A stretch of DNA of 64,000 bases, taken from an uncultured Candidatus Saccharibacteria bacterium. Lineage in GTDB: Bacteria > Patescibacteriota > Minisyncoccia > UBA6257 > Colwellbacteraceae. The position numbers were made by a program, and so were the translations under genes. Positions 1 through 64,000 of this stretch are shown piece after piece; within the stretch, counting starts at the first letter, position 1, and each line of letters begins with the position of its first letter. The notes beneath the pieces are model-generated. The model did not search any database, was not told the origin of the DNA, and worked only from the letters and a program-made list of their open reading frames with translations. Where the stretch lies: the NCBI GenBank assembly GCA_964643135.1, contig CAZXPC010000002.1:9049-73048 (forward strand), in the 5' to 3' direction.

Positions 1-1806
1 CATGTCACCCCCGCCTAAAAGCTTTTCAGCGCCAGCGCTATCAAGAATTGTTTTTGAGTCGACTTGTGAAGCAACTTGCAGCGCGATACGGCTGCCGATG
101 TTGGCTTTGATCAAACCTGTGATGACATCAACTGATGGGCGTTGCGTGGAAAGCACTAAGTGTATGCCGGTTGCGCGCGCCATTTGAGCCAGTCGGACGA
201 TTGAGTTTTCGATTTCGCGGCCGAAAGTGACCATCAAGTCTGCAAGCTCATCAATCACGATCACGAGGTATGGCATTTTAGCGGTTGAGCTGTTAGCTTT
301 GATGCCATCGTTGTAGCTCGCGATGTCGCGCTTGCCGGCCGCGGCGAGTGTCGTGTAGCGGCGGTCCATTTCTTCAATAGCAAAGCGCAATGCAGCGATA
401 GATTTCTTGCCGTCGGTAATAACTGGAGTCACAAGGTGGGGGATGCCGGCATAGATCGAGAGCTCGACGCGCTTCGGGTCGATCAAAATGAGGCGCATCG
501 TTTCCGGCGAGTTTTTATAGATTAGCGAAATTAGCAAACTGTGGATCATGACGGACTTTCCTGAACCTGTCGTACCGGCGATCAAGAGGTGAGGCATCTT
601 GGCGAGGTTGCCGAACATGGGTTCGCCTGAGACATCACGGCCCAAAACGAAGGTTAAGAGATTTTGCGAGTTGCCGAACTCGGCATAGCTGATCAAATTG
701 CCCAAGCGCACGATTGAGGCAGTCTTGTTGGGAATTTCGATGCCGACCAATGACTTTCCGGGGATCGGCGCTTCGATACGGATCGGGTGCGCAGCCAAGG
801 CGAGCGCCAAGTCCTGGTTCAAGGTCGTGATCTTGTTAATTTTTACGCCTTCAGCCGGTTTTAAGGTGTAGCGAGTGACTTTGGGGCCGATCGTGATCTC
901 GCCCATTTCAACCGGAATGCCAAAAGATTCAAGCGTGCGTTTAATAATGTTGGCGTTAGCGCGCAGATCGCCGGCGGAGGGCTTGTCGTTCGAAGTCTTA
1001 AGTAAAGTAATTGGCGGAGGAACGTAGTTTTTGAAGTTGGCCGGAATCTTGTCGATCAGTGCGCCTTTGCCGCCTGATTCAGAGATGCGAATGTCTTCTT
1101 TCGAGAGTGGTTTGGCGGGCTTGGCTTCTTCTGTAGGCGCAGCTGACGCTTTCTTGCCGGTCCTTTGTTCCTTGCTCTCCACCGCGCGCTGTTCGGCTTC
1201 GCCAATTTCCATGGCTTTTAAGTCTTCTTCAGTTAATGATTCAGCGCCGGCTTTGGCTTTCTCGGTCTCTTCTTCAGCCTCCTCGTTTTTTCTAAACATA
1301 TTTTTTAGCCAGTGCAATCTTAAAGGCACATTGAAAGCCAAAAGAATCGAGGCGATCATAATCGTAACGTTTAAGACAATCGAGGCGCCATAGCCAAAAA
1401 GATATTGCAGACTGCCAAAGGCTTTGCCGAAGACCCCGCCGTGGCCATATTCCACAATGTCGAGCAGCCCAAGCGCTGAGAGCAAAAAGAGAGCGGCGCC
1501 TACAAGCGTGTTTCCCAGAAGCTGAGCCGTTTCGCCCAAAAGGAAAGCAATACTGATTGAAATCAGAATGAGCGGGATTAAGTAGTAGCCCCAGCCGAAA
1601 AGTTGCCCGAGGCCGGCAAAGATCGCGTCGCCCCAAGGCCCCGCTTTGCCAAAGGCCGATAGCAACAGAATGATCGAAACGCCGATAAAAACTATGCCGA
1701 AGATACTGAGCTTAGCCTCATGTTTAAGTTCCCGTAGGGGATTCTGAATAAGTCCGTCTTCGCGCTCTTTTCTTCTAGTTTCTTTGGCTTTTTTCCTTTT
1801 GGACAT
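1..1806 (-). CDS. ftsK: DNA translocase FtsK/SpoIIIE (C-terminal part runs off window start)
   Basis: Reverse translation gives MSKRKKAKE..., N-terminal TM helices, a Walker A GTTGSGKS, and the FtsK motor region ...ALRFAIEEMDRRY..., ...MPYLVIVIDELADLM..., ...ATGIHLVLSTQRPSVDVITGLIKANI. The stop lies beyond position 1, so no complete ORF appears in the track. Confidence 0.9.
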   Translation of the reverse strand, partial: MSKRKKAKETRRKEREDGLIQNPLRELKHEAKLSIFGIVFIGVSIILLLSAFGKAGPWGDAIFAGLGQLFGWGYYLIPLILISISIAFLLGETAQLLGNTLVGAALFLLSALGLLDIVEYGHGGVFGKAFGSLQYLFGYGASIVLNVTIMIASILLAFNVPLRLHWLKNMFRKNEEAEEETEKAKAGAESLTEEDLKAMEIGEAEQRAVESKEQRTGKKASAAPTEEAKPAKPLSKEDIRISESGGKGALIDKIPANFKNYVPPPITLLKTSNDKPSAGDLRANANIIKRTLESFGIPVEMGEITIGPKVTRYTLKPAEGVKINKITTLNQDLALALAAHPIRIEAPIPGKSLVGIEIPNKTASIVRLGNLISYAEFGNSQNLLTFVLGRDVSGEPMFGNLAKMPHLLIAGTTGSGKSVMIHSLLISLIYKNSPETMRLILIDPKRVELSIYAGIPHLVTPVITDGKKSIAALRFAIEEMDRRYTTLAAAGKRDIASYNDGIKANSSTAKMPYLVIVIDELADLMVTFGREIENSIVRLAQMARATGIHLVLSTQRPSVDVITGLIKANIGSRIALQVASQVDSKTILDSAGAEKLLGGGDM

Positions 1807-1868
1807 AATAAATAAGAGATATGAAAATTGCTCGAATATCTAGTATTGTATACGTTTTCAGTAATTTT

Positions 1869-2522
1869 TTATACCACCGAGAACCTCTTGAGCTTTTTGA
1901 AATATGTCTCGATCGAGTCGTCGTCAATTTTGTTCGGGCTTATGGTGCAAAGGTCGAAGATATCGCCTTCGATCTTGGCCAGGGCGTCGCGCCAAGCTCG
2001 CTCATTTTCTGCGCTTTCAATGCCTCGGAACTTTTTATTGGCATGCCTGCGTTTAAGGTCGGCGATCCTTTCTTCAATGGATACAATGCCGCCCATCCCT
2101 CCTCGCATATCGGCATAGCTGCATATTTTTTGATTTAGGTTGTCTTGGCCGGCTAATTCTACTTGGTATTCAGATTTACCCATTTTGTCCACCAAATCCA
2201 GAGTGATTCTATTTACCCCGATCTCTCTCGCAATTTCATGGCTTGCAGCATGCTCATCAGCGTACTTTGCTTTGAATTCTTTCTGCACCCTAACCCAGTG
2301 GTCTAAACCCAGCGGCTCAACTTTGTCCGGCGAATTTTCCAAGTTGTACTTCATAATGTTGCCCAGATCATGCAACAAACAAGCTGATATGATCTCATCG
2401 CGATCGATTGCGGCATCGATAGAATCACAAATTAACGCCGCCACCGAAGCCACCTGCAACATATGGTCTTGCAAGTGCGGCATAATTTTATAATGCCCGT
2501 AAATTTCGGAAATCGTTTTCAC
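1869..2522 (-). CDS. HD-domain metal-dependent phosphohydrolase
   Basis: 217-aa ORF with LLHDLGN (HD motif) and conserved downstream Asp residues. Confidence 0.7.
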   Translation of the reverse strand: MKTISEIYGHYKIMPHLQDHMLQVASVAALICDSIDAAIDRDEIISACLLHDLGNIMKYNLENSPDKVEPLGLDHWVRVQKEFKAKYADEHAASHEIAREIGVNRITLDLVDKMGKSEYQVELAGQDNLNQKICSYADMRGGMGGIVSIEERIADLKRRHANKKFRGIESAENERAWRDALAKIEGDIFDLCTISPNKIDDDSIETYFKKLKRFSVV

Positions 2523-2615
2523 GAAGTTTATTTTAGCAGAAAGAAAAAAAGAAAAAAGTACTCTAGCTGTGATGCGAATTATTACTTTGTGTATTAACTG
2601 CGGCTGATATTAAGC

Positions 2616-2966
2616 CTACAAAATTTGAATTTTTGATAATCCTAATGCAAAGAAAAACAACAGGATAGAAAATGTGAGCCCTGGAATAAATGAGGCTGAG
2701 AAAAACAATATCAAACCTATGACTAATTTCATCACTTTTGCTGAATCTAGAGATTCCTTCTTAGTTATGAAGTAAGCGAATATTAAGTAAATAGGTAAGG
2801 CCAAGAGATTCACGCTTAGGGGGAAAGGAAGAGGCTCGCCCCAGTTGATCCAGAGAATTAAGGTTCCAGAAATAATTCCAAGACCCAGACTTTGCCAATA
2901 GAAATTATTAGATCTAAAAGCTAAATAGGCCAGAAGGCAAAGAATTAATGTAATAAATAATACCAT
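2616..2966 (-). CDS. hypothetical integral membrane protein
   Basis: 116 aa, predicted four hydrophobic helices, no recognisable motif. Confidence 0.5.
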   Translation of the reverse strand: MVLFITLILCLLAYLAFRSNNFYWQSLGLGIISGTLILWINWGEPLPFPLSVNLLALPIYLIFAYFITKKESLDSAKVMKLVIGLILFFSASFIPGLTFSILLFFFALGLSKIQIL

Positions 2967-2993
2967 TTAGAGAAATTATACCACGGGAGCCGT

Positions 2994-3107
2994 TTACAAC
3001 GGCCCTGGAAATTTGGTGAGGATAGAGTAGAAAAGATTTAAATTCTGATATGAGTCGACATCACTTCGTGCCTTCTTCAAAATGACGGAAAAAAGAAAAA
3101 AGCCGAG
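2994..3107 (-). repeat. degenerate copy (copy 4) of the pyrG 3' end / direct repeat DR-A
   Basis: Sequence 3001-3107 aligns with 3921-4026, 4545-4650 and the genuine pyrG 3' end at 4741-4870. Minus-strand translation gives ...FFRHFEEGTK, a relic of FFVGTQAHPEF. Confidence 0.5.
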
Positions 3108-3148
3108 CGGTGGAGAGAGTCCCATTGCTCGGCAAGAGCGCTCGGCAT

Positions 3149-3457
3149 TCAGGTATTCGTTCTTCGCGGATCGGGCTCCGGCTCGGGCGGCGGGTGGCCC
3201 ATGCCCGGCCAAAAGCTCTTTCGGAGCCAGGCAGTTGTCGACGGGTCATTCCCGAACCGAAAAGCGATGTCGGTCGTACTCGAGATGTTCCCGAGATAAA
3301 GAACAGTCCGAACGGTTTCCTCAATGGTTTCCCGGCGCGCGCTAACGTGGTACTGCCCTTCTGCGATACGCCCTACGAAGCCGGTGGCAGTTCGGCCGAT
3401 CACGATCATGACTCTGGGCCCGAACGGTTTCTTAGGCTTTCGCCAGATAAGCCGCAT
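3149..3457 (-). CDS. hypothetical protein (GC-rich ORFan, possibly a gene fragment)
   Basis: 102-aa ORF in a ~58% GC segment flanked by pyrG 3' copies. Overlapped by an equally long plus-strand ORF, so the coding call is weak. Confidence 0.25.
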   Translation of the reverse strand: MRLIWRKPKKPFGPRVMIVIGRTATGFVGRIAEGQYHVSARRETIEETVRTVLYLGNISSTTDIAFRFGNDPSTTAWLRKSFWPGMGHPPPEPEPDPRRTNT

Positions 3458-3554
3458 CGTTACACCAATATTTTCAGATTGGACCCTAAATTGTTTTTAG
3501 TCAACAAATAAAAAGCGCCCTAGCCGAAGCCTTGGCGCGAGAGGGAGTGCGGCC

Positions 3555-3866
3555 TCAGCATTCGCTGAAACCGCAGGCGGTGCACTTGATGCAGCCTTCT
3601 TGTAGGTACAGGGGAATCCCGCAGTCCGGACAGTCTGGGTTGTCGCCCCTCTGCTCGAGCTCCTTGGTTGTAGGAGCTGTTCTGAACTTTTCCCTCACTT
3701 CTTTTCCGATCTGCTTGACCTTGAGGGTGTACTCAGATGTCCACCGGCAGCGGAAAGTTGCTTCATCGAGAGCGCTTCCGAGGATGTCGAAGTCCTGCTG
3801 TTCTCCATCGGAATCGGTCAGCCTGAAAGAGCCACGTCCGATCTGTTCAATCAAGATCTCACGCAT
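3555..3866 (-). CDS. hypothetical protein with C-terminal CxxC...CxxC zinc ribbon
   Basis: 103 aa ending ...[27 protein letters not shown]-rich, on the same strand as pyrG. The alternative plus-strand ORF 3532-3942 is low-complexity. Confidence 0.45.
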
Positions 3867-3895
3867 TCAGATCTCTGGAATCATAGAACGATTTT

Positions 3896-4027
3896 ACTTA
3901 TTTGTCAAAGAGGCTTTAATCAGCGCCTTAAAAAGCGGATGAGGATTCAAAGGTCTGCTTTTGAATTTGGATATGCGTCGACGTCACTTCGTGCCTTTTT
4001 CAAATGACAGAAAAAAAGAAAAAGCCT
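3896..4027 (-). repeat. degenerate copy (copy 3) of the pyrG 3' end / direct repeat DR-B
   Basis: Minus-strand translation ...FKSRPLNPHPLFKALIKASLTNK* mimics the PyrG C-terminus. 3968-4027 is ~90% identical to 3045-3107. Confidence 0.55.
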
Positions 4028-4086
4028 ATTTTAAAAGCAACTTAGATAAGTAAACATTTTATTTATGTTATAATATTTTTATCGAC

Positions 4087-4557
4087 ATGAGAAATCTTCA
4101 AGTTAGATCAATAATATCTCTAGCGATTTTTCACTTTGTTTTCGTATTGATTATTGTCGGTTTGGTTAGCATCGTTTTAGGCCTTTTCTCAATAGCAACT
4201 GCTATTATCGAGGCGTGGCTAAATAATCTACTTGGATTTGATGCATCTTCTTTGGTTGAGGTTTCTTTATCTGTTCTCGTTGGTGTTATGATTTCGACTC
4301 AAGTCATGGGCAAGAGGGTCGTGATAAAAGAACCGCGTAAACTTGCGGTTTTTTCTACGGTCTGCTTGCTGCTGTTACTAATTGGATTACTATCGGCAGA
4401 GTTTTTGACTGAAGGATTTTTCCCCATGCAATTGGGTTTTTGGATATATATTGTAGCAGGAGTAATTTCTTTTTATGTTTTTAGTGAAATATTTTTAAGG
4501 CAGCAGTCGAAAAAGCAGCTTATTAGTCTGTCAGAGACGCCTTCACTAAGGCCTTAA
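4087..4557 (+). CDS. hypothetical membrane protein
   Basis: 156 aa, four hydrophobic segments, AT-rich. Located between pyrG 3' copies 3 and 2. Confidence 0.55.
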   Translation: MRNLQVRSIISLAIFHFVFVLIIVGLVSIVLGLFSIATAIIEAWLNNLLGFDASSLVEVSLSVLVGVMISTQVMGKRVVIKEPRKLAVFSTVCLLLLLIGLLSAEFLTEGFFPMQLGFWIYIVAGVISFYVFSEIFLRQQSKKQLISLSETPSLRP

Positions 4558-4650
4558 AAAGCGGGTGAGGTTTTAGAGGTCTGGATTTGAATTCGGGGAT
4601 GAGCCGTCGGAGCTTCGCTCCTCCTTCAAAACCCTCGGTTTTGAACATCT
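4524..4650 (-). pseudogene. PyrG C-terminal fragment (copy 2 of pyrG 3' end)
   Basis: Minus-strand translation ...RRLIPEFKSRPLKPHPLFKALVKASLTD* resembles the CTP synthase C-terminus. Lies ~190 bp downstream of the intact pyrG stop. Confidence 0.6.
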
Positions 4651-4719
4651 GGCTGTTGACCAGATTCCGACACGGGGAAACGCACGCCTTTCCCCGACCC
4701 CCTTTGACGGCCCACCCCT

Positions 4720-6402
4720 TTATTTTTGTTTGATGCTGGCTCTCACAAAGGCCTTGAACAGTGGATTAGGTCTGAGAGGTCTGGAGGTAAATTCGGGGTG
4801 GGCCTGGGTCCCTACAAAAAACGGGTGGATTTTTCTGGGTAGTTCCATAAATTCCATGAGGCGTTTGTTGGGGGACTCGCCGGAGAAAACTACGCCGCCT
4901 TTTTCTAAGGTCTCTATATATTGCGGGTTAACTTCGTAGCGATGGCGGTGGCGTTCGGTGATATGTGATGCGCCATAAGCCTCGCGCACAATTGTGCCGG
5001 GTTTTAAGTTGGCCGGGTATGAGCCGAGGCGCATTGTTGCCCCATAATCTTTGTTATTCATTTTCTCAATTTGTTCTGGCAGGATGTCGATAATTGGGTT
5101 TTTGGTTTTTGGGTTCACCTCGGTTGTGTGGGAGTCTTTGAGACCCAAAACATTGCGGGCGTATTCAACAGCGGCGAGCTGCATGCCGTAACAAAGGCCG
5201 AGGTAGGGGATCTTATTTTCTCGGCAATAGCGGATGACGTTGATTTTGCCTTCGACTCCGCGCGCGCCGAAGCCGCCGGGCACGATTATGCCATCAAACT
5301 TATCCAAACTCTTAAGATTTTTCATCGTCCTTCCAGCCGCTGACCCGTAGGCGTCAGCATTAACTGACTCGAAGTCGTTGGAGCTTAGCCATTCAATGAC
5401 CGGAATTGCCTTTTCTGAATAGGCGGCGTGTTTCACGGCTTCGATTACAGATATGTATGAGTCAGAGAGCATAAAGCTGCCGGTCGCGAAATATTTGCCC
5501 ACAATGCCGATTTTAACTTGGCGTTGTTTGCGGCCGGCTTCTTCAATTGAATTGATTAACCCCCGCCAGTCGTGGCCATCTTTCTTTTTCGTCCTCAATC
5601 CAAGTGTTTCCATTACGATTTTATCCACCTTTTCTTCTTTGAAGATCTCCGGCAGGTCATAGATGTTTTTGACGTTGGGCGCTGAGATTACATTTTCCTG
5701 GCGGACGTTGCAGTTGAAAGCAATTTTCTCTTTGCGTTTGTCGTCGAGTGAAGTCTTGGCGCGGGCTAAGATCATATCCGGCTGCAGCCCAACGCTGTTT
5801 AACGAACGCACGGCGTATTGAGTCGGCTTGGTTTTTAGTTCTTGGTCCTCGCCTTGAGAGGGGAGGTAGCTTACGAGTGTTAAAAAGACCGAGTGAGGGT
5901 CTTGGAGTTTCAAAATACGCACGGCTTCCAAGAAAAGCATGTTTTGATACTCGCCGACTGTGCCGCCGATTTCGGTAATTACAACGTCAGCCGATGCTTT
6001 CCTCGCGGCATTCTTGAGTCGGGCAATAACTTCCAGCGGAATGTGCGGCACCACTTCGACGCACTTGCCGTCATATTCAAGATTGCGTTCTTTCTGAATG
6101 ACGTGCAGGTAGACTGAGCCGGTTGTCATATAGTTGGCTCTAGTTAGGTCGACATCTAAGAAGCGTTCGTAGTTGCCCATGTCTTGGTCGGTTTCCAGGC
6201 CGTCGTCTAACACAAAAACCTCACCGTGTTCGGTGGGGTTCATGGTCCCGGCATCAACGTTGATGTAGGGGTCGATTTTAATGGCGGTGACGTTGAGGCC
6301 GTGGAATTTGAGGAGGCGGCCGATCGCGGCTGAGGCGGTGCCTTTGCCGACGCCCGACATTACTCCGCCGACGATAAAGATGTAAGAAGTTTTGTGCGGC
6401 AC
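4720..6402 (-). CDS. pyrG: CTP synthase
   Basis: 560 aa; N-terminal synthetase domain (GGVMSGVGKGTASAAIGRLLK), C-terminal glutamine amidotransferase domain (GLCYGMQ, HPEF). Confidence 0.95.
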   Translation of the reverse strand: MPHKTSYIFIVGGVMSGVGKGTASAAIGRLLKFHGLNVTAIKIDPYINVDAGTMNPTEHGEVFVLDDGLETDQDMGNYERFLDVDLTRANYMTTGSVYLHVIQKERNLEYDGKCVEVVPHIPLEVIARLKNAARKASADVVITEIGGTVGEYQNMLFLEAVRILKLQDPHSVFLTLVSYLPSQGEDQELKTKPTQYAVRSLNSVGLQPDMILARAKTSLDDKRKEKIAFNCNVRQENVISAPNVKNIYDLPEIFKEEKVDKIVMETLGLRTKKKDGHDWRGLINSIEEAGRKQRQVKIGIVGKYFATGSFMLSDSYISVIEAVKHAAYSEKAIPVIEWLSSNDFESVNADAYGSAAGRTMKNLKSLDKFDGIIVPGGFGARGVEGKINVIRYCRENKIPYLGLCYGMQLAAVEYARNVLGLKDSHTTEVNPKTKNPIIDILPEQIEKMNNKDYGATMRLGSYPANLKPGTIVREAYGASHITERHRHRYEVNPQYIETLEKGGVVFSGESPNKRLMEFMELPRKIHPFFVGTQAHPEFTSRPLRPNPLFKAFVRASIKQK

Positions 6403-6472
6403 ATTCTATAATAGCATAACGATAATAAAAAATGCACCAGGCCTAGATGGCTAGAAATTCTGGTGCCGGGCG

Positions 6473-6694
6473 TCAGAAGGTGACAAACCGGAGGCGCTGG
6501 TTTTTCGCATACCAGGTTCGGGTCACGATATCGTCGTGAAACTCGATCCGCGTCCCGGTTGCAAGCCCCCGATATTTCGCGCGGAGGCTATTCAGCGCTT
6601 CGTGGATGTCGCCCCCCGAGGCGTACTTGTTCAGGTCGCCGTCGATGCAAACGTGGACGTCTTGGCTCCGCTTCGTTACGAGGATATGGACCAT
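6473..6694 (-). CDS. hypothetical small protein (GC-rich)
   Basis: 73-aa ORF, ~57% GC against ~45% in neighbours, no motif recognised. Confidence 0.35.
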   Translation of the reverse strand: MVHILVTKRSQDVHVCIDGDLNKYASGGDIHEALNSLRAKYRGLATGTRIEFHDDIVTRTWYAKNQRLRFVTF

Positions 6695-6766
6695 CGAGTC
6701 ACTCCTTACTATTTCAGGCTAGCGATTATACTTTTTATTGTCAATCTGCTAGAATCAGGCCCAATT

Positions 6767-7345
6767 ATGGCCAATAAAGACATTCTCGTAATTGATATCG
6801 AGACCAAAAACAGCTTTGCCGACGTGGGCGGCCAGCACAACCTGAGGAATTTAGACGCCTCGCTGATTTGTGCTTATTCATACAATCAAGACAAGTATTA
6901 CTTAATCCGCGAGGGCAAATTCCACGAAATTTCCGACATGCTGCAAAACGCGGGCTTAATTGTCGGCTTCAGCATCAACCGCTTTGATTTGCCGGTCATG
7001 AATAAATATTACAAATTTAATTTAATGAGTTTGCCGCGCCTGGATTTACTGGATGAGATTGAAAATGCTCATGGCCGCCGGATTAGCCTAGACTTGCTTG
7101 CCAACGCCAACCTGGGCTATGGCAAGACCGGCCACGGCTTAGACGCGATCGAATATTATAAAAAAGGCGACTGGGAAGCGCTTGAGAAGTATTGCCAGCA
7201 AGATGTGAAGGTAACCAAGGAGCTTTACGACTTAGCCAAAAAACAAAAACATCTGCTTGTACCGCAGAAGTGGAATGCCAATCATGTGAAAGTTGAGTTG
7301 GATATTCAGGATGTCCTGATGACCTCGCCGAATACTTTGTTCTAG
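6767..7345 (+). CDS. DEDD-family 3'-5' exonuclease (RNase H-like, PolB-exonuclease-related)
   Basis: ILVIDIETKN (Exo I), GFSINRFDLPVM (Exo II), YCQQDVKVTKELY (Exo III). Start taken at MANKD, preceded by TAGAAT 8 nt upstream. Confidence 0.7.
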   Translation: MANKDILVIDIETKNSFADVGGQHNLRNLDASLICAYSYNQDKYYLIREGKFHEISDMLQNAGLIVGFSINRFDLPVMNKYYKFNLMSLPRLDLLDEIENAHGRRISLDLLANANLGYGKTGHGLDAIEYYKKGDWEALEKYCQQDVKVTKELYDLAKKQKHLLVPQKWNANHVKVELDIQDVLMTSPNTLF

Positions 7346-7379
7346 ATCATTGACAGAGGATAAAAGGCGACCAGATCTC

Positions 7380-8250
7380 AGTTGTTTAGGCTGGGACAAG
7401 GTCGCAGTGATGCGGAACTTAATCCGCTTGGAGTGGCGGCGTCGGATAGGGATTTGAACCCTCGTTCAGGACCCTATTATGTCGGGAAAGATTTGTTCGC
7501 ATGCCTCAGGGCGCTTCAGTTCCACTCGTGCGGGTGATGCTTGCCGCATTTGTAGAACCTTGGCATTCCCGTCTCGGCCTCATAAGCTTACTAGGGCGCT
7601 CCGCGAATACGACCTAAAGACACCACGTGGGCCGGGATATGAACCTCCCGCACCTAATCTACTGGAACCATAGATCCATGATGTGCCGTATTCGTCCTGC
7701 ATACTCCCGTTCGGCAAATTCAGCCTACTTTGCATGCTCGCTCATCCGTCCGTCATCGCGGCTCTCATACCGGGGCATAAGTTCCCTTCAAAACCAGGAA
7801 ACGAACCCCTTCGGAGAATTGCCTTCCCCTGAGACCCAAATGGTAATCTCATAGAGCCGCACTTTTCGCCCTACTATCCTTGCTATCCAATTTCCTGACT
7901 AGTCCTACTTCTCTACGCCCTGGTCGGTCCCCATGGTGAAGGGTGACAATGAGAAGTGGTAGGCCCACGAAAGGGTAGGACGTTTAGGTAAATTGGCTTC
8001 GCACGTAGCCGAGCGATTAGTTCCATCTTGATTCACCGAGCCTTACCGGCCCTCTATCAAGACTCTCTATATCCTTAGCCTTCCGGTGGGTAACCCTCAG
8101 GTTTGAGCCGAGGCACCGGTGCTTTTGGCTGAACTATCGACGCCAGTTGGTAAAGAGCTGTCCGTCGGCTTGCTTCGGGAAAACTCTTCGTTGCATCTTC
8201 ATTCTAGCATGGGTCACTCCTCAGTCAATGAATTGAAAAGAGGCTGGTTG
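7380..8250. other. 870-bp ORF-free region; candidate structured RNA or decayed element
   Basis: No ORF above 75 aa on either strand in an otherwise dense genome. Minus strand carries a tRNA-like T-arm/acceptor/CCA fragment (rc of 7437-7465: GAGGGTTCAAATCCCTATCCGACGCCGCCA). Confidence 0.3.
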
Positions 8251-8571
8251 TGTGATTAACTTCGATTGGTACAAAGGGATGAGATTTTGGAAGCTCCTCC
8301 TGTTTCTCAAGTCCATCGACTGGTCAGCCAAGTCATCTGTCAGCCAGACGGCGGCATCATCATGGCAGTTTGTGTCTGCGGTTGGGTTACCGAACCCAAA
8401 GTCAAAGGCAAGATGCTTGAGGTCGTTCAGATCATCAATCATCACACGGGTGCGGAACTGCGTTTGAAGTTCAGGCTAGACGGGGCGATTGAGGTGGTGG
8501 TTTGATCAGGTCTGGCCGCGGGTTTTTCCCACGGCTTGTTTTTTTTGGGCCTCGCGACTATCGTTTTAGTG

Positions 8572-9732
8572 ATGAAGAGAATCGAGAAAAGGGTTTATCT
8601 GGACTACGCAGCCTCAACGCCGGTTGATCCGGCGGTTTTGAAAGCGATGTCGCCTTACTTTAGCGAGCGTTTTGGTAATGCCGGTTCGCTGCATTCATAT
8701 GGCCAAGCGAGCATGGCACCGCTAGACAAATCGCGGGAAGTTATTGCGAATGCGGTTGGCGCTAAATTTAACGAAATTATTTTTACGAGTTCAGCAACCG
8801 AAGCCAACAACCTCGCGCTGCGTGGCATCCTAAAAGCTAACAGCTCTAAGCTAAAAGCTCCTAATATTATTGTTTCCGCGATCGAGCATGAATCTATTTT
8901 AGAAACCGCGAAGGTTTTGGAACGAGACGGCGTCGAGGTTGTTTATCTGCCAGTCGATAAGAACGGCTTGGTTGATTTGGAAAAACTTAAGAAGTCTATC
9001 AACGAGCGCACGGTTTTGGTTTCAGTGATGTATGCGAATAATGAAATTGGGACAATCCAGCCGATTGCTGAGGTCGCCAAAACTATCAGGCAATACAAAG
9101 ATAAAAATGGCAGCGGTCCGGTGTTCCACACCGATGCTGTTCAAGCTTTCAATTATTTGGATTGCGATGTCGACAACCTGCATGTCGATATTATGACCAT
9201 CTCTTCGCATAAGATTTATGGCCCCAAGGGCGCCGGCGCTCTTTATGTGAGGAATTTAGCCAGTAATCCATTGGAGCCAATTTTGACTGGCGGGGGGCAG
9301 GAGTTTGGCTACCGTTCGAGTACGGAGAATATTCCGGCCATTGTTGGTTTTGCCAAGGCGGCCGAGATTACTCTCGAGGCTAAGCCTCGAGAAGGCAAGA
9401 GGGTTGGCGACTTGAGAGACATGCTTTGGGCAAAAATTAAGAAAATCTACTCAAAGGCGCAGCTAAACGGAAGTCTAGGGAACAGATTACCCAACAATTT
9501 AAATATTTATGTTCCAGGAGTTAGTGCCGAAAAGCTTCTGATAAAACTAGATCTGGCCGGTATCGCAGCTTCGTCCGGATCGGCTTGCAAATCACGCGCG
9601 CTCGAAGAATCTTATGTTATTAAAGCCTTGGGTTATGGAGGCCAAAGAGCTAAAAATAGTCTGCGTTTTACCCTGGGCAGATTCACGAGCCATACGGATA
9701 TTGACAAGGTGATAAAGAGTCTTAAAATCTGA
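8572..9732 (+). CDS. cysteine desulfurase (class V aminotransferase, NifS/IscS-like)
   Basis: YLDYAASTP, SSATEANN, HTDAVQA, SSHKIYGPKGAGALY (PLP lysine), C-terminal SGSACKS. The track ORF begins at 8536; the M at 8572 is the more likely start. Confidence 0.85.
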   Translation: MKRIEKRVYLDYAASTPVDPAVLKAMSPYFSERFGNAGSLHSYGQASMAPLDKSREVIANAVGAKFNEIIFTSSATEANNLALRGILKANSSKLKAPNIIVSAIEHESILETAKVLERDGVEVVYLPVDKNGLVDLEKLKKSINERTVLVSVMYANNEIGTIQPIAEVAKTIRQYKDKNGSGPVFHTDAVQAFNYLDCDVDNLHVDIMTISSHKIYGPKGAGALYVRNLASNPLEPILTGGGQEFGYRSSTENIPAIVGFAKAAEITLEAKPREGKRVGDLRDMLWAKIKKIYSKAQLNGSLGNRLPNNLNIYVPGVSAEKLLIKLDLAGIAASSGSACKSRALEESYVIKALGYGGQRAKNSLRFTLGRFTSHTDIDKVIKSLKI

Positions 9733-9735
9733 TGT

Positions 9736-10998
9736 ATGAACAAAAAAATTCATCATATTATAGGGTTACTGGCGATTATTATTATGGTTCTTTTGACTGG
9801 TTCGGCGTTGGTACAAAACGCAAACGCCAATTCATTTTCAGATTTCTTTAAGAACATTTGGGGAGGTCATAATGTTACTCCCGTTCCGGCCTCGCCTGCT
9901 TCTGCTCCTTATGCGCCGACAGTTGATTACGAAGCGGCGGTAGTAAATGCCGTTGATCAGGGCCTAAAGAGCGTGGTTTCGATTGCGATTTCGAAAGATG
10001 TGCCTGTCCTCGAGCAGTGCCCTTATAACCCGTTTGGCGATCTTGGACCGGACTTCAATAACTTTTTCGGCGACAATAGCGGCATGGGCCAATTCTATAC
10101 TCAGTGTCCGACCGGTAAGAATCAGAAGCAAGACATTGGCGGCGGCAGCGGTTTTATTGTGAGCGCTGATGGCTTAATTCTAACCAATAAGCATGTCGTC
10201 GCTGATACCAAAGCTGATTACACAGTTGTTCTGGGCGATGGATCCAAATATCCGGCTAAAGTTTTGGCCCGGGATCCCAACCAGGATATTGCTCTCATTA
10301 AAATCGACAAAACCGGCCTGACTGCCGCCAAGCTGGGCGATTCCAATTCGATCAAACTTGGGCAGACAGCGATTGCGATCGGCAATGCCTTGGCACAATT
10401 TAGCAACACTGTTTCGGTAGGAGTTGTTTCTGGCCTTTCCCGCAGTATCACGGCTTCCGGCGCCGGAACGGGCGGGTCTGAAGACCTGGCTAATTTGATC
10501 CAAACCGATGCGGCTATCAACCCGGGCAACTCGGGCGGTCCCTTATTAAACCTCAAGGGCGAAGTGATCGGCATCAACGTTGCGGTGGCCCAGGGGGCGC
10601 AGAATATTGGTTTCACTATCCCGATTAATACGGCGAAGCGCGATATTGACTCGGTCGTGAAGTCGGGCGTCATTAAGACTGCTTATATCGGCGTCCGCTA
10701 CACGATGATTACTGCCGATATGGCAAAAACTCAAAAGCTCAGTTCTGATTACGGAGCGCTGATCCGGGGTTCAGCTGACGGCCCGGCGGTCATGGCTAAT
10801 TCGCCGGCTGATAAGGCTGGATTGAAAGCTGAAGATATTATTTTAGAAGTTAACGGCGTCAAGCTCGACAACGCCACCCATACTTTAGCTTCCGAGCTTC
10901 AGAATTATAACGTCGGAGATACGGTCAACTTGAAAGTTAAAAGGGGAAGCGACGTCTTGACGATTCAGGTGACGCTCGGTGAACGGCCGGCGGCCTAG
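9736..10998 (+). CDS. htrA: HtrA/DegP-family serine protease with PDZ domain
   Basis: N-terminal TM/signal, His (TNKHVV), Asp (DIALIKID), Ser (GNSGGPLLN) triad, C-terminal PDZ-like segment. Confidence 0.9.
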   Translation: MNKKIHHIIGLLAIIIMVLLTGSALVQNANANSFSDFFKNIWGGHNVTPVPASPASAPYAPTVDYEAAVVNAVDQGLKSVVSIAISKDVPVLEQCPYNPFGDLGPDFNNFFGDNSGMGQFYTQCPTGKNQKQDIGGGSGFIVSADGLILTNKHVVADTKADYTVVLGDGSKYPAKVLARDPNQDIALIKIDKTGLTAAKLGDSNSIKLGQTAIAIGNALAQFSNTVSVGVVSGLSRSITASGAGTGGSEDLANLIQTDAAINPGNSGGPLLNLKGEVIGINVAVAQGAQNIGFTIPINTAKRDIDSVVKSGVIKTAYIGVRYTMITADMAKTQKLSSDYGALIRGSADGPAVMANSPADKAGLKAEDIILEVNGVKLDNATHTLASELQNYNVGDTVNLKVKRGSDVLTIQVTLGERPAA

Positions 10999-11000
10999 GG

Positions 11001-11085
11001 AACTTATAACCTATAACTAATAACAAATAACGGTTATAATTTGATTAGGGCCGTGTTATGGGTTATAAGTCATTAGTTATAAGTT
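11001..11085. promoter_or_regulatory. clpB upstream region with five or more TTATAAC-type half-sites (candidate heat-shock operator)
   Basis: aacTTATAACc, cTATAACta, cgGTTATAAt, ggGTTATAAg, aGTTATAAgtt. AACTTATAAC (11001-11010) and GTTATAAGTT (11076-11085) form an inverted pair. Confidence 0.3.
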
Positions 11086-11091
11086 AATCCT

Positions 11092-13752
11092 ATGAACAAT
11101 CAATTCAATCGTTTCACTATTAAAGCCCAGGAGGCGCTCCAGAACGCGCAGGATTTGGCTTCAGCCGAGTCTCACGGCGAGTTTAGGGCTCTGCATCTAT
11201 TGGCATCTTTGATTACGGACTCAACTTCGCTCGTCCAGCCGATCATCAATCGCGCCAACATTGGTCTAGATGCTCTAGACCAGGAAATTACCGCCGAACT
11301 AAAGAAACTGCCTAAGGTTTTTTCGTCGACTTCGACCGGCCAGCTTTATCTTTCGCAAGAAGTTCTTAAAGTTTTGGATAAAGCCGCTAAATTCGCGTTG
11401 ACCAACAAGGATGAATTCATTTCGTGCGAGCATCTTTTTATCGGCATACTCGAAGTCGATTCGACGGCAAGGACTGTTTTAGAAAGAATGGGTTTGAAAC
11501 GCGATCAGGCCATTAAGACTCTGTCGAGTCTTCGCGGCAGCACTCGGGTAACCGATGAAACGCCGGAAAGTAAATTCCAGGTTTTGGAAAAATACGGCAT
11601 TAATTTGACCAACAAGGCGAGCGAAGGGAAACTTGACCCGGTGATCGGGCGGGAGGATGAGCTGAGGCGAGTTATCCAAATATTGTCCCGCCGGACCAAG
11701 AACAACCCTGTTTTAGTGGGCGAACCGGGAGTCGGAAAAACGGCTGTGGTTGAAGGCCTGGCCCAGCGCATAGTTTCAGGCGATGTGCCGGAAAATTTAA
11801 AAGGCAAGGAAGTTGTCGTGCTGGATTTGGGCTCGATGATCGCCGGCACTAAGTTCAGGGGTGAGTTCGAGGACAGGCTAAAAGCATTTATAAAAGAGAT
11901 CCAAAATTCGCAAGGCCGGATAATTTTGTTTATTGATGAGATCCACATGATTGTGGGTGCCGGTGCCGCTGAGGGGGCAGTCGACGCGTCTAACTTATTG
12001 AAGCCTGCGTTGGCCCGCGGAGAATTGCATGCGATTGGAGCAACCACGATTAAGGAATATCACCGCCATATTGAAAAAGATGCCGCTTTAGAGCGCCGGT
12101 TCCAGCCGGTGCCGGTTGAGGAGCCTTCTATCGAAGACAGCCTGACAATCTTGCGGGGCCTTAAAGAAAAATATGAGATCCATCACGGGCTGCGCATCTC
12201 GGACGAGGCGATTATCGCCGCGGTTAATTTGTCGGCCCGATATATTTCGAACAGGTTTTTGCCGGACAAGGCGGTTGATGTGATCGATGAAGCGGCAGCG
12301 GCGAGGAAGATTGAAACCGAGAGCTTGCCCAACGAGATTGACAAAATCAGACGCGATGTTAAGAACGCCGAAATTGAAAGGGCGGCTTTAATGAATGAGA
12401 GAAAAAGCGAAGCTAACAAAAAAAGATTGAAAGATCTGGATAGTTCATTGGAGCAATTAAAAACCCGCGATGAGGAGTTGTCCGGCAGTTGGCAAGCTGA
12501 GAAAATGATCTTCGAGAAGCTGAACAATCTCCGAACCAGGCTGGAAACCTTGCGGCGCGAGAAAGAAGTAGCCGAACGCGAAGGCCAATTGGAACGGGTG
12601 GCTCAGATTATTTACGGCGAAATGCCGGCCGCGCAGAAAGAATACGATGCTTATGAGAAGAAATACTTTATCTCGGCTGGTTCGGCTAAAAACGGCAAGG
12701 AGACTAAAGACAATAGACAAAAATTCTTGAAAGAGGAAGTCGATGCGGAAGATATCGCCAACGTTATCGGCCGCTGGACCGGCATTCCGGTTACCAAAAT
12801 TATGGAGACTGAGGCTGATAAGCTGACCAAAATCGAAGATGTCTTAAGGGGCCGCGTTATTGGCCAGGAAGAGGCGATTAAGTCAGTAGCGAGCGCCCTG
12901 CGCCGCGCTAGGGCCGGCTTGGCTCCGCAGGATAAGCCTTTGGCTTCTTTCATGTTCTTGGGTCCGACGGGAGTGGGCAAGACTGAACTTGTTAGGGCTT
13001 TAGCGGAGTTTATTTTTAACGATGAGAAGGCTCTGGTTCGGATAGATATGTCTGAATATATGGAGAAGCATGCCGTGGCGCGCCTCATCGGTTCTCCCCC
13101 CGGCTATGTCGGCCACGAAGAAGGCGGCCAGCTCACGGAGATTGTCCGTCATCGACCTTACAGCCTGATACTTTTTGATGAAATCGAGAAAGCGCATCCG
13201 GAAGCTTTTAACATTCTTTTGCAGGTGCTCGACAATGGCCGCTTAACCGACGGCAAAGGAAAGACAGTCAACTTCAAAAATACCATTATTGTCCTTACGT
13301 CGAATGTCGGCTCGGAATTATTTAAAGAAATGTCGAAGCTCGGTTTTGATGTTTCCGCCAGCGCCGAGACTAAGAAGCAGGAGGACTACCGTGTTAGGAT
13401 TAGGACCTCGCTGAAGGAGCATTTCCGGCCGGAATTCTTGAACAGGATTGACGACATAATAATTTTCAACTCGCTCTCCCGCGAGGATGTTGCGAAGATT
13501 GTGGACATTCAACTTTCCGAGCTGACTAAGCAGGTTGAGGAGAGGGGAATCAAGCTCATGATCGACCCTTCGGCCAAGAAGTATATAATCGATAATGGAT
13601 TCGATCCTGAATACGGCGCCCGGCCGATAAAAAGGATGATCCAAAGGACTATCTTGGATAGGCTGGCCGATAAACTTATCGGGGGCGTAATTAAAAATGG
13701 CAGCAAAGTTAAAATTAGTTTCGAAAAATCCGATATTAAGGTCAGCGTTTAG
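11092..13752 (+). CDS. clpB: ATP-dependent chaperone ClpB
   Basis: 886 aa; Clp N domain, two AAA+ modules (GEPGVGKTA; GPTGVGKTE), long middle coiled coil. Confidence 0.95.
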
Positions 13753-14407
13753 GACGGTTGTATTTTCTTTCCTGATTTTCTTCTCGGTCTATGCATCGAG
13801 CTTTTGGGCGGGGTTAGTTTTTATTTTTACGCTGGGTTTGTGGTATTTCCGCCCGCCTATAAATATAGGCCGATTCTCTTGGGAAGTTATTTTGCTCTTA
13901 GCCTCAGTTTTTCTTTTGCCGCGCTCGATAGATAGCAACGCGTTATTCGTTTTTGCTCTGGCTCTGGGCCTGCTCCTGGCGCTGCTTTTGGAGTTGAAGA
14001 ATGTCGCCATTATTCGAAGGGACACGGGTAAATATGTTCTTAGGATCGGCATCATAACAATTTATAATTATTTTTTCTTTTACAATTTTTTGGGTATGGC
14101 GTCGATTCTAATTCTCTTCGGCGTTTCCGCGTTGATGTTAAATAATCTTTATACTGATTCTACCGATCGAGGCAAGGCCCCGCTCACGGCGCTGCTGCTC
14201 AGCTTCATCATCCTTGAATTAAACTGGGCGCTGGCTCTGGTTCCGGACCAAATTTTTATAAAATTATTTGTCTCGACAACCGCCCTCGCTATTTTGAGCC
14301 AGGGGGCCTTGAAGCACTTTAATAAGAGTCTCGATCAGAAAGCGATTCGCCAAAGCGCCGTTTTCCTGAGTTTGGCGCTGCTGCTTCTCTTAATCTTTAT
14401 GATATAG
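13697..14407 (+). CDS. hypothetical polytopic membrane protein
   Basis: 236 aa, six or more hydrophobic helices. Overlaps the clpB end by 56 nt, so the true start may be internal. Confidence 0.5.
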
Positions 14408-14413
14408 TTTGGA

Positions 14414-14968
14414 TTGATGATTCCACCCAAAATAGCTCGGGTTTCCCTGTCTCTTCTGATTATGGTTTCTTTGGGGTCGGTGTTTTTTTACCGCGGTGAT
14501 CTGAGCTGCGTAACCGAGAGATCTGAAGACACGGTGCGAGGCGCTTCGATGCAGCCGCTCATCAAAGATGGCGCGACCATAACAGCCCTCTATGGATTCT
14601 ATGCCTGCAATCAAATTCGAAGGGGAGACTTGGCGCTGATTAGCCCTTCAGCTAACCGAGATCCGCTTATCAAAAAAGTGAGAGTTTTGCCGGGCGACAG
14701 ATTCGGGCTTTTTCGAGTGGGCGCCGATAGATGGAACATTCTGGTAAATGGCACAGCGCTCAAGAATTCCGAAGGCCAAGTCTATTCTTTGAGTGATCGC
14801 GGGAATAGAATGATTAGCCTTTACGAGACAGATTATAAAGGGGTTATGCCGCCGGGTTTCTATTTTATTTTCGGCGAAGACCCAGCCGGGACATTAGATA
14901 GTACGAAATTCGGGCCCGTTGGAGAGCAGGCGATCCTGGCGAAGGTTATTTCTTATAGCAACGAATAG
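14414..14968 (+). CDS. lepB: signal peptidase I
   Basis: N-terminal TM, GASMQPLI (catalytic Ser box), KKVRVLPGD (Lys box). Confidence 0.85.
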   Translation: MMIPPKIARVSLSLLIMVSLGSVFFYRGDLSCVTERSEDTVRGASMQPLIKDGATITALYGFYACNQIRRGDLALISPSANRDPLIKKVRVLPGDRFGLFRVGADRWNILVNGTALKNSEGQVYSLSDRGNRMISLYETDYKGVMPPGFYFIFGEDPAGTLDSTKFGPVGEQAILAKVISYSNE

Positions 14969-14995
14969 CTGATTTTGTTATAATTACCCCAGCAT

Positions 14996-17143
14996 ATGAA
15001 ACTAAATAAAATATCTCTCGTCTCCTCAGCATTCTTGTTATTAGTGATAGGCTATCTGTTTTTAGTTTCTTCGGTCCTCGCCGCCCCCACCCAGAACCCT
15101 CCCAATGGAGGAGTAATCCAGATAACCGGCGCACCTCCTCAGGCTTCTCTCACGATCGGCGTCAGCGGCTCATACGCCACATTCAATTTCAATAGTTCCT
15201 CCGGAAACGGCGCGCTCCCATTGGCTTATGGCGGCACCGGCCGGCCAATCACTGACTCTGCGAGCAAGGCTCTCTTCAGAAACGATGTCCTTGCCGCCCA
15301 AGGCAACGGCCCCAACTCGGATATCACTGCTTTAAACCCTCAAGATGCGTTAAACAACCTTCTTGATTTAACTCTCGGGAATTCCGGCAAATATGTCATC
15401 CTGAATGGCAACGTGGGAGTTGGGACTTCCACTATAAATTCTGCCAATGGTTGGAATCTTCAGGAAGGCGATGGTACGGGTAGCCACGCTTTAGCTATGG
15501 CTTCGGCCGCAACTGGCGCCAACTCAATTTGGTTTATGAGCGGCAGCCCTGTATCAGGCGGCATCAATGGCGGCATTCAATATGACAATTCAGCCGGCAC
15601 GCTCAGCTTTTACGCTGGCGGCACGGGAGCTTCGGCTAATCGCCTCACCATCCTAAATACAGGTAATATCGGAATTGGGACGGCCGGCCCGACGGGACAG
15701 CTACATCTGGTCAAAGCGGGCGGAGCGTCTATTTATCTGGGAGATTCCAATAACACGGATGCTATTAAAAGTGTGCAAGTTGGTACCGGTAGCGAATTAT
15801 CATTCTCTACTAATGGAACCGGAGCGGAACGCATGCGCATAGATCAAAATGGCAACGTCGGGATTGGGACGACGGGTCCGCAAGGCTTACTTGATGTTAA
15901 CGGTGGCGCAACTGACACGTCCGCTTTGTTTATTGCCTCGGCTCCATCGGTAACTGATCGAGGTGGAGCGATTTTTCATCAGGGCTCAACTTATGCTTGG
16001 CAAGAAGATGCCCAAGGCACCGCGAGCAGCACAACCGGAGGTCTAAACTTTAACTATGTTAATCGAACGGCTCCAGGAACTAAGGTGACGAGTAATGTAC
16101 TTTTCCTCGAAGGAGATGGCAAAGTTGGAATTGGGACAGCGACCCCAGGTTCGAAACTTGAAGTGAATGGGAACATGAAACTCTCCGGAGCAACTCCGAC
16201 TTATACTTTGACTAACGTAGCTGCCCCGTCCGGCGCATCTGATGTTGCAACTAAGGGCTATGTTGATGGAGCAGTGGGTGCCGGTTCGGCGGCTTCAAAA
16301 TCACAATTTTTTACTTCAAACGGAACATTCAATCAGTCGACATGTTCGTGTACCCTTGTTTGGGTTAGTTTGGTTGGCGGGGGAGGCGGCGGAGGTGGAG
16401 GGTCTAGTGGCGGTGGAGCTGGCGGAGGCGGAGGGGCGGGCGAAGCAGCTGTTAAATATTCCATTTCTCTTGCTGTCGGAGGCTCCTATACTGTCACGGT
16501 TGGATCTGGCGGTACAGGCGGGGCTCATGACGTGAACGGAGGCGATGGCGGATCGAGCAGTTTCGGAGATTTTGTTAAAGTGGCTGGAGGAAAAGGCGGG
16601 GGTAGGGGCAACGGCGGCGGATCAGGTACCGGGGGAGCCGGCGGTACTTCGACTGGTAGCGGCGCTGGCACCGGCGGTTCTGCTGGGGCTGCCGGCGGAG
16701 TGTGCGGATCAGAAGTTACTTCATTCGTATTGGCCGGCTCTGGGGGGGGCGGCGGAGGTTCGAGCGGACCCGGCGGGAATGGAGGACACTGCGTTCTTAC
16801 TTCCTCAGCTCAGGGTGCTAATGGTGGTACTTGTGGCGGCTATGGTTGCAGCGGCGGGGGAGCTGGCGGGGCTGCCTTCAGCATCGGGGCCGGTGTGGCT
16901 GGCAGTGATGCCAGTGCCAGCGGATGTAATGGCTACGGTGACGGACAACTTGTTGCTGACATCGGTAGCGGCGGAGGCGGCGGCCACCCCTGCGCATGTG
17001 CTTCTCCCGGACCTGATAACGGTGGAGTCGGCGGCACTGGCGGAGGTGGAGGTGGAGGCGGAGGGGGGATATGCAGCAGTTGGGTTAGCTCAGGCGGCAA
17101 CGGTGGCACCGGCGGTGTTCTCGTTGAATGGTTTGGCTTATAA
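14996..17143 (+). CDS. secreted Gly-rich, Cys-containing surface protein with tail-fibre-like GNVGIGT repeats
   Basis: Signal peptide; four repeats of the type GNVGIGTTGP..L.VNG; C-terminal ~300 aa is >50% Gly with spaced Cys residues. Confidence 0.7.
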   Translation: MKLNKISLVSSAFLLLVIGYLFLVSSVLAAPTQNPPNGGVIQITGAPPQASLTIGVSGSYATFNFNSSSGNGALPLAYGGTGRPITDSASKALFRNDVLAAQGNGPNSDITALNPQDALNNLLDLTLGNSGKYVILNGNVGVGTSTINSANGWNLQEGDGTGSHALAMASAATGANSIWFMSGSPVSGGINGGIQYDNSAGTLSFYAGGTGASANRLTILNTGNIGIGTAGPTGQLHLVKAGGASIYLGDSNNTDAIKSVQVGTGSELSFSTNGTGAERMRIDQNGNVGIGTTGPQGLLDVNGGATDTSALFIASAPSVTDRGGAIFHQGSTYAWQEDAQGTASSTTGGLNFNYVNRTAPGTKVTSNVLFLEGDGKVGIGTATPGSKLEVNGNMKLSGATPTYTLTNVAAPSGASDVATKGYVDGAVGAGSAASKSQFFTSNGTFNQSTCSCTLVWVSLVGGGGGGGGGSSGGGAGGGGGAGEAAVKYSISLAVGGSYTVTVGSGGTGGAHDVNGGDGGSSSFGDFVKVAGGKGGGRGNGGGSGTGGAGGTSTGSGAGTGGSAGAAGGVCGSEVTSFVLAGSGGGGGGSSGPGGNGGHCVLTSSAQGANGGTCGGYGCSGGGAGGAAFSIGAGVAGSDASASGCNGYGDGQLVADIGSGGGGGHPCACASPGPDNGGVGGTGGGGGGGGGGICSSWVSSGGNGGTGGVLVEWFGL

Positions 17144-17163
17144 TTTATAAATCTTTTTGACAA

Positions 17164-17184
17164 TACGCCCAAGTTGGGCGTATT
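17164..17184 (+). terminator. hairpin ATACGCCCAA-G-TTGGGCGTAT followed by T-run; overlaps a TTGACA/TATTAT promoter-like pair for rny
   Basis: Perfect 10-bp inverted repeat 21 nt after the stop of the Gly-rich gene. TTGACA at 17157-17162 and TATTAT at 17182-17187. Confidence 0.4.
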
Positions 17185-17261
17185 ATTTTAATAACTCCTG
17201 ATCCAATCGAGTTTGGGAGGATTCAATTTTATTAACATGTTTAGAATTTTGTTAAATTATC

Positions 17262-18782
17262 ATGACAGAAATATTGGTGGGGGCGGTGGCGCTCTTGGCC
17301 GGCTTGGCGGGAGGCTATTTAGTGAGGCAGAATATTGTTTCGAAGAAGGCGGGTTCGATCGAGGCTAAGGCAACCGAAGAATTAAATAAAGCGAAGAGCG
17401 AAGCTCAAAAGATTGTTCTGGAGGCTCAGAACAAGGCTTTGAGTGTTATTGAGGAAGCCAAGAAAGAAGAAAAAGAACGAAAGTCGAATATTGATAAGCA
17501 GGAGGCGCGCGTCGTCACGAGAGAGGATGACCTGAGCAAGAAAGAGAAAGAGCTTTCAGGCGAGAAGCAGAAACTCTCCAGCGAGGCGGCTAAGTTGCAG
17601 TCTAAGGCTGAAGAAGTGGACAAGATCCAAGCGGAAGCGACTACCAAGCTTTCTAAAATTGCGGGTTTGACCCCGGAGCAAGCCAAGGAAAAGTTAATTA
17701 AAGACATTGAAGAAAGGCACAAAGAAGAGCTAGCCTCAACTCTCTTTAAATTGTTCCACGAGCGGCATGAGGAGATAGAAAAAAAGAGCAAAGAGATCAT
17801 GACGACGGCCGTGCAGAGGTATTCCAGAGATGTGATCGCTGATATTACGACCTCGGTTTTCACTCTGCCTTCCGAAGACTTGAAAGGCAAGATTATCGGC
17901 CGGGAGGGCCGGAACATTAGAACTCTGGAAAGGCTCGCCGGCGTTGAGTTTGTGATCGATGAAAGTCCGGAAACGATTGTTATTTCTTCATTCGATCCGT
18001 ATCGGCGAGAAGTTGCGTCAATGGCATTATCTAAGCTTATTAAAGATGGCCGCATTCAGCCGGCCAAGATCGAAGAAAAAGTTGATGAGGCTAAGGCCGA
18101 ACTCGATAAGCGCATGTTTGAAATCGGCGAAGAGGCGGCTCACGAGCTCGGAATTTTCAATTTTGCCAAAGAAATTGTTCAGCTTCTAGGTCGGCTTAAT
18201 TTCCGAACGAGTTTTGGGCAGAATGTTTTGACTCATTCGGTGGAAACTGCGCACTTGGCCGGCATGATTGCCGCTGAGTTGGGCGCAAATGTTGATGTCG
18301 CTAAGCGGGGAGCGCTGGTGCATGACATCGGCAAAGCGATTGACCACGAAGTCGAAGGTACGCATGTTGATTTGGGCCGCAAGATCCTCAAGAAATATGG
18401 TGTCCAAGAAGAAGTGATTCGAGCGATGGAGGCCCATCACGAGGAATATCCTTTTTCAACTCCAGAGTCGTTTATAGTGGCGGCGGCCGATGCCTTGTCA
18501 GCTGCCAGGCCGGGTGCGCGCCGAGGCACGATGGAAAACTACATCAAGCGTTTGCAAGATCTTGAAGCGGTCGCGATGACTTTCAAAGGTGTGAAGCAAG
18601 CTTATGCTATCGCGGCCGGCCGAGAATTGAGAGTTTTTGTGATACCCGAGCAGATTGATGATTTTAGAGCTCTCCAGATGGCTAAAGATATTGCGAACAA
18701 AATTGAAGCTGAGCTCAAATATCCGGGCGAGGTCAAGGTGAATGTTATCCGCGAAATACGCGCCGTCGAGTTTGCCAAATAA
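17262..18782 (+). CDS. rny: ribonuclease Y
   Basis: N-terminal TM, long coiled coil, KH domain (GKIIGREGRNIRTLE), HD domain (HSVETAH...VHDIGK). Confidence 0.9.
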   Translation: MTEILVGAVALLAGLAGGYLVRQNIVSKKAGSIEAKATEELNKAKSEAQKIVLEAQNKALSVIEEAKKEEKERKSNIDKQEARVVTREDDLSKKEKELSGEKQKLSSEAAKLQSKAEEVDKIQAEATTKLSKIAGLTPEQAKEKLIKDIEERHKEELASTLFKLFHERHEEIEKKSKEIMTTAVQRYSRDVIADITTSVFTLPSEDLKGKIIGREGRNIRTLERLAGVEFVIDESPETIVISSFDPYRREVASMALSKLIKDGRIQPAKIEEKVDEAKAELDKRMFEIGEEAAHELGIFNFAKEIVQLLGRLNFRTSFGQNVLTHSVETAHLAGMIAAELGANVDVAKRGALVHDIGKAIDHEVEGTHVDLGRKILKKYGVQEEVIRAMEAHHEEYPFSTPESFIVAAADALSAARPGARRGTMENYIKRLQDLEAVAMTFKGVKQAYAIAAGRELRVFVIPEQIDDFRALQMAKDIANKIEAELKYPGEVKVNVIREIRAVEFAK

Positions 18783-18863
18783 CCTCATAGACATTGGCTT
18801 TATTGGCTTCGTTTGGTATAATCGTGACAGTTAAAAAGGTCGGATAAATCGACAAAAACTACA

Positions 18864-19139
18864 ATGAACAAAGTTGAATTAGCAGAAGCAGTAATGACCG
18901 CTTGCGGTCTTGAAACCAAGAAGCAGTCAGAAATGGCTGTCGAAACTGTTTTCGACACCATCACCAAGGCTTTGGCCAAGGGTGAGGAGGTGTCAGTCGC
19001 GGGTTTCGGAACTTTTAAAGTTGTGAAGCGCGCGGCCCGTATGGGAGTTAACCCAAAAACAGGTGAAAAGATTCAGATCGCCGCTAAAACCTTGCCGAAA
19101 TTTAAAGCCGGCAAGCAGTTTAAGGAGGCCGTTGCGTAG
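18864..19139 (+). CDS. hup: DNA-binding protein HU
   Basis: 91 aa: MNKVELAEAV..., GFGTFKVVKRAARMGVNPKTGEKIQI (beta-arm). Promoter TTGGCT-17-TGgTATAAT at 18796-18826. Confidence 0.9.
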   Translation: MNKVELAEAVMTACGLETKKQSEMAVETVFDTITKALAKGEEVSVAGFGTFKVVKRAARMGVNPKTGEKIQIAAKTLPKFKAGKQFKEAVA

Positions 19140-19163
19140 TGCTCGCTTACCGGCTACGCCGCT

Positions 19164-19196
19164 AGAAACCCAGCTCTTGCTGGGTTTCTGCTTTGC
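19164..19196 (+). terminator. rho-independent terminator after hup
   Basis: AGAAACCCAG-ctcttg-CTGGGTTTCT followed by GCTTTGC. Confidence 0.6.
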
Positions 19197-19246
19197 TAGC
19201 CGCCGCTGCGCTCCCCATCCCGCTAGGCGCGGGACGGGGCACCCCA

Positions 19247-20110
19247 TTATTTCGAGGACAGACCCAGAGCTTTTCTTACATCGCGGCTGATCGAGAGGAA
19301 AGCGTCATAAGCATCTTTAATATCGGTTAGGGAATTTTCTAAATAATCTCTCGGGCCAAGCGCGGCAGCGTCCTGGTCAGCATTTGTCTTGGCGCTGTCG
19401 GAAGCTTTTAGAATAACGGCTTGAGCCTTGAGGTAATTAGCAGTGGCATCTTTAATGATATCAACGACTTTATCCAACCGAGGCTTGAAGTCGGTTATCT
19501 TAATTAGGTTTAACTTGCTTAGTTTAGAGATGTCTGATGTGATCTTACTTAGCCTGTTTGAAGCAGTCGAAATGGTGTCGTTGGCGTAGAAGAGAAGGGC
19601 GAAGTCGGCGATCTCATCAATTTTGCTGTTATAAGTATTGTTTCTAAAATCAATAACCTGTTTAGCAAAGGCTTTGACTGAATCAATGTCTGACAGGTTA
19701 GCGAAGTCAACTGAGACGCTATTATAAATCTGGAGATAATTATTCAAAAGGGCTGAATATTCCGCAGCCAGCTCGGCTTCGCGCGAACCTTCTTTAAACT
19801 TTGGTAGGCTGCTCAGGCTGTCTTGGAGATCGGTGACTTCTTTGATAGCGAGGCTGAGAGCGTCGCCGACAACTTTTTTTCTCGCCGCCAGCTCGTCGCT
19901 CGGAGAGAGGCTGTTTAGATCTTTAAGGTTGATCAAGGCATGGCTGGACGAGTCTACCTGGCTAGCAGCGTCTTTTAGGCCGCTCGAAACATTGGTGGCG
20001 CCGTCTTCTGTTGTCGCGCTAGGGGGCGGGTTGCCGGTTACGTCGGCTGCTGAGGCGCGGGCCAAGGAAATCAATATGATGGGCAGTATATAAAATATTC
20101 TTTTCATCAT
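19247..20110 (-). CDS. secreted hypothetical protein (last gene of the ECF sigma operon)
   Basis: 287 aa, signal peptide MMKRIFYILPIILISLARASA, low-complexity helical repeats. Confidence 0.6.
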   Translation of the reverse strand: MMKRIFYILPIILISLARASAADVTGNPPPSATTEDGATNVSSGLKDAASQVDSSSHALINLKDLNSLSPSDELAARKKVVGDALSLAIKEVTDLQDSLSSLPKFKEGSREAELAAEYSALLNNYLQIYNSVSVDFANLSDIDSVKAFAKQVIDFRNNTYNSKIDEIADFALLFYANDTISTASNRLSKITSDISKLSKLNLIKITDFKPRLDKVVDIIKDATANYLKAQAVILKASDSAKTNADQDAAALGPRDYLENSLTDIKDAYDAFLSISRDVRKALGLSSK

Positions 20111-20111
20111 T

Positions 20112-20726
20112 TTAAAAGGTGGCTTGGTTCAAAAGATTATCGACCTCTTGGTTTCGGTGAGGGCTGTTATAGCTGGCTTTATCCGATTCCTGTTTAATGA
20201 TCGCGCTATTGGTGTGGTCGTCATTGCTTGTCGATGCTTCATTAAGAGCGACATTCGATTTTGAAGCCGAAAGGGCGTAGTAATTTATTTGTTGCAGATG
20301 CACATCGATATCTTTATTGATCGTTCCCGCTTCTTTAATGAGATCGTTATTCTCGGCGTCGCTCAAAATAGGGGAGACGGGTGCTTTTAAGAATGTTGAA
20401 ATGCTGGCCATCGCGATTATAAGCAAGGTGGCGAGTCCGGTTGCGAAGGCAGGCATCCAATTCTTTTTGAATATATTCTGAGGCGCGAAAATTTCCTTTA
20501 ATGAAAGGCGTTTCGAGGTTGCTAATATTGTAGCCCGGCTCTTCAGCACAAAGGTATCGGCGGGAGAGATTTTGTTTAATGATAAAAGAGAAAACTTTAA
20601 GTCTGCCGACATTTCTGGGTGCGCATTTTTGCGAAGAACAAGGTTGCGGGAAAGAAGGCCGAAATCTTGATTCGGTTTTATTGTCTCGAGCGTTTTAATT
20701 TTTCCAACCAGTTCTTGTTCCTTCAT
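20112..20726 (-). CDS. single-pass membrane protein, putative anti-sigma factor
   Basis: 204 aa with one central TM helix. Lies 10 bp downstream of the ECF sigma gene. No conserved anti-sigma motif recognised; the call rests on position only. Confidence 0.4.
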   Translation of the reverse strand: MKEQELVGKIKTLETIKPNQDFGLLSRNLVLRKNAHPEMSADLKFSLLSLNKISPADTFVLKSRATILATSKRLSLKEIFAPQNIFKKNWMPAFATGLATLLIIAMASISTFLKAPVSPILSDAENNDLIKEAGTINKDIDVHLQQINYYALSASKSNVALNEASTSNDDHTNSAIIKQESDKASYNSPHRNQEVDNLLNQATF

Positions 20727-20736
20727 TTTTAATAGT

Positions 20737-21327
20737 TTAGCCGGCTGTGTGGTGTTTCAACTTGGTTTGTAGTCGTTTGATGGCTCGGTGTTGGGCTAAT
20801 TTGGTGGCGCCGACGGACTTGCCGATAACCTTGGCGACTTCTTCGTGGGGCAGGTCGTCGACAAACCTCATGATGATGATGTCGCGCTCCGTGTCGGTCA
20901 GCTCTTTCATGGCGGTCAAGACTTTGGCCCAGTCCATTTTGCGGTCGACGTCGATATCGATGGGCGTATCTGCTGAAGCGATTTCTTCGATATAATCCTC
21001 GATCTGAACTTCATTGCCGCTTCGGCTGACGCTGCGGTAATGGTCGATAACCAGATTCCGCGCGATCCGATAGAGCCAGGACCCGAAGGAGAAGCCTTCA
21101 AACACGTAATCATCGATATTCTCCCAGGCTCTCAGAAAGGCCAGATGGGTGAGATCTTCAGCCTCCTCACGATGGCTTACTTTAAGTAGGACGAACCTGT
21201 ATATCTTTGGAAGATAGTAGTCATAAAGTGAGCCAAAGGCATCGCCCTCCCCATCTTGCGCTCTTTCTACTAGTTGTTTTTCGTCCTCCATCATATGTAA
21301 CGTAATTGTTGTGGATAAGTTACCCAA
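20737..21327 (-). CDS. ECF-type RNA polymerase sigma-70 factor
   Basis: Region 2 (YLPKIYRFVLLKV...FLRAWENIDDY) and region 4 HTH (ERDIIIMRFVDDLPHEEVAKVIGKSVGATKLAQHRAIKRLQ). Confidence 0.85.
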   Translation of the reverse strand: MGNLSTTITLHMMEDEKQLVERAQDGEGDAFGSLYDYYLPKIYRFVLLKVSHREEAEDLTHLAFLRAWENIDDYVFEGFSFGSWLYRIARNLVIDHYRSVSRSGNEVQIEDYIEEIASADTPIDIDVDRKMDWAKVLTAMKELTDTERDIIIMRFVDDLPHEEVAKVIGKSVGATKLAQHRAIKRLQTKLKHHTAG

Positions 21328-21485
21328 GAATCTGTCAAAGGTAGATAAATGCTAGCTTAAATCGATTTTTGCCGCATCTCATCTACTATCAGGTTAGCAT
21401 AGATTTAGGCGAGTTTCGCTATTGACAAATATGGGTTATGCATGGTAGTTTTGCTTCGTAAGCCTAGGTTTGGTAAAGGCGGACC

Positions 21486-21523
21486 GGTGTCTGCCTCCAA
21501 TCCCTAAATCCGAGGCGGACACC
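21486..21523 (+). promoter_or_regulatory. 12-bp stem-loop in the 5' leader of the 21559 gene
   Basis: GGTGTCTGCCTC-N14-GAGGCGGACACC (one G.U). Confidence 0.3.
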
Positions 21524-21558
21524 TGTTCTTCTAACCGAACTGGGCTGGAGATGATCCA

Positions 21559-21873
21559 ATGACCCAGAACCCAAAGTACGATGCCTACTTCAAGCGCAAC
21601 CGGCAAGAGACCTGGGCGACCCTGATCGGCGTGGTCTTCGCGCCCATCGGCGTGCTCGTGAGCGGAGCGATCGCCTGGATGAACACTGAAGCCTTCGCGG
21701 TTGGTTTCCGGATCATCCTCGTTGCGCTTGCGTCCATGATCTGTTTCCTGATCCTGGGCTACGCTGCGCTCGGCCTTTACAGCAAGGTCGACGCAACGCC
21801 GTCCGAAGAATCGCAGGCAGATGACAAGTCTGTTCTCGCGAACTTCCCCCTTCCCAAGGGGCAGGCAGCTTGA
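21559..21873 (+). CDS. small two-TM membrane protein (GC-rich ORFan)
   Basis: 104 aa, ~58% GC, two hydrophobic helices. Confidence 0.5.
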   Translation: MTQNPKYDAYFKRNRQETWATLIGVVFAPIGVLVSGAIAWMNTEAFAVGFRIILVALASMICFLILGYAALGLYSKVDATPSEESQADDKSVLANFPLPKGQAA

Positions 21874-21919
21874 GCCGCTGGACCCACTAGACGCAAGTCT
21901 ACGTTGGGTCCAATTTTTA

Positions 21920-22954
21920 TTAAAGACCCCGTTTTATTTTTCTAACCTTTTCGATCGCGTAAGTTAGCCAGTATTTTGGTTTGAGTATCAAATCTTGGGC
22001 GTGGACATATTCTTCACTGTATCCGCCGAAGCCTTTTTTGAATAATGAAAGGCCGGCCCAGGGGTGATTTTTTGCGTTTTCCGGCGAAATGCCCCAGAAA
22101 TTGTAGAAGGAACAGCCGCGCCGTTTGGCTTCGCGAATCACGGCCCACTGCAAGAGATAGGCAGCGGTAATTTTGGGATATTTTAAGTTAGTTGCGCCCT
22201 GGTGGTAGAACGCTCCGCCGTTAGCGAAAATAATTATAGCGCTGGATATTATTTCTCCATTATATTGAGCAAAGAATATCAGCGCGTCATTTGTCTTAGC
22301 GAAAGCTTCGAATTCAGCTTCTAAATATTTTAAGGAGAAAGGCGTAAAGTGCTGGCGCTCGACTGTCGTGGTATAAATCTCATTAAATTTCTTTACGTCT
22401 TCCTGTTTTGCGCTGATCCCAATTGTAACACCATCTTTCTCGGCCTTATTGATTGAGTAACGCGTGGTTTTGCGCATATCTTTCAAGAGTTCAGGCTCAG
22501 TTTTTCCCAGATTAAGCACCCAGCAGAGCTCAGAATGCATATGTGTGGGCGCATTACGGAAGCCCAAGTCGCTAAACAATCTATCGTTTTCTGTGTTCTT
22601 GATGAGGATCGGGCTAACCCGAATGAACGAACACTTTTCCTGCAGTGCCAAGCCTTTCAAGTGGGTGATGAGATTTTCAATAATTTTAAATTTTAAATTT
22701 GAAATTTTAAATTCGTCGAAGATCGGTCCATGGGGGACGAAAAGGAACGATCCGCGCCGGGCGGTGATCTTTAAGACCAAGGCGACTGCAACCAAATTGT
22801 CATTTTCATAAATTCCCAAGCGATAAGCTTTTTCGCCGTGGCGAGTCGAAAAATCGCTCCAGTTCCAAGACTGCAGGAAGGTGTGGGGTTGAATGTTCTC
22901 CAGGAATGCATTCCAAGTTTCTCGCGATTCTATTTTCTTAATCAGGGGCGCCAT
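21920..22954 (-). CDS. FemAB-family peptidyltransferase (peptidoglycan interpeptide bridge formation)
   Basis: 344 aa, FemAB/GNAT-fold signature regions (WNWSDF..., FLFVPHGP, YLLQWAVIREAKRRGCSFYNFWG). Confidence 0.75.
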   Translation of the reverse strand: MAPLIKKIESRETWNAFLENIQPHTFLQSWNWSDFSTRHGEKAYRLGIYENDNLVAVALVLKITARRGSFLFVPHGPIFDEFKISNLKFKIIENLITHLKGLALQEKCSFIRVSPILIKNTENDRLFSDLGFRNAPTHMHSELCWVLNLGKTEPELLKDMRKTTRYSINKAEKDGVTIGISAKQEDVKKFNEIYTTTVERQHFTPFSLKYLEAEFEAFAKTNDALIFFAQYNGEIISSAIIIFANGGAFYHQGATNLKYPKITAAYLLQWAVIREAKRRGCSFYNFWGISPENAKNHPWAGLSLFKKGFGGYSEEYVHAQDLILKPKYWLTYAIEKVRKIKRGL

Positions 22955-23042
22955 ATATTCTAATTATTGTTTTGATACTTTATCTTATCCGCCTCACCAA
23001 TCACCTTCATTGACGATCGTTCATGAAGGATGTTTAGGCAAA

Positions 23043-24338
23043 TCATATATATTTTTTTAATTCTTGTTTTAGAAAATGAACAATTTTTTCCGCATCACGG
23101 TCGCTGATATTGATGTGGGTCGGCAAGTTCAGCGATTCAGCTGACGCCGCTTCGGCCTCCGGACAACTCGATGGGTTATAGCGCAGGGCGTCGTAGTTCA
23201 CTCCGTGTGGCGCGATGGTCGGCCGGTACCAATCGCCTAAGAGGATATTTTTTTTCCGCCCGTTGGCTAAGATTGCTTTGGCATGCGGAGTCAGAATCGT
23301 GTAGCGCAGATAGATGTGGTGCGAGTTCTTCTGTCTATCATTTCCCTGAGGCAATTTAATCAGCTTAGCTTTTTCAAAAAGTCGCAACGCCTGATCGTAG
23401 AATTGAACTAGCCTGGTCCGATGGTCATTAAATTTGTGGAGTTTTCTTAGTTGATGCAGGGCGAGCACTGCCATAGCGTTTGGCATTAAGCCCAAGAGCT
23501 GTTCGGCCTTGCCGCCGGTTTTTTCAGCTTTGTAGATGGCCTTGGGGAAAATGCCGATGGTTTTGAGGCTTTCCAGCAGGGCTTTGCCGAATTTGGCGCG
23601 GTTGTAGTTGGGCAGAATGACATGATTTAAAAGCAGAGGATGCAAAAGCTGTTTTACCACCCAGAGAGGGCTGGGGAGCGTTAGTTTTTCTCGGACAGAT
23701 TCGATTTTTTTTGATAGGAAAAAGTTGTTGGTGACAAGCATGCCGCCTACCACACCGGAGATAACTTTGTCGCGGCCGAAGCTAAAGATCGCCATGTCGC
23801 CAATTGTGCCGGTTAGTTTCCGGTCGTAGGCGCTGCCCAATGAATGGGCGCAGTCTTCGATCACGGTGATATTTCTTTTTTTGGCGAGCAGCATGATGCG
23901 GCGCATATCTGCGGGCAGGCCAAAGGTATGCTGGACGATAATAGTCTTGGTTTTGTCTGTTATTTTTTTAGAGAGGTCGTCGACTGACATATTAAATGTT
24001 TCTCGATCAATATCGGCGTAGATTGGCGTAGCGCCGGTCCAGAGCACGGCGTTAGGCACGGCGGCGCAAGTATAAGCCTGGAGAATAACCTCATCGCCCG
24101 CTCCAAGGCCGAGAGTTTGCAGTGCTGCATAAAGCGCTCCACGACCGCTCCGGAAGGTGTATGCGAACTTTACTCCTAAAAACTTTTTAAATTTGTCTTC
24201 GAGTTGCGAGGCCGCGGTTCCCTTTACTAAGTAGGCCGGATTTAAAAGCAATTTTTGCGCGAGAACAATATCGTCCCGTTCGGTGTTGGGGGAGAGGGCA
24301 ATCGAGATGGGTCTATGCGGATTCTTTTTTTGGTTCAT
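23043..24338 (-). CDS. DegT/DnrJ/EryC1/StrS-family PLP-dependent aminotransferase
   Basis: GDEVILQAYTCAAVPNAVLWTGATPIYADID, DCAHSLGS, SFGRDKVISGVVGG (PLP Lys region); ~180-aa C-terminal extension. Confidence 0.75.
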   Translation of the reverse strand: MNQKKNPHRPISIALSPNTERDDIVLAQKLLLNPAYLVKGTAASQLEDKFKKFLGVKFAYTFRSGRGALYAALQTLGLGAGDEVILQAYTCAAVPNAVLWTGATPIYADIDRETFNMSVDDLSKKITDKTKTIIVQHTFGLPADMRRIMLLAKKRNITVIEDCAHSLGSAYDRKLTGTIGDMAIFSFGRDKVISGVVGGMLVTNNFFLSKKIESVREKLTLPSPLWVVKQLLHPLLLNHVILPNYNRAKFGKALLESLKTIGIFPKAIYKAEKTGGKAEQLLGLMPNAMAVLALHQLRKLHKFNDHRTRLVQFYDQALRLFEKAKLIKLPQGNDRQKNSHHIYLRYTILTPHAKAILANGRKKNILLGDWYRPTIAPHGVNYDALRYNPSSCPEAEAASAESLNLPTHINISDRDAEKIVHFLKQELKKYI

Positions 24339-24344
24339 CGGCTA

Positions 24345-25985
24345 TTATTCTTGCATATTTTCGATGTCTTTTACTAATTCGTAGGGCAGTCTGCCTTCGA
24401 GCAGAAGGACATCTCCTTTTTCCGCGACCAGTTTAATTTTATGCATAATTTCCGACGGATTTTCCAGATGGATGATTCGGTCGCCCGCATCGCCGACGAC
24501 TTTTCCCGCGCCTCGCCGAATATCGTGGAAGCGTTCACGAGTGGTGATGATCGCGAGATCAACAGTTTTGCCTAAAAGTTCGCCGATGTGTTCATGGATT
24601 CTGACCGAGGCTGATCCGAGCTCTATTAAGCACGGCATAATAACAATCTTCTTGGCGCCCCAGGTTTTCAGATACTCTAAATGAGCTTCGACGGCGGTGG
24701 GGTTCGAGGAGTAGGTTGAATTGATGACATTAATACCATTGGTTTTTTTGATGCTCATCGTGCCCTTCAGAGCATCGATTTTGAAAGCCCCGCGCGCGAT
24801 TTCAGGAAGCTTCATGCCGAGCGCTTCGGCCGTTGCGGCGGCGAGCAGGATGTTTTCGATATTGTGGCGTCCCAAAAGATTAACCATAAAGTCGGCGCCC
24901 TTTGAATCCTTGGTTGAAATGACATGAAATTTTATTTTATCGGGCCTGACTTCGATATTCTCGGCGCGAATATCCCGGCGTTCCGGGTTAATAATATTCA
25001 CCAAAGTCGGCGCATAGGCAATTTTCTTAGGAACTTGAGCTTTTTTCCAAAGCTCGTAGGCATATTTGTTGTTGCCATTAAAAATGGCCAGGCCCTGCTG
25101 TCCTTTTTGGCTGGGCAAGGCTTCTAACAGTTCTTCGCCGCCCTCGGCCTTCAAGAGATTTTCCATCGAACCGAAAAGCGACAAGTGCTGTTCGTTAGCC
25201 CCGACGAAAATGCCGATCTTCGGCCTCACGATGTTGCAGATATCTCTAACTTCGCCTTTCACATAAGCGCCGATCTCGCAGATAAAGATTTCGTGTTCTG
25301 GCTTTAGATCACTCAATATAAAATTAGCAATTCCGATTTCGGTATTGACGTGTTCGGGAGTTTTTACCACTTTAAATTTATCTTTCAAAATTGTGTAAAG
25401 AAATTCTTTGGTCGAAGTTTTGCCGTAACTGCCGGTGATGCCGATTACGAGCAAGTCCTTTAGTCCGGCGCGCTTGGCTTTAGCCGCTTCGATAACTCTC
25501 CGGCGGAGAAAAAGATTAAGTGGTTTGAGAGCCGCGACCATAACCAGGACGATGATGGGGACAAGAATATCAGAACCGAGCAGATAGGAGGGGAGGAAGG
25601 CGATGGGCGCGTTCAGGTAGCTCCAGATCGCCCAGGCCAATTCGATTAACAGGATTCCGCCCATGAGGGGGGTTGATTTTGGGGTTAAAGTTGGGCGCTT
25701 TAGCTGCTTTAAATAAACAGCTTTGACAGTTAAAACCGAATCGGCGAGGTAAATTATAAATATTAAATAGAATATCCCGCCAAAAAATGGCGAAATTAAC
25801 AAAGCAACTATTTTGGCGATCAGGATCGGGTTAAGAAGAATCCTTCTGCCTTTTTCGGTTTGAAAATGATCGAGCAGCCTATCAACTCGGTATTCCTTAA
25901 GCTGGAGCAAGTAAAGCCAAAAAAGGCTCGCTTTTACCGTGTTCAGAAGCCATAAAATTAATACAGCGTAGAGTAAGATATCCAT
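24345..25985 (-). CDS. Mur-ligase-family protein (MurF-like) with ~170-aa N-terminal multi-TM extension
   Basis: GITGSYGKTSTKE P-loop, Mur ligase middle and C-terminal domains; N-terminal 4-5 hydrophobic helices. Confidence 0.7.
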   Translation of the reverse strand: MDILLYAVLILWLLNTVKASLFWLYLLQLKEYRVDRLLDHFQTEKGRRILLNPILIAKIVALLISPFFGGIFYLIFIIYLADSVLTVKAVYLKQLKRPTLTPKSTPLMGGILLIELAWAIWSYLNAPIAFLPSYLLGSDILVPIIVLVMVAALKPLNLFLRRRVIEAAKAKRAGLKDLLVIGITGSYGKTSTKEFLYTILKDKFKVVKTPEHVNTEIGIANFILSDLKPEHEIFICEIGAYVKGEVRDICNIVRPKIGIFVGANEQHLSLFGSMENLLKAEGGEELLEALPSQKGQQGLAIFNGNNKYAYELWKKAQVPKKIAYAPTLVNIINPERRDIRAENIEVRPDKIKFHVISTKDSKGADFMVNLLGRHNIENILLAAATAEALGMKLPEIARGAFKIDALKGTMSIKKTNGINVINSTYSSNPTAVEAHLEYLKTWGAKKIVIMPCLIELGSASVRIHEHIGELLGKTVDLAIITTRERFHDIRRGAGKVVGDAGDRIIHLENPSEIMHKIKLVAEKGDVLLLEGRLPYELVKDIENMQE

Positions 25986-25996
25986 CCTAATCTAAT

Positions 25997-26821
25997 CTAC
26001 ACTGATTTCGCAAAGTTGTATATTAGTTCAGCGAGTTCATGGGGGTGATAGAGGTTGATGGCGTGCGGCGCGCCGGGGATAACGTGGAGTTTAGAGCCCT
26101 TGATTTCGCGATTGATGGTGTAGGCATTGTCTATCGGCGTGGCTTTATCTTTATCACCCCAGATAATTAAAGTCGGTGCCTCTATCTTATGAAGCAGAGG
26201 AGTGAGATTCTCTTTTAAGACCAGCTGCATGGTTTGGCGCATCACGCCTTCGGCCCGCTCATAGTCGCGCGAACGGACGACAAATTTATAGAAAGCTTTA
26301 CGCGCGGTTTTATAAAATGGCAGACGAGAGGCCGGGCCGCCTATTTTTGATAAGCTTTTAATTATATTAACTTTAAGGCTGGTTTTGCCCGCTCCAGTTC
26401 GAGCAGCTGAAACCAAAACTAACTTTTTAACTAAACTCGGGTGCTCAATTGCAAGCTTCGCGGCGAGGCTCCCGCCGAAAGAATGGCCGACAATAATAAC
26501 TGGCGTGGGGATTTGCTCTGCCTTAATAAAGTCCAAAAGCCACTTCAGGTAGTCTTCGCTCGTCCACGGTTTAGGCGGCGCTTCGCTTTCCCCAAAGCCA
26601 GGCATATCGGGAACAACTACTTTGTAGCCCCTTTCTACCAGATCGTCTTGGACCTTTCCCCAAGATTTGGTCGTCGCCCCCCAGCCGTGGAGGATGAGAA
26701 TATTTTCGCCGGAACCTTTGGTAACTACGTGGATTTTCCCCATAGATTTATTATACCCCGGAAATGGTGAGCCACTTTCTCCTTTTTGCTTCTTCTGATA
26801 AAGAGTTCCCACGGTCAACAA
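25997..26821 (-). CDS. alpha/beta-fold hydrolase
   Basis: ILILHGWG, nucleophile elbow GHSFGG, C-terminal His. Confidence 0.8.
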   Translation of the reverse strand: MLTVGTLYQKKQKGESGSPFPGYNKSMGKIHVVTKGSGENILILHGWGATTKSWGKVQDDLVERGYKVVVPDMPGFGESEAPPKPWTSEDYLKWLLDFIKAEQIPTPVIIVGHSFGGSLAAKLAIEHPSLVKKLVLVSAARTGAGKTSLKVNIIKSLSKIGGPASRLPFYKTARKAFYKFVVRSRDYERAEGVMRQTMQLVLKENLTPLLHKIEAPTLIIWGDKDKATPIDNAYTINREIKGSKLHVIPGAPHAINLYHPHELAELIYNFAKSV

Positions 26822-27515
26822 CTATCGGCATAAGCGAATATTCGAGCATCGGCAGATCATTCTTGCTGTCGCCAACAGCGATGGCGGGTTTATTTACAGG
26901 GTCAATATATTTCTTGATGCAATCTACTTTCCCTGGTCCGATCGAGAAAGGTTTCGTTATTTCTTCGGTCAGTTTGCTGTCTTTTTCGACTGATCTTAGC
27001 CCGATGCAGGGAAATTCCAAGCCAAAATATTTTAGGGCTGCCTTAACAACAATTTCCGATGAGGCGGTGATGATCCAGATAGGCAGGCCGTGGGTATTGA
27101 GGAGCTTTAAAAGTTGGAATATCTTTTCGCGTGGCTTGATGCCTTTAGCGATGGAGACCCCGAACAGACTCCTTTCTCCGATTTCTTCACCTTCCTTTTC
27201 TATAGTTTTAGCCACCAGGCTGGTTATTTCATTTTCGGTATAACCGGCGAGAGTTCGAACAGCGAAAAGATAGGCATCTTCCATTGAGCCATCTTTGAGC
27301 AGTCTGTGATATTCCAGAAAGATATTTTTATGATAATCGGCAGGTTCGGGTTTGTCGCTTAACAAGTTTTGGTTTCTGATCAGTTCCATCTCGCACATAT
27401 AGGCGAGTAAGGCCTCTTCAATATCATTTACGATGCAGGTGTTATCGAAATCAACAGCCGCGAAGTCATTATCTTTTTTCTCAGCGGCTATTTTAGAGGC
27501 TATTTCGTTAATCAT
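26751..27515 (-). CDS. HAD-superfamily hydrolase (subfamily IB-like)
   Basis: DFDNT (motif I), VGDSKNDLPML (motif III). The longer track ORF (to 27632) reads through tRNA-Gly, so the start is taken at MINEIASK (27515). Confidence 0.75.
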   Translation of the reverse strand: MINEIASKIAAEKKDNDFAAVDFDNTCIVNDIEEALLAYMCEMELIRNQNLLSDKPEPADYHKNIFLEYHRLLKDGSMEDAYLFAVRTLAGYTENEITSLVAKTIEKEGEEIGERSLFGVSIAKGIKPREKIFQLLKLLNTHGLPIWIITASSEIVVKAALKYFGLEFPCIGLRSVEKDSKLTEEITKPFSIGPGKVDCIKKYIDPVNKPAIAVGDSKNDLPMLEYSLMPIVVDRGNSLSEEAKRRKWLTISGV

Positions 27516-27520
27516 TTCTG

Positions 27521-27591
27521 AGCGAGTAGCGGGAATCGAACCCGCGGCGCCAGTTTGGAAAACTGGGGTATTGCCACTATACGATACTCGC
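27521..27591 (-). tRNA. tRNA-Gly (anticodon TCC)
   Basis: rc folds as GCGAGTA/TACTCGC acceptor, D-arm GTAT-AGTGGCA-ATAC, anticodon arm CCAGT-TTTCCAA-ACTGG, T-arm GCGGG-TTCGATT-CCCGC. CCA not encoded. Confidence 0.9.
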
Positions 27592-27651
27592 GAAGGCGTA
27601 AGAATGATATCTATTCTTTTAGAAAAATTCAACGCAAAGCCCGATCAAGGC

Positions 27652-27819
27652 TTATTTCGGCGGCAAGTCTGTTGGTCCGCCCACATGTGGCGCGGCAGTT
27701 GGTCCGCGGAAGGTTTGCGAAGCAGTTTCTGTCGGCACGAATAAAATGACACCCAGAAGAATCAAAACGATGATTCCACCTAAAGCGACGAGAATGATGC
27801 CGATTTTATTTTTATTCAT
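27652..27819 (-). CDS. small (55-aa) single-TM protein, hypothetical
   Basis: MNKNKIGIILVALGGIIVLILLGVILFVP...; below the ORF-track cutoff. Confidence 0.3.
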   Translation of the reverse strand: MNKNKIGIILVALGGIIVLILLGVILFVPTETASQTFRGPTAAPHVGGPTDLPPK

Positions 27820-27876
27820 AAAACTTTATCTAATGAATTTATCCTGAATGAGTGTTAAAATCAATACAGCAAGACT

Positions 27877-28332
27877 ATGGAAAATATTGAATTTCTAGTG
27901 CCCGAATTTGAACATCGTGAGAAATCGATCATCTGGTACGTTGATTTTGGATTAATCATCGCTATTTTCATAATTTTCGCCATTTTAACCAAAACTTTTA
28001 TTTTCATCGCTGTGGTGGTTCTGGGAGCTGTTTCGATAATTGTGCGAGACGAGATGAAGCCTAAGGATATCCTCTTGGCAATTCATGACGACGGGGTATA
28101 TCTAGGCAATAAAATATATCCCTATAAGGAAATTAAGAACTATTCGATTGATAAAATTGGCGGCCAGTCGCATTTCACTTTTACTCCGAGCGGCCGCTGG
28201 CAGACGCAGCTTCGGTTTCAACTCAATGGCGTCGACTCCTCAAAAATCAGAGGAAAATTGAATAATTTATTAACTGAGGTAGAATACCAGGAATCTTTAC
28301 TAGACGCTGTAGTAAGATTGATAGGTTTGTAG
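27877..28332 (+). CDS. hypothetical membrane protein
   Basis: 151 aa, two TM helices near the N-terminus. Confidence 0.5.
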   Translation: MENIEFLVPEFEHREKSIIWYVDFGLIIAIFIIFAILTKTFIFIAVVVLGAVSIIVRDEMKPKDILLAIHDDGVYLGNKIYPYKEIKNYSIDKIGGQSHFTFTPSGRWQTQLRFQLNGVDSSKIRGKLNNLLTEVEYQESLLDAVVRLIGL

Positions 28333-28342
28333 GCGCGACCCT

Positions 28343-28414
28343 GCTCTCGTCGTTCAACGGATAGGACGCCTCCCTGCGAAGGAGGAAATTGAGGTTCAAT
28401 TCCTCATGAGAGCA
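28343..28414 (+). tRNA. tRNA-Arg (anticodon GCG)
   Basis: GCTCTCG/TGAGAGC acceptor, anticodon arm CCTCC-CTGCGAA-GGAGG, T-arm TGAGG-TTCAATT-CCTCA. Confidence 0.85.
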
Positions 28415-28452
28415 CAACTCAGGGCGAGGTTCCAGAGACCTGGCTTCTTACC

Positions 28453-29079
28453 TTGTCGAGGCGCTCTGGAAACCTACCTTTCAAGGGCGCAAAACGAGAA
28501 AACAAAGCAGCGAAATTAGTAGAATCGCTAGTTTTGGATTATCATGATTACATGACACCAGAAATAAAAATTTGGCGAACAATAAAAATTGGTACTTTTG
28601 AGAATAAGAACTCGCTCCTCAGTGGACTTCTAAAAAGAAGTGTCTTGATCGAAAATCAGGCGAAAGAATTAATTGATCAAATTGACTTAGCTTCTACTAC
28701 CATTGAATTAGACCTTGTCGTAAAATCTGCTTCTGAGTTAGGTTTAACGAGTGGTCAAGAAGTCGAATACAGATGGGTTTACGATAAAGCAAAGTCAATC
28801 GGTCTTGAAGTGTGTCCTGGAGAAGTTGGACCTCAGCTCTGTTTGCAACAGCTACCACCGGAAGATAACCGATTTGTGAACTGGGTTCTGAGGATAGCCA
28901 TGAATGTTACGCCAGGAGGGAATATTTTCACTTTCATGGATGGAAGGTATTTATACTACAATTCTGCGGGATTAATACTTGGTATAGATAGCAATGATAT
29001 GATGCCCGGATCGGGATCAGGTGCTCTGGAGCCAGTGAAGCCAGAAACCAAATTTGTTTTTGTTAAACCAAGGAAATAA
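28453..29079 (+). CDS. hypothetical protein
   Basis: 208 aa, no motif recognised. Confidence 0.5.
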   Translation: MSRRSGNLPFKGAKRENKAAKLVESLVLDYHDYMTPEIKIWRTIKIGTFENKNSLLSGLLKRSVLIENQAKELIDQIDLASTTIELDLVVKSASELGLTSGQEVEYRWVYDKAKSIGLEVCPGEVGPQLCLQQLPPEDNRFVNWVLRIAMNVTPGGNIFTFMDGRYLYYNSAGLILGIDSNDMMPGSGSGALEPVKPETKFVFVKPRK

Positions 29080-29083
29080 GTAA

Positions 29084-29377
29084 TCGAATCATCCGACTAT
29101 CGGATTCAATGGCGATCAGGCATGGGTTAGGAAACGCTTCACCATCGCTCATGAAATCGGCCATCTTCTGATGGGTCATACCTGTAATGGTATTGATGGG
29201 GAAGATAACGGTGAGACCGAAGCGGATTCTTTTGCTGCGGAACTTTTAATTCCACTCGAAGCTGTGAAGGCTGATTTTGCGCGCCAACCCGATTTAGAAA
29301 AGCTTGCAGAAAAATATATCGTGAGCAAAGACGCTCTCTGCATCCATCTCATGAACTGCAGGGTTCTGAAGTATTGA
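29084..29377 (+). pseudogene. 5'-truncated ImmA/IrrE-family zinc metallopeptidase gene
   Basis: In-frame ...KRFTIAHEIGHLLMGH (HEXXH) with no in-frame start upstream; only the C-terminal ~95 aa remain. Confidence 0.6.
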
Positions 29378-29391
29378 GATAAATTCTTATT

Positions 29392-30456
29392 CTACAGCTT
29401 CATATACCTCGTGCCTCTCCCTCTCCCGATTCTCTTAACCTTACCGATCTCAACCAACCGCTCGAGTGATTTACGAACGGATGGCATGATAATGCCAGTC
29501 GCTTTGACGATTTCGCCAGGGGCCGCTTCTTTAACTTTAGAAAGATATTCCAAAACCTCGTTCTGCTTTGGCGACATAGTGTCTTCATGGGTTTCTTTCT
29601 CCACGAGCGCGATCGCTTTCGTCGCCTGTTCTTTAACGACTGAAAGGAAATAGTTTAGCCACGGAGCAATGGTTTGATCCTTCGTCTTAAAAGTTGCCTG
29701 TGATGAACGAAGGGCGAGATAGTATTGATCCTTGCGCTGTTCGATAATCTGTTCGTGTGAAACATATTGAGCGAACGAGTAGCCAGAGCGAAGTAAAAGC
29801 AAATTTGTTAAGATGCGCGAAAGACGCCCGTTGCCATCTTCGAACGGATGGATTTTAAGAAACTCGATAATGAAGTTGGCGATTATGAGCAACGGATGGA
29901 AACGTTCTTTGGCGAAGGCCTCTTGTGTCCACTCAACGAGCTCAGTCATTTCTTTCGGCGTGAGATAGGCTGGAGTTGTTTCGAACATTATTTTCGCTAC
30001 CTTGCCGTCCGGGCCAAGAACCCCAACCATATTTTCTTTGTGTTTGTATTCGCCGCGATGTAGATCGTCTTTGCTTGAATATTTCAAAAGTTCCTTATGG
30101 AGCGAAGTGATGACGCTCTCACGCAATGGCAGATCTTTATAGCTGTCGAAAACATTTTTAAGAGTTTCGAGGTATCCTTGCACTTCCTGCGAATCGCGAT
30201 CAGCAAATTTCTGAATCGAGAGTCCCTGCATAATCTTTTTAACTTCCTCATCAGAGAGCTTAGAGCCTTCGATACGAGTTGAAGCACCGGCTGAGGTAAC
30301 GAGCACTGATTTTCGTAAGCTAGTTATCGCTTGCGGTGTCATTCGCAGGCCCACACGAAAGACGCCCCTAATTTCATCTATCGCTGCCAAAAAAGCTACG
30401 ATATGAGGGTCGGGATTCTTAATTCTATAATCAAATTTTCGGCTGTTGTTTTCCAT
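29392..30456 (-). CDS. Fic-family protein (AMPylase/Doc-like) with C-terminal winged-helix
   Basis: HPFEDGNGRLSR Fic motif. Confidence 0.85.
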   Translation of the reverse strand: MENNSRKFDYRIKNPDPHIVAFLAAIDEIRGVFRVGLRMTPQAITSLRKSVLVTSAGASTRIEGSKLSDEEVKKIMQGLSIQKFADRDSQEVQGYLETLKNVFDSYKDLPLRESVITSLHKELLKYSSKDDLHRGEYKHKENMVGVLGPDGKVAKIMFETTPAYLTPKEMTELVEWTQEAFAKERFHPLLIIANFIIEFLKIHPFEDGNGRLSRILTNLLLLRSGYSFAQYVSHEQIIEQRKDQYYLALRSSQATFKTKDQTIAPWLNYFLSVVKEQATKAIALVEKETHEDTMSPKQNEVLEYLSKVKEAAPGEIVKATGIIMPSVRKSLERLVEIGKVKRIGRGRGTRYMKL

Positions 30457-30957
30457 ATTTGCTGATATTTATTACGTTATCGGATTTTATCAGTTTTTAT
30501 CAGATAAGGCAAATCCCAAAAGTTCGGGCTGATAAAGTTGTGTAAATTGGATTTTGGTTAGTAAATATGAGGGTTTTCTAGAAAATAGCCATTTCCACAT
30601 GGCCCAAAATTTTGGGTTTGTTTGGGTTTTTGGATGGACATGAGACGCCCTAAAAAACCTAGAAAAGTGTCTCATTTGTATCATTTTGATCCAAACCGAA
30701 CACGAAAGACAGGTCTTAATGTGTGTTCGGTTTGTTCTGTTCGGAGGGTGACCGAGGTGCTTCGTCCGCTGGAAAGCCCTCTCAAAATCTCCTATACTTC
30801 TTGAATAGCCCAGCGACCGAGGTCCTTCAATCAGAAGGTGAAATCGACCCTCAAAAACGTTGTCTGGGCCTCAACTATAAAGGTTGGAGACCGTGGAAGG
30901 GCACAAATTGAGGCGATCCATAAAATGGATCGAGTCAATTTGTGCTATGAGGAATTA

Positions 30958-31074
30958 ACGGGAAAGGGGTCGGGAAAACGGAAGTTTTCCCGTGGCGGAA
31001 AAGCGCCGATAGGCGTGAGCTAAAACCGCTGGGTTTTAGGGAGGAGCGGAGCGACGACGTTCAATTCCTCATGA
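30958..31074 (+). repeat. tRNA-linked conserved motif plus 16-bp copy of tRNA-Arg 3' end (att-like)
   Basis: ACGGGAAAGGGGTCGGGAAAACGGAAGTTTTCCCGTGGCGGA ... AACCGCTGGGTT ... GTTCAATTCCTCATGA; paralogous to 48738-48847 and rc of 55490-55613. Confidence 0.6.
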
Positions 31075-31130
31075 TCCCTGCAGGGGATTTACTTGTACGT
31101 AGTTCCTACCCAGAGTATTATTTAGAGCAC

Positions 31131-31517
31131 ATGAAATTTTATATTCCTAAAAATAATCGACAGATGACTGCTCTAGCGAGGCAGATCGGCTATATTCTTC
31201 AAAAATCTACCGATAGGAGCGAGACCGCCTTTATCCGCCCATTAATGGGCGGGGAATTTCCGAGGTTTCATTTATATGTTGCCGAGGAAGGAGAAAATTT
31301 TATTCTTAACTTGCACCTGGACCAAAAACAGTCTAAATATGCCGGTTCGGCTGCTCACGGCGGGGAATATGACGGCGAGCTGGTGGAACAGGAAGCGGCA
31401 AGGATAAATAATTCACTGATTCGCGCGGAATCGGCCAGAACGGTTTCGTCGCCAGAGAAGACCAAAAAAGAAAACAGCAGCCTGGCTGCTATTTTCAAGA
31501 AGATGTTTGGTAACTAA
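31131..31517 (+). CDS. hypothetical protein
   Basis: Track ORF starts at 31071 inside the att-like copy; M at 31131 chosen. No motif recognised. Confidence 0.45.
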   Translation: MKFYIPKNNRQMTALARQIGYILQKSTDRSETAFIRPLMGGEFPRFHLYVAEEGENFILNLHLDQKQSKYAGSAAHGGEYDGELVEQEAARINNSLIRAESARTVSSPEKTKKENSSLAAIFKKMFGN

Positions 31518-31529
31518 TTCGCGGGCGGT

Positions 31530-31691
31530 TTACTTTTGCGTGGGCTTACCGGACCGCATTGATTGGCGGGGCGCCGGCCGTCGGCAATTGACGCAGATTT
31601 TTTCGAAGACCTGGCTTTTGCCGCCTAAGGTTTTAGGGGGTTTGGGATAGGCGACTTTGCAATTGGGGCAGAAGTTATCGCGGTGGGTCAT
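31530..31691 (-). CDS. 53-aa zinc-ribbon protein (CPNC...CVNC), hypothetical
   Basis: MTHRDNFCPNCKVAYPK...KICVNCRRPAP...; below track cutoff. Shares its upstream leader with the 45168-45599 gene. Confidence 0.4.
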   Translation of the reverse strand: MTHRDNFCPNCKVAYPKPPKTLGGKSQVFEKICVNCRRPAPRQSMRSGKPTQK

Positions 31692-31738
31692 AAGCCCACT
31701 ATATCACAAATATCGCTAAATTTGAAAAGCAAATTAGC

Positions 31739-31926
31739 CCGAAGTTCGAGGCGCTAGACGCAGGAATATAGAATATTCCGAGGAGGAGCAACAAAGAAAT
31801 TCGAGATGAATCTGCTTTCGTGCGGGAGAATTTTAGTCATCTTCGGCGTTAATCGTCGCTCATGTGTCGTTTCACTTACACACTTCGCTCCTCAAGCCTT
31901 GAATCTGATCCAAAATTCTCTCCGTC
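31739..31926. mobile_element. 188-bp insertion flanked by 8-bp direct repeat AAATTAGC
   Basis: Sequence contiguous at 45611-45656 is split here by 188 bp with AAATTAGC at 31731-31738 and 31927-31934. The insert contains palindrome GGAATATAGAATATTCC and a possible 45-aa ORF. Confidence 0.45.
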
Positions 31927-31967
31927 AAATTAGCGAGTATTTGTGAAATAGTGGGCTAGTTTTAGCG

Positions 31968-32390
31968 TTACCAAGCTCCGATGATTGCGCCGGCCACAGC
32001 GAAGCTCACCAAATGGAAGCAGGTATTAATTAAGTAATAGGTGACAGTCTGCTTTTCGAAGAGAATGCCGTTTAGCTGGGTGGTAGCGATAAAACCGAAC
32101 CAAACTAAAATTCCGGTAAGCATGCCTTGGTAGGCGCCGACATCGCCGGCCCAGTAGATCATGATTGCAAGGACGTAGAACATAACGACCGAAGCGATGA
32201 AATTGGGTGCGAACATCAGGAACATGGCTTGGCCGTTGGGCTTGGGTAGACTCATATCCATTTTCGATTCTTTCCGCCAGAGCTTGCCGAAAAGCATATC
32301 TGAGTACCAGAGGAAGCCGATACCCATCACGACCACGGCCGCGATCAAAATCGCCAAATAGTTGATATTGAGACTCAAAAGGTTTGTCAT
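31968..32390 (-). CDS. hypothetical membrane protein
   Basis: 140 aa, four TM helices. Confidence 0.55.
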   Translation of the reverse strand: MTNLLSLNINYLAILIAAVVVMGIGFLWYSDMLFGKLWRKESKMDMSLPKPNGQAMFLMFAPNFIASVVMFYVLAIMIYWAGDVGAYQGMLTGILVWFGFIATTQLNGILFEKQTVTYYLINTCFHLVSFAVAGAIIGAW

Positions 32391-32427
32391 AAATTGATTA
32401 TTGTTTAATAAACTTAATTATACCAAA

Positions 32428-33009
32428 TTAAAGATTGTTGGCGGCGAAATCGAAGTTAGCCGGTACGGGCGCGGCGGCGCCAGACTCGAGGACAATGCTT
32501 TCATGGTTAGCCAAGGTAATGGTCCTCGGGTCGCCGGTAAAGAGCTTGCCGTCAACATAAGCGGTGACCGGGCCGGTTGCGTCCAAGACGCTCGTCGCTG
32601 TTAAAGTCTTGCCCCAAACGTCGAAGAATTGGCCGAGCGTGAAGATTTGGTTTCCCGGAGCTTCAATGTGGATGACGCCGGTTGTGTCATGGGTGTGAAG
32701 CCACATAAAACAAGTTCCGCTTTGCACAAAGTTACCGTTCAAAACCCATGGCCGGCCGATACCGATGCCGTGCGGAACGGTTTGATCGATCCCGTTCACT
32801 AAAATAGTCAGATGAGAGTGGATGTGATAGACGAGCATTTCATTGCTGTCGCAGGGGATGCCGCTCACGGTCTGGCCCAGGCTGATGTATTGCGATGATT
32901 TGTCTTGCGTTGCGGTTTTGTAAACCGCGCTATTACTCCACCAGAAAAGCCCTCCTAACGCTACGACAACGCCGCCGGCAATAACCCAATTTTTTATTTG
33001 TGGTGTCAT
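32428..33009 (-). CDS. membrane-anchored His-rich hypothetical protein (possible metal-binding)
   Basis: N-terminal TM, motifs YHIHSH and WLHTHD. Confidence 0.5.
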   Translation of the reverse strand: MTPQIKNWVIAGGVVVALGGLFWWSNSAVYKTATQDKSSQYISLGQTVSGIPCDSNEMLVYHIHSHLTILVNGIDQTVPHGIGIGRPWVLNGNFVQSGTCFMWLHTHDTTGVIHIEAPGNQIFTLGQFFDVWGKTLTATSVLDATGPVTAYVDGKLFTGDPRTITLANHESIVLESGAAAPVPANFDFAANNL

Positions 33010-33231
33010 GGAAATCAGTATACAGCTACCCGACGCTCATGCCAAGAGATGGATTATTTACCGCCGCGGTGTTTAAAATATTCCACTTGGCGGAGGCGCT
33101 TGGCCGCTTCGGCGCGGGTTTTGTATGGGCCGCCTAAATTCTTTTTAGTTTTTTCGGAGAGTACATGGTACCCGTCCTTTCTTTTCACGATCATATTAAC
33201 TCAGACGATAGAATTCAATTTTAGTTTCAAG

Positions 33232-34068
33232 CTATTTTTTGATGAGCGTGCTGCCGATCAGAATATTGTTAGCCCAATAGTTTCCCGTGTTGCCGAACGG
33301 TAATATGTCGTAGGTATGGCCATGGTAATAGGTTATTCTATCGGCGCTCAAGATTCTGGAGCCATCCAAAAGATCGCCTTTCACGAGGTTGCCTATAAAT
33401 CGGCCGTCGCTCGTGGGGTGGCCTTCTGAAGCCAAGAGTTCCCGGCCGTCAGCTAATTTCACATCGACAACTTGGTGGGTTAGGGGAACAGGCGTTTTAG
33501 CAATGGCAATGATTGGTGCGGAAATTCTCTTGCCGAAAACATCGGTTGTCCAGACAAGGTCGCCCGGCTTAAGGCTCTCGATAGGATTTTCTCCAGATGG
33601 AGTTGCGATCAAAGTTCCTTGGGCCAGGCAAATCGGGCAAGGGCGGTTGAAGTCTTTAGTCTCTCTAAACGTGGCGCTGCTGCCGTTGATGCTCCGTAGG
33701 GTCAGCGTGATTGTACATCCGTTGGAAACGCTTTCGCCGATATGAAGGGTAATGGGCGAGCCTTCGCTAACCGCCAGAGGGTATTCGCGGTAAGCCAGGC
33801 CAGTTACGTAGGTCGGATAAATTTTCTGAACCAAGAGCGGCCCCTCGCGTTCGCCCTCTCTTAACGTGATCTCGCCTCCGCTCGAAGGAGGCGTTGGCGG
33901 GATGGGCGCGGGAGTCGGGTTGGGTGAAGGAGTTGGGATAGGCGCGGGGGAAGGAGGTACCAGGGAAGAATGGTTCATAATTAAGAAAATACTGAGAACT
34001 GCCCCCAAAGCCAAAATGCCGATAGCGAAAACAATCTCTGCCGAACCTCTGCGATTTTTTAAGTTCAT
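33232..34068 (-). CDS. secreted protein with Pro-rich linker and Hint (Hedgehog/intein-like, BIL-type) domain
   Basis: CLAQGTLIATPSG...LKPGDLVWT...HQVVDVKLADGRELLASEGHP...DLLDG, consistent with Hint blocks A/B. Confidence 0.6.
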   Translation of the reverse strand: MNLKNRRGSAEIVFAIGILALGAVLSIFLIMNHSSLVPPSPAPIPTPSPNPTPAPIPPTPPSSGGEITLREGEREGPLLVQKIYPTYVTGLAYREYPLAVSEGSPITLHIGESVSNGCTITLTLRSINGSSATFRETKDFNRPCPICLAQGTLIATPSGENPIESLKPGDLVWTTDVFGKRISAPIIAIAKTPVPLTHQVVDVKLADGRELLASEGHPTSDGRFIGNLVKGDLLDGSRILSADRITYYHGHTYDILPFGNTGNYWANNILIGSTLIKK

Positions 34069-34151
34069 ATGATTATTCTAACAAATGAGACGTTCGACAC
34101 TGGTTATACTTGCCGATATCATAATATTCGCCTAAACTTTGTTTACACGTT

Positions 34152-34238
34152 GGAAGCGTGGCTGAGCGGTTTAAAGCAGCATCCTGCTAAGATGTTGTCC
34201 GGGAAACCGGACCGGAGGTTCGAATCCTCCCGCTTCCG
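34152..34238 (+). tRNA. tRNA-Ser (anticodon GCT)
   Basis: GGAAGCG/CGCTTCC acceptor, anticodon loop CTGCTAA, long variable arm TGTCCGGGAAACCGGACC, T-arm GGAGG-TTCGAAT-CCTCC. Confidence 0.9.
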
Positions 34239-34241
34239 CTA

Positions 34242-34280
34242 ATACAAATTTGGCGCCCATTTGGGCGCTTAATTTGTATA
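34242..34280 (+). terminator. long hairpin after tRNA-Ser
   Basis: ATACAAATTTGGCGCCCA-tt-TGGGCGCTTAATTTGTAT. Confidence 0.5.
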
Positions 34281-34351
34281 TCGCGAGGCCAGGATTCGAA
34301 AGCCCGCAGGCAAAATTTCAGCAGATAATTTTGCCGAGGGGCGGTCTGCGA

Positions 34352-34464
34352 GAAATTTCCTGCAGGAAATTTACTTGTAGGCGAATCCTCCCGCTTGAGA
34401 CCGCTGGTTCTGAAAAGCGAGTGTAACGAGCGCGTTCGAATAGCGAAGCGCCTCCCGCTTCCGC
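34352..34464 (+). repeat. att-like unit at tRNA-Ser: shared CCTGCAGGAAATTTACTTGTA box, ACCGCTGG / AGCGAAGCG boxes and two partial copies of the tRNA-Ser 3' end
   Basis: CGAATCCTCCCGCTT (34382-34396) and CCTCCCGCTTCCGC (34451-34464) copy the tRNA-Ser 3' end. CCTGCAGG..ATTTACTTGTA also occurs at 31075-31097. Confidence 0.5.
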
Positions 34465-34508
34465 AAAAAAAAATTAGCCAGAGTTAGATTCGCGCGAGAT
34501 GTGCGTAT

Positions 34509-35228
34509 CTACCTGCTGGCTGCGATCGGCTTGGGCCTGCCTTCGTTGGCCTTCAGGACCGAATGGAACTTCTCGACGTCCCCCGGGACGCTGTCCAGGA
34601 GGAAGCGCTTGAGGTCCTTGTAGGTCTCTTGGTTGGGATCGCCGCGGAGGATCAGCTGAACCCACTCGCCGATGTGATAGTCGGGCAGAGTGGGCGATCC
34701 TTCGAGGAAAGCCGCCGCGAGCCGGACCTGCTGGTCTTGCGTCATCGAGTCGACGACGAAGGGTTTGAAGCGGGTCAGGAACTTGGCGTTCTCGTGTGCG
34801 ATCTCGTCGGGGACGCCGTAGGCGGCCGCAAGAGCGATGAGGCAGATCTTCCGCCGCTGCCACACTGCCTCCGTCTCTTCCGGCGGCCGTTCGCCGTCGT
34901 CGAACTCGTCGCCGGCTGCCATGAGCGCAGAGATCTGCTTCTCGTGGTCGGCGACCATCGTTGCGACGAGAACGTCGATCGGGTTCTTGCGGTATTGCTT
35001 CGGCCTGGTCGCCTCCATCTCAACGAGGCCTTGTACCCTTAGGTCGTCCAAGACCGAGTAGATCTTGGTCCGAGGGACCCTGCTCTCGTTGGCGATGTCA
35101 CGCGCTTCCATCGGTACGGTGGTGCTGAGCACCAAGTAGACTCTTGCCCTGTATTCCGTGAGACCCAGGGCTCTGAGCTTCTCGACCTTCTCCCAAAACT
35201 TGTCAATCGGTATCATTTCGACCCACAT
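34509..35228 (-). CDS. TrmB-family transcriptional regulator (GC-rich, probably acquired)
   Basis: N-terminal wHTH LGLTEYRARVYLVL...ARDIANESRVPRTKIYSVLDDLRVQGLVE; ~60% GC. Confidence 0.6.
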   Translation of the reverse strand: MWVEMIPIDKFWEKVEKLRALGLTEYRARVYLVLSTTVPMEARDIANESRVPRTKIYSVLDDLRVQGLVEMEATRPKQYRKNPIDVLVATMVADHEKQISALMAAGDEFDDGERPPEETEAVWQRRKICLIALAAAYGVPDEIAHENAKFLTRFKPFVVDSMTQDQQVRLAAAFLEGSPTLPDYHIGEWVQLILRGDPNQETYKDLKRFLLDSVPGDVEKFHSVLKANEGRPKPIAASR

Positions 35229-35349
35229 CGTGAGCTTGGAACGGTTCCCACTGTCCTCAGGCTCGATATTAAGTTACTGCCGGCATATATATATATTGTC
35301 AATTATTGAAATTTAGGCCGTCTGGTTTGATATAATCTAAATAGCAAAT

Positions 35350-35448
35350 ATGGAAAAGAAATCAGCTTGGAAAACTTGCAGCCGCGGACACAAATATAGG
35401 GGAACGGGTCCGTGCCCAATATGCTGGCCGGGAAGGACAAAGAAGTAA
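35350..35448 (+). CDS. 32-aa Cys/His-rich micro-ORF (zinc-ribbon-like), hypothetical
   Basis: [32 protein letters not shown], preceded by TATAAT 14 nt upstream. Confidence 0.25.
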
Positions 35449-35455
35449 TTTTAGA

Positions 35456-38400
35456 CTACAAGCCTGCGAGTTTACGCATTATGTGGCGGGTTTTGATGCC
35501 CACATAGCCCGAAACCGGGCGGATGCCATATTTTTTCTGGAAGGCTTTGACCGCGGTTTTGGTTTCTGGGCCGAAATAGCCGTTCACAGAAGCCGCAGCC
35601 AAGCTGCCCTCGTAGGCCAGGTACGTTTGGAGGGCTCTCACTGTTTCGTTCTGCATGCCCAATTTTAGGTTGGTGGAAAAGAGAGCGTAATCCTCGGGGA
35701 CTTCGAGCCGCTTTTCTGAAGCGGCTATGGCATTCAGCTTGTTTTGCGTCGCCTGGTCAGTGATGCCGGTTTGCGCCAATCCGTGCTTGGCTTGGAAGCG
35801 CTTCAATGCGGCTTGCGTGAACCGGCCGAAGTAGCCGGTCACATATTTTTCCGGATAGGCATCATTGTCGGCTGAAAGCAGCTCTTGCAGGTGTTCGATC
35901 TCGACATCTTTATCGCCTTTTTTAAAAATGCGCGTGAAATGAGCGACTGCCAACTTCTGCATTATCGAACCGGCCTCTTCGAATATTGATTGCTTGTTTC
36001 CGGCATTTGGAGCAAGCGAAACCCGGATCGGCGAGGAGTATGTTTTGCTGTGGTTATAGGCATAGAAGGAGTAATAGTAAGTTCGGCCGTTCACAGCATT
36101 GGTATCGGTAAAGGTCTCGGCCCGGCCCTCATATAGAGTTGTGCCGTCGCTCGGTGAAGACGGATAGCCGCCGTCTTTGCGCACTATCACGGTCCGCACG
36201 AAATTAGCTTCGCCGGGGTTTTTCCAAGTAAAGATGATCTCATTGTCCGCGGGCGTAGCTTTAATGAGCGTCGGTTCCGCGCTATAGGCTGCGTTGCCGC
36301 CGGACGCTGCCCCGTATTCGCCATATGCAGTAGCTCCGGTACCGGCATCAGCAGGTACGCCGCCGACCGAAGATCCGCCTGATGGCGAGCCGATATTCGC
36401 ATTCACATTTTCATCTACGCTTGTGTCCGCAGTTGTCGCGATCTGGACAAGATTGGATGGGCCGCTATAACTGCTATTCTCGTATTTGGACTTAAGAGCG
36501 AAATAATATGTAGTGTTAGGGGACAAGCCGGCGACGATATAAGCTCTTTCCGCGCCTTCCGGGCTTAGATCTACGCGGAAGACCGGGGTGGTTTGAGCTC
36601 TAAGAGCGGCATCAAAATTGTCATTGGTTATCGGGAACGAGCTGTAGCGGATGTCATATTCTTGGCTCGCATCGGCAAATTCACTGCCGACATGCCAGAT
36701 TAGTTCGACGGAAGATTCGTCATATCCGCCGATCGCGAGCGTTGTCATCGCCGCCGGGGCAGACACGGGAATTTGGTTGCTGCTATCGCCCGCGGCAGAG
36801 GTCACGAAGGTATAGTCTTCAGAGAAGGTAACGTTCCCGTCTTCATCGGCAGATCTGGCTCTGAAGTGATAGGTCGTGCCGGGAGTTAGATCTGTTAGGG
36901 CGAGCGAATGAGAAGTTTGCATAGATAAATTCAGACCGCTCGATTGGCCGTAGGCAGTGCTAATTCCGTACTCAACTTCTGAAGTGGCAGATCTGTCTGT
37001 TGTCCAGCTGACGGTTGCGCCCGAAGCCGTGACTTGGGAAAAAGATACTGAACTAATGTTCGCGGGGGCTGCGACCGGCGACGATATGCTCAAGGTATCG
37101 AATTCGTAATTTGCGGATACGGTTGCTGTTAGTGCCCCCATCGGTTTTGAACGCACGCGGAAAATATAATTGGTGCCGGCCGAAAGACCGGTCAAAGTTG
37201 CCGAGTGGGAAGTCGCGAGATTTGAGTTGAGCTCTGTGAATGAGCCGAAATTTTCATTCTCGCCATATTCAACCTGCGAATCGGACGGCAGATCTGTCAG
37301 CCAGGAAATGGTGGCAGTTGAAGCCGTGATCGGCGTTGTCTCAATGCTTGTTATGATCGCGCCCGATGTGATGGCCTGGATCTCCTCCTGCAGCTCTTCG
37401 GCGTTTAGAGCAGAGGTCGTGAAAGTCGCGTCAGAACCGAGGGACATATTTCCCGCGTCATCAGCGGAGCGGACGCGGTAGTGATAGGTCGTGCCGGGCA
37501 GGAGGCCATTGATCACGACCGAATGAGTTAATTCAAGGAGGGGCTCAAGCGTAGTTTCAGAGCCGTAGTTAAGCGTCAGGCCGTATTCCACTTTAGCGTT
37601 TGCCGGTTTATTGGTGGTCCAGGCGACTGTAGCGGTAGTTGCCGTAACCGTAGAGGCGGCAGTAACTGAGATCATCGGCGGCGTCGTGTCCGGCGGGGCG
37701 GAAGCTGAGATAGTTGTAAATGATCGGCTGCAAGAATTGGCAGTGTTGCCGGCGAGGTCGGTTGCGTGGATGCAGTAATAATAAGTTGCGCCGCTCTGGA
37801 GGCCCGTCAAAGTTGCGGCGTGGATCAGTAAGAGCGAGGAGGAGAGCGCAGCGTGCGAGCCGTAGCCGGTCGTCAGGCCATATTCCAATGTTGAGAGCGC
37901 GGGTTCGTTGGTTGTCCACACGATCGTGGCATCGGTTAGCCCTATTGAAGCAGTCCCGGCTTCCGATATCTGCGGCGCAGTCGTGTCAGAGATCTCCAGA
38001 GAGACGTTGCCCGAAACTGCGGCTTCGGTCGTGAAAGTTTCATCCGAGCCGATCGTTTCGTTGCCGATCTCGTCGCCCGTCCGGATCCGGTAGTGATAAA
38101 GAGTGTTGGGCGTTAAATTAGAAAGAGTGACCGTGTGCGTTAAAGATAGGGTCGCATCAAAAGGCGTTTGGCTGCCGTAACCGGCGGTCAGGCCGAATTC
38201 GATCTGCGAATTAGCGACTTCGGTCGTCGTCCAGTTGATCGTGGCGGATGAGGTTGTGATCGGCAGAACCGAGATCAATGTAATATCGGGCGGGGTAGTG
38301 TCGGTTAGGATCGGCACAGACGCGGTGGCAAATGAGTGGCTGCACGAGTTGGCTGTGTTGCCCGCGAGGTCAGTTGCGTGGATGCAGTAATAGTAGGTGG

Positions 38401-38809
38401 TACCCGCTGAAAGCCCGGTTAAGATGGCCGTGTGCGCCAAAAGAGCGCTTATGGCGAGCGTGGGCTGGATGCCGTAGTTTGTCGTGGTGCCGTACTCGAT
38501 CCGTGAAACCGCTAGTTCGTCGGTTGCCCAAACGAGCGTCGCCTCGTTTAGGCCGAGGGATAAACTGGCAACGCCTGAGATGACCGGCGCGCTTGTGTCC
38601 GCCGGCAGAGTGATTGGAGGGATCACAGCCGGCGGGAGAGGTGCAGGCGGAACAGGAACAGGATCAGGTGCTGGAACCGGCGCGGGCGGAGCTACAGGAG
38701 CAGGCGGTGGAACAATGTTGCCGAGCTGCGCCAAGGCCGGCGCCATTTTTAAGGCGACGATAGTTACGATTAATAATAAGGAAACAAAAACCCTATTTTT
38801 TATTGTCAT
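35456..38809 (-). CDS. large secreted protein: Pro-rich linker, multiple FN3-like domains, two C-terminal peptidoglycan-binding (PG_binding_1) domains
   Basis: 1117 aa; repeated ...WTTNEPA.S..EYG.T..YG....LTGL.PGTTYYYR... units; C-terminal LQELL...GYFG..T..ALK.FQ..HGL..TG repeats. Confidence 0.75.
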   Translation of the reverse strand: MTIKNRVFVSLLLIVTIVALKMAPALAQLGNIVPPPAPVAPPAPVPAPDPVPVPPAPLPPAVIPPITLPADTSAPVISGVASLSLGLNEATLVWATDELAVSRIEYGTTTNYGIQPTLAISALLAHTAILTGLSAGTTYYYCIHATDLAGNTANSCSHSFATASVPILTDTTPPDITLISVLPITTSSATINWTTTEVANSQIEFGLTAGYGSQTPFDATLSLTHTVTLSNLTPNTLYHYRIRTGDEIGNETIGSDETFTTEAAVSGNVSLEISDTTAPQISEAGTASIGLTDATIVWTTNEPALSTLEYGLTTGYGSHAALSSSLLLIHAATLTGLQSGATYYYCIHATDLAGNTANSCSRSFTTISASAPPDTTPPMISVTAASTVTATTATVAWTTNKPANAKVEYGLTLNYGSETTLEPLLELTHSVVINGLLPGTTYHYRVRSADDAGNMSLGSDATFTTSALNAEELQEEIQAITSGAIITSIETTPITASTATISWLTDLPSDSQVEYGENENFGSFTELNSNLATSHSATLTGLSAGTNYIFRVRSKPMGALTATVSANYEFDTLSISSPVAAPANISSVSFSQVTASGATVSWTTDRSATSEVEYGISTAYGQSSGLNLSMQTSHSLALTDLTPGTTYHFRARSADEDGNVTFSEDYTFVTSAAGDSSNQIPVSAPAAMTTLAIGGYDESSVELIWHVGSEFADASQEYDIRYSSFPITNDNFDAALRAQTTPVFRVDLSPEGAERAYIVAGLSPNTTYYFALKSKYENSSYSGPSNLVQIATTADTSVDENVNANIGSPSGGSSVGGVPADAGTGATAYGEYGAASGGNAAYSAEPTLIKATPADNEIIFTWKNPGEANFVRTVIVRKDGGYPSSPSDGTTLYEGRAETFTDTNAVNGRTYYYSFYAYNHSKTYSSPIRVSLAPNAGNKQSIFEEAGSIMQKLAVAHFTRIFKKGDKDVEIEHLQELLSADNDAYPEKYVTGYFGRFTQAALKRFQAKHGLAQTGITDQATQNKLNAIAASEKRLEVPEDYALFSTNLKLGMQNETVRALQTYLAYEGSLAAASVNGYFGPETKTAVKAFQKKYGIRPVSGYVGIKTRHIMRKLAGL

Positions 38810-38864
38810 ACCCTAAATATCCGCCTTCAGGTATGAATTTTTAATAAAGTTATTATAAAAACCG

Positions 38865-39551
38865 TTAAGCAGGAATGTACTGGTAGTCGGCGACCTTAGG
38901 CAGGCGGATGGTGCGCAAGACTTTGCCGAAAATTTTGTAAGTTGAGTTGCCGTCGATAATGATAGGTCTAAAAGATTTATCCTTAGAAACTGGGTTTAAG
39001 ACAATGATGTCATCAGCCCGCACATATTTTTTGATGACCGCGTTGTCGTTGATCAGGGCCACTACAATGTCGCCGATCTCGATACTCTGATCAGGGATGC
39101 GCTCCACCAAAACTAAGTCGCCGTCATAGATATCCGCGCCCTGCATACTGTTGCCGACCGCTTTGATGACGAAAAGATTTTCTTTTTTGTGGCCTTTCAC
39201 CAAGTTGGTCGAGATGTCGACAAACTCGTCAAAGATTCGCTCGGCTAAGACCGACAAGTTGCCGCAACCGGCTGAAGCAAAAACCGGAATGCTGATTGTA
39301 AAAGATTCTTTTTTATTGGGGTTGATCAGCTGAATGCTCCGGCTCTTGTAGCGTTCGCGAGTGATGAGACCTTTCTTAGAGAGAACGTTGAGGTACTGAA
39401 TGACCGAGCGCGAGGAGGGCTTTTTCATCGCCTCGGCGATTTCGGCGATGGTAGGGGACTCGCCATGATTCAAAATATATTTCGAAATAAAATCAAAAAC
39501 CTTTTGCTGCTGCTTCGTCAGATCTATTTTGATGTGATTAATTTTCTTCAT
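38865..39551 (-). CDS. lexA: LexA repressor (S24 peptidase)
   Basis: N-terminal wHTH, AG cleavage site (ASAGCG), GNSM catalytic Ser, downstream Lys. Confidence 0.85.
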   Translation of the reverse strand: MKKINHIKIDLTKQQQKVFDFISKYILNHGESPTIAEIAEAMKKPSSRSVIQYLNVLSKKGLITRERYKSRSIQLINPNKKESFTISIPVFASAGCGNLSVLAERIFDEFVDISTNLVKGHKKENLFVIKAVGNSMQGADIYDGDLVLVERIPDQSIEIGDIVVALINDNAVIKKYVRADDIIVLNPVSKDKSFRPIIIDGNSTYKIFGKVLRTIRLPKVADYQYIPA

Positions 39552-39555
39552 GTTT

Positions 39556-39623
39556 TTGTGTATATCTACATACTACCATATGTGTATATACACATCAATC
39601 CACAAGAGTGTATACCCTGTGGA
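39556..39623. promoter_or_regulatory. candidate LexA operators between lexA and dam
   Basis: Perfect 16-bp palindrome ATGTGTATATACACAT (39580-39595); related TGTGTATATCTACATA 5 bp from the lexA ATG; CCACAagagTGTATACcctGTGG at 39601-39623. Confidence 0.45.
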
Positions 39624-39677
39624 TAAGATATGTTATTATTTTGTAGGTTTCTAAAGTATTGGGATAATGATATATTT

Positions 39678-40592
39678 ATGACGATGTTGATTAATCAATT
39701 AAAAACCGTCAAGAGCGGTCTTTTGGTTCCTACTGGGGATCGTAAGAACCCTAGGCCTTTTTTGAAATGGGTTGGTGGCAAATCACAGATAATCGAAAAA
39801 ATAAAAGAGAATCTTCCTCGAGAATATAATCGTTATTTCGAGCCGTTCCTGGGTGGAGGTGCCGTTTTCTTCAAAGCAATTCCCTGGGATAAGCAGGCTG
39901 TCTTGAGCGATATAAATGGCAACCTTGTCGGAGCGTTTAGTGATATAAAAGCAAATTTCGACGAAGTCATTTTTGAGATAAACAACTTGATAAATGGGTA
40001 TAAGAACCTTAGTCCTAAAGGCATGGAGCGATTCTACTACGACAGAAGGGATGAATATAACTCGATAAGAACTCCGAGCGCCTCTATAAAGAGGACTGCC
40101 TTGTTAATTTTTCTTAATAAGACTTGCTATAACGGCGTTTATAGAGAAAACTCTAAGGGAGAATTTAATGTGCCGATCGGGTATAAGACTTTAAGAAATA
40201 TCTTTAACAACGAGAATCTTGAATTGGTTGCTAAGAAACTTAAGTCAGCCAAGATTGTAAACATGAGCTACAAAGATATTCTTGATCAAGCCCAAAGAGG
40301 AGATCTTATTTATCTTGACCCCCCCTATAACCCGCTAACCAAGACTGCCAATTTCACAAAATATAACAGTGCCGATTTTGGGCCCAAGGATCAGATAGAG
40401 CTCAGAGATCTCTTCATGGATTTAGATAATCGAGGATGTTATCTCATCATGAGCAATTCTGATACTGAGTTGACGCGCAGTCTTTACTCTAATTATGCTA
40501 GCAAAATAGTACGGGTTGAAGCTGCGCGTACAGTTAATTGTCACGGATCTTCTCGTAAACCAGTCGGAGAAGTATTGATAAAAAACTTTTAA
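39678..40592 (+). CDS. dam: Dam-family (D12 class) DNA N6-adenine methyltransferase
   Basis: KWVGGKSQ, FEPFLGGGAVFF (motif I), DPPY (motif IV). GATAAT -10 element 7 nt upstream of the ATG at 39678. Confidence 0.85.
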   Translation: MTMLINQLKTVKSGLLVPTGDRKNPRPFLKWVGGKSQIIEKIKENLPREYNRYFEPFLGGGAVFFKAIPWDKQAVLSDINGNLVGAFSDIKANFDEVIFEINNLINGYKNLSPKGMERFYYDRRDEYNSIRTPSASIKRTALLIFLNKTCYNGVYRENSKGEFNVPIGYKTLRNIFNNENLELVAKKLKSAKIVNMSYKDILDQAQRGDLIYLDPPYNPLTKTANFTKYNSADFGPKDQIELRDLFMDLDNRGCYLIMSNSDTELTRSLYSNYASKIVRVEAARTVNCHGSSRKPVGEVLIKNF

Positions 40593-42562
40593 TGGCTAAG
40601 AAGTCTAAAAAGACCACAAGAGAAATAGGTAATGAGTTGCATGATAGAATGCGGATTCTATTTAGTAAAATGGATTTTAGAATTCTAGACAGTGATTATA
40701 ATGCAGAAGGTCCTGATATAGTTATACAAGACGACAGTCTGAAAGTAAAAATACTTATTCAGTGTAAAAAACACGAAGGAGAGGAGAAAACATATTCTGC
40801 AATTTCACGTTTAACCGACGAATATGCTCATAAAGTTTCTAGGATGAAGGCTTCGGCGGCCATCCTAACTCTTTCTGGGTATAAGCCAAGCCGTAGAGTA
40901 AATATTAGTGAAGAAATAAGGACCAAGAAGGTCTCTATATGGACAGACTCCTTGATTGATTATTATGAGGACTTAACGAAGAAGATCGGATTATATGCGA
41001 AATATCAAATGCTTTCTGACCTTGGACTTAAGGTGAGATTCGACAAGGATAAAGAATTTGATGCGATTAAAGTCTCGCAAAATGGCATCGAATTTTATGC
41101 ATTCAAAGCTAGCCCAGAATGGCTGCTAAGATCAGCTGCGGTTGTGCGAAGGATTAATTTAGGAGGAAGGCTAACAGGTTATCAAAGGTTGCTATCTCGA
41201 GATCGCGTAAAAAATAAGATTCCTAAGTTTCTTGATGAAGGCGAGTGGGTATTTCCTAACACGATAATCTTTGCATCAGAGTTGGGATTGGATATTAGGT
41301 ATAAGGATGGGAAGATGATTTTTCCAAGTAAACTAGGCTCAGTTTGGGTTATCGATGGACAACACCGACTCTATTCCTTTGCTAATATTCAGAATTCAGT
41401 TGTTAGGGAGAGCAGCGAACTTCTATGCACTGTTATAGACAGTTCGGCTTTGGGTCAAGACGCAGAAGCTAAGCAGGCATCAATTTTTGTCACTCTAAAC
41501 CAACAAGCCAAAAAAGTAGATAAATCGTTAATATTCGAACTATATAGACTCTTGGGTTTAACTGATCCTGGTGTCGAGATAGCTATTAGACTTTCTGAGT
41601 CGAAATTGTTTAAAGGATTAGTCTCTGGCTATTCAGATAAGGGAGGGTTGATAACGATAACGACGCTCGTCGCTTCGATAAAAAGTTTGATATCTGCTAG
41701 CAATCCGTTGTTAAGGGTTAGGCTAAATGATAGAAACGTTGCTGATATTTTGTTTAACAAATTGTATATTTTTTTCCAGAAAGTTAACAAGGTATTTAGG
41801 AAAGAATGGGGATCTGAAAAGTATATTTTATCAGAAAATAGAGGCGTCGGAGCTTTAATTGAACTATATAATAAGGCGCTCATCTTTTGCAAAAATAACA
41901 ATAAAGATTTGGATAATTATTCTATCAAGCTCCTTGAGTCCCTGAAAAAATCAGGGTTTAATCTCAGTTCGGAAAATCTTAAAGGTCAATACCTCGGTGA
42001 AGGAGGCCCTAGGAAGTTGGCTATGGAGTGGGCTTCTTTAATTACGAAAACAATACCTGGTTTCGAGCCTGGAGTTGAAGAAAGAACAATTGATAAGTTC
42101 TCTTCAAAACACGGGGATCTTCAGGGTGCTGAAAATAAGTTAAAAGACTGGCTCCCAAATCTTAAAGGAGAGATTAGAGGAAAATTGATGCATATTGATC
42201 CAACAACAATTGAATACTTAAGATGCATCCCAAAAGAAACTAATATGAGAATATTCTTTGGAGATGCTGATGAAGAAGCCTTAGTTAGGGAACGTCTTAG
42301 AAAAATGAGGGCCGATGGCTATAAAATAATCCTTACTAAGGCACAGAAGCCTACTAAGGGAAGTCTTTTTCATGAGAGATGGATTGCGTCAGAAGCTTTA
42401 AGGATTCAGCTAAATTGTGATCTAAAGAAACAAGCAATTAAAAACGCAACATATTTCATGTATTTATCAGAATGGAATAAGGCTCCAGAAATTGTTGAGT
42501 TTGATCAGGATTGGCAACAGGCGCAGAGAGAATTTCAATTTGAATATAATTGGGGAGCTTAG
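40592..42562 (+). CDS. fusion protein: N-terminal Mrr-like PD-(D/E)xK nuclease domain + DGQHR (DndB/ParB-like) domain + uncharacterised C-terminal region
   Basis: ATG overlaps the dam stop (TAATG). GPDIVIQDD...KILIQCKK (nuclease motifs II/III), VWVIDGQHRLYSF and FVTLNQQ (DGQHR signature). Confidence 0.65.
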   Translation: MAKKSKKTTREIGNELHDRMRILFSKMDFRILDSDYNAEGPDIVIQDDSLKVKILIQCKKHEGEEKTYSAISRLTDEYAHKVSRMKASAAILTLSGYKPSRRVNISEEIRTKKVSIWTDSLIDYYEDLTKKIGLYAKYQMLSDLGLKVRFDKDKEFDAIKVSQNGIEFYAFKASPEWLLRSAAVVRRINLGGRLTGYQRLLSRDRVKNKIPKFLDEGEWVFPNTIIFASELGLDIRYKDGKMIFPSKLGSVWVIDGQHRLYSFANIQNSVVRESSELLCTVIDSSALGQDAEAKQASIFVTLNQQAKKVDKSLIFELYRLLGLTDPGVEIAIRLSESKLFKGLVSGYSDKGGLITITTLVASIKSLISASNPLLRVRLNDRNVADILFNKLYIFFQKVNKVFRKEWGSEKYILSENRGVGALIELYNKALIFCKNNNKDLDNYSIKLLESLKKSGFNLSSENLKGQYLGEGGPRKLAMEWASLITKTIPGFEPGVEERTIDKFSSKHGDLQGAENKLKDWLPNLKGEIRGKLMHIDPTTIEYLRCIPKETNMRIFFGDADEEALVRERLRKMRADGYKIILTKAQKPTKGSLFHERWIASEALRIQLNCDLKKQAIKNATYFMYLSEWNKAPEIVEFDQDWQQAQREFQFEYNWGA

Positions 42563-42613
42563 GGTAAGATCGCAGCTATATTCTTTAAAATTTGCATAGA
42601 TCTAATATAAGAT

Positions 42614-43789
42614 TTAATGATTCAAATTGGCGCGGGTTCTTTCGTCGACGATGCCGGTTGTGGGCAGGCCGTTGGCCGACTGCAGATCCATAACGGCCAA
42701 TCTCGTGATGGGGCCGTAGTAGCCGGTAATAACTGAATAGCGATAATAGCCCCAGAGCTTAAGCCTGATCTGAAGCTGGCGGACGTCTTCGCCGGTTGAG
42801 CCGAGCGATAATGTTCTGACAAAAAGGAACGACTGCGTGCCGTACGCTGGAGGAGGAGCCGGAGGCTGAACGGTAGAACTCTGGCTAGAACCCAGCGTGA
42901 AGCCGTCTTCGTTAAACCGCGTGCGAGTTGCGAGATCAACGACGCCGGTTTGAGGCAGGCCGTAATCTTTTTGGAAATTAATTAGGGCGGCTTTGGTAAT
43001 CGACCCGAAGTAGCCCGTAACGTTAACCGTGAAATAGCCGAGAAATTTCAAAAGATTCTGCAAGTGGTTCACCGCATCGCCGGTCGAGCCGACGGTTAGG
43101 GTGGTAGTAAATATATAAGACTGGTCGATCGTTATACTCAAGTCCGGCACGACGCCGTGACTAACTGTAGGAGATGAGCCGACGCGTATCTGGGCGCTGT
43201 ATGGGCTTTGGGCGGCGGCTAAGACCAGGCTGTCGTAGGGATTTATGACATTGCGGTTCGGGTCGCGCATCTCAAAGTGGAGGTGCGGGATCGTAGCTTC
43301 AGCGTTGCCGCTGTCGCCCACCCAGCCCAAAAGCTGGCCCCTCGTGACTCGCGCGCCGCGGTTGATCCCGGGAGCGTAGGCGTGTTCGACACCGCCCAGG
43401 CCGTCGTCGGTGCCGGGCGTGTCATTATTGATGTGCAGGTAGCTGTAGGTATAGCCGTTATAGTCGCGGACGGCCAGGGCATAGCCCCAAGATGCTTCGG
43501 GAATATTGATGTTAACGACGTAGCCGTCGGAAGCTGAAACGATAGGCGTCATTTTCGCGGCCGGGATATCGATGGCCTGGTGGATGCGCGTGCCGTTATC
43601 GCGAGTGTCGTAGAAGTCGTTTCTGAAACTGCTCGGTCCGCCGACCGGAAAAGTGATATCGCGAGTGATATTTACCCCAGAAGGCGCCGGCGCCGGCTGG
43701 CCCGCTTCGAACTGAGCCTCGGCCGGCCAAGTTTCAACGAGGAGAAACAGGACCGCTACAATGGTTAAGGTTAGCGAATATTTTCTCAT
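42614..43789 (-). CDS. M23-family metallopeptidase with two C-terminal peptidoglycan-binding domains
   Basis: HQAIDI (HxxxD), PHLHFEM (HxH), two LQ..L...GY....TGY.G..T..A...FQ repeats. Confidence 0.85.
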   Translation of the reverse strand: MRKYSLTLTIVAVLFLLVETWPAEAQFEAGQPAPAPSGVNITRDITFPVGGPSSFRNDFYDTRDNGTRIHQAIDIPAAKMTPIVSASDGYVVNINIPEASWGYALAVRDYNGYTYSYLHINNDTPGTDDGLGGVEHAYAPGINRGARVTRGQLLGWVGDSGNAEATIPHLHFEMRDPNRNVINPYDSLVLAAAQSPYSAQIRVGSSPTVSHGVVPDLSITIDQSYIFTTTLTVGSTGDAVNHLQNLLKFLGYFTVNVTGYFGSITKAALINFQKDYGLPQTGVVDLATRTRFNEDGFTLGSSQSSTVQPPAPPPAYGTQSFLFVRTLSLGSTGEDVRQLQIRLKLWGYYRYSVITGYYGPITRLAVMDLQSANGLPTTGIVDERTRANLNH

Positions 43790-43884
43790 AAAATCCTCCC
43801 TATAGGACGGCTAAAAGCGGGAATTGCTACAAATTTTAACATTTATGCTATAATAATCCCATTAATATTAACCAATAAAAACAC

Positions 43885-44133
43885 ATGGCAAATAGCGCAT
43901 TTATGAAGCCGATGAAGCTGAGTGCTGATTTGGAAGCGGTTGTGGGGAAGGGTCCGATGCCTCGCTCTGAGGTAGTGAAGGGTTTGTGGGCATATATCAA
44001 GAAAAACAACCTTCAGGACCAGACCAACAAGCGCAACATCAACGCTGACGACAAGTTGAAGAAGGTTTTTGGCGGCAAGAGCCAGGTCAATATGTTTGAG
44101 ATGACTAAGCTTGTTTCCGCGCATTTGAGCTAA
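43885..44133 (+). CDS. SWIB/MDM2-domain protein
   Basis: 82 aa: PMPRSEVVKGLWAYIKKNNLQD...INADDKLKKVFG...VNMFEMTKLVSAHL. Confidence 0.75.
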   Translation: MANSAFMKPMKLSADLEAVVGKGPMPRSEVVKGLWAYIKKNNLQDQTNKRNINADDKLKKVFGGKSQVNMFEMTKLVSAHLS

Positions 44134-44155
44134 ATTCTAAAGAATTTACATTGGA

Positions 44156-44181
44156 AGCCCCGGTAACCCCGGGGCTTTTTG
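44156..44181 (+). terminator. rho-independent terminator after SWIB gene
   Basis: AGCCCCGG-taacc-CCGGGGCT + TTTTT. Confidence 0.7.
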
Positions 44182-44223
44182 ATTTGCTATAATAGAAGTA
44201 TTACAAACCAATATTATAAACAA

Positions 44224-44646
44224 ATGGATCCGGTAGTTCACTTTGAAATGGGTGCGAATGATCGGGAGCGGATGAAGAAATTTTATTCAACTGTTTTCGG
44301 CTGGAAGATGCAGCAGATGGGCCCTGAGATGGGCAACTATACCGTTGCGCAGACGACCGAGACGGATGCAAAGGGCATGGTCAAAACTCCGGGCAACATC
44401 AACGGCGGGTTTTATGAGAAAACATCCAATCCGCTTTCGCATGCCCCGTCAGTCGTAATCGCGGTTAAAGATATTCGCGCATCAATGAAGGCGATCGAGC
44501 AAGCGGGCGGAAAAATCCTGGGCGCGATGGATGCTTCCGGGAAAAACTCTATGGAGCCCCAAATGATCCCGGGCGTCGGCCTTTGGATATCGATCATGGA
44601 CACCGAAGAAAACAGAGTAAGTATCATGCAGCCGAACCAAATGTAA
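44224..44646 (+). CDS. VOC-family (glyoxalase/bleomycin-resistance fold) protein
   Basis: Start at MDPVVHFEMG; paired beta-alpha-beta-beta-beta modules. Confidence 0.7.
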   Translation: MDPVVHFEMGANDRERMKKFYSTVFGWKMQQMGPEMGNYTVAQTTETDAKGMVKTPGNINGGFYEKTSNPLSHAPSVVIAVKDIRASMKAIEQAGGKILGAMDASGKNSMEPQMIPGVGLWISIMDTEENRVSIMQPNQM

Positions 44647-44654
44647 ATAAAAAT

Positions 44655-45161
44655 ATGGCCAACAAAATAACTACTTGTTTATGGTTTGAGAAGGATACCG
44701 AAGAAGCGGTCAATTTTTATGTGAGTGTTTTTAAGGAGGGCGGACACAAAGTTAAGATCGGCAAAACCACCCGTTATGACAAAGCCAGCGCCGAAGTGTC
44801 GGGCCAGAGAGAAGGCTCGGTTCTGACCATAGCTTTCGAATTGGACGGGCAGGAGTTTTTGGCTTTGAACGGCGGCCCGTTGCCTGGGTTCAAATTCAAC
44901 TCGGCCATATCGTTCATAATCAACTGCAAAAACCAAAAAGAGATCGACCACTTCTGGGCGAAGCTCAACGCCGTGCCGGAAGCCGGGCAGTGCGGCTGGC
45001 TCTCCGACAAGTACGGCGTTGCTTGGCAGGTGGTGCCGGAGGGAATGGATCAACTTGTTTCCGGCCCCGATCCGGTTAAATCCGGACGCGCTATGAAAGA
45101 GATGCTAGGCATGAAAAAGCTCGACATAGCGGCCCTGAAGAAAGCTTACGAAGGGAAATAA
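44655..45161 (+). CDS. PhnB/YjdN-like VOC-family protein (3-demethylubiquinone-9 3-methyltransferase-like domain)
   Basis: Start at MANKITTCLWFEKD...; WFEKD, LNGGP, CGWLSDKYGVAWQV are family motifs. Confidence 0.7.
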   Translation: MANKITTCLWFEKDTEEAVNFYVSVFKEGGHKVKIGKTTRYDKASAEVSGQREGSVLTIAFELDGQEFLALNGGPLPGFKFNSAISFIINCKNQKEIDHFWAKLNAVPEAGQCGWLSDKYGVAWQVVPEGMDQLVSGPDPVKSGRAMKEMLGMKKLDIAALKKAYEGK

Positions 45162-45167
45162 TCAGGA

Positions 45168-52691: not shown

Positions 52692-55490
52692 ATGGAACGG
52701 GGTCCAAGACTAAAAACATCCGAAGAGCTAGCTGAACAGGCAAAATCGGTTTCAGATAGCTTGGGTCAGGAAATTTCTCAACCCTCAAAAAAGAACGAGG
52801 TTTTTAATTTATCTCTCGAAGAAATAAAAGCTAGGTTTCCAAGACGCTACGATATTTATCTGAAAAACCTCAAAGCCAAGAAGGCTGGCAAAGAAATTGA
52901 TCCGGACGAGAAAGAAAAGATGGTTAAATGGCTTATTGTTTTGAATAACCTTGATAAATACATTGAAGCTCATAAATCGGGTGGGGACGTTACTCTACGT
53001 GAGCACCAAATCGGTCCTTTCGAAGCGCTAAGAGATTTTCTTGAAGAAGGAGGGGATGCGGGGCACATCAAACTTCCAACTGGCTCGGGGAAAACAGTTG
53101 TTGGGGCCGAATTCATTGAGGCGACAGGTTTAAAGACTTTAGTGGTTGTCCCAACAAGGACGTTGGTTGGTCAGACCATGGGGCAACTCCAAAAGCATAT
53201 TAAAGGGAGGAAAGTGGGCGCTTATTTTTCAGAACAAAAAGGCTTGACAATGGACGTCGACGTAACGACCTATCAGTCCTTGAAAAACATCGATACCAAG
53301 AAATACGACTTGGTGATTTTTGATGAGGCCCATAAGGCAGAAGGGGAAGATACTGCGAAACTTGTGTCTGAGACTAAATGTATGGTTAAACTTGGCCTGA
53401 CTGCTACGCCCACCAAGAGGACGAGTGAGTTAATGGGTGAAGAAATATATTCGATGCAACTTAGGGATATGATAGAAATTGGAGCCCTTGCTCCATGTCA
53501 GGTTAATCTGGCTAAAGTTAAAAATATTGATACATCGAACGTAACAGTTAATAGGAACGGAGAATATAGCGAAAGCGAGTTGGAAGCCATTTTAAATGTG
53601 CGGCCGGCCAACGAAGCTGCGGTTAAACTATACAAAGAAGGATTCGCCGGCGAAAAGATGATCGCTTTTACTGCTGGGAAATTACATGCTAAAGATTTGT
53701 CAGAACTTTTTAATGCCAGAGGCATAAGAGCGGGATTTATAATTGGCGAGACATCTACTGCTGATAGAGAAGATCTTTTCGCGCGATTTAAGGGTAAAAG
53801 AGTGCTTCGGAATAAAGAAGGCGCAGTGATTGGAGAAGAAATGATTCCGACAGAAGATCAGATTGACGTTTTAATTGGAGCTAGGGTTTTAATCGAAGGT
53901 TTTGATGAGCCTAGGGCCTCAGTCTGCTTCAATATAGTCCCGACTGCCTCTAAAGTTGTTGCTGAGCAAAGGGGCGGCAGAGTTCTAAGAAGGGATGACG
54001 ACAACCCCGGCAAAGAAGCTACTGTGGTTGATTTTGTTTATGAGGGTAAGAATAATAGACAGATATTATTTAGTAGGGTTCTCGGCGGTGCCCGGGTTGG
54101 ATCAGTTGGGAAGTCAGTTTTTGGAGAATCTATTGGTGACAAAGATTATTCGAGAGATAGAGATCAATTCAGAACTAGAGGATTCATTGAAATCGAGGGG
54201 ATAGAATTTATTGTGAATGAGGAAGAGGTTATGAAGGTAGAAAGAAAGATGGATGATGAAGCCTATGATTTTGCCCCTGAAGACTGGAAAACAAACGGCG
54301 GATTGGCGGAAGATATAGGAACCAGTTTCTCAGTTGTTAAAAGGATTGCCGAGAGTGTTCGAGGTGAAAAGCCGGAATGGTTTAGAATTTATAAATTCAA
54401 GGGAGGAAGGGTCGAAGAATATTACAGCCCTGAATTAGTTAAGCTAATCATGGAAGAAGTCCAAGCCAGGGAGGAGGCTCCGGTGGGCTGGAAGACAAAT
54501 GGTTTCGTTGCTAACGTGCTAGATTATGCTCATTCAACGATAAGCAAAATAGCCGATAAATATCGAGTTTCAAATCCAGAATGGTTCAGAAAATACAAGA
54601 TTAAAGCCGGCAGAGTAGAGGAGCATTACGCGCCAGATTTAGTTACCGAAATCAGGCAGGAGCTTGCCTCACGCGAGTTTGCCCCAGAAGGCTGGGTTAC
54701 CAACAAATCGTTATCAAATGAACTTGATGTTGACAAAGGGACTGTCAGGAACAGCGCGAATAGATATCGCGCTGATCATCCCGATATGTTTAGGGTATTT
54801 AAAAATAAACTTGGGCAAATTACAGAGCACTATTCGCCCGAATTAGCCTTGATGGTTAAAAGAGACATCTCAACTCGCGAGAACCGTCCCGAAGGTTGGA
54901 TGACTAACGGAGAGCTCTTTAATGAGCTCGATGTCGATGAGACTACGGTAAAAAATCGAGCCGATCGATATCGAGCCTCACATCCGGATTGGTTTAGGGT
55001 TTATAAGAATAAGACAAATAAGCCCACCGAACACTATTCTCCTGAATTGGCAGCAATCATCAAAAGAGATATTGTGTCATATGAATATGCTCCCGAAGGA
55101 TGGCACATAACCAATGAATTAGCCGAAGGACTTGGCGTTTCAGCGCGGTCGATTCAGAATGAAGCCGAACGACACAGATTCGCTCACCCTGATTGGTTTA
55201 AAAAGTACAAAGTAAGAATGGGACGTGTTTTAGAGCACTATTCTCCAGAGCTTATCTCAATTATTAAGGCTAAGTTTATGGGTCAAGAATTTGCTCCGGC
55301 AGGATGGAGGCCCAATGCACCGCTCGCGTTAGAGCTGGGATCTACCCCATATACTGTAAAGAAGATAGCTGAGAGGTATAGGGCCGCAAACCCAGCATGG
55401 TTTAGACAATATAAGCCTAAAACAGGACCGATAACAGAGTACTACCATCCAGATTTGGTTGAGAAAATTAAAGAAGCTTTAGGAAAATAG
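52692..55490 (+). CDS. SF2 (DEAD/DEAH, ResIII-like) helicase with six C-terminal ~68-aa tandem repeats
   Basis: LPTGSGKT (motif I), DLVIFDEAHK (motif II), helicase C domain. From residue ~520, six repeats of AP.GW.TN..L...L.......K..A.RYR...P.WFR.YK.K.G...EHYSPEL...I. Confidence 0.8.
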   Translation: MERGPRLKTSEELAEQAKSVSDSLGQEISQPSKKNEVFNLSLEEIKARFPRRYDIYLKNLKAKKAGKEIDPDEKEKMVKWLIVLNNLDKYIEAHKSGGDVTLREHQIGPFEALRDFLEEGGDAGHIKLPTGSGKTVVGAEFIEATGLKTLVVVPTRTLVGQTMGQLQKHIKGRKVGAYFSEQKGLTMDVDVTTYQSLKNIDTKKYDLVIFDEAHKAEGEDTAKLVSETKCMVKLGLTATPTKRTSELMGEEIYSMQLRDMIEIGALAPCQVNLAKVKNIDTSNVTVNRNGEYSESELEAILNVRPANEAAVKLYKEGFAGEKMIAFTAGKLHAKDLSELFNARGIRAGFIIGETSTADREDLFARFKGKRVLRNKEGAVIGEEMIPTEDQIDVLIGARVLIEGFDEPRASVCFNIVPTASKVVAEQRGGRVLRRDDDNPGKEATVVDFVYEGKNNRQILFSRVLGGARVGSVGKSVFGESIGDKDYSRDRDQFRTRGFIEIEGIEFIVNEEEVMKVERKMDDEAYDFAPEDWKTNGGLAEDIGTSFSVVKRIAESVRGEKPEWFRIYKFKGGRVEEYYSPELVKLIMEEVQAREEAPVGWKTNGFVANVLDYAHSTISKIADKYRVSNPEWFRKYKIKAGRVEEHYAPDLVTEIRQELASREFAPEGWVTNKSLSNELDVDKGTVRNSANRYRADHPDMFRVFKNKLGQITEHYSPELALMVKRDISTRENRPEGWMTNGELFNELDVDETTVKNRADRYRASHPDWFRVYKNKTNKPTEHYSPELAAIIKRDIVSYEYAPEGWHITNELAEGLGVSARSIQNEAERHRFAHPDWFKKYKVRMGRVLEHYSPELISIIKAKFMGQEFAPAGWRPNAPLALELGSTPYTVKKIAERYRAANPAWFRQYKPKTGPITEYYHPDLVEKIKEALGK

Positions 55491-55613
55491 CTCCGCAGGT
55501 AGGGCACTTCGCTATCTCACTGCTCGGCTAAAGCCTGCGCTTTGAAACCCAGCGGTTTCAATACTTCCGCCACGGGAAAACTCCCGTTTTCCCGACCCCT
55601 TTCCCGTTCGATC
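55490..55613 (-). repeat. tRNA-linked conserved motif plus 15-bp copy of tRNA-Asn 3' end (att-like, minus orientation)
   Basis: rc reads GGGATCGAACGGGAAAGGGGTCGGGAAAACGGGAGTTTTCCCGTGGCGGA ... AAACCGCTGGGTTT ... GATAGCGAAGTG + CCCTACCTGCGGAGC. The core copy overlaps the helicase stop codon. Confidence 0.6.
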
Positions 55614-55670
55614 CCACTGGCGGTAAATACTAAAAAATATCTGACAGATTCAGATATTTTCTAGTATATG

Positions 55671-55971
55671 CTCCGCAGGTAGGGATCGAACCTACGACCA
55701 TCGCCTTACACTTGTCCTATCGTTGCCGTTAGGGGTGGACTATATCATATCCCGTTTCTTACCGGGACCGAGGCGCTTCCGCGCAACTGTTTTGCGAGTA
55801 CTCCCACTAGGGGATAGTCTCTACACCTTCCGAACGAATTGTCCGGCTTGGCTCGGGATTGCCCATTTAAATTAAAAAGGGTTTCCCCGAATTCACCTCG
55901 TTTTTCAAACTAGATTGCTCTAGTAAGCTGCCTTCTGACAGGGCGCCGCTCTACCGCTGAGCTACTGCGGA
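55671..55971 (-). tRNA. tRNA-Asn (anticodon GTT) interrupted by a group I intron
   Basis: Exons 55938-55971 and 55671-55708 splice to TCCGCAGTAGCTCAGCGGTAGAGCGGCGCCCTGT|TAAGGCGATGGTCGTAGGTTCGATCCCTACCTGCGGAG, closely matching a bacterial tRNA-Asn (anticodon loop CTGTTAA). A hairpin (55634-55660) follows the gene. Confidence 0.8.
55709..55937 (-). ncRNA. group I intron (IC3-like) in the tRNA-Asn anticodon loop, no ORF
   Basis: ~229 nt between anticodon positions 35/36. Contains GAAGGTGTAGAGACTA and CGAGCCAAGC core elements as in the Azoarcus tRNA-Ile intron (recalled from memory). U at -1 can pair with intron GCAG (P1); intron ends in G. Confidence 0.7.
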
Positions 55972-56040
55972 ATATTATACACCTAGAATCGGTATTTCTA
56001 GGGTGGTATTAGAGTAGCAAAAGAGTACGGCTACTTCAAG

Positions 56041-56775
56041 TTATGATTTTGGAATCGTTACACTGCTAATTGAATCTGCGGGCAAATCATATTTATGATA
56101 AACCCTTAGGAAAAGCATGGAGAAAACAAGGCAGCTTATTATGAAAATAGGCACGTAATTCTTGGAAATGAATTGGTGCAGGAACGGGTAAAGACCCGTG
56201 AATATTGAATAAATTAAATAATATCGGGCGACCCTAACGATAATTGCCAGCAACACGAAGATTAGCAGGTTGATTCCAAAATTGTGGACTGACAAAACAA
56301 AAACTTTGTAGGGGACTCCGGAAAATGGCTGGAAGAATAAAGCGAATACGCCAAATTGTTGATACCACGAGCCAACTTGCTCGACCATGCCCGCGCTCAC
56401 GTAGGGTATCTTGGTGAGCGGGAAACTGAAATAATAAGATGAAACTAAGCCTAAAACAGTGCCCACGGCTGTCCCCAAGATATCGTAAACCAATAATCGG
56501 ACTTTACTCTTAATTTTCAAAAATATTATGAGCAATAACAGAAACTCCGGGATGACGAACCAGCAGACGGCTTCGGCTGCCGCCCAAAAGAAGACCAAAT
56601 AGTTAGCTTGCGGGCTCGATAAGAAATCTTCGGCGTGCTGATTCAAATGTATGTGGCGAAGTTTGGAATGCGGGTGCTGGATTTTATAGGCCAGATAAAA
56701 AGGCGCGATAAATAGGAGAATCGCCGATTGGATAAAAAGATAATTAAAGAGGAGGTCAGTTAAGCTAAAAGCCAT
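56041..56775 (-). CDS. hypothetical polytopic membrane protein
   Basis: 244 aa, 6-7 TM helices; overlaps the upstream UbiA gene by 16 nt (operon). Confidence 0.5.
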   Translation of the reverse strand: MAFSLTDLLFNYLFIQSAILLFIAPFYLAYKIQHPHSKLRHIHLNQHAEDFLSSPQANYLVFFWAAAEAVCWFVIPEFLLLLIIFLKIKSKVRLLVYDILGTAVGTVLGLVSSYYFSFPLTKIPYVSAGMVEQVGSWYQQFGVFALFFQPFSGVPYKVFVLSVHNFGINLLIFVLLAIIVRVARYYLIYSIFTGLYPFLHQFISKNYVPIFIISCLVFSMLFLRVYHKYDLPADSISSVTIPKS

Positions 56776-57614
56776 AGTAAGTATAATAAATCAAAATAAT
56801 TCTGGCCGAAGAATATTTTATTGAATGATATTCTTGTGTCGTCCGGATTCCTGGTTCTAAGCAATTTATATCTCAGATAAATCTCATATAGAGCAATCAA
56901 GGCGGCGGCGACCAGGAGCCAATTGGGTTTATGAAAATAAGATAAGCCGATTATTGCCGAGTAGGAAATGATCGCGAGCGCGATACTCGCCATTATCGCT
57001 GCGGCTTTGCCGAATTTCAGAGAGAAAGTTATTTTACCGAAGAGTTTATCTCCCGCTTCGTCTTTAAGATCTTTCAGCATCGAAATAGAGAATCTGAGCA
57101 GGAACCAGGCGGCGGCCATAAGAATAAAAAATGGACTAATGCCAGTGCCGGTTAAAGAATAGCCGTAGGTTAATGGCAAAGTCGAGTACATCACGGCCAA
57201 AATAATAATCGAGATAATCGGCTTTCTAGAAAAGACGAGCGGCTTCATATTGTAGGCCCAGCTGAGGAAGATCATAGCTAGAACAAAAAACAGATGAGCC
57301 GGGAAATTGGTCAAACCTAGAATTAGGGCCGGCACGAGGAGCCCATTCTTAAACCGGTTGGCATCCTCGAGAGTTATTTTCCCGCTCGAGAGTCCTTTGT
57401 TCGGAGCGTTAACTTTATCGATTTCCAGATCTTCAATGTCGTTTTGAACAGTCGCGAAAGAGTGGACTAAAAGAACGCAGATAACACCGATAAAATAATT
57501 CCAGCCGGTTGTCCCCGGGCCCAGAAAAAAATAGCCGATATTAAAAGCTAAGAATGGAGTGAGGGAGTTATAAGGTCTGGTTAGATCTACTAGGAGTTTG
57601 GTCTGGCTAGTCAC
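56760..57614 (-). CDS. UbiA-family prenyltransferase
   Basis: NDIEDLEIDKVN (Asp-rich motif 1), second D-rich region, 8-9 TM helices. Confidence 0.75.
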   Translation of the reverse strand: MTSQTKLLVDLTRPYNSLTPFLAFNIGYFFLGPGTTGWNYFIGVICVLLVHSFATVQNDIEDLEIDKVNAPNKGLSSGKITLEDANRFKNGLLVPALILGLTNFPAHLFFVLAMIFLSWAYNMKPLVFSRKPIISIIILAVMYSTLPLTYGYSLTGTGISPFFILMAAAWFLLRFSISMLKDLKDEAGDKLFGKITFSLKFGKAAAIMASIALAIISYSAIIGLSYFHKPNWLLVAAALIALYEIYLRYKLLRTRNPDDTRISFNKIFFGQNYFDLLYLLWLLA

Positions 57615-57966
57615 CGTGAATATGTTTTAAGCCCTGGAGGAGAGCGGCAAATGCTCCCACTATGAAAATGACTATGCCGCCGCCTACTGCGCCCAGCATG
57701 GAGAACACTCTGACTGATCTATCCTTTGTCGCCGTTAATTTACCAATTCGAGCTACGAAACCTATAGCAGCCACAATTCCGATAATAAGAACCGGTAAGG
57801 CCAGAGCGTTGTCTATCGATTCGCTGAATCGGGTCGAGAACACGACCAAAATAGTTAATACGTAAGCTAGGGCTAATATATTATGGATCGTGTATTTAGG
57901 CTTTTCCTCGACGGCGCTGGTCGGTGCTGGATTCACCGGCGGCGTGTTTTGATTTGGCTCAATCAT
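57607..57966 (-). CDS. hypothetical membrane protein
   Basis: 119 aa, three TM helices, in operon with UbiA gene. Confidence 0.45.
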   Translation of the reverse strand: MIEPNQNTPPVNPAPTSAVEEKPKYTIHNILALAYVLTILVVFSTRFSESIDNALALPVLIIGIVAAIGFVARIGKLTATKDRSVRVFSMLGAVGGGIVIFIVGAFAALLQGLKHIHGD

Positions 57967-57968
57967 GA

Positions 57969-58622
57969 TTAATTTAGATATTTTCTAAGTACGAAGTTCG
58001 ACATTAATAGCATTGCGAAACACAAGGTTAAAGCGGTGAAGGACAGCAAGATCAATGGGATTGTGTCCGATGAGATAAATAAAACCGCCGAGAAGGTTGA
58101 AGCAACGTAAATAAAAGAGTAAAGAAACGACATTTCAGGCATGGGTATCTTTGATGAGACTAATTTTGCAACGCTAAGATTGGCAGGCAGCCAGATAAGG
58201 GCGAATATAGCTCCTAACATAATTGCCACCGGAGCTTGGGTATTAAAAACAAGAATCCCGTTAACAATCGATGGCATGGGAGGATAATAAGTCATCCTTA
58301 ACCAAACCAGTACGGCGGACAGCAAGAAACCGATAGCTAATATCGTTGCCTTATTCTTGCTTTTTAATAATACCGCGGCCAAAAGGGTTGTTGCCGCTAA
58401 AAGCAATGCATTGCCGAACAGCACAGACCATTGAAGCAGGTTTTGATCTCCAACGAGTGAAATAACTCCCCAAATTAGAAATGCCAGCGCCAGCAAAGCA
58501 TAAGTTGAGGCATAACCATTAAGGTAGCCAGGTAATTTATTTTTCGTAAAACTGTAGAAGGTAAAAGCGTAGACCCCGAATATGATTCCTGCTATAGTAA
58601 AACCTATAAAAGCTAAAGGCAT
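57969..58622 (-). CDS. hypothetical membrane protein
   Basis: 217 aa, 6 TM helices. Confidence 0.45.
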   Translation of the reverse strand: MPLAFIGFTIAGIIFGVYAFTFYSFTKNKLPGYLNGYASTYALLALAFLIWGVISLVGDQNLLQWSVLFGNALLLAATTLLAAVLLKSKNKATILAIGFLLSAVLVWLRMTYYPPMPSIVNGILVFNTQAPVAIMLGAIFALIWLPANLSVAKLVSSKIPMPEMSFLYSFIYVASTFSAVLFISSDTIPLILLSFTALTLCFAMLLMSNFVLRKYLN

Positions 58623-58648
58623 ATCAGGGTTTATTCTAACATATTAAT

Positions 58649-59218
58649 TTGATTTTCTACATCTATATAATCCTGGCCTATCTTCTAGGCTCGATTCCGT
58701 TCGGTAAGATCGTCGGGTTGTTTTACGGCATCGATATCCAAAAACAGGGCAGCGGCAACATTGGTTTTTCGAATTGTTATCGGATACTCGGCTGGAAACC
58801 GGCCCTTTTGGTGCTCGCGGGAGACATGCTCAAAGGATTTGTACCGGTTTGTCTAGCTTTGCGGGCGGTTTCTCTCAATGAATCGATGATTATCGCCCTG
58901 GCGGCCATTTTCGGCCACATCTTTCCGGTTTGGTTAAAGTTCCACGGCGGCAAAGGCGTGGCGACGGTTGTCGGGGCAACGTTAGCTTTCAATATATATG
59001 CCGGCTTGGCTTCCATGATGCTCTGGTACATCATTTTGCTTTTCTCTAAAAAGGGCTCGGTAGCCTCCTTAGTCATGATGTCTTTTCTGCCAATTATATT
59101 TTACTTTATTCAGAATGAACTCTCCCTTTTCTACCTTGGTCTCCTGATTCTCATAATCTTCACCCATCGGGAAAATATCAGGCTCTTATTAAGCGGGGAA
59201 GAAACTAAAACGCTATGA
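58649..59218 (+). CDS. plsY: glycerol-3-phosphate acyltransferase PlsY
   Basis: GSGNIGFSN, FKGGKGVAT motifs. Confidence 0.85.
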   Translation: MIFYIYIILAYLLGSIPFGKIVGLFYGIDIQKQGSGNIGFSNCYRILGWKPALLVLAGDMLKGFVPVCLALRAVSLNESMIIALAAIFGHIFPVWLKFHGGKGVATVVGATLAFNIYAGLASMMLWYIILLFSKKGSVASLVMMSFLPIIFYFIQNELSLFYLGLLILIIFTHRENIRLLLSGEETKTL

Positions 59219-59937
59219 GCATTTATTTAGAATTAACGCTCCTTTTCTCAGCGCTCATCATAATTGGCGCAGGATTAACGTTGGCTCTTTTCGGATTCGA
59301 TGTGAGTGAGTTGAAAAGGCGGGAGCTGGATAAAAAAATATTGATGTGGGCGCCGATCGCTCTAGTATTCATTCTGATTTTATACTTGGGGAGCTATGCC
59401 GAGCTGGCCGCTCTGATCGCCGTTTTGATTTTTATAACTTATGAATATTTTGTCGAAACAAAGTCAGTTCGATCGGCCTTTCTAGACAGTTACTTCGCGT
59501 TTTTAATTATTGGTTTTTTGCACCTGGCCCTAATTAAGATGTTTCATCAGAGCGATGCGATGCTTTTAACAATAATGATCGGAACAGTCCTTTCGGATGT
59601 TTGCGGTTTCTTTTTCGGCAATTTCTTCGGTTATTTTAAATTGCCGGAATATATTAATAACAAGAAAAGCTGGGACGGAGTCTTGGGCCAGCTGGCCGGC
59701 GCATTTCTGGCTGTGCTTATTCTTAGAGTTTTAGTTGTGTCTCCGCCAAACTTGTGGCTGGCCGTTCCGATCGGCCTGGGCAGCGCGCTCGGTGACCTCA
59801 TGAACAGCCGGGCGAAGAGAATTAGAGGGATCAGGAACTGGAGCAATCTTATTCCCGGCCACGGCGGCTTTATAGATAGGTTTACCAGCCTAGCCGGCAG
59901 CAGTTTGCTAACATTCTACTTTTTAAACCTTTTTTAG
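59215..59937 (+). CDS. cdsA: phosphatidate cytidylyltransferase
   Basis: C-terminal signature SRAKRIRGIRNWSNLIPGHGGFIDRFTS. Confidence 0.8.
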   Translation: MSIYLELTLLFSALIIIGAGLTLALFGFDVSELKRRELDKKILMWAPIALVFILILYLGSYAELAALIAVLIFITYEYFVETKSVRSAFLDSYFAFLIIGFLHLALIKMFHQSDAMLLTIMIGTVLSDVCGFFFGNFFGYFKLPEYINNKKSWDGVLGQLAGAFLAVLILRVLVVSPPNLWLAVPIGLGSALGDLMNSRAKRIRGIRNWSNLIPGHGGFIDRFTSLAGSSLLTFYFLNLF

Positions 59938-60003
59938 CTTGTCAAGCTTCCCAAAACAGCCCTGTTTTGACAAATCTTCACATTCTGGACGGGGTATGGT
60001 AAG

Positions 60004-60561
60004 GTGGTCCCTATGAAGAAAAATTGGAAGAAGGTTGTGATGGTCATTTTGCTTACTTTAGCTCTAGTAATGATGCTGATTCCGACCCTTTTTGCGGCCG
60101 AGAATTCCGCGCCTGTTGAGATCGGCTCGACCGGCATTTTGCCCACTAATCCGTTCTATTTTGTCGTTGGCTGGAGCCGGGGCTTGCGGCTGGCTTTGAC
60201 TTTCAACGCCCTTTCTAAGACGCGATACGAAATGAATATTGCCGACGAGAAGTTGACTGAATTTCAGGCCATTGAAAAGATCGATCCGGCCAATAATACC
60301 GCTATCTTAACAGCTTTGGGGAATTACACCGACGGTTTGCTTTCGCTCCAGAATCGAGTTGGTTCGCTAAAAGATGTCCCGAACAGTCCCGAGGTTGACC
60401 TGATTTTCAGAAATCTAAATGCCGAACTGATGAGGCATGAAAGTATCTTGATCAACCTTGAAGCCAGCCATACCGACATAAGTTCTAATTTTAACGAGAC
60501 GATCGCCCTCATCGGAAAAATTATGGCTGAGATTCCGGCCAAGCTCCTCAAGAACTTCTAG
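60004..60561 (+). CDS. secreted hypothetical protein (DUF5667-like)
   Basis: Signal peptide, PTNPFYFV motif near the N-terminus. Confidence 0.5.
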   Translation: MVPMKKNWKKVVMVILLTLALVMMLIPTLFAAENSAPVEIGSTGILPTNPFYFVVGWSRGLRLALTFNALSKTRYEMNIADEKLTEFQAIEKIDPANNTAILTALGNYTDGLLSLQNRVGSLKDVPNSPEVDLIFRNLNAELMRHESILINLEASHTDISSNFNETIALIGKIMAEIPAKLLKNF

Positions 60562-60601
60562 TCTTTAGATTCTCCAAATCTAATAGTGTATAATTCTTAC
60601 T

Positions 60602-61072
60602 ATGAACAAGAATTATATTATTATATTTTCAATTGTGGGGGCTTTAGTGTTGGGAGCTTTAGTTCTCTTCGCCGTGCAACTAAAAAATCTTCCCGCCTCT
60701 AATCCTTATGCCACGCCTCAACCAGGCACGAACACTGCGCCAACGCCTCAGCCAGCCTATGTTCCTAAAGATGGGGCAGTTCAGCCGATTTTGCCTCTGA
60801 ACCAGCAAGCCGACTTTGTGATCGATATTACAACTACCGGATTTAACCCCGATCATTTAACAGTCAAAAAAGGCGACTCAGTTATCTGGACCGATCGCGA
60901 CCGATACAGTTATCATCAGTTAGTCTCGACTGGGAGCGCAAAATCTCCTGGGTTGGACTCTCCGGTTTTGAAACTCGGCGAGAGCTGGCGCGTGACCTTT
61001 AACACGGTTGGCACTTTCACTTACGCTGATAAACTTAACCCGAAATTTACCGGCTCGATTGTGGTGCAGTAA
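60602..61072 (+). CDS. secreted hypothetical protein, possible cupredoxin-like domain
   Basis: N-terminal TM, GFNPDHLTVKKGDSVIWTDRD beta-sandwich-like segment. Confidence 0.4.
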   Translation: MNKNYIIIFSIVGALVLGALVLFAVQLKNLPASNPYATPQPGTNTAPTPQPAYVPKDGAVQPILPLNQQADFVIDITTTGFNPDHLTVKKGDSVIWTDRDRYSYHQLVSTGSAKSPGLDSPVLKLGESWRVTFNTVGTFTYADKLNPKFTGSIVVQ

Positions 61073-61076
61073 CACT

Positions 61077-62222
61077 CTAGCGAATCGCCTTTGCCACAGC
61101 TGCCACTACGCCTTTGTCGAAAATTGAAGGGATGATTTTCTTTGGAGTCGGTTTTTTAATCAAACTGGCTAGGTTTTTGGCGGCCTGGATCAGCATGGCT
61201 GTTTTTATTTCGCGGACTTTATTGTCGAGTGCTCCGCGGAAGACGCCGGGGAAAGCGAGCGCGTTATTGATCTGATTGGGGAAGTCCGACCGACCGCTCG
61301 CCACAATAAACGCGCCGGCTTTTTGGGCTTCGTCCGGCATGATTTCGGGGATTGGATTGGCCAGGCCGAAAACGATAGCGTGCTTGGCCATCGATTTGAT
61401 CATTGAGGCGTTAACAATATTTGCCACCGAAAGACCGATAAAGATATCAGCCCCAGTTAGGGCATTTGTTAAATCGCCGCGGTCGTTCTGCGGGTTAGTG
61501 ATGTCAGTCAGCATCTCTTTGGCGATTGTATTATCGGGGCGGCCCTTGTAGATGATGCCGTGCTGGTCGAGGGCGATAATGTTTCGCGCGCCGAATTCAT
61601 AAAGTATTTTGATAACTGCGCTGCCGGCCGCGCCCGCTCCGGAAGTCACAATTTTGGCGGTCCGCAAATCTTTTTTGGCCAGTTTTGCAGCGTTAATTAG
61701 TCCGGCTAAAACAACTACGGCTGTGCCCCATTGGTCGTCGTGAAGGACCGGGATATTTAATTCTCTTTTGAGGCGATCTTCGACTTCAAAACAAACCGGT
61801 GCGGCGATATCTTCCAAATTGATGGCGGCGAAAGTGGGGGAGATGGCTTTGACGGCAGCTACGATCTCATCAGCGTTTTTAGCATCGAGTACGATTGGAT
61901 AAGCGTCGATGTCGGCAAACGTTTTAAAAATTAAAGACTTGCCTTCCATAACCGGCAGCGCTCCCTCGGGGCCGATGTTGCCAAGGCCCAAAACAGCCGT
62001 GCCGTCGCTCACGACCGCCACCGCATTATTTTTAATTGTATACTCGCCGGTCTTATCTTTGTTAGAGGCAATATATGAAGAGACTGCGCCCACGCCGGGG
62101 GTGTAGAGGAGGGCCAGATCCTCGCGTGTTTTTACCTTGAATTTAGGCCTAATCTCGATTTTTCCGCGCAACTTTTTATGCAACTTCAAAGAAGCTTCGC
62201 CAAATTTATTCTTATTCATCAA
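61077..62222 (-). CDS. NAD(P)-dependent malic enzyme (short form)
   Basis: [10 protein letters not shown], dinucleotide fold GAGAAGSA, typical ~380-aa bacterial malic enzyme. Confidence 0.85.
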
Positions 62223-62229
62223 AATGATT

Positions 62230-62620
62230 TTACAATAAATTTATGTGGCTAGCGAACCCCGCCCCCAGAAACCCCGAATCTACCTTTCGCTTAGCTCTCT
62301 CCTCGTCGAGGTGCTTCCAAGCTGTCTCGGGAGACCGCTCACGGCCGCTTGGCCTAGGGGTTTAGTCTCCCTGTGACAGCTTGCGCGCCAACTCGGGGGA
62401 GCTAGAGCTCAGGATAGATTTCGGATTTCTTGGGCTATGCAGAGCTAAGAGCCGTAGACCACATGCCCCACAGGGAACATCTCGGAGGCAACTGGAGCTT
62501 GGTGCTGCGTTTACCTCTCGCAGACCAGTTGCCGAGAGCGAGGAAAAATCTCTCGCTGGAAGAGATTTATTCTGTTTCCCGAGGAGGCTGTGGTTGGAGG
62601 CAATGATGCTCTGACTTTAG
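62230..62620. other. 390-bp GC-rich ORF-free spacer; candidate structured RNA / regulatory region
   Basis: ~58% GC with no credible ORF, between two minus-strand metabolic genes. Multiple local inverted repeats. Confidence 0.3.
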
Positions 62621-62624
62621 CGAC

Positions 62625-63923
62625 CTACCCGAGCCGATCGTTTTGTATAAATATCCAAAGACCGCGGAGCCAGGTGAAGACGGCGCGGGTGAGAGACATG
62701 ATCGATAAGAGATAATTTAATTCGACGAGGCCCTTCAAGATCCACCCCCAGAAGCCCGAGATAACAATGTTGCCGAGTTTCGCGACGGCGTATTTGCCGC
62801 CGACGGGGATAACATAAGGGTAGTCCATTGGGTGATATTCGATATGAGGTTTTCGATTGATTTCGCGGATGATATTTTTCGCGGCGACTTTAGCTTCTGA
62901 AAGCGCGGCGCGGGCCACCATCGGGATCGGCTTGCCAGTTTTGGGGTTAGTCGCACAAGCGATATCGCCGACACCGAATATTTTACCGGCCAGGATGGTA
63001 TTGGCGCCGGCGCTCAGAGTGGTGAGGTCAGCATTTTCGGGAGAGCAGAGCATGGCGCTTGAAACATCCATTCGGCCCTTTTCGCTTTTCATCGGCATGT
63101 CCTCAGCGACATTATTGGCTTTGACTCCGCCGGCCCAGATAAAAACATCGGCGCTCATTCTGGTGTCGTCGTTTAAAATGATTTCGTTCGCGCCGACCGA
63201 CTTGATGGCTTTGCCTGCCGAAATATTCACTCCAATCTTTTTAAGGCGGGCCGACACTTTACTAATAATGTTTTCGCTAAAACCCATCAGGATATTCGGA
63301 CCGGCTTCGCAGATTGTGACATTGGCTGGGCGATTATATTTCTTGCCGAGCTGGCTAAGCCACAGCCTGACTTCGCCGGCGAGTTCGACGCCGGTTGATC
63401 CGCCGCCGCCGATTACGACTTCGAGAGGCTTGGTTTGGCCGCCCGGTTGGCTATCTTTAGTAACCGCATTCCAGATTCGGTCGCGAATCAAGAGCGCGTC
63501 GGTAAAACTTTTGAAAGGCAGGCCGAATTCTTTGACGCCCGGGATGCCGAAGTCGTTCATAACCGAGCCCAAGGAGATAACGAGATAATCGTAACGGATA
63601 TTGTAGCCGCTCTTGAGGTGGATTTCATTGCGGTTCGCTGCAAAGTCGATCTCTGAGACCTCGTCGCAGACAAATTTAACCGGTAGGTGCTTAATTATCT
63701 TTTCAATCGGGAACGTGACGATCTTTTTGAGCTTGGTGAAATCAGCCACATCCTTTGAAGCGGTCGCGACTTCATAAAGGGTGGGCGTATAGGTGTGATA
63801 GTCGTTTTTATCAACAAGAATAATTTCACATTCATGCAGCCCGCCCCATTTTAAGGCACGGCCGAGGCGCATCGCGGTGTGTAAGCCCCCAAATCCGGCT
63901 CCGAGTATGACAATACGTTTCAT
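62625..63923 (-). CDS. type II NADH:quinone oxidoreductase (NDH-2)-family FAD-dependent oxidoreductase
   Basis: ILGAGFGG (FAD fold), VVIGGGGSTGVELAGE (NADH fold). Confidence 0.85.
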   Translation of the reverse strand: MKRIVILGAGFGGLHTAMRLGRALKWGGLHECEIILVDKNDYHTYTPTLYEVATASKDVADFTKLKKIVTFPIEKIIKHLPVKFVCDEVSEIDFAANRNEIHLKSGYNIRYDYLVISLGSVMNDFGIPGVKEFGLPFKSFTDALLIRDRIWNAVTKDSQPGGQTKPLEVVIGGGGSTGVELAGEVRLWLSQLGKKYNRPANVTICEAGPNILMGFSENIISKVSARLKKIGVNISAGKAIKSVGANEIILNDDTRMSADVFIWAGGVKANNVAEDMPMKSEKGRMDVSSAMLCSPENADLTTLSAGANTILAGKIFGVGDIACATNPKTGKPIPMVARAALSEAKVAAKNIIREINRKPHIEYHPMDYPYVIPVGGKYAVAKLGNIVISGFWGWILKGLVELNYLLSIMSLTRAVFTWLRGLWIFIQNDRLG

Positions 63924-64000
63924 AATTATTTAGTTTATACTATCAAGAGCGAGATTAGAAGCAAAATAATTTTGTTAAGAGGCGCTTCTCTGCTATAATT

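Follow-up and report, generated by a model that had tools for sequence, protein, structure and literature searches.

Four classical classes of bacterial tRNA introns, all belonging to subgroup IC3, have been extended to 21 by Williams (2020; bioRxiv 10.1101/2020.01.27.920355). The seed alignment of that work includes Pam37.Asn.4Ug, whose host tRNA and insertion site are those of the intron described here. The alignment also displays a block of helices between P7 and P3' in the Asn.4Ug, Lys.2Ug, Phe.2Ug, Leu.1Ug, and tmRNA introns, this block being absent from the classical IC3 introns. In a literature search for a published tRNA-Asn group I intron, the Williams preprint alone was found, and PMC5733544 treats other tRNAs with inserts of 22-49 nt.

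The classical bacterial type is represented by the cyanobacterial/chloroplast tRNA-Leu(UAA) intron (IC3; Leu.3Ug). The intron described here shares with it the general core and the location in the anticodon loop, but the tRNA-Leu(UAA) intron lies between U34 and A35, is devoid of P7.1 and P7.2, and has been experimentally shown to self-splice. A second reference is the tRNA-Ile(CAU) intron of Azoarcus sp. BH72 (IC3; Ile2.5Ug), likewise small, ORF-less, and located in the anticodon loop. In group IA introns, as in orf142-I2 of phage Twort, those of T4-type phages, and those of the tmRNA T loop, two hairpins are found between P7 and P3', as is the case here. In the Twort intron, these hairpins, P7.1 and P7.2, pack around the guanosine pocket (PMC1995217). 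The tmRNA introns carry the same helix block as the present intron in Williams' alignment. Unlike the present intron, group IA and tmRNA introns interrupt protein-coding genes or the T loop of tmRNA, and they often carry homing-endonuclease ORFs.

In the window, i.e., the whole 64-kb stretch of DNA analysed here, positions 55971-55671 of the minus strand correspond to a tRNA-Asn(GUU) gene interrupted by a group I intron of 229 nt. We are highly confident that this is the tRNA-Asn(GUU) gene of a Parcubacteria-like (CPR) bacterium, split between U35 and U36 by an ORF-less intron of the Asn.4Ug class. The intron is a real, apparently intact, and ordinary member of a class already catalogued (Williams 2020) and common among CPR bacteria. 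The split gene and the helices of its intron are organized as follows.

55971-55938, minus strand: 5' exon, 34 nt, with the 5' strand of the acceptor, the D arm, the 5' strand of the anticodon stem, and C32 U33 G34 U35
55937-55709, minus strand: group I intron, 229 nt, CAGAAGGCAG...GGACAAGUG, without ORF, boundaries from P1 and P9.0
55708-55671, minus strand: 3' exon, 38 nt, with U36 A37 A38, the 3' strand of the anticodon stem, the variable loop, the T arm, the 3' strand of the acceptor, and G73
55928-55941, minus strand: P1, exon CUGU plus intron C1 with the guide GGCAG, 5 bp, AGAA loop; 5' splice site indicated by the wobble U35(55938).G(55931); recovered in the MFE fold
55909-55924, minus strand: P2, ACUAGA/UCUAGU, GCAA tetraloop (L2); 6/6 pairs compensatory, 97.5% of cells paired
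55769-55900, minus strand: P3, CGAGGUG (55900-55894) with CGCCUCG (55775-55769); 3 pairs covary, 4 are invariant, 99.6% paired
55853-55890, minus strand: P4, UCGGGG/UCCCGA, enclosing P5; 4 pairs doubly changed, 99.5% paired; J3/4 is AAU and J4/5 is AAA
55881-55862, minus strand: P5, CCC/GGG; 86.7% paired
55825-55852, minus strand: P6 and P6a; P6 GCC/GGU, 100% paired; P6a CCGGA/UUCGG, 5/5 pairs doubly changed
55738-55819, minus strand: P7, GACUA (55819-55815) with UAGUC (55742-55738), the guanosine-binding helix, in a pseudoknot with P3; invariant in 33 aligned introns, sequence as in Azoarcus
55802-55814, minus strand: P7.1, UCCC/GGGA, 5-nt loop; in 32/32 type A relatives, the stem existing in 8 variants, with 4/4 pairs in 30
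55782-55796, minus strand: P7.2, CGCAA/UUGCG; a hairpin of 5-9 bp in 32/32 type A relatives, in 32 differing sequences
55749-55768, minus strand: P8, GUCCCG/CGGGAU; 5/6 pairs doubly changed, 89.4% paired
55716-55733, minus strand: P9, CCUAACG/CGAUAGG, GCAA tetraloop (L9), one A.A mismatch; 6/7 pairs doubly changed
55710-55736, minus strand: P9.0, AC (55736-55735) with GU (55711-55710), directly 5' of omega-G (55709); 100% paired in the alignment of 33

The Rfam model Intron_gpI (RF00028) matches positions 55951-55716 of the minus strand over its full length (1-253) with 61.0 bits for a gathering threshold of 50 (E = 5e-13 in the 64-kb window). It is the sole credible Rfam match within 55300-56300 in E-value mode. 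This score above gathering, together with covariation in 7 helices, settles the covariance-model check and confirms the group I intron announced by the original prediction. The 5' exon, UCCGCAG UA GCUC AGCGGUA GAGC G GCGCC CUGU, ends with the U(-1) at 55938. The 3' exon, UAA GGCGA UGGUC GUAGG UUCGAUC CCUAC CUGCGGA G, begins with UAAGG, and its last base is the discriminator G73, the 3' end of the tRNA being encoded without CCA (GAG|CAU). Once joined, the exons form a perfect cloverleaf of 72 nt recognized by ARAGORN as tRNA-Asn(GTT), in agreement with the 72-nt tRNA-Asn(GUU) with loop CUGUUAA that had been proposed. The predicted extent of the gene (55671-55971) was also correct, the minus strand being absent from that description, and so were the size of about 229 nt and the lack of an ORF. 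Indeed, no ORF of at least 50 aa is found on the sense strand of the intron (55937-55709), and the sole one of that size at this location is a 50-aa TTG-start ORF on the opposite strand.

The structure was evaluated on a MAFFT alignment of 33 sequences, consisting of the window intron and 32 homologues of at most 265 nt, with the pairing written from the window sequence. Standard pairs occupy 91.9% of cells versus 70.7% after shuffling, and cells changed on both sides number 452 versus 136 after the same treatment. With a covariation score of 0.552, the alignment exceeds shuffled ones (0.161, with 0/500 shuffles reaching the observed value), and the score falls to at most 0.117 with the partners slid by 1-3 columns. 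Compensatory changes affect several pairs in each of P2, P3, P4, P6a, P8, P9, and P9.0, whereas the first three pairs of P1 and the whole of P7 are invariant and carry no covariation signal. MAFFT misplaced the U of CUGU as well as P7.1 and P7.2 in this alignment (63.8%, 73.3%, and 28.1% paired), and these helices were analysed separately. The MFE fold of the single window sequence recovers P1, P2, P3, P5, P6, P6a, P8, and P9 (z = -3.2), and no convincing P10 can be drawn.

Tertiary contacts are also reflected in the alignment. A GAAA tetraloop in L9 is associated with a CYUAA receptor motif in P5 (15:4 versus 2:12, Fisher p = 3.6e-4, kinship ignored), as is a GAAA tetraloop in L2 with the same motif in P8 (5:3 versus 2:23, Fisher p = 0.004, kinship ignored). 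The window copy has GCAA in both L2 and L9, facing C-G-rich (CC:GG) helices. Considering the preferences of GNRA loops for their helices, GCAA loops and C-G-rich helices form a consistent combination.

The membership of the intron in the Asn.4Ug class is supported by its host tRNA-Asn(GUU), its site after the fourth nucleotide of the loop, the U at -1, the omega-G, and its homology with the seed. As in Pam37.Asn.4Ug, the junctions read CUGU/intron...g/UAA, position -1 being U and omega being G. The conserved blocks GGUGAAUUC, GAGACUA, AGCGCC, and AUGAKAUAGUCCACCCC are common to both, as are an additional block of helices separating P7 from P3' and a near-identical 3' end (...CCACCCCnAACGGnAACG...AAGUG) covering the region from P7' through P9 to omega. 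Both introns are 59% identical over aligned columns, and Pam37.Asn.4Ug differs by an additional P2.1-like hairpin and a longer P6a.

With the Azoarcus intron, overall identity is 49%. The two motifs quoted in the original prediction, GAAGGUGUAGAGACUA and CGAGCCAAGC, were both found in the window intron. The Azoarcus-type P7/J6-7 core named there was recognized rightly, as the blocks AAUUCGG.GAAACC, GGCAA..CCGAGCCAAGC, GAAGGUGUAGAGACUA, and AUAGUCC are identical in the pairwise alignment, and the core blocks also agree in Williams' alignment. GNRA loops cap P2 and P9 in both introns, with receptors in P8 and P5, but these are GAAA loops and 11-nt receptors in Azoarcus and GCAA loops with C-G-rich helices in the window. 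The Azoarcus intron also differs by its host tRNA, its site after position 36, and the mere GA (2 nt) that separates P7 from P3', without P7.1 or P7.2. In the window intron, 37 nt stand at this place, where they appear as an insertion in the Rfam model match, and fold as P7.1 and P7.2.

Two layouts of this region were distinguished among the relatives. In type A, found in the window and in most CPR members, two separate hairpins are arranged as P7.1-GUA-P7.2, the loop of P7.1 counting 5 nt in the window copy versus a tetraloop in most relatives. In type B (17 relatives), a single long hairpin with a GAGGAnCC...AAUAA motif extends between P7 and P3'. Type B is carried by cyanobacteria, Acidobacteriota, proteobacteria, and other groups and is similar to the Williams seed, Pam37.Asn.4Ug being itself of this type, unlike the window intron.

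Subgroup IC3 is understood here as having a short J7/3 and neither P7.1 nor P7.2, as in the classical classes of Williams' alignment. The core blocks of the window intron (J3/4-P4, J5/4-P4'-P6, J6/7-P7, and P7') are those of IC3, and the L2-P8 and L9-P5 tetraloop-receptor contacts of this subgroup are indicated by covariation. Its J7/3, however, is not short, as it spans 37 nt with two conserved hairpins, and the insertion of P7.1 and P7.2 between P7 and P3' is what is expected from group IA. Consequently, the qualifier "IC3-like" of the original prediction fits the Azoarcus-type core blocks and the L2-P8/L9-P5 clamps and does not fit the P7.1/P7.2 module, a group IA trait. Asn.4Ug introns are in this respect a mixture of predicted IC3-like and IA-like structural modules.

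From this conservation, we infer that the intron would self-splice by the standard group I pathway. In the precursor, CUGU and intron C1 would pair with the guide GGCAG in P1, offering the U35.G wobble to a catalytic core assembled from P3 to P9, with P7 as the guanosine pocket. An exogenous guanosine would attack after U35 in the first step, and the two base pairs of P9.0 would then seat the terminal G (55709) in this pocket. Attack of the 3' splice site by the 3'-OH of U35 would finally yield the ligated 72-nt tRNA with its anticodon loop CUGUUAA. As in the IC3 intron of Azoarcus, GNRA loops would clamp the fold through contacts of L2 with P8 and of L9 with P5, and P7.1 and P7.2 may pack beside the guanosine pocket as in the Twort intron (PMC1995217). 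As no convincing P10 is available, the anticodon stem probably aligns the exons, a role described for the Anabaena tRNA-Leu intron (cited in PMC3984707). A literature search found no splicing assay or RNA data for any Asn.4Ug intron.

The intron could also be a genuine group I intron that splices inefficiently without a host or phage protein cofactor, which is unlikely. Protein-assisted group I introns are well known, and both the short P1 (5 bp) and the lack of an evident P10 are compatible with such a dependence. On the other hand, self-splicing in vitro is established for the assayed small introns of bacterial tRNAs, Anabaena tRNA-Leu and Azoarcus tRNA-Ile (cited in PMC3984707), and the window intron is predicted to have the same tetraloop-receptor clamps with the reinforcement of P7.1 and P7.2. 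Moreover, a candidate cofactor gene was not found adjoining the intron.

It is still less probable, and by our estimate very improbable, that the intron is a decayed relic unable to splice, the gene being then a tRNA pseudogene and an intact tRNA-Asn lying elsewhere in the genome. The genome is seen here through 64 kb alone, and 44 metagenome contigs contain a tRNA-Asn that has this anticodon arm and no intron, so that intron-free alleles exist among related organisms. Nevertheless, the window copy keeps 52/53 scored core pairs and 73/75 of the columns conserved at >= 90%, and its two deviating columns belong to a single P8 pair, one on each side (C-G to G.U), and compensate each other. Furthermore, the exons form a perfect cloverleaf, a second tRNA-Asn was not found in the 64-kb window, and CPR genomes are small and usually contain one gene per tRNA.

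The position of the splice sites deserves attention because an intron of the same length can be drawn 2 nt further 5'. Indeed, ARAGORN -i returns tRNA-Thr(tgt) i(33,229). The intron-aware scan that had been suggested as a check hence called a split tRNA with a 229-nt intron, as anticipated, but with a Thr isotype and a register off by 2 nt. With GU just after the 5' junction and UG just before the 3' junction, both registers display U at -1 and a terminal G. A tRNA-Thr(UGU) with its intron between positions 33 and 34 (CCCU|GU...AAG|UGUAA) thus agrees with these two features, and tRNA-Thr is, with tRNA-Arg, the top match of the tRNA body when the spliced tRNA is compared with E. coli by BLAST, at E of about 1e-3, in a cross-phylum comparison that speaks for neither reading. 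This reading has next to no chance of being correct and the shifted register was ruled out, as U33 would face the guide A in a U-A pair instead of a U.G wobble, P9.0 would pair in 0/49 homologues versus 49/49 under the Asn reading, a G is missing from the shifted position in at least 12 homologous genes, leaving the Asn register alone possible, and the termini of the gene, U1-A72 and G73, are those of E. coli tRNA-Asn.

Two comparative signals support the tRNA-Asn reading. First, the 2 nt that follow UAGUCC pair with the 2 nt that precede omega-G in 49/49 Asn.4Ug introns (window included), and they do so in ten sequence combinations, including AC/GU, AU/AU, GC/GC, AA/UU, GU/AC, and AG/CU. As this P9.0 helix pairs only in the Asn register, it fixes the 3' splice site. 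Second, the P1 pair beside the wobble, made of the first intron nucleotide and the base 5' of GCAG, is A-U in 17 introns, G-C in 13, C-G in 8, U-A in 2, and G.U in 2, covarying in 42/49. These P1 and P9.0 data validate the insertion between U35 and U36 that had been proposed from the window alone. The P1 drawn there between U(-1) and the intron GCAG was found as the U35(55938).G(55931) wobble within CUGUC/GGCAG, and the intron does terminate with G, at 55709. The identity of the tRNA follows the same line: the 49/49 genes start with UCC, UUC, or a close variant and end with ...GAG, giving U1-A72 and G73, whereas the unsplit tRNA-Thr genes of related loci (n = 2) have G1-C72 with U73 or A73. 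A census of unsplit genes in the fetched loci counted these 2 tRNA-Thr and 0 tRNA-Asn. The E. coli tRNA-Asn sequence taken as reference is 100% identical to genes annotated tRNA-Asn.

The window is a segment of bacterial chromosome encoding ClpB, PyrG, MurF, a short IF-2, RNase Y, PlsY, and CdsA. The closest named relatives of PyrG belong to Candidatus Colwellbacteria (69%) and to other Parcubacteria/Paceibacterota, in line with the CPR-like context suggested originally. To find relatives of the intron, the pattern GAGACTA N{20,50} AGCGYC N{12,42} ATGAKATAGTCC was run against species-representative genomes, where it retrieved at least 120 loci. Among the matches listed, 48 of the 87 resolvable loci are tRNA-Asn genes split as CUGU/...G/UAA, mostly in CPR bacteria, making tRNA-Asn the commonest host of the resolvable relatives. 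The hosts of Asn.4Ug introns among these matches include many Patescibacteria and Saccharibacteria, as well as Cyanobacteria, Acidobacteriota, Nitrospirales, Elusimicrobia, Margulisiibacteriota, and deltaproteobacteria, and the closest genome homologue listed, with 77% identity, stems from a Parcubacteria MAG (locus L016). The original prediction had considered tRNA-Asn with a 35/36 insertion as unusual; this did not hold, given the class known from Williams (2020) and the 48/87 loci among the matches listed. Far from being a rarity, this site is a principal location of small group I introns and is occupied in several phyla.

The 44 metagenome contigs with an intronless tRNA-Asn imply that filled and empty alleles coexist among related organisms. 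This coexistence fits sporadic gain or loss of the intron, short of proof of mobility. The signature GAGACUA...AGCGYC...AUGAKAUAGUCC was also detected in at least 120 viral contigs of IMG/VR, nearly all of them outside tRNA genes. Among the IMG/VR matches listed, about 6/124 lie in split tRNAs, two of which are Asn.4Ug, and 14/14 sampled matches are group I introns according to Rfam.

A distinct feature of the locus lies downstream of the tRNA. At the 3' end of tRNA-Asn lies a non-coding insertion of 165 nt associated with a direct repeat of 15 nt: the sequence CCCUACCUGCGGAGC, made of the final 15 nt of the tRNA and one further base, recurs exactly 180 nt downstream, at 55504-55490. Two copies of the repeat occurred in 0/100 shuffles. 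The copies enclose an AT-rich 18-bp hairpin with a U tract, which is probably a terminator, as well as a structured module of about 115 nt. The metagenome loci L138 (79% identity) and L160 (71%) carry this element too, two internal hairpins of L160 remaining hairpins with an altered sequence, and in each organism the direct repeat matches its own tRNA. L138 and L158, from strains about 95% identical, differ by exactly the insertion and the 15-nt duplication, and thus show the site in its filled and empty states. In L021, L034, L052, and L066, tRNA-Asn is followed by unrelated inserts of 150-230 nt that share this architecture. In E-value mode, Rfam gave no match for the structured downstream element, and a scan of viral contigs for its right arm found nothing. 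A tRNA, a tmRNA, or a T-arm on either strand was considered and rejected, as ARAGORN finds none and the stems are not complementary. The insertion looks like a miniature non-autonomous integrative element using the 3' end of tRNA-Asn as attachment site, the putative attachment-site sequence being CCCUACCnnnnGGAGC. It is independent of the intron, since L138 and L160 are intronless.

Such split genes have consequences for genome annotation. With default settings, ARAGORN did not find the split gene and reported no other tRNA-Asn in the 64-kb window; a genome whose tRNA-Asn is missed by default tRNA finders would seem to be without this tRNA. The intron-aware mode (-i) mislabels as tRNA-Thr(UGU) both the window gene and about twenty of the 48 homologous loci. 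Missed and mislabelled genes distort the tRNA complements and the completeness checks of CPR genomes, a general problem already noted by Lui et al. 2021 (PMC8172020). P9.0 and the P1 pair beside the wobble separate the registers cleanly and are usable in annotation pipelines. The compact and well-conserved 229-nt copy of the window is also a reasonable substrate for splicing tests of the Asn.4Ug class.

Beyond the assignment of this intron to its class, a broader reading has a small but real chance of being right: the type A Asn.4Ug introns of CPR bacteria would form a structurally distinct subgroup of tRNA introns, in which an IC3-type core with its L2-P8 and L9-P5 clamps is united with IA-type P7.1/P7.2 hairpins around the guanosine pocket. 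These introns would have a common ancestry with the many phage introns that bear this signature in protein-coding genes, and the split gene may be the sole tRNA-Asn of its reduced genome. If true, this would point to an exchange between introns of phage mRNAs and tRNA genes of the hosts. If the split gene is indeed the only tRNA-Asn, guanosine-dependent self-splicing would be obligatory, and potentially regulatory, for the decoding of Asn codons in this bacterium.

Downstream of the intron-split tRNA-Asn(GUU) gene, a non-coding insert of 165 nt is bounded by two copies of a 15-nt repeat (window 55490-55684, minus strand).

55684-55670, minus strand: tRNA-side copy of the direct repeat, CCCTACCTGCGGAGC, at the tRNA 3' end itself
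55504-55490, minus strand: distal copy downstream of the tRNA, an exact match to CCCTACCTGCGGAGC

Two parts make up the insert. One is a terminator-like hairpin; the other, a structured module of about 115 nt, carries an inverted and degenerate copy of the T loop (GGGAUCGAAC). Neither an Rfam search of the element in E-value mode nor a scan of viral contigs with its right arm returned a match. Homologues are found in metagenomes, following the intronless tRNA-Asn genes of loci L138 (79% identical) and L160 (71% identical), and in each of them the repeat agrees with its own local tRNA. The filled site of L138 can moreover be compared with the empty sites of L158 and L141, the strains being about 95% identical. 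The window insert resembles a CIME-like miniature integrative element using the 3' end of tRNA-Asn as its att site.

The same layout is shared by non-homologous inserts of 150-230 nt downstream of tRNA-Asn at four loci from the species-representative genomes (L021, L034, L052, and L066). There, tRNA-Asn is followed by a terminator hairpin and then by the tRNA 3' end copied in inverted orientation; about 100-150 nt further on, the insert closes with a direct copy of the local tRNA's final 13-15 nt. At L052 and L066, the inverted copy is perfect over 11-22 nt. At three loci (L106, L142, and L146), direct repeats occur at a longer range of 1.5-11 kb and may mark full-size islands. A short metagenome contig (L151, 1642-1803) includes two intronless tRNA-Asn genes in tandem, 132 nt apart, both with the same anticodon arm.

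Further features of the window are a hairpin and two protein genes.

55627-55667: AT-rich, perfect long hairpin ACUAGAAAAUAUCUGA-loop-UCAGAUAUUUUUUAGU, directly 3' of tRNA-Asn, with U/A tracts on its flanks
52692-55490, plus strand: ResIII/DEAD-type helicase, 932 aa
40592-42562, plus strand: DGQHR-domain protein (DndB/DpdB-like), 656 aa

Sitting between convergent genes, the hairpin is likely a bidirectional terminator; a consensus terminator scan overlooked it because at least three G-C pairs are demanded. The stop codon of the helicase and the distal copy of the repeat overlap by one base. The C-terminal half of this helicase is made of about six tandem repeats of about 70 aa each (APEGW.TN...PEWF..YK...G...EHYSPEL), and the protein gives a weak GntR/HTH-like match. 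The DGQHR-domain gene lies in the 2-kb segment with the lowest GC content of the window (40001-42000; 0.376 versus 0.43-0.54 in most others), a region that may be a defence-island fragment.

Mislabelling of group I-split tRNAs by ARAGORN -i is a systematic annotation error. Among the matches listed for loci L001-L120, about twenty of the 48 tRNA-Asn genes split between U35 and U36 (class Asn.4Ug) were labelled tRNA-Thr(tgt/cgt) with the intron placed 2 nt off, while CAU-anticodon tRNAs split at position 5 were labelled tRNA-Gln or tRNA-Arg. Group I introns also occur on viral contigs. In L168 (IMGVR_UViG_3300045988_080363, 3568-8458), one shares a 5-kb stretch with a RAGATH-9 RNA and a pair of Hatchet ribozymes, and in L171 (7609-8193), a tmRNA match directly adjoins the intron, this tmRNA probably being split by it.

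Upstream of the window tRNA-Asn, a candidate promoter element was read from the sequence only.

55972-55985, minus strand: extended -10-like box TGTATAAT, just upstream of tRNA-Asn

This minus-strand site was not listed by a promoter scan. Only 2 nt separate the box from tRNA position 1; if TGTATAAT is a promoter, the start site would coincide with the mature 5' end or lie inside it, and the precursor would be leaderless or nearly so.
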